A stretch of DNA of 64,000 nt, taken from Candidatus Poribacteria bacterium. Its GTDB lineage: Bacteria; Poribacteria; WGA-4E; WGA-3G. This document shows positions 1 through 64,000 of the stretch, in pieces (positions within the stretch are counted from its first letter, which is position 1; every line of letters begins with the position of its first letter). The notes below the pieces were generated by a model that searched no databases, was not told the DNA's origin, and saw only the letters and a program-made list of their open reading frames with translations. The DNA lies in the NCBI GenBank assembly GCA_964291315.2, contig OZ219753.1, positions 1,024,001 through 1,088,000 of the forward strand, written 5' to 3'. The translations under genes and the position numbers were made by a program.

Positions 1-1
1 G

Positions 2-556
2 GTGCTTCCACGCGACACTATCTACGCGATTGATGTCCACGCTTTGGGCTACGCCTCATTTGCTGAATTTCCGATCTACGATCCACGGACCTTCCTCTAC
101 CCGAATATCGGTGTGGCGTTAGGACATGCCTATCCTGCGGCTATCGGTGCGAAAGTTGCCTATCCTGAGCGTCCGGTTATCTGTTTTAGTGGCGATGGCG
201 GTTTCTTGATGGGTGCCGTAGAAATGGCAACGGCTATGAAATACGGCATTAACGTTGTGGCGATTGTCGTTAATGATGGGGCTTTGTCAGCGATTAAAGG
301 TTCGCAATTGAAAAGTTGTGAGGGGCGCACAATTGATACTGACCTGCTTAATCCTGATTTCGTAGAGTTCGCGCGTTCTTTTGGTGCGTATGCGGAGCGG
401 GTTGAAAATTTGCGGGACTTCAAGGCGACTCTCGGCGAGGCTCTTGCGGCTGAAAGGCCGGCGCTCATTGAGGTGATGCTGCAAGGGAAACAAAACGAAC
501 TGATTAACGCAATCGATTGGTTGTGGACTGACTCGCTCCGAACAACACGTTTTTAA
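2..556 (+). CDS. Thiamine pyrophosphate-dependent enzyme, C-terminal part (5'-truncated by window edge)
   Basis: TPP-binding motif GDGGFLM...VVNDG and NPDFVEFARSFG, acetolactate synthase-like C-terminal domain. Confidence 0.85.
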   Translation: MLPRDTIYAIDVHALGYASFAEFPIYDPRTFLYPNIGVALGHAYPAAIGAKVAYPERPVICFSGDGGFLMGAVEMATAMKYGINVVAIVVNDGALSAIKGSQLKSCEGRTIDTDLLNPDFVEFARSFGAYAERVENLRDFKATLGEALAAERPALIEVMLQGKQNELINAIDWLWTDSLRTTRF

Positions 557-701
557 GGTGTTTAACGTGTTGTTTGTTAGAGACAAAAATTGTATAAGCA
601 CAACGTCCTATGTGTAGGAACCCCGTTTATGAACCGAAATTTTCATTGTGTTGAAAGAGAAGATGTCAGATAATTGAAAGCAGCGTAAAGGAGATAAACG
701 C

Positions 702-1109
702 ATGAACGGGATGGAAAAAGTTGTAAAGCACTTAGAGATGACACAAGCGGTTATTAATCGTTTGGGTCGTAACAGTTCCATCCTCAAAAGCTGGAGTATG
801 ACGATTCTTGTCGCAGCCATGGTTTTAATCGCTAGAGCAGATCTACAGAACCCGTATTTCGTTTTGACGCTTTTCCTTCCGATTGTAGGTTTTTGGATTT
901 TGGACGGTTACTTTCTCTGTCAGGAACGTCTGTTTCGGCAAGTCTATGAGGATGTACGGCAGCAAAGCGACACAGATTTCAAGATGGACTTCGGCAGACA
1001 CAAGGGCAAACCGAAATGCAGCTGGATATCTGCTATCTTTTCTATCACGCTTACTGTTTTTTATGCGATAGAGGTGCTTTTCGTCGGGGCGATCGCTTAT
1101 TTTCTTTAA
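702..1109 (+). CDS. Uncharacterised small membrane protein (about 3 TM helices)
   Basis: AAGGAG RBS; hydrophobic segments; KHLEMTQAVINRL..NS..LKSW and YFLCQERLFR..YE.VR motifs. Confidence 0.7.
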   Translation: MNGMEKVVKHLEMTQAVINRLGRNSSILKSWSMTILVAAMVLIARADLQNPYFVLTLFLPIVGFWILDGYFLCQERLFRQVYEDVRQQSDTDFKMDFGRHKGKPKCSWISAIFSITLTVFYAIEVLFVGAIAYFL

Positions 1110-1657
1110 TTTACACAAGAGAACCGTTGGGATATAGATCTGAGGCTGCGCGTATGTTAGGAGCCTTTGGATGCGCGGATTTTCGAGTCCTCAGGTTTGT
1201 TCGTTTATCCGTTACGCTATAGGATACGAGCGGAGCGCATTTTCGTTAAAAATAGGGACTCTTCAGCAGTCTGCTGCGTGAAAAGGCGAGCGTCAAAAAA
1301 CTACGCCACTGCAAAGCATTCTTGAGACAAAGATGCGTCTGTTTATGTAGCAAGATCCGGCCTAAATTCAGGAACGTGTCTCTCAGGCATTATATCATAT
1401 GCCGCGCCTTTAATCTAATCTAATCTAACGCGAGCTTGAAAAGCGTTTGAGGTTTAAGGGGCTTTGTGCGTTGTATCCGCGAATTTTTTGTCGTGAAAAA
1501 ATATTTGCATTCGGGCGACTTTAAAGATATAATTGGAAATTGGCACTGTTATGTAGGTAGGAGAGTGACATTGATCGGTGATGTTAGCTCTATCTGCTTA
1601 ATTCAGAAGAAGCATGACAGAAGGAAGCAGCATTCCTATTTTTTTTGATACGTTTTC

Positions 1658-1687
1658 TTGACTTTTTGCGTTATAGGCCTGTATACT
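1658..1687 (+). promoter_or_regulatory. Putative sigma-70 promoter upstream of the lamin-tail gene pair
   Basis: TTGACT-18nt-TATACT. Confidence 0.45.
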
Positions 1688-2137
1688 ATTAAAATGTATG
1701 TCCTTACGCGCCGCTATTTTTTAAGGTGCGAACCTATGTTGTAACTCCAGATGTCATTCAAGGGTGCTGGAAATCGGGCGGTTTCTCAAAGAAAACGGCA
1801 CTGAAGTAACACTTAAATATAGAGAACTGAGGTTTTCCCTCAGCGTAAATTTGACGTGTAAGTAAGAGAGAGTGGATTCGCAATTTCTGCGTCCATCACT
1901 GGTATTATAGAGTGTTGATCTTTGCAGTTTCAAGCTGTATCTGTTGCTCATCCTATCGTCAGATTTTGTTATTTTTTTTTTTCTGAAATCTAGCGTGAGT
2001 GCGATATAGAGAATAATGGGGGGAGTTGAGAGAGATTCTCGGCATAAAGTTGATTTCGTAAAGAGAGGGCATGGATTTGTCAACCTTGACTCCATCTCTT
2101 ATCTTGTCTATCTTTAACTTAACAATAACAGAGGAGA

Positions 2138-4993
2138 ATGCACGTAATGTTATGGAATAAAATTAGAATTTTCGTGGTTTTAGGGATCATGTTTGTCTTT
2201 GCAACCACACACACTTTTGGTATCTTTGGACCTGTAACTGGCACGGGTAACGATGCCTATCAGCAGTGGACTCAACTCAAGAAAGCCAAGGGCTTTTCGA
2301 TCATTATGAAGAGTTACGCTCTCATTGTTGCCACTCCTAAAGTTGACAGAAGTATTGGCGTTAACCAGCGTATAGCTAACGATGTACATGGGCAGGAAGT
2401 CGATGATTTGGCAGACCTGAAGGATTTACTGGTGCGCGGCGGCGCCATCACAATTTCAATGCGGGTGCCGACGGCAGCCGAAATTACCAGCGATGGCGCT
2501 GACAAGCATAGCCTGAAAGCCGATGCGTCAGCTGCGGATCTGATGAAGATGAAGCACCGTGTCGTCATCACCGAGGTGAATTGGGGGACGGATACCCCGC
2601 ACAGAACCGGTGCGCAATGGTTTGAACTCTATAACGCCGGCACTTTGAAATCCAAGGATTATATCAGATGGCGCACGCATGCCAGTTTAGACGCCGCCGC
2701 TGTCCCTGAACCGGGTAAGACGTTCATGTGGGACGATGACGGTAATGGGGAGCGCAAGTTTGTTGTTTTGGATCGTGTCGCCACGATCGATCGTTTTGGT
2801 AACCCGTGGGAGCTGAAAGGTGCGGATGGCGATACTGCCGATGGTGAGCCCGATGCTGATCCTTCTACCACTGAGATTGATCTACCTACCGATAGGGATA
2901 CCGGGGATCCTGACAATGCGATGACCTCCATGTATCGCAAGATCGATCTAGATGACACGGGTATGGCGTATAAAGTGGAAGGCGGAAAACTGAAAGGCCT
3001 CGGAGAAGGCAACGCAGCCAGCTCCTGGGAGGCGTCTAAATATAAGGGTAAGTATATCCTCTATGGCAATTACAAAGGGAGTCCCGGGGCAGTCCACTCG
3101 AAAAATCCGGGTGGCCCGGGTGCAGCCTTGTTTAATATGACCCCCGCCTCTATCTCTCACACAGGCATCATCATCAACGAGGTGCGAAACGACTCTTCAG
3201 ACGAGAACTTGGATTGGATAGAGCTGTTCTATAACAGTGATGATCCCGAAGCCAAGCCTGTGAATATAGAGAACTATAAGCTGAGCCTGGTGATGGGGAA
3301 GATGAAGTCTGATGGCAGCTATCACGAGTCGGGTGATGCCAACTTCACGGAGACCAAACTCGCTGTGCTGCCGAAATACGAGATGACACCGGGCGAGTAT
3401 GTAGTGGTCTATAACCGGGAGCCTGGGAAGAGTGTTACGTTTGCTGGCGGTGAAAAACTTCAGGATCTCTCTGCGAAAACGCACATCAAAAAGGGTGCCA
3501 CACACAAGTATGTGGTAGAGGCAGACCTGAAGCTGCCTGCTGAAGGCAAGTTCTTGATCCTGCTGCGCACGCGGAATAGTGCGGATGACGTTGGCAAGCC
3601 GTCAAATGTCAAAGATTATGCCGGCAACGGTTTCTTTAAGCGCATGGAAGATAAGAAGTTCGATACGAGTGTGTGGCCGTTTGTGGCGTGGTCTGCCCCG
3701 GGAGACGTTGAGGACTTCGGTAGCATGAACACCTTCGCCTCTACGAGTATGTCGTTCGGTCGGGGGGCCCAGTTGAGCTCGAAGGGCATGTATTGGGCGA
3801 AGTCTCGTGCGAACCGTGTTCACAAAGACGATTGGATGACGTTCGGTTTCATGGGTGCTGGCTACGATCGCGGGCGCGATAAAACGGTTGACACAGCGAG
3901 TGCCCCTGGCACGCCGGGGTATCCGAACATAGGGGTGAGTATGATCGCGGATGACAAAAACACCGCATCGACTGACGATGACTACGTCTTCGATGGGAAA
4001 GTGAGCATCAGCGAGATTATGTTTGATGCGGGGCCGCGCTCGAACTTGGCGCAGTGGATAGAGTTGTACAACAGCTCTATGACAGAGACGCTAGACCTTG
4101 CGGGCTGGGAGTTAGAGGTTCGCAATGAGCGGACAGAGATGGGTTCTTATGTCAATGCGAAGTTCACATTTGCTGCGGACACGTATCTGCCGCCGAATCA
4201 GACGTTGCTGCTGGTGTCGAACAATGGTGCGAACGATGTTGCGGAGAACTACGTCTATAACTTGCAGGAGAAGCACGGGACTGCTCTGGGTTTGACAGTG
4301 CGGGGTCGGCAGCTGCTGAGTGCGGCGGGCTTCCATCTGGAGCTTCGTGCGAAGGTCAACACAAGCGGTGACTCGGCGTTGATGGTAGTAGACACAGCTG
4401 GCAACCTTGAGATATCGGGGACGGTGCGCACCCACGCCTGGGATTTGCCCGAGCGCGGTGAGATGCGGATGTCTATCACCCGCACGTATAAAGGCGGTTC
4501 CAATCCGGATGATGGTTTGATGCAAGCCTCTTGGCGGCAGGCAAACCTAGCAGGTGCCTCGCTGACGTACTACGGACACCGGGACGATATCGGTTCCCCT
4601 GGCTACCGGGTCGGTGGTCCGTTGCCGGTTTCACTCTCGAGTTTCCGTCCTGTGCGCGATGCCTCGACGGGCCACGTTGAGATTACCTGGGTAACGCAGT
4701 CCGAGCTCAACAACGCGGGGTTCAATATCCTGCGCAGCGAAAGCAAGACGGGTGAGTTTGCGGTTATCAACACGAAGGGTCTGATTGCCGGACACGGCAC
4801 GACGTCCGAGAAGCATGTGTATCGCTACACAGATACCGCTGCGAAGCCGAACGTGGTGTATTACTACCAGATAGAAGACGTCTCTATGGACGGGGTGCGG
4901 ACGACGTTACGGACGACGCATCTGCGTGGGGATGTCTCTGCAAGTGGTAAGCTCACAACGCGGTGGGGAGAGCTGAAATCGTCTGACAAATAG
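2138..4993 (+). CDS. Secreted lamin-tail-domain (LTD) protein with LPVSLSSF Ig-like C-terminal domain and KLTTRWGELK tail, paralog A (start may be ATG 2147)
   Basis: Signal peptide; repeated I(T/N/S)E(V/I)...W(I/F)EL(Y/F)N and (S/T)PG motifs typical of LTD; GAGGAG RBS. Confidence 0.8.
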   Translation: MHVMLWNKIRIFVVLGIMFVFATTHTFGIFGPVTGTGNDAYQQWTQLKKAKGFSIIMKSYALIVATPKVDRSIGVNQRIANDVHGQEVDDLADLKDLLVRGGAITISMRVPTAAEITSDGADKHSLKADASAADLMKMKHRVVITEVNWGTDTPHRTGAQWFELYNAGTLKSKDYIRWRTHASLDAAAVPEPGKTFMWDDDGNGERKFVVLDRVATIDRFGNPWELKGADGDTADGEPDADPSTTEIDLPTDRDTGDPDNAMTSMYRKIDLDDTGMAYKVEGGKLKGLGEGNAASSWEASKYKGKYILYGNYKGSPGAVHSKNPGGPGAALFNMTPASISHTGIIINEVRNDSSDENLDWIELFYNSDDPEAKPVNIENYKLSLVMGKMKSDGSYHESGDANFTETKLAVLPKYEMTPGEYVVVYNREPGKSVTFAGGEKLQDLSAKTHIKKGATHKYVVEADLKLPAEGKFLILLRTRNSADDVGKPSNVKDYAGNGFFKRMEDKKFDTSVWPFVAWSAPGDVEDFGSMNTFASTSMSFGRGAQLSSKGMYWAKSRANRVHKDDWMTFGFMGAGYDRGRDKTVDTASAPGTPGYPNIGVSMIADDKNTASTDDDYVFDGKVSISEIMFDAGPRSNLAQWIELYNSSMTETLDLAGWELEVRNERTEMGSYVNAKFTFAADTYLPPNQTLLLVSNNGANDVAENYVYNLQEKHGTALGLTVRGRQLLSAAGFHLELRAKVNTSGDSALMVVDTAGNLEISGTVRTHAWDLPERGEMRMSITRTYKGGSNPDDGLMQASWRQANLAGASLTYYGHRDDIGSPGYRVGGPLPVSLSSFRPVRDASTGHVEITWVTQSELNNAGFNILRSESKTGEFAVINTKGLIAGHGTTSEKHVYRYTDTAAKPNVVYYYQIEDVSMDGVRTTLRTTHLRGDVSASGKLTTRWGELKSSDK

Positions 4994-5001
4994 CAGACAC
5001 A
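4619..5001 (+). repeat. Near-identical 3' block of paralog A (copy of 7491..7873)
   Basis: Direct comparison, offset 2872 bp, continuing 8 nt past the stop (TAGCAGACACA). Confidence 0.9.
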
Positions 5002-5081
5002 ACATATAACGCAAGCTCGATACATATTCATGCAAATATGTGTCAAGTTTGCGTCACCAATAACAGAGGAGAACAAAAATA

Positions 5082-7865
5082 ATGTTATGGAATAAAATGA
5101 GAGTTTTGGTAGTGTTAGGGCTTGTGTGTCTCTTTGCAACCCCCCAGGCTTCCGCGCTTAACATTGTGACGGGAGGTTCCCAAACCCACCTGCTTAAAGC
5201 CAAAACGTTCCTTATCTGGGCGAAAGCTACCGCGGATTCAGCGGTCTCTGCTAATAACGGCATCACGGACGCAGCAACAGGGAAGGTGTACGGCAGTTGG
5301 TCCTCCACAGCTGATCCAAAGTACACCTATCTTTGGGGTGACCTACGGGATAGACTCGAAGGCGGTCATGGGATAGTCATTACATTGCGAGCGCCGTCAC
5401 AGACTGATTTTGATAACGAGGACAAAGAGTATAGCTTGAAACCTAATCCGACAGCGGAGGAGGCGATGAAGCTCAAGCACCAACTCGTTATCACCGAAGT
5501 AATGTGGGGACAAGATGTGCCTTCAAGAGCATTTACCGCAGATAATCCGCAGTGGATAGAACTCTACAGCCAAGGCGCTATGAAAAAGAACGATGCCATC
5601 GGCATGCAAAATACTAGAATTAATCTTGACGCTCTAGTGCCTCGCGCAGGTGAGATGTTTGAGCGTGAGGAAACCGTTGGAGGGGTCAAGGTCAAGCGCA
5701 AGTATGTCGTTCTGGATCGTGTACACACGGTCGATCGCTTTGGCCGGCAGTGGAAACTGAAAGGTAGCAACGGGGATACCGACGGCAACTCAGAGAAGGG
5801 CATAGCTCCGATGCCCATGGTCTCTATGTATCGGAAGATCGAACTGGATGCCACAGGCAAGGCGTATGCCTATGAAAACGGAAAACTGAAGGGACTCGGA
5901 GAGGGCAGTGAACCCGGTTCCTGGGAGACTTCGGTCGGCTCGATTAACATCGAGGGTCAGTATATCGGGTCCCCCGGCAGCGTTCATGTGCCTTTGGGCG
6001 GTCCACATGTTGTCAACTTTGATATGAAACCTGCGGCTATCTCCCCTACCGGTATTATCATCAACGAGGTGCGAAACGATACGTCAAGTGTGAACTTGGA
6101 CTGGATAGAGTTGTTCTATAATAGCGATAGTGCCTCGGATGCGCCCGTGAATATAGAGAACTACCAGCTGAGCCTGGTGATGGGCAAGATGATGACGGAT
6201 GGTAGCGGGTATCACGAGTCTGGGGATGCCAACTTCACGGACACGAGCTTGGCGGTGCTGCCGAAATATAGTATGAAGCCGGGCGAGTATGTCGTGATCT
6301 ATAACCGAGACCCGGGGCGCGGTATTGCTTTCGCTGGGGGTACGAACCTTCAGAGTCTCTTGGACGACTCGGATGTCAACACGGGAGCCTCACACAAGTA
6401 TGTGGTTGCGAAGGATCTAAAACTTCCGGCTGAAGGCAAGTTCCTGATCCTGCTGCGCAACGCAAAAGAGAAGCTGAAAACGGCGGATAATGTCATAGAC
6501 TATGCGGGCAATGGTTTCTTCACACGGGTAGAAGATAGGAAGTTCAATACAGACGTTTGGCCGTTCGTGGGATGGATGTCCCCGGGAGACGTTGAGGACT
6601 TCGGTAGCATGAATACCTTCGCCTCTCGGAACATGTCTTTTGGTCGGGGTGTGCAGATCAATTCGCAGGGCATGTATTGGGCGAAGTCTCGTGCGAACCG
6701 CGTTCACAAAGACGACTGGCAGTCGTTTGGGTTCATCGGCACTGGCTACGACCGCGGCAAAGATAGATCTGTTGACACAGTGACGTCCCCTGGCACGCCG
6801 GGGTATCCGAACATGGCGGTGAACAACGTCTCCGAGGGCGACTACACGTTTGATGGCAAAGTGAGCATCAGCGAGATTATGTATGATACGGGGCCCCGCT
6901 CGAACTTGGTGCAGTGGATAGAGTTGTACAACAGCTCTATGATGGATACGGTGAACCTTGAGGGGTGGGAGTTAGATATTCGCAACCAGGAGACAGGCGG
7001 CTTGTATGTCGACGCAACCCTCACCTTTAAGGCAGGGGCGTATATCCCGCCGAATCAGACGCTGCTGCTGGTCTCGAGTAGTGCTGCGAACGATGTTGCG
7101 GATAACTATGTCTACAACCTGTTGGAGAAGCACCGTAGTGATCTCAGGTTGACGGCGTCTGGTCGGCAGCTGCTGAGTGCGGCGGGCTTCTATTTGGAGC
7201 TGCGTGCGAAGGTCAGCGGTGGCGATCCGATGGTTATGGATGCAGCCGGCAACCTTGAGGTAGACGGTACTTCACTCACGAAGATGTGGGATTTGCCCGG
7301 AAGCGGTGAGATGCGGACCTCTATTGTGCGGACCTATGGAGGTGTGTTCAACGACATGACAGAGGGTTCTGGACCGCACGATGCGAATGATGGGACGATG
7401 GCGGCCTCGTGGCGGCAGTCTAGTATGGCCTCGTTGACCTTCTACGGGCAGCGGAGCGATATCGGCTCCCCGGGTTATCGGCGCGGTGGCCCGTTGCCGG
7501 TTTCACTCTCGAGTTTCCGTCCTGTGCGCGATGCCTCGACGGGCCATGTTGAGATTAGCTGGGTAACGCAGTCCGAACTCAACAATGCGGGGTTCAATAT
7601 CCTGCGCAGCGAGAGCAAGACCGGCGAGTTCAAGGCTATCAACGCCGAGGGTCTGATTGCGGGGCACGGCACGACGTCCGAGAAGCATGTGTATCGCTAC
7701 ACAGATACGACTGCGAAGCCGAATGTGGTGTATTACTACCAGATAGAAGACGTCTCTATGGACGGGGTGCGTACGACGTTACGGACGACGCATCTGCGTG
7801 GGGATGTCTCTGCGAGGGGTAAGCTCACGACGCGGTGGGGAGAACTCAAATCGTCTGACAAATAG
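5082..7865 (+). CDS. Secreted lamin-tail-domain protein, paralog B
   Basis: Same architecture as 2138..4993; shared upstream CAATAACAGAGGAGAA and MLWNK start. Confidence 0.8.
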   Translation: MLWNKMRVLVVLGLVCLFATPQASALNIVTGGSQTHLLKAKTFLIWAKATADSAVSANNGITDAATGKVYGSWSSTADPKYTYLWGDLRDRLEGGHGIVITLRAPSQTDFDNEDKEYSLKPNPTAEEAMKLKHQLVITEVMWGQDVPSRAFTADNPQWIELYSQGAMKKNDAIGMQNTRINLDALVPRAGEMFEREETVGGVKVKRKYVVLDRVHTVDRFGRQWKLKGSNGDTDGNSEKGIAPMPMVSMYRKIELDATGKAYAYENGKLKGLGEGSEPGSWETSVGSINIEGQYIGSPGSVHVPLGGPHVVNFDMKPAAISPTGIIINEVRNDTSSVNLDWIELFYNSDSASDAPVNIENYQLSLVMGKMMTDGSGYHESGDANFTDTSLAVLPKYSMKPGEYVVIYNRDPGRGIAFAGGTNLQSLLDDSDVNTGASHKYVVAKDLKLPAEGKFLILLRNAKEKLKTADNVIDYAGNGFFTRVEDRKFNTDVWPFVGWMSPGDVEDFGSMNTFASRNMSFGRGVQINSQGMYWAKSRANRVHKDDWQSFGFIGTGYDRGKDRSVDTVTSPGTPGYPNMAVNNVSEGDYTFDGKVSISEIMYDTGPRSNLVQWIELYNSSMMDTVNLEGWELDIRNQETGGLYVDATLTFKAGAYIPPNQTLLLVSSSAANDVADNYVYNLLEKHRSDLRLTASGRQLLSAAGFYLELRAKVSGGDPMVMDAAGNLEVDGTSLTKMWDLPGSGEMRTSIVRTYGGVFNDMTEGSGPHDANDGTMAASWRQSSMASLTFYGQRSDIGSPGYRRGGPLPVSLSSFRPVRDASTGHVEISWVTQSELNNAGFNILRSESKTGEFKAINAEGLIAGHGTTSEKHVYRYTDTTAKPNVVYYYQIEDVSMDGVRTTLRTTHLRGDVSARGKLTTRWGELKSSDK

Positions 7866-7873
7866 CAGACACA
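7491..7873 (+). repeat. Near-identical 3' block of paralog B (copy of 4619..5001)
   Basis: Direct comparison. Confidence 0.9.
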
Positions 7874-7914
7874 GCGGTTAGAAATAGACAAGCTAACCTT
7901 ACAGATCAACTAAC

Positions 7915-7959
7915 AAAACGTTGGGGGGTGGAACGCCTGTTTCACCCCCCAACGTTTTT
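7915..7959. terminator. Bidirectional intrinsic terminator
   Basis: AAAACGTTGGGGGGTG...CACCCCCCAACGTTTTT hairpin between convergent genes. Confidence 0.85.
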
Positions 7960-7987
7960 AACCGATTTGAAAGGTGTACAAAGCTAT

Positions 7988-8824
7988 CTATCCTAATTCC
8001 TCACAGAGTTCCGTGATCAATTGGGTATTCTGGCCGATCTGATCGCCAAACTGTTGGTACATGCCGATCAGTAAAGGGTCGGTCGGTTTGCTATGCTTTA
8101 ATGCGAATTTGATTTCTTTTCGGATGTGTTGTGGGCTTTCGATTGTCCTTCCTGCTGCTAAGACTTTGAAGATAAGACATGGTTTATCAGTGCGCTGTAT
8201 CGCGTTGCACATTTTGTCGCGGTCTTCGCGTGCGTAAATTTCGCCGAGGGCGGCGTAGCCGAATTTCTTTTTGAACTTATCTGCCCCGCCGTGGAGGTTA
8301 TAAAGTCCGGTCATGTAGTAGTCTATATCCCATGCTTCGTCTTCGGCGACATGCAGGAGTTTTGGGTCATGTACGGATAACCCGACGAGTGCTCCGGTAT
8401 CGCGGATTCGTTTGAGGATGTCTTGGAGGTGTGCAAGTTTTTTTTCTTGCAAACATCTTTGTGCGACGCCGCCGCCGTGTGGGGCCATGCCGAATGGATT
8501 GTGTTTTGCTGCCTCAAAGACTGCGTTGGGTTTGTCGTACCAAAGTCTGCCTGGGCTGAGGCAAAACCAGTTCATTGTGCCGCCTTGGTTTCGGTAACGT
8601 TGCAGGTCGGCAAGTGAACGTTCTGTCAGGCTATTCTGCCAGCTATTAATTCCGACTTCTTCTGCTCGTTTCAGGGTTGCGACGACTTGTTCTGGTGTAT
8701 GATATTCTTTCTGATGTTGTGAAAGGAGTTGGTTAAAGTGGGAGTAGCCGTAAATCGGATTGTCTCCTATCACTAGTTTACTGATTTGATAGTCACAAAA
8801 AGAGACTTTTGGCAGGCGTGCCAT
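7988..8824 (-). CDS. Aldo/keto reductase-like (TIM barrel) conserved protein
   Basis: ISKLVIGDNP N-terminus and FKVLAAGR motif. Confidence 0.6.
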   Translation of the reverse strand: MARLPKVSFCDYQISKLVIGDNPIYGYSHFNQLLSQHQKEYHTPEQVVATLKRAEEVGINSWQNSLTERSLADLQRYRNQGGTMNWFCLSPGRLWYDKPNAVFEAAKHNPFGMAPHGGGVAQRCLQEKKLAHLQDILKRIRDTGALVGLSVHDPKLLHVAEDEAWDIDYYMTGLYNLHGGADKFKKKFGYAALGEIYAREDRDKMCNAIQRTDKPCLIFKVLAAGRTIESPQHIRKEIKFALKHSKPTDPLLIGMYQQFGDQIGQNTQLITELCEELG

Positions 8825-8868
8825 TGCTTATTATCCTCCGATGAAGTGAGGGGTTTTCTTTCTTTTTT

Positions 8869-9966
8869 TCAAACGTTCCTAAAGTGTGTCTCATCGAACA
8901 AAAATCGTTTTAGCGTGGATGAGTCTATCTGATGTATGAGTTGCTTAACCAATTCCAAGGTTGCAGTGTAGTCGTCAATGTTGATAATTGAGACATGACT
9001 ATGCACATAACGTGCTGGTACCCCGAGCACAATAGAAGGGATGCCTCTGTTAGCCTGATGAATGGAGCCGCCGTCGGTTCCGCCGGATTGACGGATCGCG
9101 ATCTGATAGGGGATGTGGTGCTGTTCTGCGGTTTGAATTACAAATTCGGCTAGTTTTGGGTTGACGATCATGGATGGGTCGTATAACCGGATTTGTACGC
9201 CGCCGTTGAGTTTACCTTGGGATGCTCTGTTGCCTAGTCCGGGTGTATCATCTGCGGGGGAGCCTTCGATCACAATAGCGATGTCGGGTTGGACGGTTGA
9301 TGTGAGCGTTTTTGCGCCTCGCATCCCGACTTCTTCTTGGACGGTTCCGGCGCTGATAACGGTATTGGGATGCGTTTTAAGTGCTAGGAGTGCTTCAATA
9401 ACGATTGCGACTCCGGCTCGGTTATCGAAGGCTTTTGCGGAGAACAGCTTCCTATTTTTCATGGGCATAAACGGTCCATAGGGGGCAATTGGACATCCTG
9501 GAAGCACGCCGAACGTCTCGGCTGCTTGTTCGCGGTTTTCTGCGCCGATGTCGATAAAAAGGTCTCTTGTGTCCATAACTTTATCCCGTGCTTCTGCCCC
9601 GAACAAGTGTGGCGGTGTAGAGCCGATAATGCCTGGTATTTTGCCCATTTTTGTTGTGATGGTGACTCGTTGTGCTAGCAATGTATGTGCCCACCAGCTC
9701 CCGATGGGCAGGAATTTGACGTAGCCGTCATCGGTCAGATATTGCACCATAAAACCGACTTCGTCCATGTGTGAATCGAGCAAAATTCTTGGTTGTTGTG
9801 CGGTTCCGGTGCGTTCACAAAAGATGCTGCCGAGTCGGTCGGTTTTTATTGTGCCGGCGTTGGCGAGTCTGTTGCGAAAGATCTGTCGGACCTCTGCTTC
9901 ATGTCCGGGAATTCCGTCTGCTTGTGTCAGTGATTTGAGTAGTTCGAGCGATGTTTCAACCATCAT
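8869..9966 (-). CDS. M42 family metallo-aminopeptidase
   Basis: HMDEVG, KAFDNR, QEEVG, GGTD and RYVHS motifs. Confidence 0.9.
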   Translation of the reverse strand: MMVETSLELLKSLTQADGIPGHEAEVRQIFRNRLANAGTIKTDRLGSIFCERTGTAQQPRILLDSHMDEVGFMVQYLTDDGYVKFLPIGSWWAHTLLAQRVTITTKMGKIPGIIGSTPPHLFGAEARDKVMDTRDLFIDIGAENREQAAETFGVLPGCPIAPYGPFMPMKNRKLFSAKAFDNRAGVAIVIEALLALKTHPNTVISAGTVQEEVGMRGAKTLTSTVQPDIAIVIEGSPADDTPGLGNRASQGKLNGGVQIRLYDPSMIVNPKLAEFVIQTAEQHHIPYQIAIRQSGGTDGGSIHQANRGIPSIVLGVPARYVHSHVSIINIDDYTATLELVKQLIHQIDSSTLKRFLFDETHFRNV

Positions 9967-10092
9967 TGCGCCCCTTTGGTAAGTCTGCTATAATTTGGGA
10001 AGATCATAACACGATAGAATATTTTGTGGCAACCTCTGAATCGCTTTAGGATTTAAAAGTGATAAAATTTTGATAAAAGAAGGGAAACTCAA

Positions 10093-11118
10093 ATGGTCAA
10101 AACGGCTAAGATCGGAGTTGGTGTTATCGGAACAGGGCGTATCGGCAAAATGCATATTGAGCACCTCGTTCAGAGTATACCGGAAGCTGATCTTGTGGCG
10201 CTTTGTGGTCTTGAACGCCCGATTGTGGACAATCTCGCGGCACAGTTTAGTGTGGCGGAAACCACAGATGATTACACCGAGCTATTAGCCAATTCAGAGA
10301 TTGATGCGGTGCTTATCGCCTCCGCTACCGATACACATGTGGAAATCTGTCAAGCGGCTGCGAAAGCTGCGAAGCATGTGTTTTGTGAGAAACCGATTGC
10401 ATTGGATTTGAAACAGATTGACGAGACTTTGTCTATCGTTGAGAGGGCGGGGGTTAAATTTCAGGTTGGTTTCCAGCGTAGGTTTGATGTGAGTTTCATG
10501 CGAGTTCGCGAGGCGATCATTTCTGGGGAGATTGGTGAGCCCAATATCTTGCGCATTACGAGTCGTGACCCGGCACCGCCGCCGATTGAATATATCAAGG
10601 GCTCCGGTGGTATTTTTCTTGACATGAGCATCCATGATTTTGACATGGCGCGCTATCTTATCGGGGATGAAGTTGTAGAGGTTTATGCTATAGGGGCGGT
10701 GCGTGTAGATTCTCGAATCGGTGAGGCGGGTGACATTGATACGGCTGTTATCACCTTACGATTCCAAAACGGTGTTATTGCAACGATTGACAATAGCAGA
10801 GAGGCTGTCTACGGTTATGACCAGCGAGTTGAAGTTTTTGGTTCAAAGGGGATGATTACGGCGGCAAATCCGTTGACGGATACTGTTACCTTCAGTGGTA
10901 GTGAGGCGACTCGCGGTGCGCTGCCTCCATACTTTTTTGTGGAGCGTTATAAGGCTGCCTACCTTTCGGAGTTACGGTCGTTTTTTGCGTGTATTCAAGA
11001 GGATACTGTGCCCGTGGTTACAGGTGCGGATGGGCGTGCTCCTGTTGCAATGGGGCTAGCTGCGCTGAGGTCGTTTCGTGAGAACCGTCCGGTCGGCTTA
11101 TCTGAGGTGTCGGCTTAG
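10093..11118 (+). CDS. iolG: myo-inositol 2-dehydrogenase (Gfo/Idh/MocA)
   Basis: GTGRIG, CEKP, GFQRRFD, DMSIHDFD and YGYDQRVEVFGS motifs. Confidence 0.8.
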   Translation: MVKTAKIGVGVIGTGRIGKMHIEHLVQSIPEADLVALCGLERPIVDNLAAQFSVAETTDDYTELLANSEIDAVLIASATDTHVEICQAAAKAAKHVFCEKPIALDLKQIDETLSIVERAGVKFQVGFQRRFDVSFMRVREAIISGEIGEPNILRITSRDPAPPPIEYIKGSGGIFLDMSIHDFDMARYLIGDEVVEVYAIGAVRVDSRIGEAGDIDTAVITLRFQNGVIATIDNSREAVYGYDQRVEVFGSKGMITAANPLTDTVTFSGSEATRGALPPYFFVERYKAAYLSELRSFFACIQEDTVPVVTGADGRAPVAMGLAALRSFRENRPVGLSEVSA

Positions 11119-11134
11119 TTGTTTGTGGTGTTTG

Positions 11135-11863
11135 TTAATGACCGCCGACTTCCCCGACTTCGATGTCAATTTCGTTTCGATTTCTGACTCGTTCGACGAG
11201 GCCGTCTCGGATGTCTACAATCCTATCAGAGACGTCGAGCATCTTGAGGTCATGTGTAGCCGAGATTATTGTGACGCCTTGATCTTCATTGAGCTGTTTA
11301 ATCAGGTCGATAATTTCGCGTCCTATAACGGTATCGAGATTTGCTGTTGGTTCGTCTGCGAGGACGATGCTGGGGTCATTTGCGAGGGCTCTAGCGATAG
11401 CGACGCGTTGTCGTTGTCCGCCGGAGAGTTCGTCGGGCAGATGGTACATCCTGTCTCCGAGTCCTACCATGGCGAGCAGTTTTTCGGCTTTCTCATTTCG
11501 TGCCTTTTCGGGGAGTCCGGCGAAGATCATCGGTAGGGTTACGTTGCCGTGTGCGCTTCGGACGGGCAGCAGGTTATAGCTTTGAAAGATATAACCGACT
11601 CGGTGGCATCGAAAGGCTGCGATCTGTCTTTGGGAAAGTTGGGACATATTTTGCCCGTCGATGTACACTTGTCCGTCTGTAGGGGTATCAAGTGCGCCAA
11701 TCATGTTAAAGAGGGTAGATTTGCCGGATCCGGAGGGTCCCATTAGGGAGATGTATTCTCCGCGCTGGATCTCAATATTGATGCCGTCTAAAGCGCGGAG
11801 TACATTTGAGCCCATTCGGTATTCTTTGACGACGTTTTCGGTTTTCACGACGATATCAGCCAT
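11135..11863 (-). CDS. ABC transporter ATP-binding protein (LolD/MacB-like)
   Basis: GPSGSGKST, LSGGQRQR, LADEPT and ATHD motifs. Confidence 0.9.
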   Translation of the reverse strand: MADIVVKTENVVKEYRMGSNVLRALDGINIEIQRGEYISLMGPSGSGKSTLFNMIGALDTPTDGQVYIDGQNMSQLSQRQIAAFRCHRVGYIFQSYNLLPVRSAHGNVTLPMIFAGLPEKARNEKAEKLLAMVGLGDRMYHLPDELSGGQRQRVAIARALANDPSIVLADEPTANLDTVIGREIIDLIKQLNEDQGVTIISATHDLKMLDVSDRIVDIRDGLVERVRNRNEIDIEVGEVGGH

Positions 11864-11953
11864 AACCTTTTCCTTCTTTGTTGTGCGACGCGGTTGTAGA
11901 GTGGTGCGTCAGTGGTTTTTCTGTTGCGTTACAAGGGTCATGTTTAGCTGCGG

Positions 11954-12631
11954 TTAAACCTCGGTGCGCATTGCCTCAGCGGGTGGTAGTTTTGCGGCGC
12001 GCCATGCTGGAAACGATGAGCCGATTACGGCTAGTATCATTCCGAGAAAGCATCCTAATAAGATAATAACTATGACTCCGAGGCGCATGGGGCCTTCTTC
12101 AGGCTGCACTGGTAAGAGTGGGAAATAGAAAAACAGGTCTAAGCCGTAGTCTTTAAGTCCTAAGAGTACGGCTCCGAGCGTACCAATGAGTGCGCCGATG
12201 AGTGCGCCTGAAAATCCTTGGAATCCTGATTCGAGTAAAAAGAGGCGGACCACGAATCCGTCTAATGCGCCTAGGCATTTCATTGTGCCAATTTCTCGGA
12301 AGCGTTCTGTGACGGCCATCAGCATCGAATTTGCGATTCCGACGACACAAACGATCAATGACATAACGATCAACCAGATATCTTTTGTGGTAATACCTTG
12401 TTCGGTTGTGTCTTCAAAAGTGTTAATTGTTGATTGTCGTCCGCTTTCTTGTAGGGCGAGGTCAATTTCGTTATTTGTCCATACGGAGACTAAGAAAGCT
12501 ATTCCGAGCGTGATGCCTGCTGTTGTAATAATGGAGCGTCCGAAACGTATTTTCAAGCTTTGGAAGCTAATCCGTAGCGATTCCAAGAAAGGGAGATCAA
12601 TCTGTTCTTCGATTGGTTTTTTCTGCTGCAA
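11954..12631 (-). CDS. ABC transporter permease, FtsX/MacB C-terminal type
   Basis: GIANSMLMAVTERFREIGTMKCLGA and PAWRAAKLPPAEAMR. Confidence 0.85.
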   Translation of the reverse strand: MQQKKPIEEQIDLPFLESLRISFQSLKIRFGRSIITTAGITLGIAFLVSVWTNNEIDLALQESGRQSTINTFEDTTEQGITTKDIWLIVMSLIVCVVGIANSMLMAVTERFREIGTMKCLGALDGFVVRLFLLESGFQGFSGALIGALIGTLGAVLLGLKDYGLDLFFYFPLLPVQPEEGPMRLGVIVIILLGCFLGMILAVIGSSFPAWRAAKLPPAEAMRTEV

Positions 12632-12736
12632 ATTTCTGCCTCCTTAATTCATAATCTATTTACGTATTGTATCAAATTCAGAGTTTAAAGTCAAATTTTT
12701 GTTGTATGTAATTTAGTAGATGCTGCGTGTATGGAA

Positions 12737-12765
12737 TTGACGCTTCAATGCTTACCTGCTATAAT
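12737..12765 (+). promoter_or_regulatory. sigma-70 promoter
   Basis: TTGACG-17nt-TATAAT with extended TG, followed by a GGAGG RBS. Confidence 0.7.
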
Positions 12766-12788
12766 GATTGCAAACGGAGGTGTAAAGG

Positions 12789-13409
12789 ATGCCTAGATTT
12801 CTTTTTGTTTTTGCGTTTCTAGTTTTATGTATTGCGCTGCTATGTTGGTTGCCCCGGGTTTCAGCGCATGATACTTTCTATCCACACCATCGTGAAGATT
12901 TTGAGGATATAACGCGGCGCCGTGAATTGCGGGGCACTGTTGTTCTCATCACAATCGCCTTTGTGGGTGTAGTGGGAACGATGGTTTATATGGCGTTACG
13001 AAAAAGTAGCCCTGAAGACAGAAGGGAAGAGATAGCCCTCAAAGTGGTTCAGGAGCGCTTGGAATGTGCTGCCAGGGCGGCGGCGAGAGCCGCGCGACAG
13101 GTTCTCACTACTCGCAGCAATATCGAAGAGGCCGCTACAAGTGCTCTCACAACTTATGCTGAAACTTGTGGTATTTCTTGGCGCCGGCATTCTTATAGGG
13201 CAGTCAATACCGACTCTGTGCCGTATCAAATTCGCTGCACAATTGGAAACGACGTTGTCACTCTTGTTATCAATGCCAGTACCGTGCAAATAAAGGCTGA
13301 CCACTACTTTTCTAAGAGTGGTTTTGATTCAGAACGGATGTCAAAAGGGGCAAGTGTAACCGCTGTGCTGAAAATTAGAGGTGAGAAAGAGGAGTGGTCT
13401 TTAAAATAG
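12789..13409 (+). CDS. Hypothetical membrane protein
   Basis: Promoter and RBS, signal peptide and one TM helix. Confidence 0.6.
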   Translation: MPRFLFVFAFLVLCIALLCWLPRVSAHDTFYPHHREDFEDITRRRELRGTVVLITIAFVGVVGTMVYMALRKSSPEDRREEIALKVVQERLECAARAAARAARQVLTTRSNIEEAATSALTTYAETCGISWRRHSYRAVNTDSVPYQIRCTIGNDVVTLVINASTVQIKADHYFSKSGFDSERMSKGASVTAVLKIRGEKEEWSLK

Positions 13410-13421
13410 GGAGTTAGCGAG

Positions 13422-14189
13422 TTATGCTATAAGCTGATTGATGAGAGAGGCGCTATAACCTGCCCCGAAACCGTTATCAATGTTCACGACGGTAACGCCG
13501 GATGCGCAACTGTTAAGCATGCCTAATAGTGCGGCTAGTCCGCCGAAACTGGCGCCGTAACCGATGCTTGTTGGTACGGCAATGACTGGGCAGTTGACTA
13601 GTCCGCCGACTACGCTTGGGAGTGCGCCTTCCATACCGGCGACAACGATAATAACGCGCGCTGTGAGAAGTTTCTGATGATTGCTTATTAATCGGTGTAA
13701 CCCTGCGACTCCGACATCGTAAAGTCGTTCGGGTTGGTTTCCCATGATTTGTGCTGTTTCGGCGGCTTCCTCGGCTACGGGCAAGTCAGATGTACCTGCG
13801 GAGACAACGAGGATACCGGCGGCCCCTGTTTCTTCGGATTGGACAAGGGTGATCGTTCGTGCAAGGGCATTATAGCGTGCTTCGGATGCGATTTCCTTCA
13901 CGGCTTCGTACATATCCGGTGTGGCTCGAGTTGCTAGGAGTGGATGCCCTGCGGCTAGGATACGTTCGCTAATCTGTTTCACGTGTGTCACCGTCTTTCC
14001 CTCACAGAAAATGACTTCTGGAAATCCGGTACGAAGTTGCCGGTGATGATCAATTTTTGAAAACCCTAAGTCTTCGAACGGAAGGAGTCGGAGAGACTGT
14101 AGTGCATCTTCTACTGTGAGTTTTCCGTGTTTGACTTGTTCAAGTAGGGTTTTTAAATTTGCGATTTCCATTGATTTTAAGAGAGACAC
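13422..14189 (-). CDS. larB: Nickel-pincer cofactor biosynthesis protein LarB (AIR carboxylase-like)
   Basis: DHHRQLRTGFPEVIFCEGKT, AGTSDLPVAEEA, DVGVAGLHRL and VVNIDNGFGAG. Confidence 0.85.
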   Translation of the reverse strand: MSLLKSMEIANLKTLLEQVKHGKLTVEDALQSLRLLPFEDLGFSKIDHHRQLRTGFPEVIFCEGKTVTHVKQISERILAAGHPLLATRATPDMYEAVKEIASEARYNALARTITLVQSEETGAAGILVVSAGTSDLPVAEEAAETAQIMGNQPERLYDVGVAGLHRLISNHQKLLTARVIIVVAGMEGALPSVVGGLVNCPVIAVPTSIGYGASFGGLAALLGMLNSCASGVTVVNIDNGFGAGYSASLINQLIA

Positions 14190-14281
14190 TATTTCTGTTG
14201 CGAGCTCATTGAATGTGGCTGTATTGGTAGTAGTTGTGAGGAGCGGGCTTAGCGCCCGCTCACTCTACAGTGAAGAGCTGC

Positions 14282-14692
14282 TTAGGCGTCCTCGGCGGTG
14301 TTTTCGTCGTCTTCGTTTGTGTCACTCATCCCTGGGATGGAGCCGGCAATTTTTGCACGAACATCTGCGGAGACTCTGCGTCCGGCGTCCACGGCCTCTT
14401 TGACTTGTTCACCTGCGGCGTGTATCCGTTCTTTGCTGCTATCTACGGCGCCTTGGACGCTCTCTTTGCCTTGTTTTATGAGGTCTTGTGCGTTCTGTCG
14501 TGCACTATCGGAGGTTTGCTGTGCAAACTCGACGGTTCGATGCTTTGCTTCAACAGATTTATCGCGAATTTTCTGGCGGGTTTCTCTGCCGGAAGTGGGT
14601 GCGTAAAGCAGACTGATGACAGCTCCTGCCATAAATCCTGTGAAGAAAGCGAAAATCATGCCGAGTCCATTGTTTTGTCCATTATTGCTCAT
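14282..14692 (-). CDS. YtxH domain-containing protein
   Basis: GFMAGAVISLLYAPTSGRETR followed by a coiled coil. Confidence 0.85.
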   Translation of the reverse strand: MSNNGQNNGLGMIFAFFTGFMAGAVISLLYAPTSGRETRQKIRDKSVEAKHRTVEFAQQTSDSARQNAQDLIKQGKESVQGAVDSSKERIHAAGEQVKEAVDAGRRVSADVRAKIAGSIPGMSDTNEDDENTAEDA

Positions 14693-14890
14693 TTTTTTGT
14701 CCTTTCTATTAAGTAAATGATTGATTTGTTTTGGGTATAGCCCAAAACTTGAGATTGGCGTTTACAAAAAACGGGTCAGAAGATTTTGATTCTGACATTT
14801 CCCGCTTGATGCAATCGCTATTTTTGCAACATGCAGGTAGCGATACAAATGTTATGTGCATTTCCTTTCATGCGAAGAATTTATATTAGG

Positions 14891-15448
14891 CTACGCTTCG
14901 GATGTTTCTGCCGCTGGTGTTTTTTTTTCGTGGTGAGGCGCTGGAGACGAGGCGAAACTGTCCCATCCGGCTTTGATACCTTGCCACATGCCGACGATAT
15001 CAGCTAGCGAAACTGCTAATTGGTTTCGGAAAAAAGTGGCTTGTTCGATTGTTTGCCCGGAGAAATTGCCGACTTTTTGAACCAATTCTTGAAGTTCCTG
15101 AATACTTTGATTTAGTGCCTCGCTCATTTCTTGGATATTATGTACGGTTGGTTGAATCTCAGATTCGCTGATTTTCTGCAAAGAGGCGGTCAATCCGTTT
15201 AGATTTTGCAGCAATCCTGGTAGTTCTTTATTGACTTCTTTGACAGTCTTATCGACATCTGATATCAATTCAGCGATTTCTTGGTTGAGGATACTTTCCG
15301 TGGAATTTAAAGTGTTTCGGATACTATTCAGCGAGTTGGAGAGGTTACCAATTGCTGCGCATAGATAGCCTGCTAGGGCTGTAAGTGCGAGTAGCAAAAC
15401 ACCGAGACCAAATTTCCAAAAAATTGAGGCAACAACACTCCACTCCAT
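14891..15448 (-). CDS. DUF948/YtxG-like membrane-anchored coiled-coil protein
   Basis: N-terminal TM helix, heptad-rich body, adjacent to the YtxH gene. Confidence 0.55.
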   Translation of the reverse strand: MEWSVVASIFWKFGLGVLLLALTALAGYLCAAIGNLSNSLNSIRNTLNSTESILNQEIAELISDVDKTVKEVNKELPGLLQNLNGLTASLQKISESEIQPTVHNIQEMSEALNQSIQELQELVQKVGNFSGQTIEQATFFRNQLAVSLADIVGMWQGIKAGWDSFASSPAPHHEKKTPAAETSEA

Positions 15449-15518
15449 AACTTCTCCTTTATATATATATTATAGCCACGTCTTTTTTTCTGCTGTAAAA
15501 GGCGTGGTGTCTGCATGT

Positions 15519-18175
15519 TCAAATTTCAACGTGTTTCTTGACAATTTCGGGGGCAGCAGCGATTGCGGCGTTGACTTTGCTTGTATTTTTGCTGCCTCCT
15601 TGTGCGAGCTCGGGATGCCCGCCGCCGCGGCCGTCTGCGAGTTGGGTTAGCTCGGAGATGATTTTACCGGCATGCAACCCGCGATTTTTCACAATGTCGG
15701 GAGTTACCCCGACTACGAACGCTGCGCTGTCTCCTGTGACAGATGCTAGTGCTACGATGCCAGATTCCAGGCGATTTTTGAGTTCATCGACGAGTCGTCG
15801 TAACCCTTCTCGCTCTGTGTTGGGCACGACTGAAGCGACGATTTGCACGTCCTGCACAATTGTGGTTTGGTCGACCAAGTTGCCGATATTAGCGAGGGCT
15901 TTCTGTTTCTTCAGTTGTTGGAGCTCCTGTTCCAGTTCTCTTTGCTCTTGGAGCAATCGTTCGATGCGTTCGGGCAAACCTGTTTTAGGCGTTTTCAACA
16001 GGTTGGCTATATTGGAAAGGAGGAGGGTGTCATCTTGGACTACTGATACTGCAGCTGTGCCGGTTAGTGCTTCAAGGCGCCTAACGCCTGCGGCAATACT
16101 ACTTTCGGCTATCAGTTTGACGAAACCGATTTCGCCGGTTGCATTGACGTGTGTGCCTCCGCATAATTCAACACTATATTCGCCGGCTTGCACGACTCGC
16201 ACAATGCTTCCGTACTGGTCTCCGAAGAGGCTAATGCCCCTGTTGCTTTTGCTTGATTTAATGGCATTTCGTTGATAGATAGCGCATCGTTTGCACGGAT
16301 CTTCTCGTTGACAAATTCTTCAATCTCGCGGAGTTGTTGTAGTGAGACGGCTTCGTAGTGTGAAAAGTCGAACCGGAGTCTGCCGGCTTCAACGAGGGAT
16401 CCTGCTTGTGCCACGTGTGTTCCGAGTACTCGTCGCAAGCCGCTGTGCAAGAGATGCGTTGCGGTGTGACTTATAGCGATGGCGCTTCTATGTGTGGTGT
16501 CAATGTGTGCGTTCACAAGCGTATATGGTTTAATTTTGCCGTTTAGCACCTGACACTTATGAACGACTAAATCGGCAGAGGGTTTGAGCGTGTTTTGTAC
16601 ATGCAGTTGTGCGCTTTGGTTTTCAATAGTGCCGACATCACCGACTTGTCCGCCGGACTCACCGTAAAAAGGGGTGCGGTTCAGGATGACGAATACTTCA
16701 TCGTCTTGTTGTGCGCTGCTGACTCGCTCGGAATCGGCAATTAAGGCGACAATTTCTGCCTGTATATTGTGTTGTGTGTAGCCGACGAATTCAGTTTCTC
16801 CATGTTCTTTGAGAATTTCGGCATAAACAGCGATTGGGTCTTGCTTTGAACGGTCTTTTAGCTGCCATGCTGCGCGTCCTTGTGCGCGTTGGGTTTCCAT
16901 GCTGTGTTCGAATCCAGCTGCGTCGACAGTGAAACCGCGTTCGCGAGCAAGCATTTGTGTCAAATCGAGCGGGAATCCGAACGTATCGTACAACTCGAAA
17001 GCGCGCTTTCCGTCAAGTTCGTTTTCCTTTTTTTCTGTGAGAGTGTTGAATGAGGTGTCAAGGAGTTCTAGTCCGCGTTCGATTGTTTGATGGAAGCGCT
17101 GTTCTTCGGTTTGAATTGTGCGGGTGATGAATTCACGGCCTGGTAGGATATCGGGGAAGACGTCTCCGAGCAATTCAATTACCTTATCGACGAGTCGGTA
17201 AATGAAGGCTTCGTTCATATTTAATTTTTTGCCGTAAAGTACAGCGCGTCGCAAGATTCGGCGGATGACGTAGCCGCGTCCTTCATTAGAGGGCATCACG
17301 CCGTCGCCAATTGCGAAGGTTAAACATCTGATGTGATCGGCGATCACTCGGTGGGGTAACCCGAGTTCGTCATCAGAATACGCAGTTTCTGTGATGTCAG
17401 AGATAGTTGACAAAAGGGGCACAAACAGGTCTGTCTTGTAGTTTGAGTCAACTGCTTGTAATATGGAGGTAATCCGTTCGAACCCCATACCTGTGTCCAC
17501 GTGTGTTGTAGGCAGGGGTTCAAGTGCGCCGTTCTTATTTCGATTGTATTGAATGAACACCAGGTTCCAGAATTCTCGGAATCTCTCGCTGGTGTTTGGG
17601 CCGGCGTTGGGATCGGATGCGGTTTCGGGGAAGGCGTCGACTCCCATATCAACAAAAAGTTCGCTGCATGGCCCGCAGGGTCCTGTTTCTCCCATTTCCC
17701 AAAAGTTATCTTTATCACAGCGGCGGATCCGCGAGAGTGGGAGGTCGGTTTCTTGCAGCCAAAGTTTTTCTGTTTCGTCGTCCTCGAGGTATATCGTTGC
17801 CCAGAGCCGCTCTGCGGGAATCTGCCAGAATTCGGTTACCAATTCCCAAGCGAATGCGATGGCTTCCTGCTTATAATAGTCCCCAAATGACCAGTTTCCA
17901 AGCATTTCGAAGAAGGTGTGATGGCTGGGCGAATGGCCGACTTCTTCAAGATCGTTGTGTTTTCCGCTGACTCGCAAACATCTTTGGGTATCAACGGCGC
18001 GTGTATACTCGCGTTGCCCGATACCTAGGAACACGTCCTTGAATTGGTTCATGCCGGCGTTGGTGAACAACAAGGTTGGGTCATCGGCAGGTATCAAGGA
18101 TGCGCTTGGGACGATTGTGTGTCCGTGTTTGCGGAAGTATTCAAGGAAACTGGTTCTAATCTCGTCTGATGTCAT
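15519..18175 (-). CDS. alaS: Alanine--tRNA ligase, split by a 1-bp deletion near 16229-16230
   Basis: DPTLLFTNAGMNQFK, HTATHLL, ELCGGTH and GGGHPELAQGG; adding one C restores ALFGDQYGSIVRVV. Confidence 0.95.
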
Positions 18176-18423
18176 GTATAGATATTCTCCTAAGGGGCGT
18201 TTGCGGAGTGAAGCTATAGAAAGACAGTTAGGGTCTAGTTGCGTTTGGGCCGCGATATTTTGAGTCTCAAAGCGGTTAACGGTAGATTCGGTATTTCTTT
18301 AGGCTCCTCGGTTGTTGCGGGTTCTCCACATCTTATTTCTGCTATATCAATTATAGTCTATTTGCCTAGATGAAGTCAAGCCAAAAATCTGGGTAGATAG
18401 TCTTGGTAATTTGCCCCGATGTG

Positions 18424-19104
18424 TTAAAAAATTTGGTTAATGACCTGTTGCACAATTTCCGATTCAAATCCGCGCCGCGCCAAAAATCCGTGTAGTCGGC
18501 GTTTAGCGACGTGAGCTGGTAACTGGCGGTACTGTTTCATGCGTTTCTGGGCGATTTGAAGTGCGAGCTTGGTTTCTTCTGTGGTTTCTACTTGTGCGAC
18601 GACTTGTTCGGCGGTTTCGCGTTCAACGCCCTTATTGAGCAGTTCATGTTTTAGTAAGATTTTGCCGCGTGGATTGGATTTTTGCCGCCGTGCCACCCAA
18701 TTCTCGGCGTATTTTCGGTCGCGAATATGCCCTGAATCAATTAGTTCATCAATAACTGTCTGGATGGCTTTTTCCGAAAAATTTTCTGTTGCGAGTTGTT
18801 GCCTCATCTCACTTTTGGTATAGGTTTTTGGCTTTGCTATAGGCAGGGGGTTTTCTGTTTCGTCCACTGCTTGATTACTTATTTCTTCGCGGCATAATTT
18901 GAGGGCGTAGTTTTTCGCGCGCATTACTTCATCGGCTGCAATTAACTTTTCAATGACTTCGGTTTCAATCTGCAAACCGATGCGCAGCCCGAAGTTTTCA
19001 ATCAAAACGGTATGAAGGACAACAAATGGTGCGCCATTTAGGAAGATCTGGGAATATGAGGGCAATTCAGGCACTGCCTGAATATCGGTGATCTGCTGTT
19101 TCAT
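18424..19104 (-). CDS. recX: Regulatory protein RecX
   Basis: PRGKILLKHELLNKGV and RLHGFLARRGF. Confidence 0.8.
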   Translation of the reverse strand: MKQQITDIQAVPELPSYSQIFLNGAPFVVLHTVLIENFGLRIGLQIETEVIEKLIAADEVMRAKNYALKLCREEISNQAVDETENPLPIAKPKTYTKSEMRQQLATENFSEKAIQTVIDELIDSGHIRDRKYAENWVARRQKSNPRGKILLKHELLNKGVERETAEQVVAQVETTEETKLALQIAQKRMKQYRQLPAHVAKRRLHGFLARRGFESEIVQQVINQIF

Positions 19105-19256
19105 GTCTTTTTGGGGCTCTTAGGAGATCTTCATTGATAAGAAATGCAGAATGCTGTTGAGCGCGAAGTTTAGAATGTATTGTGTGAAAGCTTGCATTGC
19201 GATGACCTCGCGCTTCAACGGGACTGTATATCCGCTATAACGAAAAGTTGTAGGGC

Positions 19257-19889
19257 TTATTCGTTGTTGGTTCTGCCTGCCCAGAGTGCGCCGCGCTGCA
19301 GGAGTGTGCCAAACATTTCGTGCCGGCATGCGGCTGCATCGTGGCCGAGTGCAAGATAGAAAACTTTACCTTTCCCCCAATTTTTTGTCCATGCCACTGG
19401 TGCTGCATTGCCTTTCCACAAAGCTGATGCTAGGACATGGTTCCGGGGGTCGTAATCAAGGATGTATTGTTCGTCTGTCACGGTGAATTCGTCGAGGCCT
19501 TCTGTGATTTCATGGTCGGTATCGACGATGCTGACTTGGTAGTCTCGGTAGCGCGGGTGTGTGACAAAATGTCCGCCTACCATTGAACGATATTCTGGAC
19601 ACTCGCGGAATGAATCGGCTGCAGAGTGTACGCCGACATAGCCTTTGCCTGAAGCGATATGGTTGAGCAGACCGTTCTTTTGAGCGTCTGAAATCTCACC
19701 TATAGTGTAATAGAAAACGATGAGATCGTAGGGGTCTAAATTCGGTGAGACGAGGGTGTCGAGGTCTTGTTCGACTCTAGTAATATGAAATTCATCTCGC
19801 TGTGAAAGGGTTTTCACGATTTCATCACTGCACCCTTTCCAGTCGTGAATTGCGCCCCCTGCAAAAACGAGTGTGTTAATTTTTGCCAT
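19257..19889 (-). CDS. ThuA-like (class I glutamine amidotransferase fold) protein
   Basis: GYVGVHSAADSF, DEQY and GKGKVFYLALGH. Confidence 0.8.
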   Translation of the reverse strand: MAKINTLVFAGGAIHDWKGCSDEIVKTLSQRDEFHITRVEQDLDTLVSPNLDPYDLIVFYYTIGEISDAQKNGLLNHIASGKGYVGVHSAADSFRECPEYRSMVGGHFVTHPRYRDYQVSIVDTDHEITEGLDEFTVTDEQYILDYDPRNHVLASALWKGNAAPVAWTKNWGKGKVFYLALGHDAAACRHEMFGTLLQRGALWAGRTNNE

Positions 19890-20047
19890 TCGTTGGCCTC
19901 CTAGTTATGTGATATTGGTATTATATCATGTGTGTAGAGATACGGTCAACTTTTTTCGTGAATTTGCACAACCCTATGTGGTGTGGTATAATGGTAGGGT
20001 GTTTTGGAGCGTTTTTGTCCACTTTTTTTGCGACGATAGGAGGCTAT

Positions 20048-20560
20048 ATGCCGAAAAAAATCGCCATATTTCCAGCGAGTTTTGATCCCGTTACAAATGG
20101 GCACATTGACCTTATTGATCGGATTTGCAATCTCGGTATCTTTGATGAGCTTATAGTGGCTATAGGTGTCAATCCTGCTAAGCCTGCGCGTTTCACGTTT
20201 GAGGAACGCACCGAGATGCTTGGGGTGGTTATTGAACCGTATCCGCAGGCGACGATTGATGGTTATACTGGGTTAACAGTTCATTATGCGCAGGCGCGTG
20301 GGGCGTGCACGATTGTTCGGGGTCTCCGCGCGGTTTCCGATTTTGAATGGGAGTTCAAGATGGCGCGGATGAATCAGCAGATTGCGCCGGATGTTGATAC
20401 CCTCTTCATGATGGCGAATACGAGATATGCATATATCAGTTCTACCCTGGTGATGGAAGTTGTGCAGATGGCGCAGCAGGGGTTAAACGCAGAGAAATTG
20501 GCGGAGATAGTGCCGGAAATTGTAGTTGAATTTATCAAGAAAAAATTTGGAATCTCGTAA
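20048..20560 (+). CDS. coaD: Phosphopantetheine adenylyltransferase
   Basis: FPASFDPVTNGHID, RGLRAVSDFEWE and ISST; start reassigned to the ATG after AGGAGG. Confidence 0.9.
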   Translation: MPKKIAIFPASFDPVTNGHIDLIDRICNLGIFDELIVAIGVNPAKPARFTFEERTEMLGVVIEPYPQATIDGYTGLTVHYAQARGACTIVRGLRAVSDFEWEFKMARMNQQIAPDVDTLFMMANTRYAYISSTLVMEVVQMAQQGLNAEKLAEIVPEIVVEFIKKKFGIS

Positions 20561-20604
20561 ATTGTAGGGGCAGTTTTCAACTATGCTCTTTACATGCTGG
20601 TTGT

Positions 20605-22932
20605 TTAGAATCGGTTGTCTAGACTTAAGCTCACGTTGAAACCTGGTGAATTTATACCTGAACCGTGTTGCCGGTACCGTTTATCAAGTAGATTATCGAG
20701 CGATAGTGTCAAACGTGTATAATCAAAAATCTTGATTCCACTGCGAATGTTGAGTGTCCACCATCCTGGGGTTCCGGCATCTGTAGCGTTTCCGTTGGAG
20801 TCAAAGTTAACTGTTGCTGGGTCGCGCGTAGTTCCCTGTATGCGCGGGTCTCGGATATCGCTTCTGTTTAAACGTCTCTGTTCAGCTGCTGCCCGCACGA
20901 AAAAGACTGCCCAGTAAGGCGTGTTTAAAGGATCCCATTGGATTCCAAGGATGCCGTTGAATGGGGGTTCTCTACGGATTCGTGCTTCCCATGGCTTACT
21001 CGGATCTGGTGCTTCTCCTGCAACCTTGAGAATTTCGCCCTGTAGCAATGCGGCATTGCCAAAGGCCGAAAAACCGGATTGGATTGGAATAATGCCTGCT
21101 AATTCGAACCCTAGAAGCTGGGCTTGATCGATATTATCAAAGACGAGTACGTCAATATCGTCGTACTGTCTGATTAGGTCTTGATGGAGTTGCGGTATCT
21201 CTTGATCTTCGTATGCTTGTTGAACAGGTTTGCGTCCCACTAAGCCGTTCACCTGGCTGTAGAACAGCGTTAAGGTGCCGCTGAAGTAGGAATGCTGTGC
21301 CTTAAAACCGGCTTCAACTGTCCACGAAGTTTCTGGTTTCAGGTCGGGGCTCGGTGCGGTGACTCCTTCGTTTGTAACTTCTACTGCGGTTGTGTCATTT
21401 AGAGAGGGTGCGCGAAAAGCGGTTCCAAAGGTGCTGACGAAGTTCAGGTATTCCGTTAAACCGACGACGACTCCGGCGCTTCCTGTGAAGCTGTTGTCGA
21501 ATACATTGAACTCGTCAAAGGCTGGATCTCGGGCAGAAAGGTCTGCATGGGTTTGATAAACCGTAGCGCGGCCGCCGAGTATGAGTTCAATGCGGTCATG
21601 TATTGTAATTTCATCTTGAAGGTACACACTTGCGTCCCAGAACTGAGAGCCGCTAATAAATCGCCCCTTGCTTTCATCAATATTTTGTATGCCTTTATCG
21701 GTTTTGACGGTATGCCCCTGTATTGTATCGAAATAGAATTCGGCTCCCGCAATCAAACGTTGCCGGGGAAGGATGGAGCTGGCAGCTTGTGCTGTTAAGC
21801 CTATGGTGTTAACAGTATCATGTCGCTGTCGTCGGGCTGTTGCTCCTCGTATCACCTCGTTTCGTCCCTCTTTTTGGCGGTGATAAGAGGCTGTTACTCG
21901 GATGGTGTCAAGGTTCGCTGGTCGGGGGTTAACTATATAATTGGCATAAAGGAGGTCCCGGTTTTGAGGTTCAAAGAAGAATTCTGCAAACTCTTGTGGT
22001 GCGATTTTATCGTACCGCGGTGTTTGGGGTTGTCTCCACATTTGGTAAGCAAAGCTGATTCTGCTTGTATCGTTAATTTGATATCCGAGTTTTGCGTTAG
22101 CGTCGTAGGCTCGCCAGGCTAAGGGTCCCTCACTGTCAATAAGCCATTTGTCGGGGATGTTATCTTTTTCTATTGCGTTTACCTCATCATAGGCGTAGAG
22201 CTGCACCCCGGCGGGTATATTGTCCACTATTTCATACTTCCGATTTTTGTAGTGGAGGTTGTATCCTCTGCCTGGGTCTACGTCTCCGTAGAATCGTACG
22301 CCCCCGCTGGCAATAAATCCGAATCGGCCTTGGTTTCCTGTTACCTCCAAGCGGCTGAGCCGTTCTTGTGTAGCGGTTGAATAGCGGGCCAGGAGTCTGG
22401 GTTGTATGGCCCAGGTTTTTTGTGATAGATCAATCGGCATGTCTTTCGTAAAGAAACTGACAACGCCGCCCATTGCCCCGCTTCCATACAGCGTGGAACT
22501 TGAACCGAGCAGCACTTCTGCGCGATCTAATATTTCTGGGGCGATGGTTGCTGTGTATTGATTTGGTCCCGAACGAAATGTTGAATTATTGAGGCGGACC
22601 CAATCAACTTGTATTAGGCTTTGGTAACCGGTTAAGCTCCGGAGCATGGGTGAACCTTGTCCGACTGTTGTCTCTTGTGCGATTACGCCGACGGAGTCAC
22701 GGAGTAGGTTGGATGCGTGTTCTGCGTTGCTTCGTTCTAATTGACTTAAGTTAAGGACACTAACAGAATTAGGTGTATCGAATAGTTCTTTCTTAGCCCG
22801 GGTGGCTGTAACGTTTATCTTCTCCAGTGTGACAATTTCATCGTCTCTCCTGTTTTCTGCAGCCGCCCATGGGGTCCAATTCATCAACAGGCTTAAATTT
22901 ATTGTAAAAAAAATATAAAACAATTTTTTCAT
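20605..22932 (-). CDS. TonB-dependent outer-membrane receptor
   Basis: Signal peptide, VTATR TonB-box region, LYGSGAMGGVV plug, NLLDKRY and terminal Phe. Confidence 0.9.
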   Translation of the reverse strand: MKKLFYIFFTINLSLLMNWTPWAAAENRRDDEIVTLEKINVTATRAKKELFDTPNSVSVLNLSQLERSNAEHASNLLRDSVGVIAQETTVGQGSPMLRSLTGYQSLIQVDWVRLNNSTFRSGPNQYTATIAPEILDRAEVLLGSSSTLYGSGAMGGVVSFFTKDMPIDLSQKTWAIQPRLLARYSTATQERLSRLEVTGNQGRFGFIASGGVRFYGDVDPGRGYNLHYKNRKYEIVDNIPAGVQLYAYDEVNAIEKDNIPDKWLIDSEGPLAWRAYDANAKLGYQINDTSRISFAYQMWRQPQTPRYDKIAPQEFAEFFFEPQNRDLLYANYIVNPRPANLDTIRVTASYHRQKEGRNEVIRGATARRQRHDTVNTIGLTAQAASSILPRQRLIAGAEFYFDTIQGHTVKTDKGIQNIDESKGRFISGSQFWDASVYLQDEITIHDRIELILGGRATVYQTHADLSARDPAFDEFNVFDNSFTGSAGVVVGLTEYLNFVSTFGTAFRAPSLNDTTAVEVTNEGVTAPSPDLKPETSWTVEAGFKAQHSYFSGTLTLFYSQVNGLVGRKPVQQAYEDQEIPQLHQDLIRQYDDIDVLVFDNIDQAQLLGFELAGIIPIQSGFSAFGNAALLQGEILKVAGEAPDPSKPWEARIRREPPFNGILGIQWDPLNTPYWAVFFVRAAAEQRRLNRSDIRDPRIQGTTRDPATVNFDSNGNATDAGTPGWWTLNIRSGIKIFDYTRLTLSLDNLLDKRYRQHGSGINSPGFNVSLSLDNRF

Positions 22933-22974
22933 CGCAAATTTCTCCTTTCTTCATGAGCTTTAGCTAAGGGTTAT

Positions 22975-22990
22975 AGCAAATCGCGTGCCA
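22975..22990 (-). promoter_or_regulatory. sigma-54 (-24/-12) promoter of the TonB-dependent receptor
   Basis: Minus strand TGGCACGCGATTTGCT matches TGGCACG-N4-TTGCW, 42 nt upstream of the ATG. Confidence 0.8.
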
Positions 22991-23203
22991 TTGACGCGTT
23001 TTGGCTAAACTAGGGCGATTTAGATAGATTTTCGCCATAATCTGTTCAGGGCTGTTCATTTTTTGAACGTTTTACGATTCATTGTTGGGTATCGCGAGTG
23101 CACCTGATCGTAATAAAATTAAGGCTTGCGTTTTTATCAGTGATCTGATAGTCTATAGATCAAGGTTTAAGTTATAGGAGCGATAATAGATTCAGGAGCG
23201 CTT

Positions 23204-24205
23204 ATGCGAAAACAGAAATTAAATTTTGCCTTCATTGGATGTGGTGGTAATGCCCGTGGCCATGGACGGGTCGTGTCGAGTGTTGAGAACGTAGAAATTG
23301 TTGCGCTTGCGGATCCGAGTGCTGGTTCGCTTGATGCGTTCAAGGATCATGTTGGCTTGGCTGCCTCTGTTCCGGCCTATTCTGACCATGCTGAGATGTT
23401 AGCGGCTTCTAATCCGGACGCTGTTGTTATTAGTTCGCCGCACGGTTTGCATTTCCAACACATTATGGATTCGCTTGATGCTGGGTGCCATGTGCATACG
23501 GAAAAGCCGATGGTCTGCACGGTAGATCACGCCAAACGGGTGATAGCGAAAGTAGAGGAGACCGGCTTGCACCTGATGATAGGTTACCAGCGGCATTTGA
23601 GTCCTGCGTATCGATACTGCCGTAAAGTTGTCCAGAGTGGTGAGCTCGGACGGGTTAATTTTGTTGCTGCCCAGCAATCACAGAATTGGTATCGGAATCA
23701 ACGAGGCAAATGGCGCCAGGATCCGTTTCTCGGCGGTGGTGGTCAGTTGAACGATTCGGGAAGTCATCTCATTGACATTCTTCTTTGGGTGCTGGAGGCG
23801 AGTCCGGATATCGTTTTTGCGATGATCGACAACTTGGATATTGAGGTAGATGTTCTCACGGCAATGTCGATTAAGTTCGATACGGGTGCTTTGTGTAACA
23901 TCAGTATCGTTGGGCATGCCTACGGCGGGGTTCAAGAATCGTTTTCTATCTGGTTAGAAGAAGGTTCGCTCTATCTCCGCGATGGTCAGCTCTATCGTCA
24001 AAGACGGGAGGGTAGCTTAGAACCTGTGGATGTGTCTGAGATGCCAGCATCGGGGAACAAAGATGTTGCGTTTATTGAACTCATCCGCGGTGAGCGGACA
24101 GAAAATCCGATCGGTGTTGAGAATGGTTTGCGCGTTATCCAATTAACCGAGGCTGCGTGGCAATCCGCTGCGTTGGGTAGATCCGTCAAAGTTGATCTGA
24201 ATTGA
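23204..24205 (+). CDS. Gfo/Idh/MocA oxidoreductase
   Basis: IGCGGNA, EKPM and GGGQLNDSGSH. Confidence 0.85.
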   Translation: MRKQKLNFAFIGCGGNARGHGRVVSSVENVEIVALADPSAGSLDAFKDHVGLAASVPAYSDHAEMLAASNPDAVVISSPHGLHFQHIMDSLDAGCHVHTEKPMVCTVDHAKRVIAKVEETGLHLMIGYQRHLSPAYRYCRKVVQSGELGRVNFVAAQQSQNWYRNQRGKWRQDPFLGGGGQLNDSGSHLIDILLWVLEASPDIVFAMIDNLDIEVDVLTAMSIKFDTGALCNISIVGHAYGGVQESFSIWLEEGSLYLRDGQLYRQRREGSLEPVDVSEMPASGNKDVAFIELIRGERTENPIGVENGLRVIQLTEAAWQSAALGRSVKVDLN

Positions 24206-24209
24206 GCTA

Positions 24210-24986
24210 ATGCTTGATGTCCAAAACTTGTGTAAATTTTTTGACAAAAAGTCGTATCTTGCGGAGCTCACGTTCCGAGTGGCGCCTGGGGAGTGCCTTA
24301 TCCTGCTGGGTAGAAATGGGGCGGGGAAGACGCTCTTGCTCAACATTTTAGCAACTTTGGTTGAACCGACCTCGGGCGGTGTTTCTATTTCTGGCGTTGA
24401 CGCGTTTGCAAATTTGAAACAGGTGCGTCCGTCTATCGGTTATATTCCTGTCATGTTTGAGGGGTATCCTGATCTATCAGTAGAGGCGTATCTGAATTTT
24501 TTCGCTGCTGCATATAGATTAAACAGGCGTGAGCGTGGTCCCGCGATTAAGGCTGTGCTGGAACTCATGGACATCGAACACTTGGGCGATGTTAAGACGG
24601 GTATGCTATCAATAGGTGAGCGTCAGCGGCTTTTGTTCGCCAAAACTTTCCTACATGAACCCCAGTTATGGTTGCTGGATGAGCCCCTCAGTGCTCTTGA
24701 TCCGAGCGGTCAGGCTGAAATGGTTGAGCTGCTTGGTGAGCTGCGAGCCATGGGGAAAACGGTAGTGATTGCTACTAACCGGCTTGAGGATGTTCCAGGC
24801 TTGTGTGGGTCTGAACTTCAAAACAGGACATTTATCGGAATTCTGAATGGTGGGCGATTTGTTGTATTTAATACGTTTCGCAAGTTGCGGGAGGAGAGCG
24901 CTGATGTTAATATTGCACAGACTGGTTCGTCCAATTGGTTGAATGCACTTTTTCTAGAGGTAACAAAAACAGAATGTCAGATATAA
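24210..24986 (+). CDS. ABC transporter ATP-binding protein (partly degenerate)
   Basis: GRNGAGKT, LSIGERQR and LLDEP; H-loop reads ATN. Confidence 0.8.
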   Translation: MLDVQNLCKFFDKKSYLAELTFRVAPGECLILLGRNGAGKTLLLNILATLVEPTSGGVSISGVDAFANLKQVRPSIGYIPVMFEGYPDLSVEAYLNFFAAAYRLNRRERGPAIKAVLELMDIEHLGDVKTGMLSIGERQRLLFAKTFLHEPQLWLLDEPLSALDPSGQAEMVELLGELRAMGKTVVIATNRLEDVPGLCGSELQNRTFIGILNGGRFVVFNTFRKLREESADVNIAQTGSSNWLNALFLEVTKTECQI

Positions 24987-25744
24987 GAAAATTTTTTCAC
25001 GAAAATGGGTACTATTTCGCCAGAGGTGTCTATTCATCCGCAGAAATTGCTGTGATGGAAAATGATTTCGATCGGGTTGTAGAGCAGCTGCTTAAAAGCG
25101 ATGAGAACGTGAATGCGCGGTGGGGTGGCAAATTGATGGATGCCCTTGATGGGGGTGAATCTGTTATCATCCATACGCATAATATTCAGAGTTTTTCTGC
25201 GGTTTGGATGCAGGCGTTCATGCAGGAGAAGTTTCTTGATATTACGGAGTCCATCCTGGGAACCGATATTATTCTTCACCATTCCAAACTCTTCTGTAAG
25301 CCGCCGGAGAAAGGTGCACCTTTCCCGATGCACCAAGATTGGCAGTACTTCCCGTCCCTCAAAGACAGCATGATCGCTGCGATTATTTACGTTTCGGATG
25401 CCAGTGATGAGATGGGGTGTGTGCGTGTGTATCCGGGTTCCCACAAGTTGGGGCGTACCGACGGTATGATGGGAGGCGGTATTAATGCTGAAGTTACAGA
25501 GCGATATCCGCTTGAGAGGGCGACCGCTTTAGAGGCGGAACCGGGCGATGTGCTTTTCTTTAGTTATTTTACCCTGCATGGTTCAATGCCGAACCGTTCG
25601 GATCAGACCCGCAAGAGTGTTCTCGTTCAGATGCATGCGGGTAACGATGAGATTGAACCCGAAAACCGCCATACCAATGTCCGATTGGTTCTCCGTGGTT
25701 GGAATCACCTTGCAACCCGTTCTGCTGTCGGGGGGATGAGATAA
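24974..25744 (+). CDS. Phytanoyl-CoA dioxygenase (PhyH) family protein
   Basis: HQD...PGSHK...LHGSMPNRS motifs. Confidence 0.85.
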   Translation: MSDIRKFFHENGYYFARGVYSSAEIAVMENDFDRVVEQLLKSDENVNARWGGKLMDALDGGESVIIHTHNIQSFSAVWMQAFMQEKFLDITESILGTDIILHHSKLFCKPPEKGAPFPMHQDWQYFPSLKDSMIAAIIYVSDASDEMGCVRVYPGSHKLGRTDGMMGGGINAEVTERYPLERATALEAEPGDVLFFSYFTLHGSMPNRSDQTRKSVLVQMHAGNDEIEPENRHTNVRLVLRGWNHLATRSAVGGMR

Positions 25745-25921
25745 TTCTGAAGGGGCTTCTTAACAGCGTCCCATCTTACGGTTTGGGTTGCGTGTTTTTT
25801 TGTACTGTTCTGAAAACAGATGTGAGACGCGCTGTAAAGTGTGTTATATACTCTTATAGCGCTGTTTCTACTTTAGTTGTTGTGAGTATGACTAACAAAT
25901 GTTGCTGAGAAGGAGGATTCG

Positions 25922-26917
25922 ATGATTAAAGTCGCAAAGATTAGCATGGCACATGTTCACGCCGGGGGTTATGCTCGAAAGATTAACGAGAACCCTGAAA
26001 CCGAGCTCGTTGCTGTTTGGGATGAAGAGGAATATGGGGGCAGAGCAGCGGCGGAGGAATACGGAGTTGCATTCTACAGTGACTTGGATGAGGTTCTGAG
26101 TCGTGATGATGTGGATGCGGTTGTTGTTGACGCTATCACGTCCGATCACCCGCGCGTGATGATTGCTGCGGCTGAAGCTGGAAAACATATCTTCACAGAG
26201 AAGGCGCTTGCGATTACTGTTGCGGAGTGTGATCTTATTATTGACGCTGTTGAGAAATCGGGTGTAAAGTTCATGATTTCGCTGCCTTCTCGTTGCAATT
26301 CGGAGATTCTGTTTGCCAAAAAAGCGATTGACGATGGATTGCTCGGGGACATCACGTTCGGCAGGGGGCGGATTGCGCATTCTGCCGCGTTGGATAAATG
26401 GTTCAGCGGCCCAAGTGCCTGGTTCGCTGATAGCGATCGTGCCGGTGGCGGTGCGCTTTTTGACTTGGGATGTCACCGGGTTGATGTTATCCGCTGGCTG
26501 ATGGGTGAACCGCGAAATGCGATAGCCAAGATTAACAATTTCAGTGGTAACTTTCCCATTGATGATAACAGTGTTTCAGTTGTTGAGTTTGCGAATAAGG
26601 CGCTTGGGGTGATTGATGTTGCGTGGACACATCGCTCGGGCCCGAATATGCTTGAGATTTACGGAACAGAAGGTTCGTTTGCTGCGGGGCATGGCGGGAG
26701 ACATTTTGAAACCCGTAAACTTTCTGATGAAGAAAAAGCGGAATATATTGCTAAGGCACCGGCAGCGCCGCCTGAACCGATACAACAGTGGATTAATGCG
26801 ATTCTTCGTGATGAACCGGTAACGATTACTATCCAAGATGGGCGTAATCTCACGGAGTTGATGCAAGCGTTCTATATGTCCTCTGAACAGGGTCGGTCAA
26901 TTGATTTTCCGCTTTAG
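25922..26917 (+). CDS. Gfo/Idh/MocA oxidoreductase
   Basis: HIFTEKAL and GGGALFDLGCH. Confidence 0.85.
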   Translation: MIKVAKISMAHVHAGGYARKINENPETELVAVWDEEEYGGRAAAEEYGVAFYSDLDEVLSRDDVDAVVVDAITSDHPRVMIAAAEAGKHIFTEKALAITVAECDLIIDAVEKSGVKFMISLPSRCNSEILFAKKAIDDGLLGDITFGRGRIAHSAALDKWFSGPSAWFADSDRAGGGALFDLGCHRVDVIRWLMGEPRNAIAKINNFSGNFPIDDNSVSVVEFANKALGVIDVAWTHRSGPNMLEIYGTEGSFAAGHGGRHFETRKLSDEEKAEYIAKAPAAPPEPIQQWINAILRDEPVTITIQDGRNLTELMQAFYMSSEQGRSIDFPL

Positions 26918-26951
26918 CTAACTGTTCACTCGCTAACAATTGAGGTTTATT

Positions 26952-29447
26952 ATGAGGGATTATCAACCGATTTCACTTTCTGCTTTGTGCAATGTCGGCC
27001 CAGAGATTATCGGGGAGAGAGCGACTCCGAATGTGGGGGCACGGACTCTTCACGGACTTCCTTTCGACATCGCTGAAGGGTCGCCCTGTTTCTTGGGTTT
27101 CGGTAAGGATGTTAACGCCGATCCTATCCGGGTTTCTATTAATGCCAGGCCGAGGCGGTTCATATTTGTCCATCGTTTGCTTGAAACGTATATTCCTGAG
27201 GGCGAGCCGATTGGTAGATTAATTGCGAATTATGTTTTCCATTACATTGACGGTGAAACTGTGAGTGTGCCGATTCGCGAGCGTTTCGAGATTGGTAGTG
27301 TTCCACAAGGTTGGGGGCAACAGACCTTTCTTGCTATTCCTGATTGTCAGGAAAATTTATTGCCTCGTTATGAAGGGGCGTGGGGAGCTGCGGGCAACCG
27401 GCAAACTGAGGTGAGCCAGGGCACGCCGCGCGACTACTATCTGTGGGTGTGGAAAAATTTGAGGGATGATGTTGATGTTGCGTCAATTGAAATTCAGCCG
27501 CAGGAGCGGTGTTTTATCGTTGCTGCGATCACGCTGGGTTACCTTGACGAGGATCCGATACCGCGTCGTGCGCGTCGTGAGGTCAAAATCACGCTTCTGC
27601 AGTCCGATGATGCGGGTAAACCTTTTGATATGGAAGTTAGCGTCGATCGTGGCGTTGCAACCTACCCGTATCCGTTGCCGGAGAGCACGTGCGATGCGTT
27701 TATCGAGGATAGTTTCAAAGGGTGGGGTGAATCTCAAAACACTAAGAGCAGCCCAGCGTATGTTGAAGTATCGGCTACCCCGTCTGCCACCGTTGAAGTC
27801 AAGAACCACGGTGAGACGCTCGGCAGCGTCAATTGGGGTACAGTCGAAGAAAAAGGGTCTCTTCAACCGAACAGACGCGTCAAAGTAGAGGTTATTGACT
27901 CCGGTAGAAACTGGGTGCACACTACTGTGATTGATGATGACACGAACAAGCCTGTACCGTGTCGGGTTCATTTTCGTTCTGCACACGGTGTGCCTTATGC
28001 TCCGCATGGGCACCATGCGCACGTCAACTCAAATAATGGCACATGGCATGTGGATGTGGGTGGTGATGTCCGTCTCGGACAGATTAGTTATGCATACATT
28101 GATGGCACATGCCAGGGATGGTTGCCGCGTGGGGACGTTATTGTCGATGTTGCCCGCGGGTTTGAATATACGCCGTTACGGACGACTGTTAACATAAGGC
28201 CTGGTCAACGCGATCTGACGTTGCGCATAAAGCGGTGGTGCGATATGAAAGCGGAACGTTATTTCAGCGGGGATACACATGTCCACTTTCTGTCTACTCA
28301 AGGTGCGCATACGGAGGCGCAAGGCGAGGATCTGGGTGTTGTGAATCTTCTGCTCTCACAGTGGGGGCATCTCTTCACAAATACAGAGGAATTCATTGGA
28401 GGCCCCACGGTTTCTGCTGATGGTCAAAGCATTGTGTATGCGACTCAGGAGAACCGCCAGCATGTTTTGGGGCATCTTACACTGCTGGGTTTAAAGCAGC
28501 AGGTTGCTCCGTGGTGTTCTGATGGTCCTGGGGAGGCGGAGTTGGGTGGGAATATGGAGACCACGCTTTCGCATTGGGCAGATGCTTGTCATGCACAAGG
28601 CGGTACGGTGGTGTTACCGCATATTCCGAACCCGAATTGCGAACCCGCGACGCTCATTGCCACTGGGCGTGTAGATGCTGTTGAGTATCTCACGAATGCT
28701 ATGTATGGACATACTGAGTACTACCGTTATCTCAACTGTGGCTATAAATTGCCGCTTGTTGGTGGAACGGATAAGATGAGCAGCGATGTGCCGGTAGGCG
28801 TTTATCGCACTTATGTGCATATCCCTGACAATGTGGAATTCAATTACGATAATTGGTGCAGATACATGAGTGCTGGCAACACGTTTCTGAGTGGTGGTCC
28901 GATGATCCGTCTCACAGTTGAAGGGCAGCCAATTGGTAGCACTATTAACCTGCCTGGTAACGGTGGCACAGTTGAGGTTGAAGCGTCTGCGGATTCTATT
29001 TTTCCGATCCACACGCTGCAAATTATTCAAGCGGGCGAGGTGGTTGCTTCCACTGGGGATGAGGCGGGCCAAGGGCGTTTACATCTCAAAGCGCGGTTGG
29101 AAGTGGACAAACACTCTTGGATTGCGGCGCGATGCGGTGGTCCGAACTATGCGCAAGCTGTTCCACATCACGATGGATGGGGCCGCGGTATTATTGCGCA
29201 CACTTCCCCGATCTACATCGCTGTTGGGGGCGAGTGGTGGATGTTTGATCCGGAAACGGCGAATTATATGCTGACTTTGATTGAAGGTGGCTTGTCGTAT
29301 ATTCAACAGACAGCGCGCCACTATGAACCTGGCACTGTGACACATCATCATGGGGAAGATGAGCATTTAGAATTCCTTTCGCGTCCATTCCAAGAGGCTC
29401 GTGCGGCGATTCACCGTAGGATGCACCAATTGGGTATTCCGCATTAA
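26952..29447 (+). CDS. CehA/McbA-like PHP-type metallohydrolase
   Basis: SGDTHVH, QENR, LPH, GGTD and AHTSPIY motifs. Confidence 0.7.
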   Translation: MRDYQPISLSALCNVGPEIIGERATPNVGARTLHGLPFDIAEGSPCFLGFGKDVNADPIRVSINARPRRFIFVHRLLETYIPEGEPIGRLIANYVFHYIDGETVSVPIRERFEIGSVPQGWGQQTFLAIPDCQENLLPRYEGAWGAAGNRQTEVSQGTPRDYYLWVWKNLRDDVDVASIEIQPQERCFIVAAITLGYLDEDPIPRRARREVKITLLQSDDAGKPFDMEVSVDRGVATYPYPLPESTCDAFIEDSFKGWGESQNTKSSPAYVEVSATPSATVEVKNHGETLGSVNWGTVEEKGSLQPNRRVKVEVIDSGRNWVHTTVIDDDTNKPVPCRVHFRSAHGVPYAPHGHHAHVNSNNGTWHVDVGGDVRLGQISYAYIDGTCQGWLPRGDVIVDVARGFEYTPLRTTVNIRPGQRDLTLRIKRWCDMKAERYFSGDTHVHFLSTQGAHTEAQGEDLGVVNLLLSQWGHLFTNTEEFIGGPTVSADGQSIVYATQENRQHVLGHLTLLGLKQQVAPWCSDGPGEAELGGNMETTLSHWADACHAQGGTVVLPHIPNPNCEPATLIATGRVDAVEYLTNAMYGHTEYYRYLNCGYKLPLVGGTDKMSSDVPVGVYRTYVHIPDNVEFNYDNWCRYMSAGNTFLSGGPMIRLTVEGQPIGSTINLPGNGGTVEVEASADSIFPIHTLQIIQAGEVVASTGDEAGQGRLHLKARLEVDKHSWIAARCGGPNYAQAVPHHDGWGRGIIAHTSPIYIAVGGEWWMFDPETANYMLTLIEGGLSYIQQTARHYEPGTVTHHHGEDEHLEFLSRPFQEARAAIHRRMHQLGIPH

Positions 29448-29639
29448 ATGCTACAGATTAAGTTTTATAGTGTTTATCGCTAGGCATGGCAATTATAATC
29501 TCGAAAATGTTATTACAGAGGGATTGGCTGCAAGGGCTTACCTATGTCGCTTCACACCGCCCGGGTTCAAAGGGGCTGTAGATTCGTCCTGCAGCTCAGT
29601 TGGTGTCCGCGCTGTAGGGGACGATGTCGACTTCTTTTT

Positions 29640-31986
29640 TCACACCGCCATCCCCGCCTCACGATACGTTCGTTGAATCAATGCCACCTCCGCATCTGTC
29701 AGCCCATACACCCGATACACCCACCGGTCTATCTCCCGCTCGATGTCGCGCACGTTATCGCTCTCTGGGGCTGCTAGTATCTGTTCAACGAGACATGATA
29801 CTTCTGCTTTCTGTGTATCAGTGCAATCTGCCATAGGAACCTTCTCCATATGTTGCGAAAAGAAAGACAAACCTCCGCCTGCCCACGGGTCGTTGAGACT
29901 CTGAAATTTATGGCGTGCATACCAGTCAAACAGTCTACTATTCAAAATAGCAAAGACAGAAAGATCGTTAATGGGTATGAAGTGTGTTGAGTCTAACCCG
30001 TATGCCCCAGTTGTATCATAAACTGCGTAAAGAGCCTTTGAAATCTTTGAGTACAAAATCTTCGGTTTTTCAAACTCTGCATGGTATGCGACAACGTCTT
30101 GGATCTCATACCACTTATAACTGCCCATTTTCCTCCCATATTTTTCGGCTCTACTTTTTTTCGGCTCCAAGTTTCTTCTATACTGATTCAGATGTTTCTT
30201 GACAGCCGGATACTGGTCAATCTCAACCCCGTGCCGTGTGAAGATGAGATATTGCCCTGTGCTATCCGTCCGCCACTTTCTAAGGTCTCGCCCTCTGAGC
30301 AAAGGCTTTATGAGCTCATTGCTCTTCGGATCCTCGGAGATCAGGCGCTGCCGCACAGCCGCATCGATGATAAATGCCTTGTTATATCCTGTCTTCACTC
30401 CCATATAAAAACCTTCCTTGACATATTCGCCGAGGGGTGTGCCGGTGGTTTCGAGTTTCCGCAGGAGCTGCAGTGTCTCGGGCGATGCCAAGGTCCAGCC
30501 CTCCGCTGATAAATCACGCGGCTGCAGCCGAAACGCCCGCTCCCGAAACGCCGCAGACAGCCGCAGCACATCAGACGCATCCCGAAACGTCGCCACCGAA
30601 AAAGGCGCTCCCTCTGATATAGCATTTTCAAGGATCAGGATACAGGTATCCACACTCGCTTTGAAGACAGCGACACTCCCGAAGTCAAGCAGCCGCTGAA
30701 TGCGTTGGGCATCGGAGAAAAATGCGCGCAGTTTTCTACCATACGCTGCCCGCAAAAACTTGTTTGAGGAGATATACGCCAAGATGCCGTGCCTCCGCAG
30801 CAGCTCCGTGCCGCGCTTGTAAAAATAGACGTAGAGGTCTGCGGTGCCGACATACACCTCTGGGAATAGCCGCTTGTAAGTCGGCTTCATCGCTTTGATA
30901 AGTTCTTGTCGCACATAAGGCGGGTTGCCAATCACAATGTCAAAGCCGCCCGCTTGAAAAACCTCCGGAAACTCCACCTGCCAGACAAACTCATCAGCAC
31001 TCGCTTGCCAGCCTTGAAGATCCGCTCGGAGTGCGGCGATCTCCGCTCGGAGTGCCTGTTTTTTCGCATCGACATGCGTAACGAGATAGTCCGCTTGTTT
31101 CTCTTGTATCTTTTGGATCCACGGCCTGTCAAGCGTCATCTGTTCCGGGGCTGCACCGGTCAGGCTGTCTCCCACCGCCACTTTGTAATCCAAGTTCGGC
31201 AGCGGCTGCGGCACATCGCCTTCATAGTCTACTGTGAGGCTCAGCCAGAGGCGCAACATCGCAATGTTGACAGCGAAGTCGTCTCTGTCCACGCCGTAAA
31301 GGTTCTTCCGGATAATCTCCAGCTTGCGTTCATACACCGTACGAGTATCGGTCTGATCGCTTTGGAACAGAGCATCGCGCAGGCGGAGCAGTTCGCCCAT
31401 CATCCCGAGTAGATACGCACCGCTCCCACACGCAGGATCACACACCCGTAAGTTCTGCAGCACCGCTAACACGCCCTCTGAATCGCGAATGCCCGTGGCA
31501 TCGCCACCGTCTACGAACTGTGTCAGGCACGCCGCGCTCTCCGTTGTCTGCTTCTGCAAGCAGAGCTTCAGGCTCTCCCTGCACATGAAAGAGACAACCG
31601 CACGCGGCGTGTAGTAGCTCCCACTGGCGTGCCGCCCCGTGACCAGTTCCTCAAACACCTTACCCAGCATCTCCGGGTCTACTGCAACCTCTATGTCTAG
31701 CGGCGTCGATTCGGTGATCGTGAAGTTATAACGTTCAAAGAGGTTGAGGATGTCAGCGAAGGTGTCGTTCGGCAGATCCACTGCGTGTTGTTCATCATAC
31801 GGCTGCATCTCGAAGAGTCCACCGTTGAGGAACGGCACATCGCCGCGCCGGGTGCGAGCGGCGGCATCTTCGGATCCGGACTCACCGGCGGGATTGCTGA
31901 GACCGTGGAAGAAGACGTAATAGAGCCGGTCGTTGAGCAAGCTCTCTGTGTGAGGCTCCTTGTGCTTATCAGAGATTACCCCCCCC
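29640..31986 (-). CDS. C-terminal part (gamma-class m6A MTase plus TRD) of type IIG-like protein, copy 1, in the +1 frame
   Basis: FLNGGLF, GSYYTP, DPACGSGA (motif I), GNPPY (motif IV) and TaqI-C-like TRD. Confidence 0.85.
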
Positions 31987-32847
31987 GCTTCTTGTCGATT
32001 CCGCACTGCCAGACGACGATTCTATACCCACCGCCGCCTCATACAACGCACGGAAGTAGTCCCGACGACCCGCATACCGCAACCAACCTTTTCTCTCAAG
32101 AAAACGCAGAAACATCAAACGATTCAACAGACGCTGCGTATACAACCGACGCTCATCCGCCTCGCTCTTTGGGATCCCTGACAGTGCCGCCTCCACTAAT
32201 TCGAAGACGCTCTTATACTCACGGAAAAACTGATCCGTCACAGCCGCCACATCAAACGCACGCTGCCATTTAGCAACCCACGCTTGCGACGACGAAAAAC
32301 CGCCACGCGGAAACGCCAGAGCCGGCAGGTTGTATTCACACAGCGTCCGAAGGTGCGTATCCCCACGATCCCACGAGAATATAGACAGCACCGCATCCTG
32401 CCAAGACGCACCCGCACCTGCGAAGTGGGCAAACGCAAACCGATGAAAATCAGCAGTCGTGCAGATGAATAGCAGATGATCCAGCTCCCACGCAGGCAGC
32501 CGTGCGTCTCGGGCGCGCCTTTCAACCAGACCCCGCAGAACCCGCCGCAACTCCGTGCGATACACCCGCTCACTGCTGAATTCAACAAAGAAGATGCCCC
32601 ACGGCTGCGAGCCGACCTCGGGAGAAAATCCCAACGCCTCGCGCGCGAACGGCGGCAGCTGCAGACAGTCAGCGACTCGTGCCTCAGCCGTTTCATCAAG
32701 ATCCAGCTCTGCTGACGACCACGGGAAAGCTATCTCGCCGAGCGTCACGTCTTCGGGGATCGGCCAGTCGAGAGTGTCACGAAAGAACGCTAAGAGCGTC
32801 TCAAAGTCAGTTATAGTATCAACAGTTTCAACGGGTATATATGACAT
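31969..32847 (-). CDS. N-terminal part of type IIG (Eco57I/TaqI-like) R-M protein, copy 1; ends just after the G8 tract
   Basis: VAAVTDQFFREYK and QRLLNRLMFLRFLERKGWL helical region typical of these proteins; ends SGGGNL*. Confidence 0.75.
   Translation of the reverse strand: MSYIPVETVDTITDFETLLAFFRDTLDWPIPEDVTLGEIAFPWSSAELDLDETAEARVADCLQLPPFAREALGFSPEVGSQPWGIFFVEFSSERVYRTELRRVLRGLVERRARDARLPAWELDHLLFICTTADFHRFAFAHFAGAGASWQDAVLSIFSWDRGDTHLRTLCEYNLPALAFPRGGFSSSQAWVAKWQRAFDVAAVTDQFFREYKSVFELVEAALSGIPKSEADERRLYTQRLLNRLMFLRFLERKGWLRYAGRRDYFRALYEAAVGIESSSGSAESTRSGGGNL
31979..31986 (-). repeat. G8 homopolymer at the frame junction (candidate phase-variation tract)
   Basis: AGC GGG GGG GGT AAT CTC TGA TAA; G7 or G10 fuses the two ORFs. 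Confidence 0.8.
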
Positions 32848-32938
32848 TGGTATTCCTCAAGGGTTAGGCGATAAGTAAACGGATAACGGACATCTTGGAA
32901 AATAGACCCGACCAACGAGACGGGTGCTTCACTCTCCT

Positions 32939-32967
32939 AATATAGCACGCACCGCTTGTTTTGTCAA
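32939..32967 (-). promoter_or_regulatory. sigma-70 promoter of cassette 1
   Basis: TTGACA-17nt-TATATT with extended TG. Confidence 0.75.
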
Positions 32968-33064
32968 ATGTAGCACAACAGGCGTACCGGGTGTAGAACA
33001 TTAATCTTTAGTATGTACGCAAAACGTTACTTCGAATCACGAGGCATCTACAGTACCTATCAAT

Positions 33065-33093
33065 TTGACACGCCTTCCCCTTTGTGATAAAAT
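33065..33093 (+). promoter_or_regulatory. sigma-70 promoter of lpdA
   Basis: TTGACA-17nt-TAAAAT. Confidence 0.65.
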
Positions 33094-33122
33094 TAAATTC
33101 ATCTCAAAAGATAGGAGCAGTT

Positions 33123-34511
33123 ATGTCTACATACGATGTCATAATTATCGGCGGCGGGCCGGGCGGATACGTTGCAGCCATCAAAGCTGCACAACTCGGT
33201 GGAACGGTCTGCCTGATAGAAAAAGGGGCGTGGGGCGGAACTTGTCTGAACCGAGGGTGTATTCCAACAAAAACCCTTTTTGCTGTTGCGAATCTCGCTA
33301 CACAGATGCAGCAAGCTTCTGCTTTCGGTGTACATATCAACGGGGAGACGACAATTGATTATACGCAAGTGTTGAACCACAAAACCACTGTTGTCCAACA
33401 GTTAGAACGGGGCATCGCGCAATTATTGAAGGCGAACGTGGTCGATGTCCGTAACGGAACAGCCGAGCTTATCGATAAAAATACGATCATTGTCAACAAG
33501 CCTGATGGTGCAACTGAACAGTTGCACACGAAAAATGTTATTATTGCGACAGGTTCAGAACCCGCGAAACCACCGCTCTTTGAGATCGATGAGAACCAAG
33601 TTTTGACGACAACAGGCATTCTCAATCTTACAGAGCTTCCTGAAAGCCTGCTAATCGTTGGCGGCGGTGTATCCGGATGCGAATTTGCTTCTATCTTCAA
33701 TGCCCTCGGGTGCCGAGTGACAATAGTGGAACTTCTCCCTACCATTTTGGTGTCCGAAGATATTCAAGTTATCCGACACATTCAGCACTTCATGAAGCGC
33801 AAAGGCATCACGATCCATACCGGTGTGAAACTTACCGGTGTCAAAAAAACAGGCACACAGGTAACAGCTGTGCTTAACTCCGGCGAAGAGATCACTGCAG
33901 AAAAAATGCTTGTTTCAATCGGCAGGCGCTACAATACAGATAGGGTAGGTTTAGAAAAAGTTGGTATTCGCACCAATGGCGGGAAAATCGTTGTGGATGC
34001 ACAGATGCGCACGAACGTTTTCAATATTTATTCGGTCGGAGATGTGGCCAGCCGTTATCTGTTGGCACACGTGGCATCGGCAGAAGGGAAAGTCGCCGCA
34101 CAAAACTGCCTTGGTGCCGGCGTTGAGATGGATTATCAGGTCATTCCATGGTGTGTTTTCACCTTACCCGAAATTGGACACGTCGGAATGACAGAAGAAG
34201 AAGCAACACTTGAAGGGTATGAAGTAAAAATCGGTCGATTCCCTTACGCAGCGAACGCAAAAGCGTTAGGACTACGTCAAACAGATGGATTTGTCAAAAC
34301 TGTCTCTGATGCCGATAGCGGCGATATTCTCGGCATTCACATCGTCGGCGCGCACGCGTCAACACTTATTCATGAAGCCGCCGTCGCCCTCCGATTGGGA
34401 GCAACAGCAAGCGACATTGCACAGACTGTTCATGCACATCCTACCCTTTCAGAAATGATCATGGAATCCGCCGAAGCCGTGATGGGCAAGGCAATTCACA
34501 GTGTGCGTTAA
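33123..34511 (+). CDS. lpdA: Dihydrolipoyl dehydrogenase
   Basis: GGGPGGY, GGTCLNRGCIPTK and HAHPTLSE; start at the ATG after AGGAG. Confidence 0.92.
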   Translation: MSTYDVIIIGGGPGGYVAAIKAAQLGGTVCLIEKGAWGGTCLNRGCIPTKTLFAVANLATQMQQASAFGVHINGETTIDYTQVLNHKTTVVQQLERGIAQLLKANVVDVRNGTAELIDKNTIIVNKPDGATEQLHTKNVIIATGSEPAKPPLFEIDENQVLTTTGILNLTELPESLLIVGGGVSGCEFASIFNALGCRVTIVELLPTILVSEDIQVIRHIQHFMKRKGITIHTGVKLTGVKKTGTQVTAVLNSGEEITAEKMLVSIGRRYNTDRVGLEKVGIRTNGGKIVVDAQMRTNVFNIYSVGDVASRYLLAHVASAEGKVAAQNCLGAGVEMDYQVIPWCVFTLPEIGHVGMTEEEATLEGYEVKIGRFPYAANAKALGLRQTDGFVKTVSDADSGDILGIHIVGAHASTLIHEAAVALRLGATASDIAQTVHAHPTLSEMIMESAEAVMGKAIHSVR

Positions 34512-35413
34512 AAACGGACAGCTTCTTGGAGTTCATCATAGCGCGCCAAAATTTCAGAAAACCGAACGCGCTTTTGTCTGTCAACGCTGAAATCTTCAAT
34601 ATTAAAAGAGGCAAGAACCGTGCCGTAAATCATTGCACTGCGTACCGCCTTCTCAGAAGTATCGTCAACCGATGCAAGATACCCCATCATGCCCCCCGCA
34701 AAACTATCTCCTGCCCCTGTAGGATCTGTTACCTGTGTGAGTGGATACGCAGGCGCACTAAAGAAGGACGACTCTGTGACGCTGATAGCACCATGCTCCC
34801 CCTTTTTAATGATAACCCTTTTTGGACCATAACGTAGAATCTCTCGGGCCGCCCGCATCAAATTGGAATCACCGGTGAACAAGCGCGCCTCACTGTCATT
34901 TAAAATGAGAACATCTACACGTCTTAAGAGGGCTTCTAATGCCTCCCGCTCCTCATTAATCCAAAAATCCATCGTATCGCAAACAATGAACTTCGAATCC
35001 TTCGCTTGTTCAATGATGCTCAATTGTAGCAGCGGGGAATTATTCGCTAAAAAAAGATACGGAGTCTCCCTATAAGTTTCAGGTAAAACAGGCTGGAAAT
35101 CCCTAACAACATTTAATTCTGTGAAAAGTGTATCTCGTACGTTAAAATCTGCGGCATAACGCCCGCCCCATCGAAACGATTTGCCAGAATCAATCTGCTT
35201 TAGACCTTGGAGATCGATGCCTTGAGTCTCAAGGAACTCTGTGTACGCACCCGGGAAATCAGCACCGATAACACCAACAAGCTGCACAGCGTTCTTAAAA
35301 AAATTCGCCGCGACAGCGGCGTACACGCCAGAACCACCTAGTACATCTTCAACGCGTGTACTCGGGGTCTCCACCGTATCTAAAGTAACTGTTCCAACGA
35401 CCAAAACTCCCAT
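34508..35413 (-). CDS. PfkB family sugar/nucleoside kinase
   Basis: LGGSG and DPTGAGDSFAGG. Confidence 0.88.
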   Translation of the reverse strand: MGVLVVGTVTLDTVETPSTRVEDVLGGSGVYAAVAANFFKNAVQLVGVIGADFPGAYTEFLETQGIDLQGLKQIDSGKSFRWGGRYAADFNVRDTLFTELNVVRDFQPVLPETYRETPYLFLANNSPLLQLSIIEQAKDSKFIVCDTMDFWINEEREALEALLRRVDVLILNDSEARLFTGDSNLMRAAREILRYGPKRVIIKKGEHGAISVTESSFFSAPAYPLTQVTDPTGAGDSFAGGMMGYLASVDDTSEKAVRSAMIYGTVLASFNIEDFSVDRQKRVRFSEILARYDELQEAVRF

Positions 35414-35466
35414 ACCTTAAGTTTCTGTTTCCCCAAATATATAGGCGCAAATTCCTGTTTTTAAAA

Positions 35467-35712
35467 TCAGAAAGGCCCCGGCCTATTTTTATTTTCGCGT
35501 AATGCATGCATAACCCGTCGCAAACGCCGAACAACGATTACACCAAGTACAACAACTATCGGATACTGCAAGATACCCAAGACCTTTAACAACGACGCAG
35601 GCAAAGGCAACGCTATTTTCTGAGAGGATGCCATGATTGGAAATAAAAGGACCGCGGATACAAGCAGTATAATCCATTCCCAAATCTCTGATTTTTTCAT
35701 AAGCCACCCCAT
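35467..35712 (-). CDS. Small two-TM hypothetical protein
   Basis: Two hydrophobic helices, within the ahcY-pfkB gene run. Confidence 0.5.
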   Translation of the reverse strand: MGWLMKKSEIWEWIILLVSAVLLFPIMASSQKIALPLPASLLKVLGILQYPIVVVLGVIVVRRLRRVMHALRENKNRPGPF

Positions 35713-35736
35713 AAAGCGCTAACGTTCACAACAGAG

Positions 35737-37002
35737 CTAAGTTCCGATTTCCCACGAGTTAAGGTATTTTTCTTGCTCAGGCGTGAGTGTGTCAATATGA
35801 ATGCCGAACGCTTGTAGCTTCAATTGAGCCACGCTTTCGTCGATAGATTTAGGAACATTGTATACACGGTTTTCAAGACTGTCACGGTTCTTAGCGATGT
35901 ATTCAACGGATAATGCCTGATTCGCAAAACTCATATCCATGACACTAGCAGGATGCCCTTCTGCCGCAGCGAGGTTTACCAATCTGCCTTCACCTACGAG
36001 GTAGAGTTTCCTGCCATCCGCGAGTGTATACACGTTTACATACGGTCGCGCGTTCCCTATGTCGCAGCTTAGCTTTTCCAACGCAGGGATATCAATTTCT
36101 ACGTCGAAATGACCGGAATTCGCGATAATCGCGCCATCCTTCATCACTTCAAAATGTTCCTTACGCAAAACGTGAATATCCCCTGTAAGCGTCACGACCA
36201 AACCGGCTTCTTGAACCGCTTGTTGCATCGGCATAACTCTGAATCCGTCCATCACGGCTTCTAACGCTCTCAATGGATCGACTTCAGTTACAATAACGTT
36301 TGCCCCTAAACCGCGTGCACGACTGGCAACCCCTCTCCCGCACCACCCGTAGCCCGCTATGACAACTGTCGTCCCAGCAATCAGAAGATTGGTCGCCCTG
36401 ATAATACCGTCAAGTGTGCTCTGCCCTGTACCGTATCGGTTGTCAAAAAAATGTTTTGTATGAGCGTCGTTGACAGCAAGGATAGGATATCTCAGGACAC
36501 CCTCGTTCGCCATACTTTTGAGACGGATGACCCCGGTGGTTGTTTCCTCTGTTCCAGCAACCACCCGCTCAATTAACGCAGGGTTAGTTTCTTCAGAGTG
36601 AAGCCTTGAGACAAGATCAGCCCCATCGTCCATGGTAATCGCAGGTTGTGTATCAAGGACCGCATCAATGTGTTTATAATAGGTTTCTGTGTCCACACCG
36701 TCAACTGCAAAAACACCGATCTTTTCGTCAACAACAAGAGAGGCAGCGACATCATCTTGAGTGCTGAGCGGGTTTGATGCACACACAACTGCCTCCGCGC
36801 CGCCTGCTTTCAACGTCTTCATCAAATTTGCTGTTTCAGTTGTAACGTGCAAACAGGCTGCTATCCTTAATCCCTCCAAAGGCCGTTCCCTCGCGAACCG
36901 TTCTCGGATGGATTCCAGTACTGGCATGAATCGATGTGCCCAATCGATTCGTTGTTTCCCTGTTGACGCGAGGTCTGTTGTTTTAATATCGTAGTTCATC
37001 AC
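35737..37002 (-). CDS. ahcY: Adenosylhomocysteinase
   Basis: [33 protein letters not shown] and [11 protein letters not shown]. Confidence 0.95.
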
Positions 37003-37038
37003 TTTCCTTTTTCGCTAATATTTTCGATCTTCTTCAAA

Positions 37039-38166
37039 CTACCGGAGTTTTTCGATGTAATCGGTTTCTTCCCAAGTAAAACCAGGGGCTTCGCGCCCGA
37101 AATGCCCGTAGGCAGCTGTGTTTTGATAGATAGGCCGACGCAACTTCAACCGTTCAATAATACCGATTGGCGTTAAATCAAAATGGGTGTTAACAAGTTT
37201 TGTAAGGGCTTCATCATCACCTGTCCCGAAGGTATCTACCATGACAGAAATGGGGTCCGCTCTCCCGATTGCATAAGAAATTTGGATCTCACAACGTTCC
37301 GCACGCCCAGCTGCAACGATGTTTTTAGCAACATGCCGAGCTGCATAAGTCGCACTTCGATCTACTTTAGTTGGATCCTTCCCAGAAAGTGCCCCACCAC
37401 CATGTCGTCCCATGCCCCCATACGTATCAGCAATAATCTTTCGCCCGGTTAATCCGGCATCCCCTTGCGGACCTCCGGTTACAAAGCGTCCTGTTGGATT
37501 AATATGATATTTAATATCTGGACTTCGGAGATTTTCAGGTATAACTTTTTTGATTACCTCTTCGATAATTGATTCCCGGAGGCGAGTATCCACGTCGACA
37601 TCCGGATCATGTTGTGAGGAGATAACAACTGTCGTAACAGCCTTAGGTTCATTATCGGCATATTCAACTGTCACTTGAGATTTCCCATCAGGCCGAATAA
37701 AGGGAAGGATACCGTCCTTCCGAACTTCTGCCAAGCGCCTCGTTAATTGATGCGCAAGAGTAATCGGCAACGGCATTAATTCTGGCGTTTCGGTGCAAGC
37801 GTATCCAAACATCAAACCTTGGTCGCCCGCACCGCCTAGGTCCACCCCCAGCGCAATATCAGGCGATTGTTTATCAATGATGCTCAAGACAGCGCTTCGG
37901 TCAGCGTCAAAACCGTATTCAATATGAGTGTACCCGATATCGGTAAGTACGCGCCGTGCAATTTGCTTATCGTCGTAGTTTGTAGTTGTAGTGATCTCGC
38001 CAGCGATAACAACAAGCCCTGTTGTGACCAAAGTCTCACAGCCGACTCTACCCATAGGGTCGGTTGCTAGTATAGCATCAAGCACCGCGTCGGAGATCTG
38101 GTCTGCGACTTTGTCCGGATGTCCCTCAGTGACAGACTCGGACGTAAATAGAAAATTTTTGCTCAA
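37039..38166 (-). CDS. metK: S-adenosylmethionine synthetase
   Basis: [19 protein letters not shown] and [11 protein letters not shown]; start reassigned to the TTG after GGAG. Confidence 0.95.
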
Positions 38167-38405
38167 TTCCGGGGCTCCCAGTTTATATATGTATCTCTCA
38201 ACCGTATCATAATTGCTAAACTTTAGGTGTAAGAGATGAAGAGTGGATCCCAAGACCCACTCTTACACATAAATGTAGAAAACGGACAGACTTAACCTCC
38301 ACGTCTACACTTAAATGTCAACATCTCTGTAGCAAGGTTTTCTTCTAGGCACCTGTTTCCACACCGAAAGCGTGAATCTGGTCCGGGCAGAAGATACAAG
38401 GGACG

Positions 38406-40619
38406 TTAATTCTCGGAGTTCTCAGTATTCTCGGTATTCGCGGTATTCTCAGAACTCTCAGTGCTCTCCAAACTTTCAGCGTTTGACTTACCCATTTCTT
38501 CTTTGAGTAGATGCCCCAGTGTCGTGGGAGTTTCCTCGTGTGCCGGCATTCGGCGTCGGGGTGTCCTTTCTCGCCGTGGACGAGGCGGACGCTCGTACCG
38601 TTTTTCCTTTTGAGTTGGCTGCGCCTCCTCAGGGGCTGCCGCCCGTTCTTGTTCGGCAATGAGCGCTTTCAAGCTAAGCCCGATGCGCCGTTCTTTTGGA
38701 AACAGATTAATCACTTTTAGGTCTAGCTCGTCTCCAACAGAAACAATCTCTTCCGGTTTTTCAATCCGGTGGTTCGCAAGTTCAGAGATATGAATTAAAC
38801 CTTCAATGCCCTCCTCAAGCTTTGTGAACGCCCCAAAACTGGTGAGATTGACGATTGTGCCTCGGACAACAGAACCAACTTTGTACTTCTCTGGCACTTC
38901 TTCCCAAGGATCCGGCTGCACCTGCTTCAGCCCAAGTGAAACCCGCCGCTCAGCAGCGTCAATTTGTAGCACAACTACCTCAATTTCACTACCTTCTTTA
39001 AGGTCCGCATTGGCTGCAGCTCCCCGTTTCGTCCATGAGATATCCGAAGTATGAATCAAACCGTCGATCCCGGGTTCGATTTCAACAAATACACCAAAAT
39101 TCGTCAAGTTTCGAATACGCCCGGTGATTTTGCTACCAACCGGGGCTCGTTCTTCTAAAAGCTCCCAAGGATTCTGTTGCAGCTGCTTAAGTCCAAGTGA
39201 AATACGTTTGTCTCCCCTTGAGATTTCAAGCACGACCGCTTCAATTTTATCGCCTTTGTTGACAATCCTTGATGGCGCGACATTGCGCCGAGTCCATGCC
39301 ATTTCAGATACATGAATCAGTCCTTCTACACCTTCTTCAAGCTGCAAAAATGCCCCATAGTTGACAATGTTCACAACAACACCATTAACTCTGGAGCCAA
39401 TTGGGTACTTCTCCTCAATGTTTGCCCATGGATCTGGCGTTTTCTGTTTCAAACCCAACGAAATCTTCTCGTTCTCCGGATCGATACCGATGACTTGGAC
39501 CTCAATTTCTTCTCCAACTGAAACAACGTCAGAGGGGTGATGGATGCGTTTCCAGGCCAGGTCTGTTTTATGGAGCAACCCATCAACACCACCAAGATCC
39601 ACAAATGCCCCGAAAGCCGTAATATTTTTTACCACGCCCTTGACGAGTTGACCTACTTCAAGCGCACTGAGGACTTCCAAGCGCTTTTTCACCAATTCTG
39701 CCTCTAAGCAGGCGCGACGAGACAAGACGATGTTGTGCCGGCGCTTACTGAGACTGATAACTGTCATGTCAAGCGTCTGACCCACATACTGCTCAAGGTT
39801 CTGGATGGGCCGGAGTTCAACCTGTGAAGCCGGCAAAAAACCTCGCAGAGAGCCGATAGTTACCCGTAATCCACCTTTAATACGTTGGGTGATACGACCT
39901 TTGACAGGTGCGCTAGTCTCATACGCGGTCGCTATCTCATCCCAAATGAGAGTCTGGTCAGCTATCTTCTTTGAAAGAACTATTTGCCCTTCCGAGTCTT
40001 CACGCCTAACAATGTAGACATCGATTTGATCCCCGGCCTGTAAAGCAGGTAAATCGTTTTCCCCAATATCAAATTCGGATGCTGGAATGTAGCCCTCCGA
40101 CTTAAAGCCTATATCGATCATCACCTCATCGCGGGTGACATCCACGACGGTTCCTTTAACAATCTCACCGTCGGTAAATGCTTTGATCGAATTATCATAC
40201 GCTTCTTCAAGAGATTCAGCGCTCATCGGTTCTAGTGACTCTTCCGGCGCTGCCACTTCCTCTTCAGATACGTTTTCATCAGTAACCTCTGCCGCTTGTT
40301 CACTATCCGCCTCACTCTCAGGAATCGCCTCCGCACCCTCTTCAGGTTCGGTCTCAACTATCTGTTCAGGCGGGGCTTCATCCGTAGATGATACCGCTTG
40401 TTCAGAGTCTAGATCCCCTGCAGCCGTTTCTACTTCACTGCTCGAAGCTTCTTCATGCATCTCAATCTCTGCATCGGTTGTTGAAGCTGCCTGCACAGCT
40501 TCTAGAGATTCTGTCTCGCTTGCCGTATCCTGATGTACCTCAACCGAGTTTTCAGTTGAAGACTGTTCTTCTTCCACATCAACAGTGGATACGCTTGTAT
40601 TTGCTTGTTCGTTGTTCAT
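38406..40619 (-). CDS. rpsA: 30S ribosomal protein S1 with acidic N- and C-terminal extensions
   Basis: Six S1 repeats (DIGFKSEG, FLPASQ, FGAFVDLGGVDGLLH, EGLIHVSE, ISLGLKQ). Confidence 0.93.
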   Translation of the reverse strand: MNNEQANTSVSTVDVEEEQSSTENSVEVHQDTASETESLEAVQAASTTDAEIEMHEEASSSEVETAAGDLDSEQAVSSTDEAPPEQIVETEPEEGAEAIPESEADSEQAAEVTDENVSEEEVAAPEESLEPMSAESLEEAYDNSIKAFTDGEIVKGTVVDVTRDEVMIDIGFKSEGYIPASEFDIGENDLPALQAGDQIDVYIVRREDSEGQIVLSKKIADQTLIWDEIATAYETSAPVKGRITQRIKGGLRVTIGSLRGFLPASQVELRPIQNLEQYVGQTLDMTVISLSKRRHNIVLSRRACLEAELVKKRLEVLSALEVGQLVKGVVKNITAFGAFVDLGGVDGLLHKTDLAWKRIHHPSDVVSVGEEIEVQVIGIDPENEKISLGLKQKTPDPWANIEEKYPIGSRVNGVVVNIVNYGAFLQLEEGVEGLIHVSEMAWTRRNVAPSRIVNKGDKIEAVVLEISRGDKRISLGLKQLQQNPWELLEERAPVGSKITGRIRNLTNFGVFVEIEPGIDGLIHTSDISWTKRGAAANADLKEGSEIEVVVLQIDAAERRVSLGLKQVQPDPWEEVPEKYKVGSVVRGTIVNLTSFGAFTKLEEGIEGLIHISELANHRIEKPEEIVSVGDELDLKVINLFPKERRIGLSLKALIAEQERAAAPEEAQPTQKEKRYERPPRPRRERTPRRRMPAHEETPTTLGHLLKEEMGKSNAESLESTESSENTANTENTENSEN

Positions 40620-40906
40620 TAAGATACCTGGTCCATTTAAAAACGCACAACCGCGTTAATCCGCCAGTTCCTCCTTATATTCAAAGTGCTTTTAACACTT
40701 CCAAATCGGTTACATAATAGTATACCATAAATGCGGTCAGAAAAGCAACAATTTTTTGCATCGCGATTTGATCTCCCTAAAAAAACGACCATACCTCGAT
40801 ATTCAATGACAAAATTTTGCTTGACTTTTTCCTTGAATTAAGATAGAATTCACAGAAAACAATCCTAATTAAGCCGACTAGTCATCTATAAGAAGAGGTA
40901 ATTTCT

Positions 40907-41260
40907 ATGGACTCAACCCAATTAATGAAACTCCGCGAGGAGTCCGGCATTAAGATCATCGAGATAAAAACAGACTTAAGTAGTTACGGAGCATCTGATT
41001 TACGGAAAGTACTTGAAGACCTTTTAGTCGAGAAAGTGGACAGAGTGGTCGTTAACCTCAGCGAAGTAAGTCATATCAATAGTACCGCCGTGGGGGCACT
41101 TGTAGGTGTTGCCAAACGTCTCCGACAGAATGGCGGCGACCTTAAAATTTGCGCACTTGCCGACAACTTGGCGCGCACCTTCCACCTTATCGGGGCTTCA
41201 AGTGTCCTTGAAATCTATGAATCAGAACACAGCGCCCTCGCTGCATTTGAAACCTATTAA
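40907..41260 (+). CDS. STAS anti-anti-sigma factor (RsbV-like)
   Basis: VNLSEVSHINSTAVGALV. Confidence 0.85.
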   Translation: MDSTQLMKLREESGIKIIEIKTDLSSYGASDLRKVLEDLLVEKVDRVVVNLSEVSHINSTAVGALVGVAKRLRQNGGDLKICALADNLARTFHLIGASSVLEIYESEHSALAAFETY

Positions 41261-41270
41261 ATCTTAACAT

Positions 41271-41726
41271 ATGGCGAAAGCAGAAATTGAACTTAATATC
41301 CCAAGCACCGTTTTTTATATTGAACCTGTCCGAGCGTTCATCGGGACCTTGGCCCAAAGCCTCGGATTTTCTAGAAAACGCCTCGCAGACATCCAACTCG
41401 TGCTTGACGAAGTTTGTAGCAACGCAGTACATCACGGTTCAGCTAATGCTGCAGTTGGTATCAAATTGCAGATAAGTGCGGACACACATGCCCTTGAAAT
41501 TGTAGTGAGGGATACTGGGCCGGGAGATGTCAGCGGAAAGTGTTGGTTAACTTGTGAAAGACTTTTGGAAATTGAGGCAAATCGTTCTCCAACCAATGAG
41601 CGAGGACACGGCATTTTCATCGCGAAATCTCTTTCTGATACTCATGAGATGCGATGCAACGAGACCGGCGGTACAGATGTCCGAGTTGTTTTCCATCTCT
41701 TAAGATCTAGCAAATCCAAGCTTTAA
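41271..41726 (+). CDS. Anti-sigma factor Ser kinase (RsbW-like HATPase)
   Basis: EVCSNAVHHG, DTGPG and RGHGIF. Confidence 0.85.
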   Translation: MAKAEIELNIPSTVFYIEPVRAFIGTLAQSLGFSRKRLADIQLVLDEVCSNAVHHGSANAAVGIKLQISADTHALEIVVRDTGPGDVSGKCWLTCERLLEIEANRSPTNERGHGIFIAKSLSDTHEMRCNETGGTDVRVVFHLLRSSKSKL

Positions 41727-42913
41727 TCGCCTCCGACAGCCTCAATCGCAATAAGTGTTAGATCATCGTCTTTCGGACAGTTCACTGTGAAAGTATCGAC
41801 TGCTTTTGAAACACTTGAGATGAGCTCCGCTGCTGGCTGCGCCGCACACTCGCTCACCAATTTTTGGAGGTTTTCTATCGTGAATTCTTCCCCTTGTGGA
41901 TTCTTGGCCTCGTAAACACCATCGGTATAAAGAAATATCTTGCTTAATCGACTGAACGGGTAATGTGCAGTTTCATAAACTGATTCCCGCCAAATGCCTA
42001 AACCGTTTCCAATATTTTTATCGCCGATAGCATAATAGGTTTGTTGATGCTCGTCATACAAGAAAGGAAAAGAATGTCCAGCATTTGCACAAATCAGTTC
42101 TTCTTTGCCGAGATCAATGATCCCACAAAACGCAGTCGCAAACATAAACAGCCGTGAACTAATCAGATCGTTAAAACGAGTGTTCAATCCTTCGAGCAGA
42201 TGCCCCGGATTATCCTCAACCAATTCTTGGAATTCCGCCAAAATCGTTTTAATGAAGACAGTCACAAAAGCGGCTGAAACGCCATGACCCATAACATCCG
42301 AGATAAAAACCCCCAGCCGATTCGGCATGATTTCCCAAACATCAAAGAAATCCCCACCGACAGCCATTTCCGGGCAACACCGGGAAGCAATCCGAAACCC
42401 AGATAATTCCTGAACCCCGTTCTGAGGAATCAGAATCTCCTGGATACTCCGTGCCATTTGGAGCTCTTCTTCCAAACGAGCATTATGTCTGGCTAGTGTG
42501 TCCTGATACCCCTTGATCCGTAGGAGAGAGCGGACTCGCGCCAAGACTTCTAAACTATCAAAGGGTTTTTCGATAAAATCATCGGCACCCACTTCAATAG
42601 ACTCAATTCGGTTTTCGCGCGTATCGCGCAGCGCAGTTATCATCACAATCGGAATAAATTCAGTCGTCTTATTTGCACGAACCTGCTTGACGACTTCAAA
42701 GCCATTCATCTTAGGCATGTTAATATCAAGTAAGATCAGATCCGGTTTCTCTTTCTCAAGAATATCGAGTGCCTCAACGCCATCCTCAGCGGTACAAACG
42801 TTGTAACCTTGCGCATTGAGATGGATCTCTAGTATTCTAACATTCTTAGGTTCATCATCAACCACAAGAATTTTAGAGGCTTTTTGTGCTTCCGGAGTCG
42901 TTTCAGAATTCAT
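41723..42913 (-). CDS. Receiver plus PP2C (SpoIIE/RsbU-type) phosphatase
   Basis: Receiver domain (VVDDEP, LLDINMP, KP); GGDFFD, DVMGHG, NAGH, YTDG and DDLT. Confidence 0.9.
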   Translation of the reverse strand: MNSETTPEAQKASKILVVDDEPKNVRILEIHLNAQGYNVCTAEDGVEALDILEKEKPDLILLDINMPKMNGFEVVKQVRANKTTEFIPIVMITALRDTRENRIESIEVGADDFIEKPFDSLEVLARVRSLLRIKGYQDTLARHNARLEEELQMARSIQEILIPQNGVQELSGFRIASRCCPEMAVGGDFFDVWEIMPNRLGVFISDVMGHGVSAAFVTVFIKTILAEFQELVEDNPGHLLEGLNTRFNDLISSRLFMFATAFCGIIDLGKEELICANAGHSFPFLYDEHQQTYYAIGDKNIGNGLGIWRESVYETAHYPFSRLSKIFLYTDGVYEAKNPQGEEFTIENLQKLVSECAAQPAAELISSVSKAVDTFTVNCPKDDDLTLIAIEAVGGD

Positions 42914-43347
42914 GTTTCTGTCCTTCTAAGATGGGCTTCTACGCGTTCTACGAGTACCTTAATGTCAATAGGTTTACTGAGGTAGTCATCGCACCCTGCT
43001 TTGAGAATCCGTTCCCTGTCACCAGACATTGCTGCAGCTGTTAATGCAATAATCGGTATATCTCCCCAATCAATGCTGGCTTTAATGCTCTGCGCCAATT
43101 CCTCACCACTTTGCCCCGGTAACGCAATATCCAAGAGAATGAGTTGTGGCGTGGTATTTTCTAGACTAGCAATGGCCTCAACAGCATCAGTCGCCTCAAC
43201 AACTGTATAGCCCTTCGACTGCAACACAATCCGGACAACTTTGCGGTTCAACTCTTGGTCCTCAATTACCAAGATGCGTTTCGGTGTTTCTGCCCCTCTT
43301 TTGACAGGGCACAATTCTTCGCTTTTCACGGGTTGCCCTCTATTCAT
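42910..43347 (-). CDS. Single-domain response regulator (DivK-like)
   Basis: IEDQ, LLDIALP, ALTA and GCDDYLSKP. Confidence 0.88.
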   Translation of the reverse strand: MNRGQPVKSEELCPVKRGAETPKRILVIEDQELNRKVVRIVLQSKGYTVVEATDAVEAIASLENTTPQLILLDIALPGQSGEELAQSIKASIDWGDIPIIALTAAAMSGDRERILKAGCDDYLSKPIDIKVLVERVEAHLRRTET

Positions 43348-43401
43348 GCCCGCAGCCCGAAATCAACCGGAGTTGCAGCACTAAGTTTCCATTCCCGAAA
43401 T

Positions 43402-45798
43402 CTATGCTATTCCATCAGACTCGTTACTAGTTTCAATTTCCAAACGTCGCAGCGGAATTATCACGGTGAAATTGCTCCCTTGCCCTTCCTGACTTTTAAC
43501 GCTAATTTCGCCGCCATGCAAGCCAACCAATCTCTGCGTTAATGCTAAACCCAGCCCGGTCCCTCCATACCGGCGAGACTTTGATGTATCAATTTGTGTA
43601 AATGGGGCAAAGAGTTTGGTTTGATCTGCTTCAGAAATACCTATCCCTGTATCTATAACCTGCGCACGCAACATTGTCTCAGTGAATTCTAACTTTGTCG
43701 TAACTTTTCCGCCTTCTGGCGTAAACTTTACCGCATTGGAGAGTAAATTGTAAAAGATCTGTTTAAGTTTGATCCGGTCGGCTTCAATTGTACAGGTCTG
43801 TTTATATGTCAAGGTAAGATCCAGCCCCTTTTTCAGAGCGAGTGCGGTGATAATAGCGTTCACCTCTTCCACGGCTTCAACAATAGAGAACTTTTCTATT
43901 TGCAGCACCATCTTGCCAGCTTCAATTTTTGATAAGTCGAGAATGTCGTTAATCATCTCCAATAAATGCTGACCACTTATATGAATATCGTTGATACATT
44001 CTTTCTGTTCAGCGTTGATGCTTCCAACAAGCTCGTCTCTCAAAATTTCGGCGAATCCGATGATCGCATTTAGTGGTGTGCGGAGCTCATGGCTCATATT
44101 TGCAAGGAAATCGCTTTTTGCACGACTTGCATATTCAGCGACTTCCTTTGCTTGTTGCATCGCTTTCTGGGTTTTTATTCGCTCCGTAACGTTCAGTGCC
44201 ATACTAATGCCCAAGCGCTTGTTGTCCGGAAGCTCCCCAAGCAAAGATGAACTAAATTCCCAGATCTGCTTTTCGCCTGGCTTGGTGAGAATCTCGTACT
44301 CGCCCTCTGCCACTCGTTCTGTGGAATGATACAATTGACCAAGGTGGGTCCGGATTGCTTCAGCCTCCTTACTGCTGGCCTGTTCAAGCCACTTCGAGAC
44401 CGTAGGAACGTCTACATGGGTATACCCAGTTAATTCCGTCCATGCACGGCTGATTTGCAAGATTTCCCCATCTTCGGAGTGAATCATGATTGGCAACGGG
44501 GCATTCAGCACAGCACGCCGAAAGCGCTCCTCGCTCCGCTGCAATTCGATTTCCGCCTGCTTTCGATCGGTTATATCTGTTGAAGTCATCACGAAGCCTA
44601 CCAGCTGACCCTCATGCTTGATGGGCCCTAGACAGGAGGCGTACCAATATCTGCTCACCTGCCCTTGAACTTCATAGGTGGCGACTCCACCAGTTTCAAT
44701 GACTCGGGCACAAGCCACCCTAAACCGTTCATGATGTTCCTCCGTGAGAAAATCAAAAATGCTTTTCCCGATAACGTTTTGAGCGTTCAACCCAGTGCCA
44801 GCTGGAAACCTATTGACAAAGGTCAGACGACAATCAAGATCCATAGTTGAGATAGTATCCGGCGCACTCTCAACAAGAGAACGCCATTTCGCTTCAGAAT
44901 CCTGGACTGCTTGTTGGACGCGATAGTATTCAGTTATGTCTCTTGAGATACCACACGTCCCTTTAATACGACCGTCTCTATCGAGAATCGGAACTTTCGT
45001 GGTTGACACCCACGTGTCTTGTTCATCTGGCCACGTCTCTTTTTCCTGTTTCGCTTCGATCGGTTTCCCAGATTTGATAACGCTCTGCTCATCTTGATAG
45101 GCTTGCTGTGCATGTTCACGTGTGAAAAAATCAAAATCTGTTTTTAGTACCGCTTCTGATGGACTTTTCAAACCAAAATGTGCCGCTAAAGATCGATTAA
45201 TTCGAATAAATCGACTTTCTGTATCCTTAAAATAGATGTGATCTGGCGTATTTTCCATCAGGGTATGCAAGAAGTCGCTTTCTTCAGTATGCTTTACCAC
45301 CAGCTGCTGGAAACGTGTTTCATTTTCTTTCACCTTCGCTTCCAACTCTTTTCGCAGCGTGATGTCCCTGATGACTAGATAACAGATCTTTTTCTTAGAA
45401 CACTTTGTAACATGCCATTTCAACCACTTATACGACGTGTCTTTACACTGAAAGCGGTTCTCAAAGTTAACGCTCTCACATTCGCCAATCTTTACTTTTT
45501 CAACTTCGGCAAGGGTCTTCTGTCTATCCTCGGAGTGTATGTAGGTACCCCACTGTTGTCCTCGTATTTCTGAAGGAGGGATTCCCAGGATGGTTTGCCA
45601 GGCCGAGTTAATCGCAACAATACCTCCGTCACACCTAATATATCCAAACATGTCAGTGGAGATTTCAAGAAAAGGATTAATTTCGACGATATCTTCTGTT
45701 ACGTCTGTTACGTCAAGCGCGCGCGCTACGTTTTTAAGCTGCTTCATGTTTCCGCTCCAATAGTTACGAGTCAGAGGCACCTTGCACTGCACAGTCAC
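43402..45798 (-). CDS. Multi-PAS sensor histidine kinase (start may be ATG 45747)
   Basis: Four PAS/PAC repeats (..RDIT..), MSHELRTPL, NLLSNAVKFT, DTGIGI and GTGLGL. Confidence 0.9.
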   Translation of the reverse strand: MTVQCKVPLTRNYWSGNMKQLKNVARALDVTDVTEDIVEINPFLEISTDMFGYIRCDGGIVAINSAWQTILGIPPSEIRGQQWGTYIHSEDRQKTLAEVEKVKIGECESVNFENRFQCKDTSYKWLKWHVTKCSKKKICYLVIRDITLRKELEAKVKENETRFQQLVVKHTEESDFLHTLMENTPDHIYFKDTESRFIRINRSLAAHFGLKSPSEAVLKTDFDFFTREHAQQAYQDEQSVIKSGKPIEAKQEKETWPDEQDTWVSTTKVPILDRDGRIKGTCGISRDITEYYRVQQAVQDSEAKWRSLVESAPDTISTMDLDCRLTFVNRFPAGTGLNAQNVIGKSIFDFLTEEHHERFRVACARVIETGGVATYEVQGQVSRYWYASCLGPIKHEGQLVGFVMTSTDITDRKQAEIELQRSEERFRRAVLNAPLPIMIHSEDGEILQISRAWTELTGYTHVDVPTVSKWLEQASSKEAEAIRTHLGQLYHSTERVAEGEYEILTKPGEKQIWEFSSSLLGELPDNKRLGISMALNVTERIKTQKAMQQAKEVAEYASRAKSDFLANMSHELRTPLNAIIGFAEILRDELVGSINAEQKECINDIHISGQHLLEMINDILDLSKIEAGKMVLQIEKFSIVEAVEEVNAIITALALKKGLDLTLTYKQTCTIEADRIKLKQIFYNLLSNAVKFTPEGGKVTTKLEFTETMLRAQVIDTGIGISEADQTKLFAPFTQIDTSKSRRYGGTGLGLALTQRLVGLHGGEISVKSQEGQGSNFTVIIPLRRLEIETSNESDGIA

Positions 45799-45811
45799 GC
45801 TTGCTAGCGAG

Positions 45812-46573
45812 CTACCTAGTTACCAACACCGCACGGCTCGCTAGTTTAACAACAGTTTGTGTCGTACTTTGAAAAACAAGTTCGTATAGCCTACCGTGAT
45901 GACTTGCACTCAGGGCAATTAAATCGCAATCGTTTGCTTCTGCATTTTCCAGAACATTCGCTCCGGTAAAGCCGCGGGCAGTCAGGAAATCGGCTTCAAC
46001 GTCATAGTATTCCAGGTACGCAGCCATCTGCTGTTTAATTTGAGTGGCTTCAAATTGCGTATTTGAGAGCGCGAGTCCAAGGATCGAGGCTTTCGTCAGC
46101 TCACCGATTTCCGCAACAAGCCCTAAAACATTATCGGAGTAGACATCCCCATGATGGACAGCGAGAATCTTCCGCAAAAGTGTACACTGTTCATGCACCA
46201 CGATAATAGGTCTTGTAATATGCAGCAGAACATCATCAATTTGATTCTGAATATATTTCAGGCGTCCTGATTTTACATCTTCAGGAAGACCTACAACCAC
46301 GAGGTCGGCGGATTGTGCCTTTTCGCAGATCATTTGTCGCGGGTTACCAGCCACTGCTTCAACATGATAATCCAAAAAGTCGTAAAGCGCACATTCTGCT
46401 TCCGTTCGACGCAGAATAGGTTCGGCAACCTCAGCGTTTCCACCATGGCTGCTGTCTTGAAAGAAAACGCATGATAGATGGGTCTCTAAAAGCACCGCCA
46501 ATTGCCCAGCATACTCAAAAGCATTTTTTTCATAATCCGTACTGCCAATAGCGACGAGGATGTTTTTAATCAT
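45812..46573 (-). CDS. Universal stress protein (two USP domains)
   Basis: MIKNILVA, ADLVVVG, DLIAL..FQSTTQ. Confidence 0.75.
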   Translation of the reverse strand: MIKNILVAIGSTDYEKNAFEYAGQLAVLLETHLSCVFFQDSSHGGNAEVAEPILRRTEAECALYDFLDYHVEAVAGNPRQMICEKAQSADLVVVGLPEDVKSGRLKYIQNQIDDVLLHITRPIIVVHEQCTLLRKILAVHHGDVYSDNVLGLVAEIGELTKASILGLALSNTQFEATQIKQQMAAYLEYYDVEADFLTARGFTGANVLENAEANDCDLIALSASHHGRLYELVFQSTTQTVVKLASRAVLVTR

Positions 46574-46671
46574 GAGATGTCCTTTATAATTGTGATACTT
46601 ACTGGATTACTTGCAGGTCTTACGAACCAAGCTACGCTGCAATCAAAATTAAGCCAGCCAGAACTCCACTG

Positions 46672-47049
46672 CTAGTGACGTAGCAAGGCAGCAATAGCTT
46701 CTTCTTCACTCTCAAAACTGTTAAAAACGGTGATTAACCGCGCCATGACGATGAGGTTTTTGACCTGCTTGTTCACATTAATCACAGCGATTTCGCCCCC
46801 ACGCGGGTGAATATCGGAATACACTTTCATTAATACACCGAGCCCAGAACTATCCATTCCAGTTACTTCTTTAAAGTCAAATAGGAATTTTGGCGGAGAG
46901 GTTTGGGTTACTAAAGCTGCTTCTACAGCTTCCGATATCTCTTTGACACCGGGGGCGATCATTCTACCCGTCAATCTAAAAATCACTACCCCTTCCCTCT
47001 CCGACACAGTGATTGCCATAATATTGTGTTCCTTTAAGTTTAGATACAT
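46672..47049 (-). CDS. STAS anti-anti-sigma factor
   Basis: DFKEVTGMDSSGLGVL. Confidence 0.85.
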   Translation of the reverse strand: MYLNLKEHNIMAITVSEREGVVIFRLTGRMIAPGVKEISEAVEAALVTQTSPPKFLFDFKEVTGMDSSGLGVLMKVYSDIHPRGGEIAVINVNKQVKNLIVMARLITVFNSFESEEEAIAALLRH

Positions 47050-47539
47050 CTCATAAAAGACGACAAATTTAACCCCGAAATTCCTGTCTCAAACCGTTGC
47101 CACTCGGTATACTAACCGAAGGCACTGATACATTACGATCTTATAGGACGTTCAGTAGCGTTTGTCGACTCCGCAAACTGAACAACATATCATATGATGT
47201 AGACTTTGAATGCCGATTTATTCATCAATAGGTAGCCTCTTCGGCGATTTGGCTAGACCGGAACTCGCCGCTTTGAAGGCCTACCAGCACTTTCGCCTCA
47301 GTGCTTCATAGTGCTGAGCATCCGAAGAAGCTGCTGGACCGGGGGGCAGCACGTTCTCAACAAAACTCTGTTTCCCCAAGTCTATAACTTTCTCAGTGTG
47401 ATCATCCGATAAAACGCTCCAAAAACTACTCATCCTCATGTATAAATTTTTCTGTTTTCCACAAGGTTTGAATGTTTTAGGAGACTCTCCTAAGACTCCA
47501 ATCCATTTGAAGCGTCGGATAGTCTCCGAACAACACAAT

Positions 47540-47887
47540 TTAACGCTCACTTGATAGTTCCGTAACCGCCTCCTGCTCACTATTAAAATGTTCAAAGATG
47601 CTAACAAGCCGGCTTCGAACTATCAGATTTTTGATATTTCTTCCCACATTAATGACTCCAATACGACCGTTCTTGCGCGTTGCGGTAACGTGGGCACCCA
47701 TGAGTGTACCGAGACCAGAACTATCCATCATATTAACGCGTTCAAAATTAATGAGAATGCGTGGTTCATCAATGGCATCTATTTGTGAAACAATCGCCTC
47801 GCGTAACTCTGAAACTGCCGATCCCATTATCTTTCCACTCGGTTCTAAAATCGCAACACCATCTTTTTGACGAATCGTGGTTGGCAT
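47540..47887 (-). CDS. STAS anti-anti-sigma factor
   Basis: NFERVNMMDSSGLGTL; AAGGAG RBS. Confidence 0.85.
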   Translation of the reverse strand: MPTTIRQKDGVAILEPSGKIMGSAVSELREAIVSQIDAIDEPRILINFERVNMMDSSGLGTLMGAHVTATRKNGRIGVINVGRNIKNLIVRSRLVSIFEHFNSEQEAVTELSSER

Positions 47888-48105
47888 AATCTTCTCCTTT
47901 TTATTTCCTTATAATACTGAACTCGAACCTATTTTTTTAATTTTACACTTTTTTTAATTATTTGTCAACAATCAATTTAAGCTGCTTACGGCTACTCCTT
48001 CTTCGACTTTTGGAAAACAGACACAATTAAGACCTCTTCTTATCAAAATTCCCGCTACAACTCCTCGTTTCTCTGTGTCGGAATGAGGTGTGTCAAGCAG
48101 ATAAT

Positions 48106-48133
48106 TTGACAATTTCGGTAAATGTCGTATAAT
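48106..48133 (+). promoter_or_regulatory. sigma-70 promoter
   Basis: TTGACA-16nt-TATAAT upstream of a GGAGGAG RBS. Confidence 0.65.
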
Positions 48134-48156
48134 AGCGGACAATCAATAAAGGAGGA

Positions 48157-48963
48157 GTGAAGATGAAAATTAGAAATTGGACAGAATTTGCCACAATCTC
48201 GTTGATCGTTATCGCTTTTGGGATCTTAGTTGCAAGTATTGGTTCTTTTGCTGTGCTTGATCCGAAAACCGTTGAGGTCGCTTATCTTTTTGATGAGGGG
48301 AGAGGTAGTGTTGCCAAAGATCTCTCTGAAAACCGTAGAGACGGAGAAATATCTGGGGCGAAATACACTAAAGGAGTGTTTGGAACATGTCTGGATTACG
48401 ACGGTAAAGATGATAATTTAGTTATCACCGGCTACGCCGGGATTGGAGGAACAGACCCCCGAACAACAGTTTTCTGGTTTAAAGCCGGAGACACAAGAGA
48501 ACATTCATGGGTGAAGTGGGGCCCCGACCAGACAGGAGAAAAATATTATGTGCGGGCACACCTGAGAGGCGCTGAGTGCAACTTAAGAATTGAGGTCGCT
48601 GGCGGGCAAAATTACGGGGCAGACAACGTCTGTGATAAAGAATGGCATCACATGGCAGTGGTTTTTCCCAAGGGGGCAGGCGCAGTGAAAGACCACGATC
48701 TCTACGTCGACGGCGAGCTTCAAACCAAAGAGGGCAACGATCAAGTAATGGACACCAATGACAAGGCTCAGGAGGTGAATATAGGTGACTTCTTAGCACA
48801 CCATGACTTTATGTTCGGGCTCTTCGATGAAGTCGCCATTTTTAGCGTGGACCTGACTGAAGATCAAATTAAGGCAATCAGGGATAATGGATTACAAGCA
48901 GCGCTCGGTGTGGATCCACAACGGAAATTAACCACCAGCTGGGGGATAATTAAAAAATATTAA
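48157..48963 (+). CDS. Secreted LamG/concanavalin-like domain protein with KLTTSWGIIK tail
   Basis: YLFDEGRG, G.FG.CLDYDG, WHHMAVV, LYVDG and FDEVAIF. Confidence 0.85.
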   Translation: MKMKIRNWTEFATISLIVIAFGILVASIGSFAVLDPKTVEVAYLFDEGRGSVAKDLSENRRDGEISGAKYTKGVFGTCLDYDGKDDNLVITGYAGIGGTDPRTTVFWFKAGDTREHSWVKWGPDQTGEKYYVRAHLRGAECNLRIEVAGGQNYGADNVCDKEWHHMAVVFPKGAGAVKDHDLYVDGELQTKEGNDQVMDTNDKAQEVNIGDFLAHHDFMFGLFDEVAIFSVDLTEDQIKAIRDNGLQAALGVDPQRKLTTSWGIIKKY

Positions 48964-49785
48964 TTAATCCCACAGATCCAGTCCGAGTAGTTTCCGCCCC
49001 AAAGATGTCAGTTCCGCGGGCCCATAATTTTGGGCTTCCCAACCGCGCGGGTCCCCTGGATAAGGACCTCGTCCAAGTGCCCGGCGCTCCCTCCATAATG
49101 TGATCCGTTCTTGCCGTCTCGCTTCATCCATCGGATTAGGAACAGGGTAGAAGTTCATGTATTGCGCCAATCGCGGTTTATGAGCCGTATTTCGGCCATT
49201 GCCGTGTGGAAGGGCTACATGCCAAATCAGCATCGAACCCGCCTTCCCAGGCACCTGAACGAACTTTTCAGGGGAAATCTCTGGCACCCACGGATTTTCC
49301 TCAGCAATTAAAGACTTATGCGCGCCCGGCCAGCAGACAAATGAACCCTGATTGTCAGCCGTATCTGTCAGAAATAGTACACCTTGTGTGTGGAAACGAA
49401 TAGGTAGCTTTGAGGTGTCGGCATCCCAATGGTACATGCCCTTATGGTCCCACTCAGGATAGTCGGGATGCCTCGGCGGTTTCATGTTGACTCGGTCCGG
49501 ATGCACCCAAATACGATGAGTGCCGTAGACCTCGGTATAGATTTGGTGGATCGGCGGATGTTGGTAGACGTTCCACATCGCTTGGTGTTGATACATCTCC
49601 ACCATCCCCGCGCCAGGTTTATGAGGCGCGCGATACCAATCGTTTGGATCTGAAGCATCCATTTCCAAAAACGCAAAAATTGCATCAACGACTGCATCAC
49701 ATAGCTCTGTTGGAACAGCGTTTTCGATGACCATGTAACCGTATTCATCAAAATGGCTACGATGTGTTTGTGTGAGTATTCCCAT
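48964..49785 (-). CDS. PhyH family dioxygenase
   Basis: HWD, QGVL.LTD, PGAHK and LPHGNGRN. Confidence 0.8.
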   Translation of the reverse strand: MGILTQTHRSHFDEYGYMVIENAVPTELCDAVVDAIFAFLEMDASDPNDWYRAPHKPGAGMVEMYQHQAMWNVYQHPPIHQIYTEVYGTHRIWVHPDRVNMKPPRHPDYPEWDHKGMYHWDADTSKLPIRFHTQGVLFLTDTADNQGSFVCWPGAHKSLIAEENPWVPEISPEKFVQVPGKAGSMLIWHVALPHGNGRNTAHKPRLAQYMNFYPVPNPMDEARRQERITLWRERRALGRGPYPGDPRGWEAQNYGPAELTSLGRKLLGLDLWD

Positions 49786-49898
49786 CAGGCTCCCTTTCGT
49801 GTGAATGTTTTGTATTTATTAAAATAGTAGCAGCTTCATCATTCAAAGTCAATAGCATAAGCAAGCGTTGTTTCTGATAGCGGATGGAGTGCATAGGT

Positions 49899-51407
49899 TT
49901 ACCTGACGACTCTGCCATCAACAGCGTGTTGCGCAAAGGTGTGTCCACACAGGCTTAACACCGTTGGAAAAATATCAACCGAACGGATGTGCTTTTCGGC
50001 GATCGGGTAGCTCGTTGCAAGTGGGATGGACAGATGCTCCGCGATTAGGGCACCGTGTGTCGCCTGATGTTTAGGTACTTCGTAACGGGCGCGAAGATCA
50101 TAACCACTTTCAGCGCTGAGAACCAGATCCCCCGTTCGTTCGCTCCTGAAAATCTGCCACAATTGGACGATGCCATCCGGGTACCGGCTGTCGTACGTTT
50201 CATGTAATGCCTCATGTGAGGACAGATTTTCGTAGCAGACAGCGTATCCGAGCGGGTCTGTTCCAGTAAACCGATAGGAGAAGCGCAGCGAATCTGCATG
50301 TTTAAAGGGGGACTGTGCCGGTTGTGAAGTGTCGTGCTCTACATCTTGTGAATAGCACCTGATTCTGCCTTGGCCCGTTCGACTTTGCACGATAATGTCG
50401 CCTGTTTCGCTCTGCCCCGCGACCAGACCCAATCCATCCAATTCAATCAATGAAGCAGGAACTCCCGTCTGTTGAAGTTTCTCGAAAGATGTGCGTCCAC
50501 CCCATCCTTTTTTAGCAGATCTGTTTTTAAAATAGAGATGTGTCATCCCGTTTCCTGATACCATACTAGCGGACACCGCGCTCTGCCGCCAGATCTTCGG
50601 ATAATGCAGGCAAGGCCAACCGTTGTTGTCTAAATGTTGTGGAATATCAATGTGCGTATGTGTGTCCGTCATTCCGTGGTCACTAGTAATCAGAATGAGC
50701 GTTTCCTCTAGGGTATTCGCTTTTTGTAAAGAGTGGACTAGATGTCCAATAGCCGTATCTATCTCTCTATAGGTCTGAAGCACATGTGCAGAACGTATAT
50801 CTGTGAGATGTGAAAAGGTATCGACCGCTGGAAAAAGGCACATCACGAACTTGTCCCCGGCTTCAGCAGCTTCGTACAAATACCGGGTTGCTGCCCGATT
50901 GACAAAACTCCATCTATGCGAAAAATGGGCATAAGTGTAGAAAAACGGTTTTATCCACCGAGTCAGGTTTTTAGAAGGTAGACAGCCACGAGTGAGAAGG
51001 TTGTAGATATTGCTTGCAGATGAGAAAAAGTTGAAGAGTGTTGGATAACCTGCCGGTAGATCGGCTTCAAAATACAGCCCATCAATTCCCATATAACTGC
51101 AGATGCCGGGGCGTTTGAAACGGTGCGGGGACTGAAATTCTGATTTGGATAACCAACGGATACCCGGGATATTGGCTGTGCCCGGGTATAACCCCATGAA
51201 AAAAGGCACAAAGGCAGGCCCCGTTGTTGATGGAAAAACAGAGATCGCTCTGTTCAGACCGCCGCGGTCTACAACATGCCTTTTAATGTTCGGAAGATCA
51301 CCATTCTCAAGCAACTCTCTAAAGATCGCATAAGGGGCACCATCAATTAAGATGAAAACGAAGCGTTTGAAGTATGGTTCGTTTAATGTCATCGGTTCTC
51401 TGCCCAC
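49899..51407 (-). CDS. Alkaline phosphatase superfamily nucleotide pyrophosphatase/phosphodiesterase
   Basis: ILIDG, FPSTTGP, DTFSH, SDHG and THG. Confidence 0.8.
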   Translation of the reverse strand: MGREPMTLNEPYFKRFVFILIDGAPYAIFRELLENGDLPNIKRHVVDRGGLNRAISVFPSTTGPAFVPFFMGLYPGTANIPGIRWLSKSEFQSPHRFKRPGICSYMGIDGLYFEADLPAGYPTLFNFFSSASNIYNLLTRGCLPSKNLTRWIKPFFYTYAHFSHRWSFVNRAATRYLYEAAEAGDKFVMCLFPAVDTFSHLTDIRSAHVLQTYREIDTAIGHLVHSLQKANTLEETLILITSDHGMTDTHTHIDIPQHLDNNGWPCLHYPKIWRQSAVSASMVSGNGMTHLYFKNRSAKKGWGGRTSFEKLQQTGVPASLIELDGLGLVAGQSETGDIIVQSRTGQGRIRCYSQDVEHDTSQPAQSPFKHADSLRFSYRFTGTDPLGYAVCYENLSSHEALHETYDSRYPDGIVQLWQIFRSERTGDLVLSAESGYDLRARYEVPKHQATHGALIAEHLSIPLATSYPIAEKHIRSVDIFPTVLSLCGHTFAQHAVDGRVVR

Positions 51408-51745
51408 ATATCGTTTCTTTGCCGAAATAAAATTTCAGGTGCGATCGCACCAGCACTTTGAAAAGACACTGAGCCAACGCTAAGGAGGATTCGGTGTCTG
51501 CCAAGCTCAGACCCACACAGTGGAGGTCAGACACGGATGCACAAAAAGATCGCCTAGATTCTTACCCGAAGGAATCTCTCAGGGGCACTTTGATAAAACT
51601 TAAATAATTCGTCTTTGTATAACTTACACTACAAGCACTAGTATATGTGTGTATTAAAAATATAATCAAGTCAAAAATATATGGCGGTTCACTCTTCACG
51701 CCTCCATGGAACCGAAGATATGCGGCTCCGAATCGCTATTAGATC

Positions 51746-54119
51746 TCACACCGCCATCCCCGCCTCACGATACGTCTGCTCAATCAACGCGATCTCCGCA
51801 TCCGTTAGCTCATACACCCGATACACCCGCTCATCTATCTCCCGCTCGATCTCCTGCACGCCCTCGCTCTCTGGATCTGCCAATATCTGCTCGACGAGCC
51901 GCGACAGCTCCACTTTCTGTGCATCAGTCCGATCTGCTATTGGGGTACGGCGCATATACTGAGACTTGAAACGCAAACCGCCACCCATCCACGGGTCGTT
52001 GAGGCTCTGAAATTTATGACGTGCATACCAATCAAGCAGTGTGCTGTTTAAGATAGCAAGCAAGGAGAGATCATAGGTCGGTATGAAGTATGTTGTGTCT
52101 AACCCAAATGAGTTCGTTGTATCATAGCAAGCGCGCATAAATGGATTAATATCCGCATAAACAATCTTCGGTTTTTCGAACTCGGCATAGTAGGCACACG
52201 ATCGAAGTTCCCAATAAAATTTACCCTGAGCATCCCTTTTAGTCAAACGTTCGCGATAACCATGCAGATGTTGATAGATTGCAGGATAAGTTCTTCGAAA
52301 AACCTGTTCTGCTTCTGAGGTGCTTTTTACATCTGACCAGGGCCACTCTCTATTCGCACTGCTCTCTATCACTATTAGGTATTCATTTGCCGGTATTGCC
52401 TTCCATTTCTGAAGATTGCGCCCTCTGAGCAAAGGTTTTATCAGTTCCCGGCTCTTTGGATCCCCGGAAATCAGTTGCTGACGCATAGACTCATCGATGA
52501 TAAATGCATCATTGCGTCCAGTTATCACACCTATGTAAAGATCACCTTTTACATATTTTTCTAACAACGTACCAGTCTGTTGAAGTTTTCCAAGTAGTCG
52601 CAGCGCGTCGGGGGATGTCAATGTCCAGCTCTCCGTTGATAAATCACGCGGATGCAGCCGAAACGCCCGATCCCGAAACGCCGCAGACAGCCGCGGCACA
52701 TCAGACGCATCCCGAAACGTCGCCACCGAAACAGGCTCTCCATCTGATGTGGCATTTTCAAGGATCAGGATACAGGTATCCACACTCGCTTTGAAGACAG
52801 CGACACTCCCAAAGTCAAGCAATCTGTGGAGCCGTTGGGCATCGGTAAAGAAAGACCGTAGTTTCCTGCCATACGCCGCCCGCAAAAACTTGTTTGAGGA
52901 GATATACGCCAAGATGCCGTGCCTACGCAGCAGCTCCGTGCCGCGCTTGTAAAAATAGACGTAGAGGTCTGCTCTCCCCACATAGACTTCTGGAAACAAG
53001 CGTGCCAAAGTCGGCTTCATCGGTCCGATAAGTTGATCTCTCACATAAGGCGGGTTGCCGATCACAACATCAAAACCGCCGGCTTGAAAAACCTCCGGAA
53101 ACTCAACCTGCCAGACAAACGCCTCCTCCGGGGCATCTTGCCAGCCTTGAAGATCCGCTCGGAGTGCGGCGATCTCCGCTCGGAGTGCCTCTTTCTTTGC
53201 GTCCCCGTGTGTGATGAAATAGTCCGCTTGTTTCTCCTGTATCGCTTGGATCAACGGCCTTTCAAGCGTCAGCTGTTCCGGGGCTGCACCGGTCAGGCTG
53301 TCCCCCACCGCCACTTTGTAATCCAAGTTCGGCAGCGGCTGCGGCACGTCGCCTTCATAGTCTACTGTGAGGCTCAGCCACAGGCGCAACATCGCAATGT
53401 TGACAGCGAAGTCGTCTCTGTCCACGCCGTAAAGGTTCCGCTGAATAATATCCAGCTTGCGTTCATACACCGTGCCGGGATCGGTCTGATCGCTTTGGAA
53501 GAGAGCATCGCGCAGGCGAAGCAGTTCGCCCATCATCCCGAGTAGATACGCACCGCTCCCACACGCAGGATCACACACCCGTAAGTTCTGCAGCACCGCT
53601 AACACACCTTCTGAATCGCGGATCCCCGCGGCATCGCCTCTGTCAACAAACTGTGTCAGGCACGCCGCGCTCTCCGTTGTCTGCGTCTCGAGGCAGAGCT
53701 TCAGGCTCTCCCGACACATGAAGGAGACAACCGCACGCGGCGTGTAGTAGCTCCCACTGGCGTGCCGCCCCGTGACCAGTTCCTCAAACACCTTACCCAG
53801 CATCTCCGGGTCTACTGCAACCTCTATGTCTAGCGGCGTGGACTCGGTGATCGTGAAGTTATAACGTTCGAAGAGGTTGAGGATGTCGGCAAAGGTGTCG
53901 TTCGGGAGATGCACTGCGTTTCGTTCGTCATACGGCTGCATCTCGAAGAGGCCACCGTTGAGGAACGGCACATCGCCGCGCCGGGTGCGAGCGGCGGCAT
54001 CTTCGGATCCGGACTCACCGGCGGGATTGCTGAGACCGTGGAAGAAGACGTAATAGAGCCGGTCGTTGAGCAAGCTCTCTGTCCGAGGCTCCTTGTGCTT
54101 ATCAGAGATTACCCCCCCC
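51746..54119 (-). CDS. C-terminal part (m6A MTase plus TRD) of type IIG-like protein, copy 2, in the +1 frame
   Basis: DPACGSGA and GNPPY; TRD differs from copy 1. Confidence 0.85.
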
Positions 54120-54980
54120 GCTTCTTATAGATTCCGCACTGCCAGAGAGAGTCTCGATGCCCATTGCAGCCTCATACAACGCACGCAAGTAGTCCCGGCG
54201 ACCCGCATACCGCAACCAACCCTTTCTCTCAAGAAAACGCAGAAACATCAAACGATTCAACAGACGCTGCGTATACAACCGACGAGCCTCCACAGCGCTC
54301 TCCGGGATCCCTGACAGCGAGGCCTCCACCAACGCAAAGACGCTCTTATACTCACGGAAAAACTGATCCGTCACAGCCGCCACATCAAACGCACGCTGCC
54401 ATTTAGCAACCCACGCTTGCGACGACGAAAAACCGCCACGCGGAAACGCCAGAGCCGGCAGGTTGTATTCACACAGCGTCCGAAGGTGCGTATCCCCACG
54501 ATCCCACGAGAATATAGACAGCACCGCATCCTGCCAAGACGCACCCGCACCTGCGAAGTGGGCAAACGCAAACCGATGAAAATCAGCAGTCGTGCAGATG
54601 AATAGCAGATGATCCGGCTCCCACGCAGGCAACCGTGCGTCTCGGGTGCGCCTCTCCACCAGACCTCGCAGAACCCGCCGCAACTCCGTGCGATACACCC
54701 GCTCACTGCTGAATTCAACAAAGAAGATGCCCCACGGCTGCGAGCCGACCTCGGGAGAAAATCCCAACGCCTCGCGCGCGAACGGCGGCAGCTGCAGACA
54801 GTCAGCGACTCGTGCCTCAGCCGTTTCATCAAGCTCCAGCTCTGATGACGACCACGGGAAAGCTATCTCGCCGAGCGTCACGTCTTCGGGGATCGGCCAG
54901 TCGAGAGTGTCACGAAAAAACGCTAAGAGCGTCTCAAAGTCAGTTATAGTATCAACAGTTTCAACGGGTATATATGACAT
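54102..54980 (-). CDS. N-terminal part of type IIG-like R-M protein, copy 2
   Basis: 292 aa, nearly identical to 31969..32847, ends SGGGNL*. Confidence 0.75.
   Translation of the reverse strand: MSYIPVETVDTITDFETLLAFFRDTLDWPIPEDVTLGEIAFPWSSSELELDETAEARVADCLQLPPFAREALGFSPEVGSQPWGIFFVEFSSERVYRTELRRVLRGLVERRTRDARLPAWEPDHLLFICTTADFHRFAFAHFAGAGASWQDAVLSIFSWDRGDTHLRTLCEYNLPALAFPRGGFSSSQAWVAKWQRAFDVAAVTDQFFREYKSVFALVEASLSGIPESAVEARRLYTQRLLNRLMFLRFLERKGWLRYAGRRDYLRALYEAAMGIETLSGSAESIRSGGGNL
54112..54119 (-). repeat. G8 homopolymer at the frame junction, copy 2
   Basis: Same GAAGC-G8-TAATCTCTGATAA context as copy 1. Confidence 0.8.
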
Positions 54981-55071
54981 TGGTATTCCTCAAGGGTTAG
55001 GCGATAAGTAAACGGATAACGGACATCTTGGAAAATAGACCCGACCAACGAGACGGGTGCTTCACTCTCCT

Positions 55072-55100
55072 AATATAGCACGCACCGCTTGTTTTGTCAA
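55072..55100 (-). promoter_or_regulatory. sigma-70 promoter of cassette 2
   Basis: Identical TTGACA-17nt-TATATT. Confidence 0.75.
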
Positions 55101-55331
55101 GCGAGGATAGCAGAGAGCAAATGCCGTCTGCCGCACGGGTTGCGAAAATCTCGGATATCTGCTAATATATTCAGCAGATGGCGAGCGTTCGCTTTCGTCA
55201 TGATACACCTCAAAATACAGGATTTTATACAATGAGGTCTCTTCTATCAGAGATAACCTGAAATCTCACGCTATCCTCTAATAGGACCCCAAACATACAC
55301 ATACGGAAACCACGCTTCGCAGTAAAAAATT

Positions 55332-56072
55332 ATGTTAGCCGTTATCCTTAAAGATCTCCACTGCTATGTCAATTCCCGGAGATATCGACGTATCCAATTC
55401 ATCGTTTTATGTGTGCTTTCACTCTTGCTCTTTGTAGCGGCAGTTGAGTTCTATGCATATCGCAGAACGGTGCATGCAATTGACGTGGGGCAACAAACAT
55501 ATGTCCTCTTCATTATAGCCATTTTTGTTGCCCAATTTTGGATGCCGAGGCATGCCGTTGAAGCAATGGCCACAGAGCATCTGGCGGGGAAATGTCGTGG
55601 AGAGAACCGTGTGCTCCTTGCGTTAACCCCTTTGGCAAATTGGCAGATCTTGGCGGGCAAGCTCACTGCTCTTGTGTTTTGGGCACTATGGAATATTTGG
55701 CTGACGGTTCCCTTGTTGGCACTATCAAGTTATATAGGGGGGTTAGCATTATCGCAGTGGATGAAATGCAGTGTGGTGTTATTGGTGAGCTCTATCTTTT
55801 TTGCGCTCGTCGGTATCACGGTGGCGTTACAGACCTGTCCGACTCGGGCAAAAGGAATAAGTTACGGAGTCATTCTACTATTAACGTTCTGTCCTTTCAC
55901 CCCTTTTTCACTGTTTGAAGCGATGCCGATGTTGGCAGCGATAAGTCCATTGTCCACCCTCTTGTCGATTCTTCGAGCAGATCTAACGCATTTATGGCTC
56001 TGGAATATAGGGATGTTTTGTGGGGCATCCACCCTGATGTTCGCCCTTTTAATTAAACGAATGCCTTTATAA
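55332..56072 (+). CDS. ABC-2-type permease-like membrane protein
   Basis: About 6 TM helices; LALTPLANWQILAGKL motif. Confidence 0.6.
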   Translation: MLAVILKDLHCYVNSRRYRRIQFIVLCVLSLLLFVAAVEFYAYRRTVHAIDVGQQTYVLFIIAIFVAQFWMPRHAVEAMATEHLAGKCRGENRVLLALTPLANWQILAGKLTALVFWALWNIWLTVPLLALSSYIGGLALSQWMKCSVVLLVSSIFFALVGITVALQTCPTRAKGISYGVILLLTFCPFTPFSLFEAMPMLAAISPLSTLLSILRADLTHLWLWNIGMFCGASTLMFALLIKRMPL

Positions 56073-56161
56073 TTTGAACGCTTGTTTTGTCGACATGACA
56101 GACAGACTGCCCAGACGATAAAATTGTTCTCTTCCACTTAGCTTAGACACAGAAATCATTT

Positions 56162-58111
56162 ATGGAAACCAGCACTTTAAAGTATTCAACACAACTTCAA
56201 GAAACGCCGCAATCCGCTGACCCGGGTGTCACCTTTCGCGCAGTTCTGCTGGGTATCATACTCATCCCGCCGAATAGCTATTTTATCATGGCAAACCACC
56301 TCCGTTTCTGGAGCACCTTGCCCACAACGATGTCATTGATTTACAATGTCGTGGTGACTTTGGTAGTTTTGACTTGCTTGAATTTTTTGTGCAAACTACT
56401 CTTTCCGCGTTTTGTGCTCCGTCAAGGAGAACTGCTAACTATCTATGTCATTCTCTCGATTTCCTCCGCGATCGCCGGACACGATATGATGCAGACCGTG
56501 GTCCCAATTATTCCGAACGGTTTCTGGTTCGCAACCCCTGAAAACGAATGGCAACAACTTTTCTGGCGTTACCTACCAAGCTGGATGACCCTTAGCGATA
56601 TCTCAGTCTTGCAAGATTTTTACGACGGCGATACAAGCTTCTATACCCAAAGATATCTCGTTGCATGGTGGAAACCAATTTTGTGGTGGACTATCTTTCT
56701 CACCGTCTTAATTTGGGTGATGATTTGCATCGATCTGATCCTCCGGAAACAATGGGTCGATCGAGAACGACTCACCTATCCAATCGTCCGATTACCGATA
56801 GAACTGACATACTCCGATGGACGACTTTTTAAAAACAAGATGCTGTGGGCAGGATTCGCAATCGCCGGGAGCATTGACCTAATTAACGGGATTCACGCAT
56901 TCTTTCCCACATTTCCAGAGATACCAGTCCGTAAGGCGGACCTTGGAATTTACTTCACTGAAAAACCCTGGAGCGCAATAGGTTGGACTCCCCTTTATAT
57001 CCTCTCGTTCGGTGTTGGCCTCGCTTTTTTGATGCCCTTGGAAATGTCGTTCTCTCTCTGGTTTTTCTATCTATTCTGGAAAGGTGAACGTATATTGGGC
57101 AGCGCGATGGGATTACAAGTATTACCCGGATTTCCATATGATGGCCCACAAGGCGTAGGAGCGTACTTGGCTATCGCTTGTTTTGGACTCTACGGCGGAC
57201 GTAAGCATTTTTATGCAGTGTTCAGTAGCCTGATCAAAAAGAAAGAAAAAAAACTACCACCAGAGAGCCAAGATGCTACAAATTACCGATGGCCAGTTAT
57301 AGGATTAATAGGCGGACTTCTCTTTCTTTTTATTTTTTCCAAGCGTGGTGGAATGGCAGTCTGGATGATAGCTCTGTATTTTGCTATCTACTATCTACTT
57401 GCCCTTGGGATTACACGCGTTCGCGCCGAGGTAGGACCACCAACACATGAGATGTTTGTCGCCAACCCACGCCAATTTATTATTGATTCCCTCGGCTCAC
57501 GGAGGATTCCACCACCCAGCCTGACTATGATGTCCATCTATTTCGCCTTCAATCGCGGATACCGAGCACATCCAATGCCACATACACTAGAGGCTTTTAA
57601 ACTCGTAGAGGTCGCAAACATGCGAGCGGGACGGATGGTTGTAGCACTCATGTGTGGCATCTTCTTTGGTATCCTCGCTTCGTTTTGGGCCTATCTGCAT
57701 GTCTCCTATGATATCGGCGCGAATCCCGGCCTAGGAAGCGGCGGCTATAATCTGCTCCGGTCATGGCTCTATTATCCCACAGAGACAAATTTCCCAGCAG
57801 TAGCGTTCATGGGAGTCGGATTCGTGTTTACAGGTCTATTGTGGTGGTTACGAACCCGATTCCCAATGTTCCCCTTCCATCCAACAGGCTACGCCGTCGC
57901 AAGCAGTATATGGACGTTCGGGTGGCTCTGGTTTTCAGTATTGATCAGTTGGACAATCAAGAACCTTGTTTTACGTTTTGGTGGCATTCGTCTTTATCAT
58001 AAGGTACTCCCCCTCTTTTTAGGACTGATCCTTGGACAATTCGTCGTCGGAGGCATGTGGGTACTCATTCGACTTATTTGGGGAATCTCTGTCTATTCAT
58101 TTTACCGTTAG
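56162..58111 (+). CDS. Large polytopic membrane protein (putative peptide-transporter-like, DUF6785-type)
   Basis: Many TM helices; VTFRAVLLG, RKQWVDRERLTYP and FHPTGYA. Confidence 0.6.
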   Translation: METSTLKYSTQLQETPQSADPGVTFRAVLLGIILIPPNSYFIMANHLRFWSTLPTTMSLIYNVVVTLVVLTCLNFLCKLLFPRFVLRQGELLTIYVILSISSAIAGHDMMQTVVPIIPNGFWFATPENEWQQLFWRYLPSWMTLSDISVLQDFYDGDTSFYTQRYLVAWWKPILWWTIFLTVLIWVMICIDLILRKQWVDRERLTYPIVRLPIELTYSDGRLFKNKMLWAGFAIAGSIDLINGIHAFFPTFPEIPVRKADLGIYFTEKPWSAIGWTPLYILSFGVGLAFLMPLEMSFSLWFFYLFWKGERILGSAMGLQVLPGFPYDGPQGVGAYLAIACFGLYGGRKHFYAVFSSLIKKKEKKLPPESQDATNYRWPVIGLIGGLLFLFIFSKRGGMAVWMIALYFAIYYLLALGITRVRAEVGPPTHEMFVANPRQFIIDSLGSRRIPPPSLTMMSIYFAFNRGYRAHPMPHTLEAFKLVEVANMRAGRMVVALMCGIFFGILASFWAYLHVSYDIGANPGLGSGGYNLLRSWLYYPTETNFPAVAFMGVGFVFTGLLWWLRTRFPMFPFHPTGYAVASSIWTFGWLWFSVLISWTIKNLVLRFGGIRLYHKVLPLFLGLILGQFVVGGMWVLIRLIWGISVYSFYR

Positions 58112-58364
58112 CCGCGACCCGTTTGGAAGCACCCCTACAAGTATTCAGCGAAGGGGTCACGGATACGACCCCTGTCTGTATTGTCAACGAAACCGAGACT
58201 GAACCATCCGGCGTAGCTCTGTTGGTTCAATGGGGCAAACAGGGCCACAAAGTTTTCGGAAAGAGAGGCAGTCCGTTCCATATTAGAAATCCAGCACTGT
58301 GTTCGGGGACCCTGTCGTTTACTGAGCCCCACCGTTCCGCGTAAGGTTAAGGTTTCGGGGCATT

Positions 58365-59744
58365 TCAGGTTAGCAACTGTTTTTCCCACCAAGCCACGTA
58401 ATCTGCATCACTGATATGGTGTGAGAGTCCTCGTCTTTCCATGCCCGCTTTAAATTGTTCCGCCATGTTCTCATCCCAGTAAGTGGTGACCGCTAAAGGT
58501 TCAGGCGTTTCGCCCATGTCTCTTGTTTCTGCCATCCAAGTGTCGAGGCGGGCAGCGAGTTCGCTACACAGAAGCCCATAATCTGAATCGGCAGCAAGGT
58601 TATTGACTTCATAAGGATCTGCTTCGAGATCATACAACTCTTCAACCGGACGCGTCTCTTGCATGAACTGCTGTTGCACCGGAGTCAACTCACCCTTTTT
58701 TGAAAGCAGCGGCATCAAGCTCCAGAGCGGATACTGCTGCTTTTTGTAAGCGTTAAATTGCATATAGGGCCGTTCCGGATGGTAATTACGAATGAGTTTG
58801 TAACGCTGGGTTCGGACACACCGTATTCTGTCGTCTGTTCCGTCGCATCGATCCCGTGCTGCGAAGATTGCGTTGCGTGAGGTCGCCTTTGGCCCAGCGA
58901 AAATCTGTCCTTGCATAAAGTTGGGCACCTCGATACCCGCAAGTGCAAGCGTCGTCGGGGCGATATCGACACCGCTAATAAGTTGTTCACTGACACTATC
59001 AGATTCAATGTGCCCAGGCCAGCGGACGATGAGCGGGATATGGATGCCGCCGTCGTAAAGAAACTGCTTGCAGCGCACATGCGCGCGCCCGTGATCACTC
59101 AGGAAAAAGATAATTGTATTCTCGGTGAGTCCCTCAGAATCTAGGCGGTCAAGGATTCGCCCTACTTTCTTATCTAAAATCTGAATGCTTTCGAGATACA
59201 GAGCCCAGTCTTTGCGAGTCAACGGATGATCTGGATAGTAAGGCGGTAATTCGACCGCCTCTGGAGAAATCGGACGTTCTAGATCGGGTTTGAAAACGCG
59301 GTGCGTATCTGGAATGTTGATCTGGGCATAGAAAGGCTGCGCTTCAGCCCGTCCTTTCCAGTCTATACCCTCAAAAGGGCGTTCCCGTTGGAAGTTAAAA
59401 TCGGTCTTTCCGGGACGGCTGTAGGGCGGACCTGGACTGTTGCAGGTGAAATAACCGGCTTCCGTGAAACAGTCAGTGATAAGTCTCATATCCGCCCGGA
59501 GTGGTTTATCGCGATTGCTACGGTGGTTATGTGCATCAAAGGCAGTCTGATACGTGCCCGTGATCAACGCAGAACGACTTGGCGAACAAACCGGACATGT
59601 AACGAAAGCATTGGTGTAGCGAGTACCTTCCGACGCGAGCCGGTCGATGTTTGGAGTTCTCACAGCAGACGTGCCGTAACAGCCCAGATCAGGAGAAAGA
59701 TCCTCACCGTAAATCCAGAGAACGTTTGGTTTCTTTGTAGACAC
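58365..59744 (-). CDS. Sulfatase (Cys-type)
   Basis: KPNVLWI, CSPSRSALITG, SDHG and EELYDLEADPYE. Confidence 0.92.
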   Translation of the reverse strand: MSTKKPNVLWIYGEDLSPDLGCYGTSAVRTPNIDRLASEGTRYTNAFVTCPVCSPSRSALITGTYQTAFDAHNHRSNRDKPLRADMRLITDCFTEAGYFTCNSPGPPYSRPGKTDFNFQRERPFEGIDWKGRAEAQPFYAQINIPDTHRVFKPDLERPISPEAVELPPYYPDHPLTRKDWALYLESIQILDKKVGRILDRLDSEGLTENTIIFFLSDHGRAHVRCKQFLYDGGIHIPLIVRWPGHIESDSVSEQLISGVDIAPTTLALAGIEVPNFMQGQIFAGPKATSRNAIFAARDRCDGTDDRIRCVRTQRYKLIRNYHPERPYMQFNAYKKQQYPLWSLMPLLSKKGELTPVQQQFMQETRPVEELYDLEADPYEVNNLAADSDYGLLCSELAARLDTWMAETRDMGETPEPLAVTTYWDENMAEQFKAGMERRGLSHHISDADYVAWWEKQLLT

Positions 59745-59998
59745 AACTGTTTCCTTTCAGGGATTATGATTCAAGAGATTGTGCTCCATTGGTGTCGTCC
59801 ACTACATACCCACTTCAGAACAAAATAGACTGTGCAAGTTGCATTTCCGCGAGAGGTTTGACTCTGCTTTGTAAATTTCGCGAAGCCGCTGTCACTCTCA
59901 ACGACACTCCCTAATTGTTGTCGATCTTTATTGTTGACCATGAAAGCTCCATGCTCTGACAATCCCTTCGCGTGTAGATTTCCGAATTGCTACCTAAG

Positions 59999-60610
59999 TT
60001 ACCGCTGACTGTGGGTTTTTAACACGCGAAGCATGTGCCGAGCGTAACTCACTGTGGAAATAAAAACAAATACCAAGGCGAAACAGAGACTGTAAAACTC
60101 AATATTCTCCGGTAAGAATGACGTGAGCGGACGAAGTAGATAAAGCATAATAGCAATTGACAAAAAGAAACTGGAACCTTTACCCCATAAGTTGGAACGG
60201 GTAATCACTCTTGCCTTATATGCTAAAATGCCATTTCCTATCAAGATTGAGACATCACGAATAACAATTACAAGGAACGCCCACTCCGGGAAAGTAGATT
60301 TTAATATAGCAAGCGCGAAGACCGCCGCAGTAATTGCTAGCTTGTCTGCCACAGGATCTAAGATATAACCAAGTTCAGTGTGCTGGTGTAGACGCCGGGC
60401 ACAGAACCCGTCTAATAGATCCGTGATAACAGCTATGCCGCCAGAAATAATCGCATACATCCACTGCTCACGGTAGATAAAGTAAAAAATAAGCGGAGCC
60501 GTGATGAACCGAGATAACGACAGAATATTGCTGACATAGAAAAAATCTCGAAGCGCAATCCGGATCGATTGGGTTTCAGTAAATTGATGGATAGGAGCCT
60601 TTAGTGCCAT
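59999..60610 (-). CDS. CDP-alcohol phosphatidyltransferase (PgsA-like)
   Basis: DLLDGFCAR...G..LDPVADK. Confidence 0.85.
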   Translation of the reverse strand: MALKAPIHQFTETQSIRIALRDFFYVSNILSLSRFITAPLIFYFIYREQWMYAIISGGIAVITDLLDGFCARRLHQHTELGYILDPVADKLAITAAVFALAILKSTFPEWAFLVIVIRDVSILIGNGILAYKARVITRSNLWGKGSSFFLSIAIMLYLLRPLTSFLPENIEFYSLCFALVFVFISTVSYARHMLRVLKTHSQR

Positions 60611-60620
60611 TCTGAAAATG

Positions 60621-61289
60621 TCAATTGTTTTTCGCTGCTAGCTGGAAAGCGATCCGCCGATTCTCGTCTGTCAGAATTTCGGTTTCGCGCGTGAGGAGTT
60701 TCGCTAATGGGATTGTTTCCAATAAGGACTGTTTTTCTTCCAATGAAATACGGAGGCGCGTCGCGATCTGATACGCAAGCTCCCGCGGATCCTCAGGACG
60801 TTCCTCCGGCGGTTGCCAGCCAAAAATTAATCGGCTAGATAATGCCTCGTACGCTTTGTACAACTCTTCCGTCCCGATCGAGAGCGATTTTGATACCGAT
60901 TCAGTTTCAGCGTCCGGGTCGTCTAACATCCGAATATGACCTGTGAGATAAGAGTGATGCTCCAAAACCTCAAGGATCTGAAACCTATACTCACCAGCTG
61001 TGATGATATACATGCGACCCTCCTCTAAGTGTTCAACGCGAAGAATACGGACAGCCGTTCCAACTTCATGCGGGACAGCAGCTTCATCCACTTCCTCTCC
61101 TTCTCTAATGAGCACAACACCAAATTCAGACTCATGTTCCAAGCAGAATTTAACCATCGTTCGATAACGCGGTTCAAAAATATGGAGTGGTAAGAGCCCA
61201 CCAGGAAACAAAACAACTTGTAATGGAAAAAGTGGAATCTGGCGTTCGTAAAGTGTTTGACCTTTCAGCGAATCTTGGGCATTCCGCAT
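60621..61289 (-). CDS. Lon peptidase N-terminal (substrate-binding) domain protein
   Basis: PLFPL..VLFPG..LPLHIFEPRY. Confidence 0.88.
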   Translation of the reverse strand: MRNAQDSLKGQTLYERQIPLFPLQVVLFPGGLLPLHIFEPRYRTMVKFCLEHESEFGVVLIREGEEVDEAAVPHEVGTAVRILRVEHLEEGRMYIITAGEYRFQILEVLEHHSYLTGHIRMLDDPDAETESVSKSLSIGTEELYKAYEALSSRLIFGWQPPEERPEDPRELAYQIATRLRISLEEKQSLLETIPLAKLLTRETEILTDENRRIAFQLAAKNN

Positions 61290-61592
61290 GTGAAAACTCC
61301 CCTTTCCAGAATGTTGACCTACTCAAATAAACTTAGTCTTAACAACCGAACGTAACTTTCACAGCGCACCCGTGTTCACTGCGCATCTGATAGACCCCGG
61401 TTTCTAATCGCAAATCTCTATATATTCTTGCACAAAACGTGTGATTCGTCAAGCGTTTTTTATCAAAAACCAGGATCATTGTAGTTTGGAACGAGACCCC
61501 TTGACATTCGAACAGATTTTCGCTACAATACATCCAAAGAGTGTGTATAAACACAGATACTAGCGAATACCTTATCTATACCGTAATAATGA

Positions 61593-62105
61593 TTGGAGAA
61601 TATCGTGATCTCAGAAAATTTGAGAAGCGCTTTAACAACCTCTAAGGACATCACCATCAGCCTCTTGGGAAAAGTACTATTTCAATCCCGAGTAGAACCA
61701 ATTGGCGATGCAGATCGGATAACCGGTGTAAAAGCCCAATGGGTGAGCAAACAATCGGATAACTCAGTGAACATCAGCTCGTCCTCAGGAAGCGCCGGTA
61801 TCAAAATAGAGGGTAGCACAGCACCGACTATTGAGTACGTACAAGAAGACGAGAAACGGACAATTGCTGTCAAACATATCGAAAGTATTTCATGCGAACT
61901 CGAGCGGGAAACCTTGGACCGGATCGCCTCTCCCAAAGGAGCAGGAATTGCGATGGGTGTTGGAGCCGGCATCGGGTTGTTGAGCTGGTTTTTAATCGCA
62001 GTGATGCGTTCCCTGCTTGTTCCACGGGCCACACAGACTCAGCAGGAAATCCCACAGATTGCTTCGGAAGAAGCTAGCGCTCAACCCGCGGAACCTACAA
62101 AATGA
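61593..62105 (+). CDS. Hypothetical protein with C-terminal TM anchor
   Basis: 170-aa ORF with one hydrophobic helix; start uncertain. Confidence 0.5.
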   Translation: MENIVISENLRSALTTSKDITISLLGKVLFQSRVEPIGDADRITGVKAQWVSKQSDNSVNISSSSGSAGIKIEGSTAPTIEYVQEDEKRTIAVKHIESISCELERETLDRIASPKGAGIAMGVGAGIGLLSWFLIAVMRSLLVPRATQTQQEIPQIASEEASAQPAEPTK

Positions 62106-62661
62106 ATAGGCATGAAAATTACCGCAGCTGATCCGTTTTATTTCTGGAGAACTGACATGGGCCGAAAAACCGACTGCCCCTGATGCAGTTAATGACTATG
62201 GCACACTCACGCGTCCATTTACACCCGAAAAATATCGCCAAAAACACATTCGAGCGAATCTCAGGTAATGAGTAAAACAGCCTGACCTAACAGCTATCCT
62301 AACATACTGTTTTGCCAGACACACTACACTTTTCAACTTTTTTGCAACACTATTTTCTAATAGGTGTATCTATAGGACGAAAAAACGGACAAAAGGTTAC
62401 CAAATTCGGTATGCACATTGAGATTACCTTCGGAGATTCACATCATTTCCAAAGATTTTCAGAACTTGGAACGATCGAATCGCGCGTTTATCGATCTAGT
62501 AGCCCGAACGCGCCCCGCCGGCAAATTACGACCAAAACAGGGCGTGAACAGAGGCGGCAACCGAGCAGTCGTTACGGTAATAACTTTTACAGATTCTTCT
62601 TTGACCCTGAATTCGAATTTAATCTACAAACTGAAGTTAATTAAGATAAAGGAGGCACAAA

Positions 62662-64000
62662 ATGCAAAGAATAGTATTGGCTCTCTCCACTTTTGCAGTG
62701 CTCATATTTGTGAGCGTTCCGTTCGCAGCGGCAGAATGGCAGATGAACCTCGTAACAAACAATACAAATGAAAATTTGTATGTAATCAGGAGCACATGGC
62801 AAGCTGAGGATACTAACAAGGGCATCCCCGCAGGGTTCTGGACCCGCGGCTCCTACCGGCTTGCTCCCGGGAAGTCCCGCATCTTTTATTCCTGGTCTAC
62901 TAACAGCATCTATTTCCGTATTTCAAACGCACAGAGTGCACTAAAACCACAGGGCAGCTCGGAGACGTTCCCCTTCTGGGTGCATCCCGACCGGTCGTTC
63001 CGCGTCGTCTCGGAGGGCTTTGAATCGTCTGTGACGGTGGATCAACTGCTCTACTCGGATCGCTCAAGCAATCAGTTAGTCCACTCGGACGGGTTTATGG
63101 AATATACGGGCGGTTCCGAAGTGATAGTGACTACGGAGTGGGTATCGCTGAGTGGGGTGCCGACAGCTCCAGCCAATGATGCGCTAGGCGATGGAGATAG
63201 TGGAAACGCCGGTGAGACTGACGCTGTTCCGGAATGGGTAGCGAGCGTGATAACAAATGCCACGGAAGCCGATCTATATGTAGTCTACGCGACGTGGAAG
63301 CTGGAGAACCTGAAAAAGGGGTGGCCTGAAGGGTTTCGGACGCGCGGCACGTATCGCATTCGTCCTGGGAAGGGGCGCGTGTTTCATGCGTGGTCAGATA
63401 ATGAGATCTATTTCCGGATTGCCAACGCTGCGGGTGCGTTAAAACCGGAGGTCAGCTCGGAGACGTTTGGGTTCTGGTTGCATCCGCGTCGTTCGTTTCG
63501 TTTGGTCTCGGATCAGGTTTCTGCGACAGTAGAGCAGTCGGGTCTGAGTTACTCGGATCGTTCGCCGGCGGATTTAGTGCGGTCAGATGGTTTTATGGTA
63601 TATGAGAATGGTTCGGAAGTGACGGTGACTGCTGATTGGGTGCCGTTAGCTCCTGTAGATGATGGGAATAACGGCAACGGGAATGCCGGTGACGATGGCA
63701 CTCCAGTGCCGCCTGAAACGCCAGCGCCTCCGGTAAACCCGTCAGCTCCTGCGGGCATGGTGTTGATCCCCGCGGGCACCTTCCAAATGGGCAGCACCAC
63801 CGGCGATGCGGATGAAAGCCCTGTTCACGCTGTGTCTTTAGATGCGTTTTATATGGATACGCATGAAGTGACGAACGCAGAATACGCCGCATTTCTCAAC
63901 GCAAAAGGCAAACACGCCGACGCAGACCATAAGTGGTTGGCTCTCGGTAGCAGTGATGCCCGCATAGAACGGATAGACGGAAGATATAGTGTGAAGGCAG
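62662..64000 (+). CDS. Secreted FGE-sulfatase (SUMF1-like) domain protein with a duplicated N-terminal domain; runs off the window and is absent from the ORF track
   Basis: AAGGAGG RBS, signal peptide MQRIVLALSTFAVL, open frame to 64000, MVLIPAGTFQMG...PVH.V.LDAFYMD.HEVTNAEY. Confidence 0.88.
   Translation, partial: MQRIVLALSTFAVLIFVSVPFAAAEWQMNLVTNNTNENLYVIRSTWQAEDTNKGIPAGFWTRGSYRLAPGKSRIFYSWSTNSIYFRISNAQSALKPQGSSETFPFWVHPDRSFRVVSEGFESSVTVDQLLYSDRSSNQLVHSDGFMEYTGGSEVIVTTEWVSLSGVPTAPANDALGDGDSGNAGETDAVPEWVASVITNATEADLYVVYATWKLENLKKGWPEGFRTRGTYRIRPGKGRVFHAWSDNEIYFRIANAAGALKPEVSSETFGFWLHPRRSFRLVSDQVSATVEQSGLSYSDRSPADLVRSDGFMVYENGSEVTVTADWVPLAPVDDGNNGNGNAGDDGTPVPPETPAPPVNPSAPAGMVLIPAGTFQMGSTTGDADESPVHAVSLDAFYMDTHEVTNAEYAAFLNAKGKHADADHKWLALGSSDARIERIDGRYSVKA

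Follow-up and report, generated by a model that had tools for sequence, protein, structure and literature searches.

Two methyltransferase genes in a 64,000-nt stretch of a Candidatus Poribacteria genome (contig OZ219753.1, positions 1,024,001 to 1,088,000; the window) are each divided into two open reading frames (ORFs) at a run of guanines. The question raised by this locus is whether such genes are broken, or whether a change in the length of the run can join the halves again and switch the enzyme on. The original prediction, made from the window alone, favored a switch, and described a two-gene, type IIG-like, phase-variable methylation system that is off in both copies.

The two window genes and their reading frames

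Both genes are on the minus strand, and their anatomy was as predicted. The tract is G8 in each, at 31979-31986 in copy 1 and at 54112-54119 in copy 2 (seen as C8 on the plus strand, the coding strand being the minus strand), and both copies read AGC GGG GGG GGT AAT CTC TGA TAA. The N-terminal ORFs (31969..32847 in copy 1 and 54102..54980 in copy 2, 94.5% identical by tblastn) encode 292 aa each and end in ...RSGGGNL*, with the stop two codons past the tract. The N-half of copy 1, a conserved domain plus a helical region outside any Pfam family (AF2 pLDDT 84), shared 63% identity with the N-terminal part of fused ~1050-aa proteins. Translations placed the continuation of the methyltransferase half in the +1 frame (..GGVISDKHKEP..). 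In copy 1 this methyltransferase and specificity half occupies 29640..32006, as an ORF from GTG 32006 with homology starting at the tract; in copy 2 it occupies 51746..54124, is open from just past a +1-frame TAA located 8 nt 5' of the tract, and has TTG 54073 as its first listed start. The specificity (TRD) part of copy 2 was only 62% identical to that of copy 1.

At G7 the two halves are read as one protein of 1068 aa in copy 1 and 1077 aa in copy 2, the residue counts being 287 aa to AGC, GG, and 779 or 788 aa from Val. At G9, as read off the copy 1 sequence, a TAA is met immediately. In the consensus neither copy is in frame, and only G7 or G10 brings them into frame; these lengths and frame relations had all been predicted correctly. 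Each tract lies within a minus-strand cassette, at 31960..31995 in copy 1 (acaagaagc-G8-taatctctgataagcacaa) and at 54093..54128 in copy 2 (tataagaagc-G8-taatctctgataagcacaa). The flanks of the copy 1 cassette are common to four other methyltransferase families, and both of its non-productive frames hit stops directly 3' of the tract.

A promoter-like site (TTGACA-17-TATATT with TG before, 11/12 matches, by consensus match only) was found on the minus strand at 32939..32967, 92 nt 5' of the ATG at 32847 of copy 1. An identical sequence, likewise with 11/12 matches, was aligned at 55072..55100 on the same strand for copy 2. Promoter scans near the tract yielded no strong site in either copy. 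The genes adjoining the copies were housekeeping genes, and none of the ORFs examined beside the two copies was alaS.

Domain composition

The methyltransferase halves matched Eco57I (1.8e-41 and 9.4e-40), MmeI_Mtase and N6_Mtase in Pfam, and the same chain carries TaqI_C (1.4e-12 and 7.5e-9) as its C-terminal target-recognition domain. In PADLOC, copy 1 matched the type IIG model at 2.7e-118, and the match extended to the C-terminus of the model. Motif I (DPACGSG) and NPPY were kept in 8/8 copies of this gene in the genome, identifying a gamma-class N6-adenine methyltransferase domain. Type IIG enzymes have all domains in one polypeptide, whereas the tract splits 8/8 copies in this genome. 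The designation type IIG-like was upheld for the methyltransferase and specificity part only; in the N-half the searches revealed neither a nuclease fold nor a catalytic motif. The N-half fell into no Pfam or NCBIfam family, and sequence and profile searches of the PDB gave no match. Comparison of its model with the PDB by Foldseek gave no match at E<=0.001, and the VIA structure search of the PDB gave no Z of 8 or more, the best (Z 5.9) covering the helical part 199-246 only. In 38 sequences, residues 1-200 of the N-half had no conserved Lys and no D...ExK among the conserved residues. The one lead to a nuclease domain was a weak language-model match to MmeI_N (0.86). Other identities were considered and rejected: BREX-2 PglX scored 98 bits in NCBIfam against a cut-off of 400, and for DISARM DrmMI or BREX PglX the PADLOC matches were far weaker than those of the type IIG models and the neighbors were housekeeping genes.

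Twenty-eight split methyltransferase genes in one genome

A system of two genes proved too small a description. This gene is present in 8 copies in the genome, all with G8, and G8 or G9 splits 20 further methyltransferase genes in the same way; these come from four other families, type III Mod among them. The five families comprise two that are type IIG-like, two that are type III Mod, and one N6_N4 methyltransferase. Every one of the 28 split tracts sits in a methyltransferase gene, and G7 or G10 is the in-frame length for all 28. None of them is in frame in this assembly, where random phases would give one third. This count, well under the expected third, speaks against contingency loci.

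Purifying selection acts on both halves of the gene, which are intact. The 28 pairwise comparisons of the 8 copies gave a dN/dS of 0.29 (N-half) and 0.32 (methyltransferase half), and in 7/8 copies both halves were intact over ~3.2 kb; copy G000 C4 2332208 had a second break, located in the specificity part. The 8 paralogs differ in their specificity domains. Families B and E are type III Mod (PF12564 and PF01555), in which the tract separates the N-terminal part from the catalytic domain and a variable specificity region follows downstream; the genome has 7 type III mod copies, three of them in tandem. For families D, B, and E, the split falls in the catalytic domain or immediately ahead of it. 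In family D the 5' module was wholly conserved and variation began only ~150 nt downstream, and local homogenization of ~90 nt around its tract was rejected on this ground.

Tract statistics and length variation

Runs of 5, 6, and 7 numbered 1567, 253, and 29 for G and 1541, 257, and 18 for C, a drop of 6- to 14-fold per added base. From there the counts levelled off, at 23 (G) and 22 (C) for length 8, and lengths 9 and 10 had 18 and 2 runs, respectively. The tracts exceed what chance would give. A pair of long ORFs in different frames met at 22/45 G/C runs of 8 and at 6/18 of 9, compared with 0/47 runs of 7, 5/510 of 6, and 7/1365 A/T runs of 7-9.

In contigs of four sequencing runs G8 was the main form. 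A minority contig one base shorter (G7, the ON length) was seen once each in X1, X3, and X4 and was absent in X2, at a depth of ~0.6-1.3 times single-copy; G9 or G10 at this place did not occur among the matches listed from the contigs of the four runs. A co-occurring strain could be the source of the G7 contig, as the runs have no library type on record; homopolymer read errors are a less likely source. The contig was assignable to no particular copy, so that switching at the window's two copies is inferred, as are its rate and the action of the ON protein. Length variation was also present between paralogs of other families, with 2xG8 and 5xG9 and at least 2 length changes on the tree of family D and G8/G9 in family E, and between G10 and G8/G9 in a same-genus genome. 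This variation is in favor of the original prediction, but the G7 form was not tied to either window copy.

Homologs and in-frame forms in relatives

The original prediction proposed that homologs be aligned with the fused protein, and these proved continuous. The search gave 587 longer N-half homologs; among the 120 listed, nearly all were single proteins of about 1040-1070 aa with N-half, Eco57I, and TaqI_C joined. The junction was a variable linker, modelled at pLDDT 25-32. Homologs in Candidatus Poribacteria were mostly continuous and without the tract, some carried it in frame, and others were cut at it. Among 141 listed homologs with a recognizable linker, a Gly run was in frame in 4, and 17 ended just past the run. 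An ON protein (P0139) and an OFF protein (P0141) were 91% identical. The nearest homologs were in Candidatus Poribacteria metagenome-assembled genomes, and because of this the lineage is taken to be environmental or symbiotic, in line with the original prediction. Same-genus relatives had 0-1 copies of this gene family.

In one same-genus genome (G003), three cassette genes had G10 in frame, encoding a type III Mod of 664 aa, a Type ISP protein of 1236 aa, and an Eco57I-like protein of 567 aa. Nine cassette genes in G003 were split by G8/G9, including one of the same Type ISP family at G8, and pairs with the same flanks were G10/G8 and G9/G8. ON and OFF alleles are thus both found in nature, with ON in 0 copies of the genome studied here.

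A cassette shared by unrelated genes

The five families share a flank motif, AAGC-Gn-TAATCtNtGATAAG, and across unrelated genes the flanks had an identity of 0.73 in the core versus 0.29 outside. The core was AAGC-Gn-TAATCtNtGATAAGcaca in this genome and ACTTAACATAAGT-Gn-TAAAT in its congener. The cassette was borne by type IIG-like, type III Mod, Type ISP, and N6_N4 methyltransferase genes, and was also intergenic, adjoining surface-protein genes, in either orientation. Family C has the cassette in reverse orientation relative to the gene, and for this reason the cassette acts at the DNA level. The cross-family cassette is a new element. Conserved flanks are not required for slippage.

The exact cassette pattern occurred in 0/30 relatives, and viral contigs gave 0 matches. 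A single match in metagenome contigs, at G6, was set aside as a chance match. The non-coding G-tract element, compared at 4 loci with Rfam, had 0 matches at E<=0.1. An internal promoter, with the tract as its spacer, was also considered as a tentative reading; the spacing suits families D, F, and G but not family A or the large non-coding class, and no strong site was found at the tract.

Plain slippage alone does not explain a flank motif shared across families together with 28/28 genes off. The cassette may, as a tentative and somewhat doubtful proposal, be a portable, species-specific switch of ~35 nt and a mobile phase-variation module, which insertion or gene conversion has carried into permissive linkers of restriction-modification methyltransferase genes that are not homologous. 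If so, this 4.4-Mb symbiont genome would hold ~28 independently switchable methyltransferases and ~20 further switches.

Discussion

We consider it likely that each gene is a contingency locus, in which slipped-strand changes in the G-tract switch one type IIG-like methyltransferase. The tract is a homopolymer in a coding region, and its length sets the frame. A single gene of ~1070 codons would encode an N-terminal domain, an Eco57I/MmeI-type catalytic domain, and a TaqI_C-like specificity domain, making up a predicted N6-adenine DNA methyltransferase with a hypermutable G tract placed in a disordered linker. Slipped-strand mispairing during replication would alter the length of the tract. 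At G7 or G10 the halves would be read as one protein (ON), and at G8 or G9 a TAA or TGA-TAA would end translation immediately (OFF). Both copies in the window would be part of a set of 8 paralogs, within 28 cassette-bearing genes. With 28 cassette genes in five families, single cells could therefore differ in the methyltransferases that they express, and such differences may serve phage defense or epigenetic variation.

That all 28 genes are out of frame, yet have intact ORFs under purifying selection, is also what programmed recoding would give. G8 or G9 would then be the normal expressed state, and the full-length product would arise by RNA polymerase slippage on the G run or by a ribosomal +1 (G8) or -1 (G9) frameshift. 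The flanks, conserved in unrelated genes (0.73 in the core versus 0.29 outside), and the stops just past the run would serve as stimulators in the manner of the prfB site (AGGGGG-UAU-CUU-UGA), which the G-run-UAAU-CUC-UGA here resembles. However, a programmed frameshift has a fixed site and direction, and here G8 (+1) and G9 (-1) in one family would need opposite shifts. Moreover, an RNA-level stimulator could not be shared, because the cassette of family C is reversed. With in-frame G10 alleles in G003, in-frame forms among the homologs, and no unusual tRNA-Gly or tRNA-Pro, recoding appears unlikely, although RNA polymerase slippage on G runs may still occur. Quadruplet GGGG decoding by a suppressor tRNA was rejected, as the tRNAs that ARAGORN listed for the whole genome included three tRNA-Gly (tcc, gcc, ccc) and three tRNA-Pro, all of them ordinary, and none that was odd. 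The splits could also lie in the assembly, if the true length were in frame and under-called. One class of correction (G7 or G10) would fix every copy, and the assembly, having only 4 contigs, is probably long-read based. Nevertheless, other homopolymers do not split ORFs; since A/T and G7 runs almost never do so and contigs of four runs show G8 as the main form, a homopolymer miscall is extremely improbable. It is further opposed by G8 and G9 inside one family, and by a fragmented same-genus assembly (590 contigs) with G8/G9 splits beside in-frame G10 copies.

The tract might otherwise be the easiest route of inactivation, leaving the genes as a silenced reserve, off for good or being lost. 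The absence of any in-frame copy among the 28, the second break in G000 C4 2332208, and the 0-1 copies in same-genus relatives are all consistent with decay, but both halves are intact over ~3.2 kb in 7/8 copies at a dN/dS of ~0.3, the break is always at the same tract and never elsewhere, and relatives have in-frame lengths, which makes permanent loss improbable. It is very unlikely that the halves are made as two separate proteins, with the methyltransferase half starting at GTG 32006 or TTG 31940/54073. Separate N-half predictions of 283-317 aa are common in other assemblies, and an AAGGAG lies 5' of the TTG. Its spacing to the TTG is 15 nt, however, and the short N-half proteins end in out-of-frame tails right after the Gly run. 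A TAA closes the GTG frame of copy 2, and no strong promoter-like site lies near the tract while one lies 5' of the N-half. In addition, the tract of families D, B, and E interrupts the catalytic domain or lies directly ahead of it.

To our knowledge, phase-variable methyltransferases are known almost only in host-adapted pathogens, with one or a few genes per genome. The 28 split methyltransferase genes look like an unusually large set of reversible methylation switches. Present in five families with diversified specificity domains in an uncultured, sponge-symbiont-related lineage, they would make very many methylation states possible in a natural population. This bears on symbiont defense in phage-rich sponge tissue, and on the way in which 'pseudogenes' and split methyltransferases are interpreted when they turn up in metagenome-assembled genomes. 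The flank motif, found in unrelated genes and differing between two species of one genus, raises the question of whether a hypermutable switch can itself spread between genes. A literature search returned no report of poly-G or phase-variable methyltransferases from Poribacteria or from sponge symbionts, and the papers searched gave no description of a switch cassette shared between unrelated genes.

The closest known counterpart is cj0031 of Campylobacter jejuni. According to PMC6321876, which cites Anjum et al. 2016, cj0031 is likewise a large single-chain Eco57I/MmeI-type type IIG restriction-modification enzyme with its frame set by the length of a G run, and tracts of G7-G13 are typical of the genus. 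In contrast to that one gene, there are 8 paralogs with different specificity domains here, and the tract lies in a lineage-specific linker insert with flanks common to other gene families. The host here is an uncultured relative of Candidatus Poribacteria, and no nuclease was found in the N-half. Phasevarions, a concept described in PMC7383803 and PMC5149525, rely on simple repeats to switch type III mod genes in Haemophilus, Neisseria, and Helicobacter. Families B and E are similar in being type III Mod cut by a tract with a variable specificity region downstream, but here one genome has 7 mod copies, with three in tandem. The prfB +1 frameshift site also has a G-rich run a few bases before CUN-UGA, and its product continues in +1, whereas here the tract length varies (G8/G9/G10), the reversed cassette works, and in-frame alleles exist. 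Rickettsia palindromic elements are repeat elements inserted in frame into coding genes. Like the cassette, they are short elements in permissive sites of unrelated genes, found in either orientation and also in intergenic places. The cassette differs in that its core of ~35 nt is not palindromic and contains a hypermutable run, which would give it a switching function.

Two methyltransferase genes of the window are split at a poly-G tract

Both type IIG-like methyltransferase genes were found to be divided by a tract that reads C8 on the + strand, at 31979-31986 in copy 1 and 54112-54119 in copy 2. ORF reading gave an N-terminal ORF (N-half) of 292 aa at 31969-32847 (-) and 54102-54980 (-), and a long +1-frame ORF (methyltransferase half) at 29640-32006 (-) and 51746-54124 (-), respectively. 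The coding strand at both tracts is AGC GGG GGG GGT AAT CTC TGA TAA, the N-half ending in RSGGGNL*, and the +1 frame reads past both tracts as ..GGVISDKHKEP... Sequence and ORF reading thereby confirmed the original prediction that both genes are split at G8, and residue counts bore out its lengths of 1068 and 1077 aa for the G7 fusions. The two copies shared 98% identity across 1.2 kb around the tract, and just 62% in their specificity parts. A promoter-like TTGACA-17-TATATT, a strong consensus match identical in both copies, lies upstream of the N-half, ~92 nt from its ATG, and a scan near the tract of both copies revealed no strong promoter-like site. The S-adenosylmethionine synthetase gene metK (37039-38253, -) is located between the two copies among ordinary housekeeping genes (an S1 protein and a pyridine nucleotide-disulphide oxidoreductase), and this position is probably a coincidence.

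In Pfam the methyltransferase halves matched Eco57I (1.8e-41, 9.4e-40), MmeI_Mtase, N6_Mtase and TaqI_C, and PADLOC type IIG models matched them at up to 2.7e-118; on these genes the BREX PglX models scored far under their cut-offs. The N-half had no family match in Pfam or NCBIfam. Its AF2 model was confident (pLDDT 84, pTM 0.72): residues 1-190 form a mixed alpha/beta domain, 199-278 are helical, and the tail at the tract is disordered. No fold was assigned by Foldseek, VIA-align or PDB sequence searches. Its conserved residues included neither a conserved Lys nor a D...ExK pattern, and a language-model search gave a weak lead to MmeI_N (0.86). Since the N-half yielded no fold, no catalytic pattern and only that lead, we limit the term type IIG to the methyltransferase and specificity part, where Pfam and PADLOC uphold it.

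Twenty-eight split methyltransferase genes in one genome

The genome comprises 4,396,821 bases in 4 contigs, the window being C4:1024001-1088000. Its G/C runs dropped 6- to 14-fold per extra base up to length 7, and longer runs numbered 45 (length 8), 18 (length 9) and 2 (length 10). By tblastn the window's gene (family A) has 8 copies, all with G8 at the same place. Four further multi-copy families carried a G8 or G9 tract exactly at the junction of two long ORFs in different frames: families B (5 copies) and E (2 copies), both type III Mod with the tract between PF12564 and PF01555; family C (6 copies), a PF01555 methyltransferase in which the cassette, that is the run with its shared flanks, is oriented opposite to the gene; and family D (7 copies), a second MmeI/Eco57I-like family. 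The 28 split tracts (22 G8, 6 G9) all require G7 or G10, and none is in frame. We applied the same split test, two long ORFs in different frames meeting at a run, to shorter G/C runs and to A/T runs as controls. It was positive for 0 of 47 G/C runs of length 7 and 5 of 510 of length 6, and for 5 of 985, 2 of 320 and 0 of 60 A/T runs of lengths 7, 8 and 9. The controls were almost never split, and therefore the assembly is not generally frameshifted at homopolymers. An 8-kb part of one locus (C1:316000-327000) contains three G8-split type III mod genes, two of them directly in tandem, and the ORF list of the whole 11-kb locus holds no long res-like ORF.

Both halves were intact in 7 of the 8 family A copies. 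The sixth copy (C4:2332188-2334520) has a second frame break inside the specificity part, where tblastn switches frame after residue 650, and is the sole copy damaged beyond the tract. Across the 8 copies the N-half had a dN/dS of 0.29; in the methyltransferase half it was 0.19 over the first 480 codons, and the specificity part had 0.40. Identity was 90-97% in the catalytic core and 51-92% in the specificity part, with the alignment minimum (53%) at positions 600-650. In families B, D and E the tract ends a conserved 5' module, ~150-180 nt ahead of the variable part. A tree of family D (7 copies) did not pair the two with G8 as sisters, and therefore at least two changes of tract length took place.

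A cassette shared by non-homologous genes

The five families have a common flank consensus, AAGC-Gn-TAATCtNtGATAAGcAcA. Mean identity of the family consensuses was 0.73 within -6 to +15 and 0.29 outside, and in families A, B and C 15-17 of the 16-18 bases that follow the tract were the same. The position of the tract in the protein is non-homologous from family to family: it separates the N-half from the catalytic domain in A, follows the PF12564 part in B and E and falls within the catalytic region in D, and in C the cassette is reversed. In one frame the motif sets a TAA straight behind the run, in another a TGA TAA two codons further on, and in several families other-frame stops also stand just before the run. 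The exact pattern was present 24 times in this genome, and none of 30 relatives had it.

A conserved non-coding element of ~300 nt with a G8-G10 tract (..ACTTACTGTGTGTGAAGT..-Gn-TAATCGCTAAAAAGC..AACAGCAG..CTTAGGCGATA) was also observed at ~20 loci, for example L085:1656-1664 (C4:2059155) and L086:1781-1788 (C4:1446780), and had no Rfam match at E<=0.1 in four loci. Genes begin 37-470 nt from its C-strand side, encoding Laminin_G_3 (two) and FGE-sulfatase (two) domain proteins, a TonB-dependent receptor, a TonB_C protein and DUF4007. The elements may act on surface-protein genes as promoter or leader switches.

Tract length in sequencing runs

Contigs of four runs from one study (X1-X4) were compared over window 28500-35500. 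The main form at 31979 matched the window's G8. A form one base shorter, not assignable to a copy, was present as one contig each in X1 (depth 603.5; summed 32478; single-copy flanks ~930-1070), X3 (5119; 109832; ~4000-4300) and X4 (12.5; 93.4; ~15.5), and absent from X2 (summed 223250), these depths being sums over all paralogues and strains from libraries whose type is not on record. None of the contig forms listed was longer than G8 there. The contigs show that G8 is no assembly slip and that a G7 form, of unassigned copy, is present in the samples. At the A/T run just past the copy 1 stop (29636), contigs of three runs were also one base shorter. The main single-copy X1 contig agrees with the window at this position and other paralogues differ, so the shorter form is most likely a paralogue placed there.

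Homologues in other genomes

Of the 587 longer homologues of the N-half, 120 were listed, and nearly all of these measure ~1040-1070 aa and include Eco57I and TaqI_C. A short, variable linker (..DATEASETD|ENFLNDRL..) forms the junction in the first 40 listed proteins of at least 1000 aa, and compared to it the window's proteins have an additional ~20-27 aa holding the Gly run. The closest genomes were Candidatus Poribacteria MAGs (~61% identity); the 13 loci examined were free of G/C runs of 6 or more over the 4 kb that start at the match and cover the gene, and had open frames of up to 1093 aa. One continuous copy each was found in 4 of 18 same-genus genomes. The tract is not unique to this genome: in other assemblies many N-half homologues of 283-317 aa end right after ..TSMISGGGG, ..TTYVTSGGG or ..NHLISGGGG.

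A linker could be recognised in 141 listed homologues. Of these, 120 were continuous without a Gly run, 4 had the run in frame, and 17, including this genome's own cluster, met a stop within 45 aa past it. The in-frame P0139 and the stopped P0141 were 91% identical, with the last 44 residues before the run the same. Most of the 103 fused type III Mod homologues examined had a short linker, and two had in-frame ..GGVICDK.. or ..GGGICDN... In P0029, P0033 and about ten other homologues, 1-4 tandem 16-aa units (..NTPLIRGDEGGLEP..) replace the Gly run; at the protein level these units are a second repeat type at the same permissive linker.

A same-genus genome in 590 contigs (G003) is also rich in long G runs. 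Among 39 runs at 34 loci, 9 (G8 or G9) lay at the junction of two ORFs of at least 441 nt in different frames, and 3 were in frame, all G10; their products are a 664-aa type III Mod, a 1236-aa Type ISP restriction-modification enzyme and a 567-aa Eco57I-like protein. Four of these G003 proteins were searched against Pfam. One locus of the Type ISP family (L157, L151) has G10 and is in frame, two others are G8-split, and other same-flank pairs had G9 versus G8. The Type ISP enzyme, which comprises helicase, coupler, methyltransferase and Type_ISP_C, has the cassette inside its C-terminal specificity domain. Flanks are again common to unrelated families, with a different consensus (ACTTAACATA[AG][AG]T-Gn-TAAAT; peptide LLNI[SYD]GGGVN).

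Slipped-strand phase variation as the proposed mechanism

The alternatives weighed against slipped-strand phase variation were recoding, silencing of the genes, a design as two proteins and a homopolymer miscall. Slippage accounts for the frame logic together with intact, constrained halves, for the length differences between same-flank copies and the G7 minority form, for the G10 and Gly-run forms that are in frame in relatives, and for a cassette that works in either orientation. It does not explain why 28 of 28 copies are off in this genome, nor why flanks are common to several families. Resting lengths biased to off, with G8 and G9 lying between the ON lengths G7 and G10, are a plausible contribution, and so is a cost of expressing new methyltransferases that would favour the off state. 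The original reading of phase variation was largely right and understated the scale, with 28 split genes rather than two.

A literature search on Poribacteria and sponge symbionts returned no report of such switches. Systems of this kind are already known: the type IIG gene cj0031 of Campylobacter (PMC6321876) is a parallel to the window's copies, and type III mod phasevarions are a parallel to the split Mod genes. The novelty lies in how many switches there are, in the lineage that carries them and in the cassette common to them.
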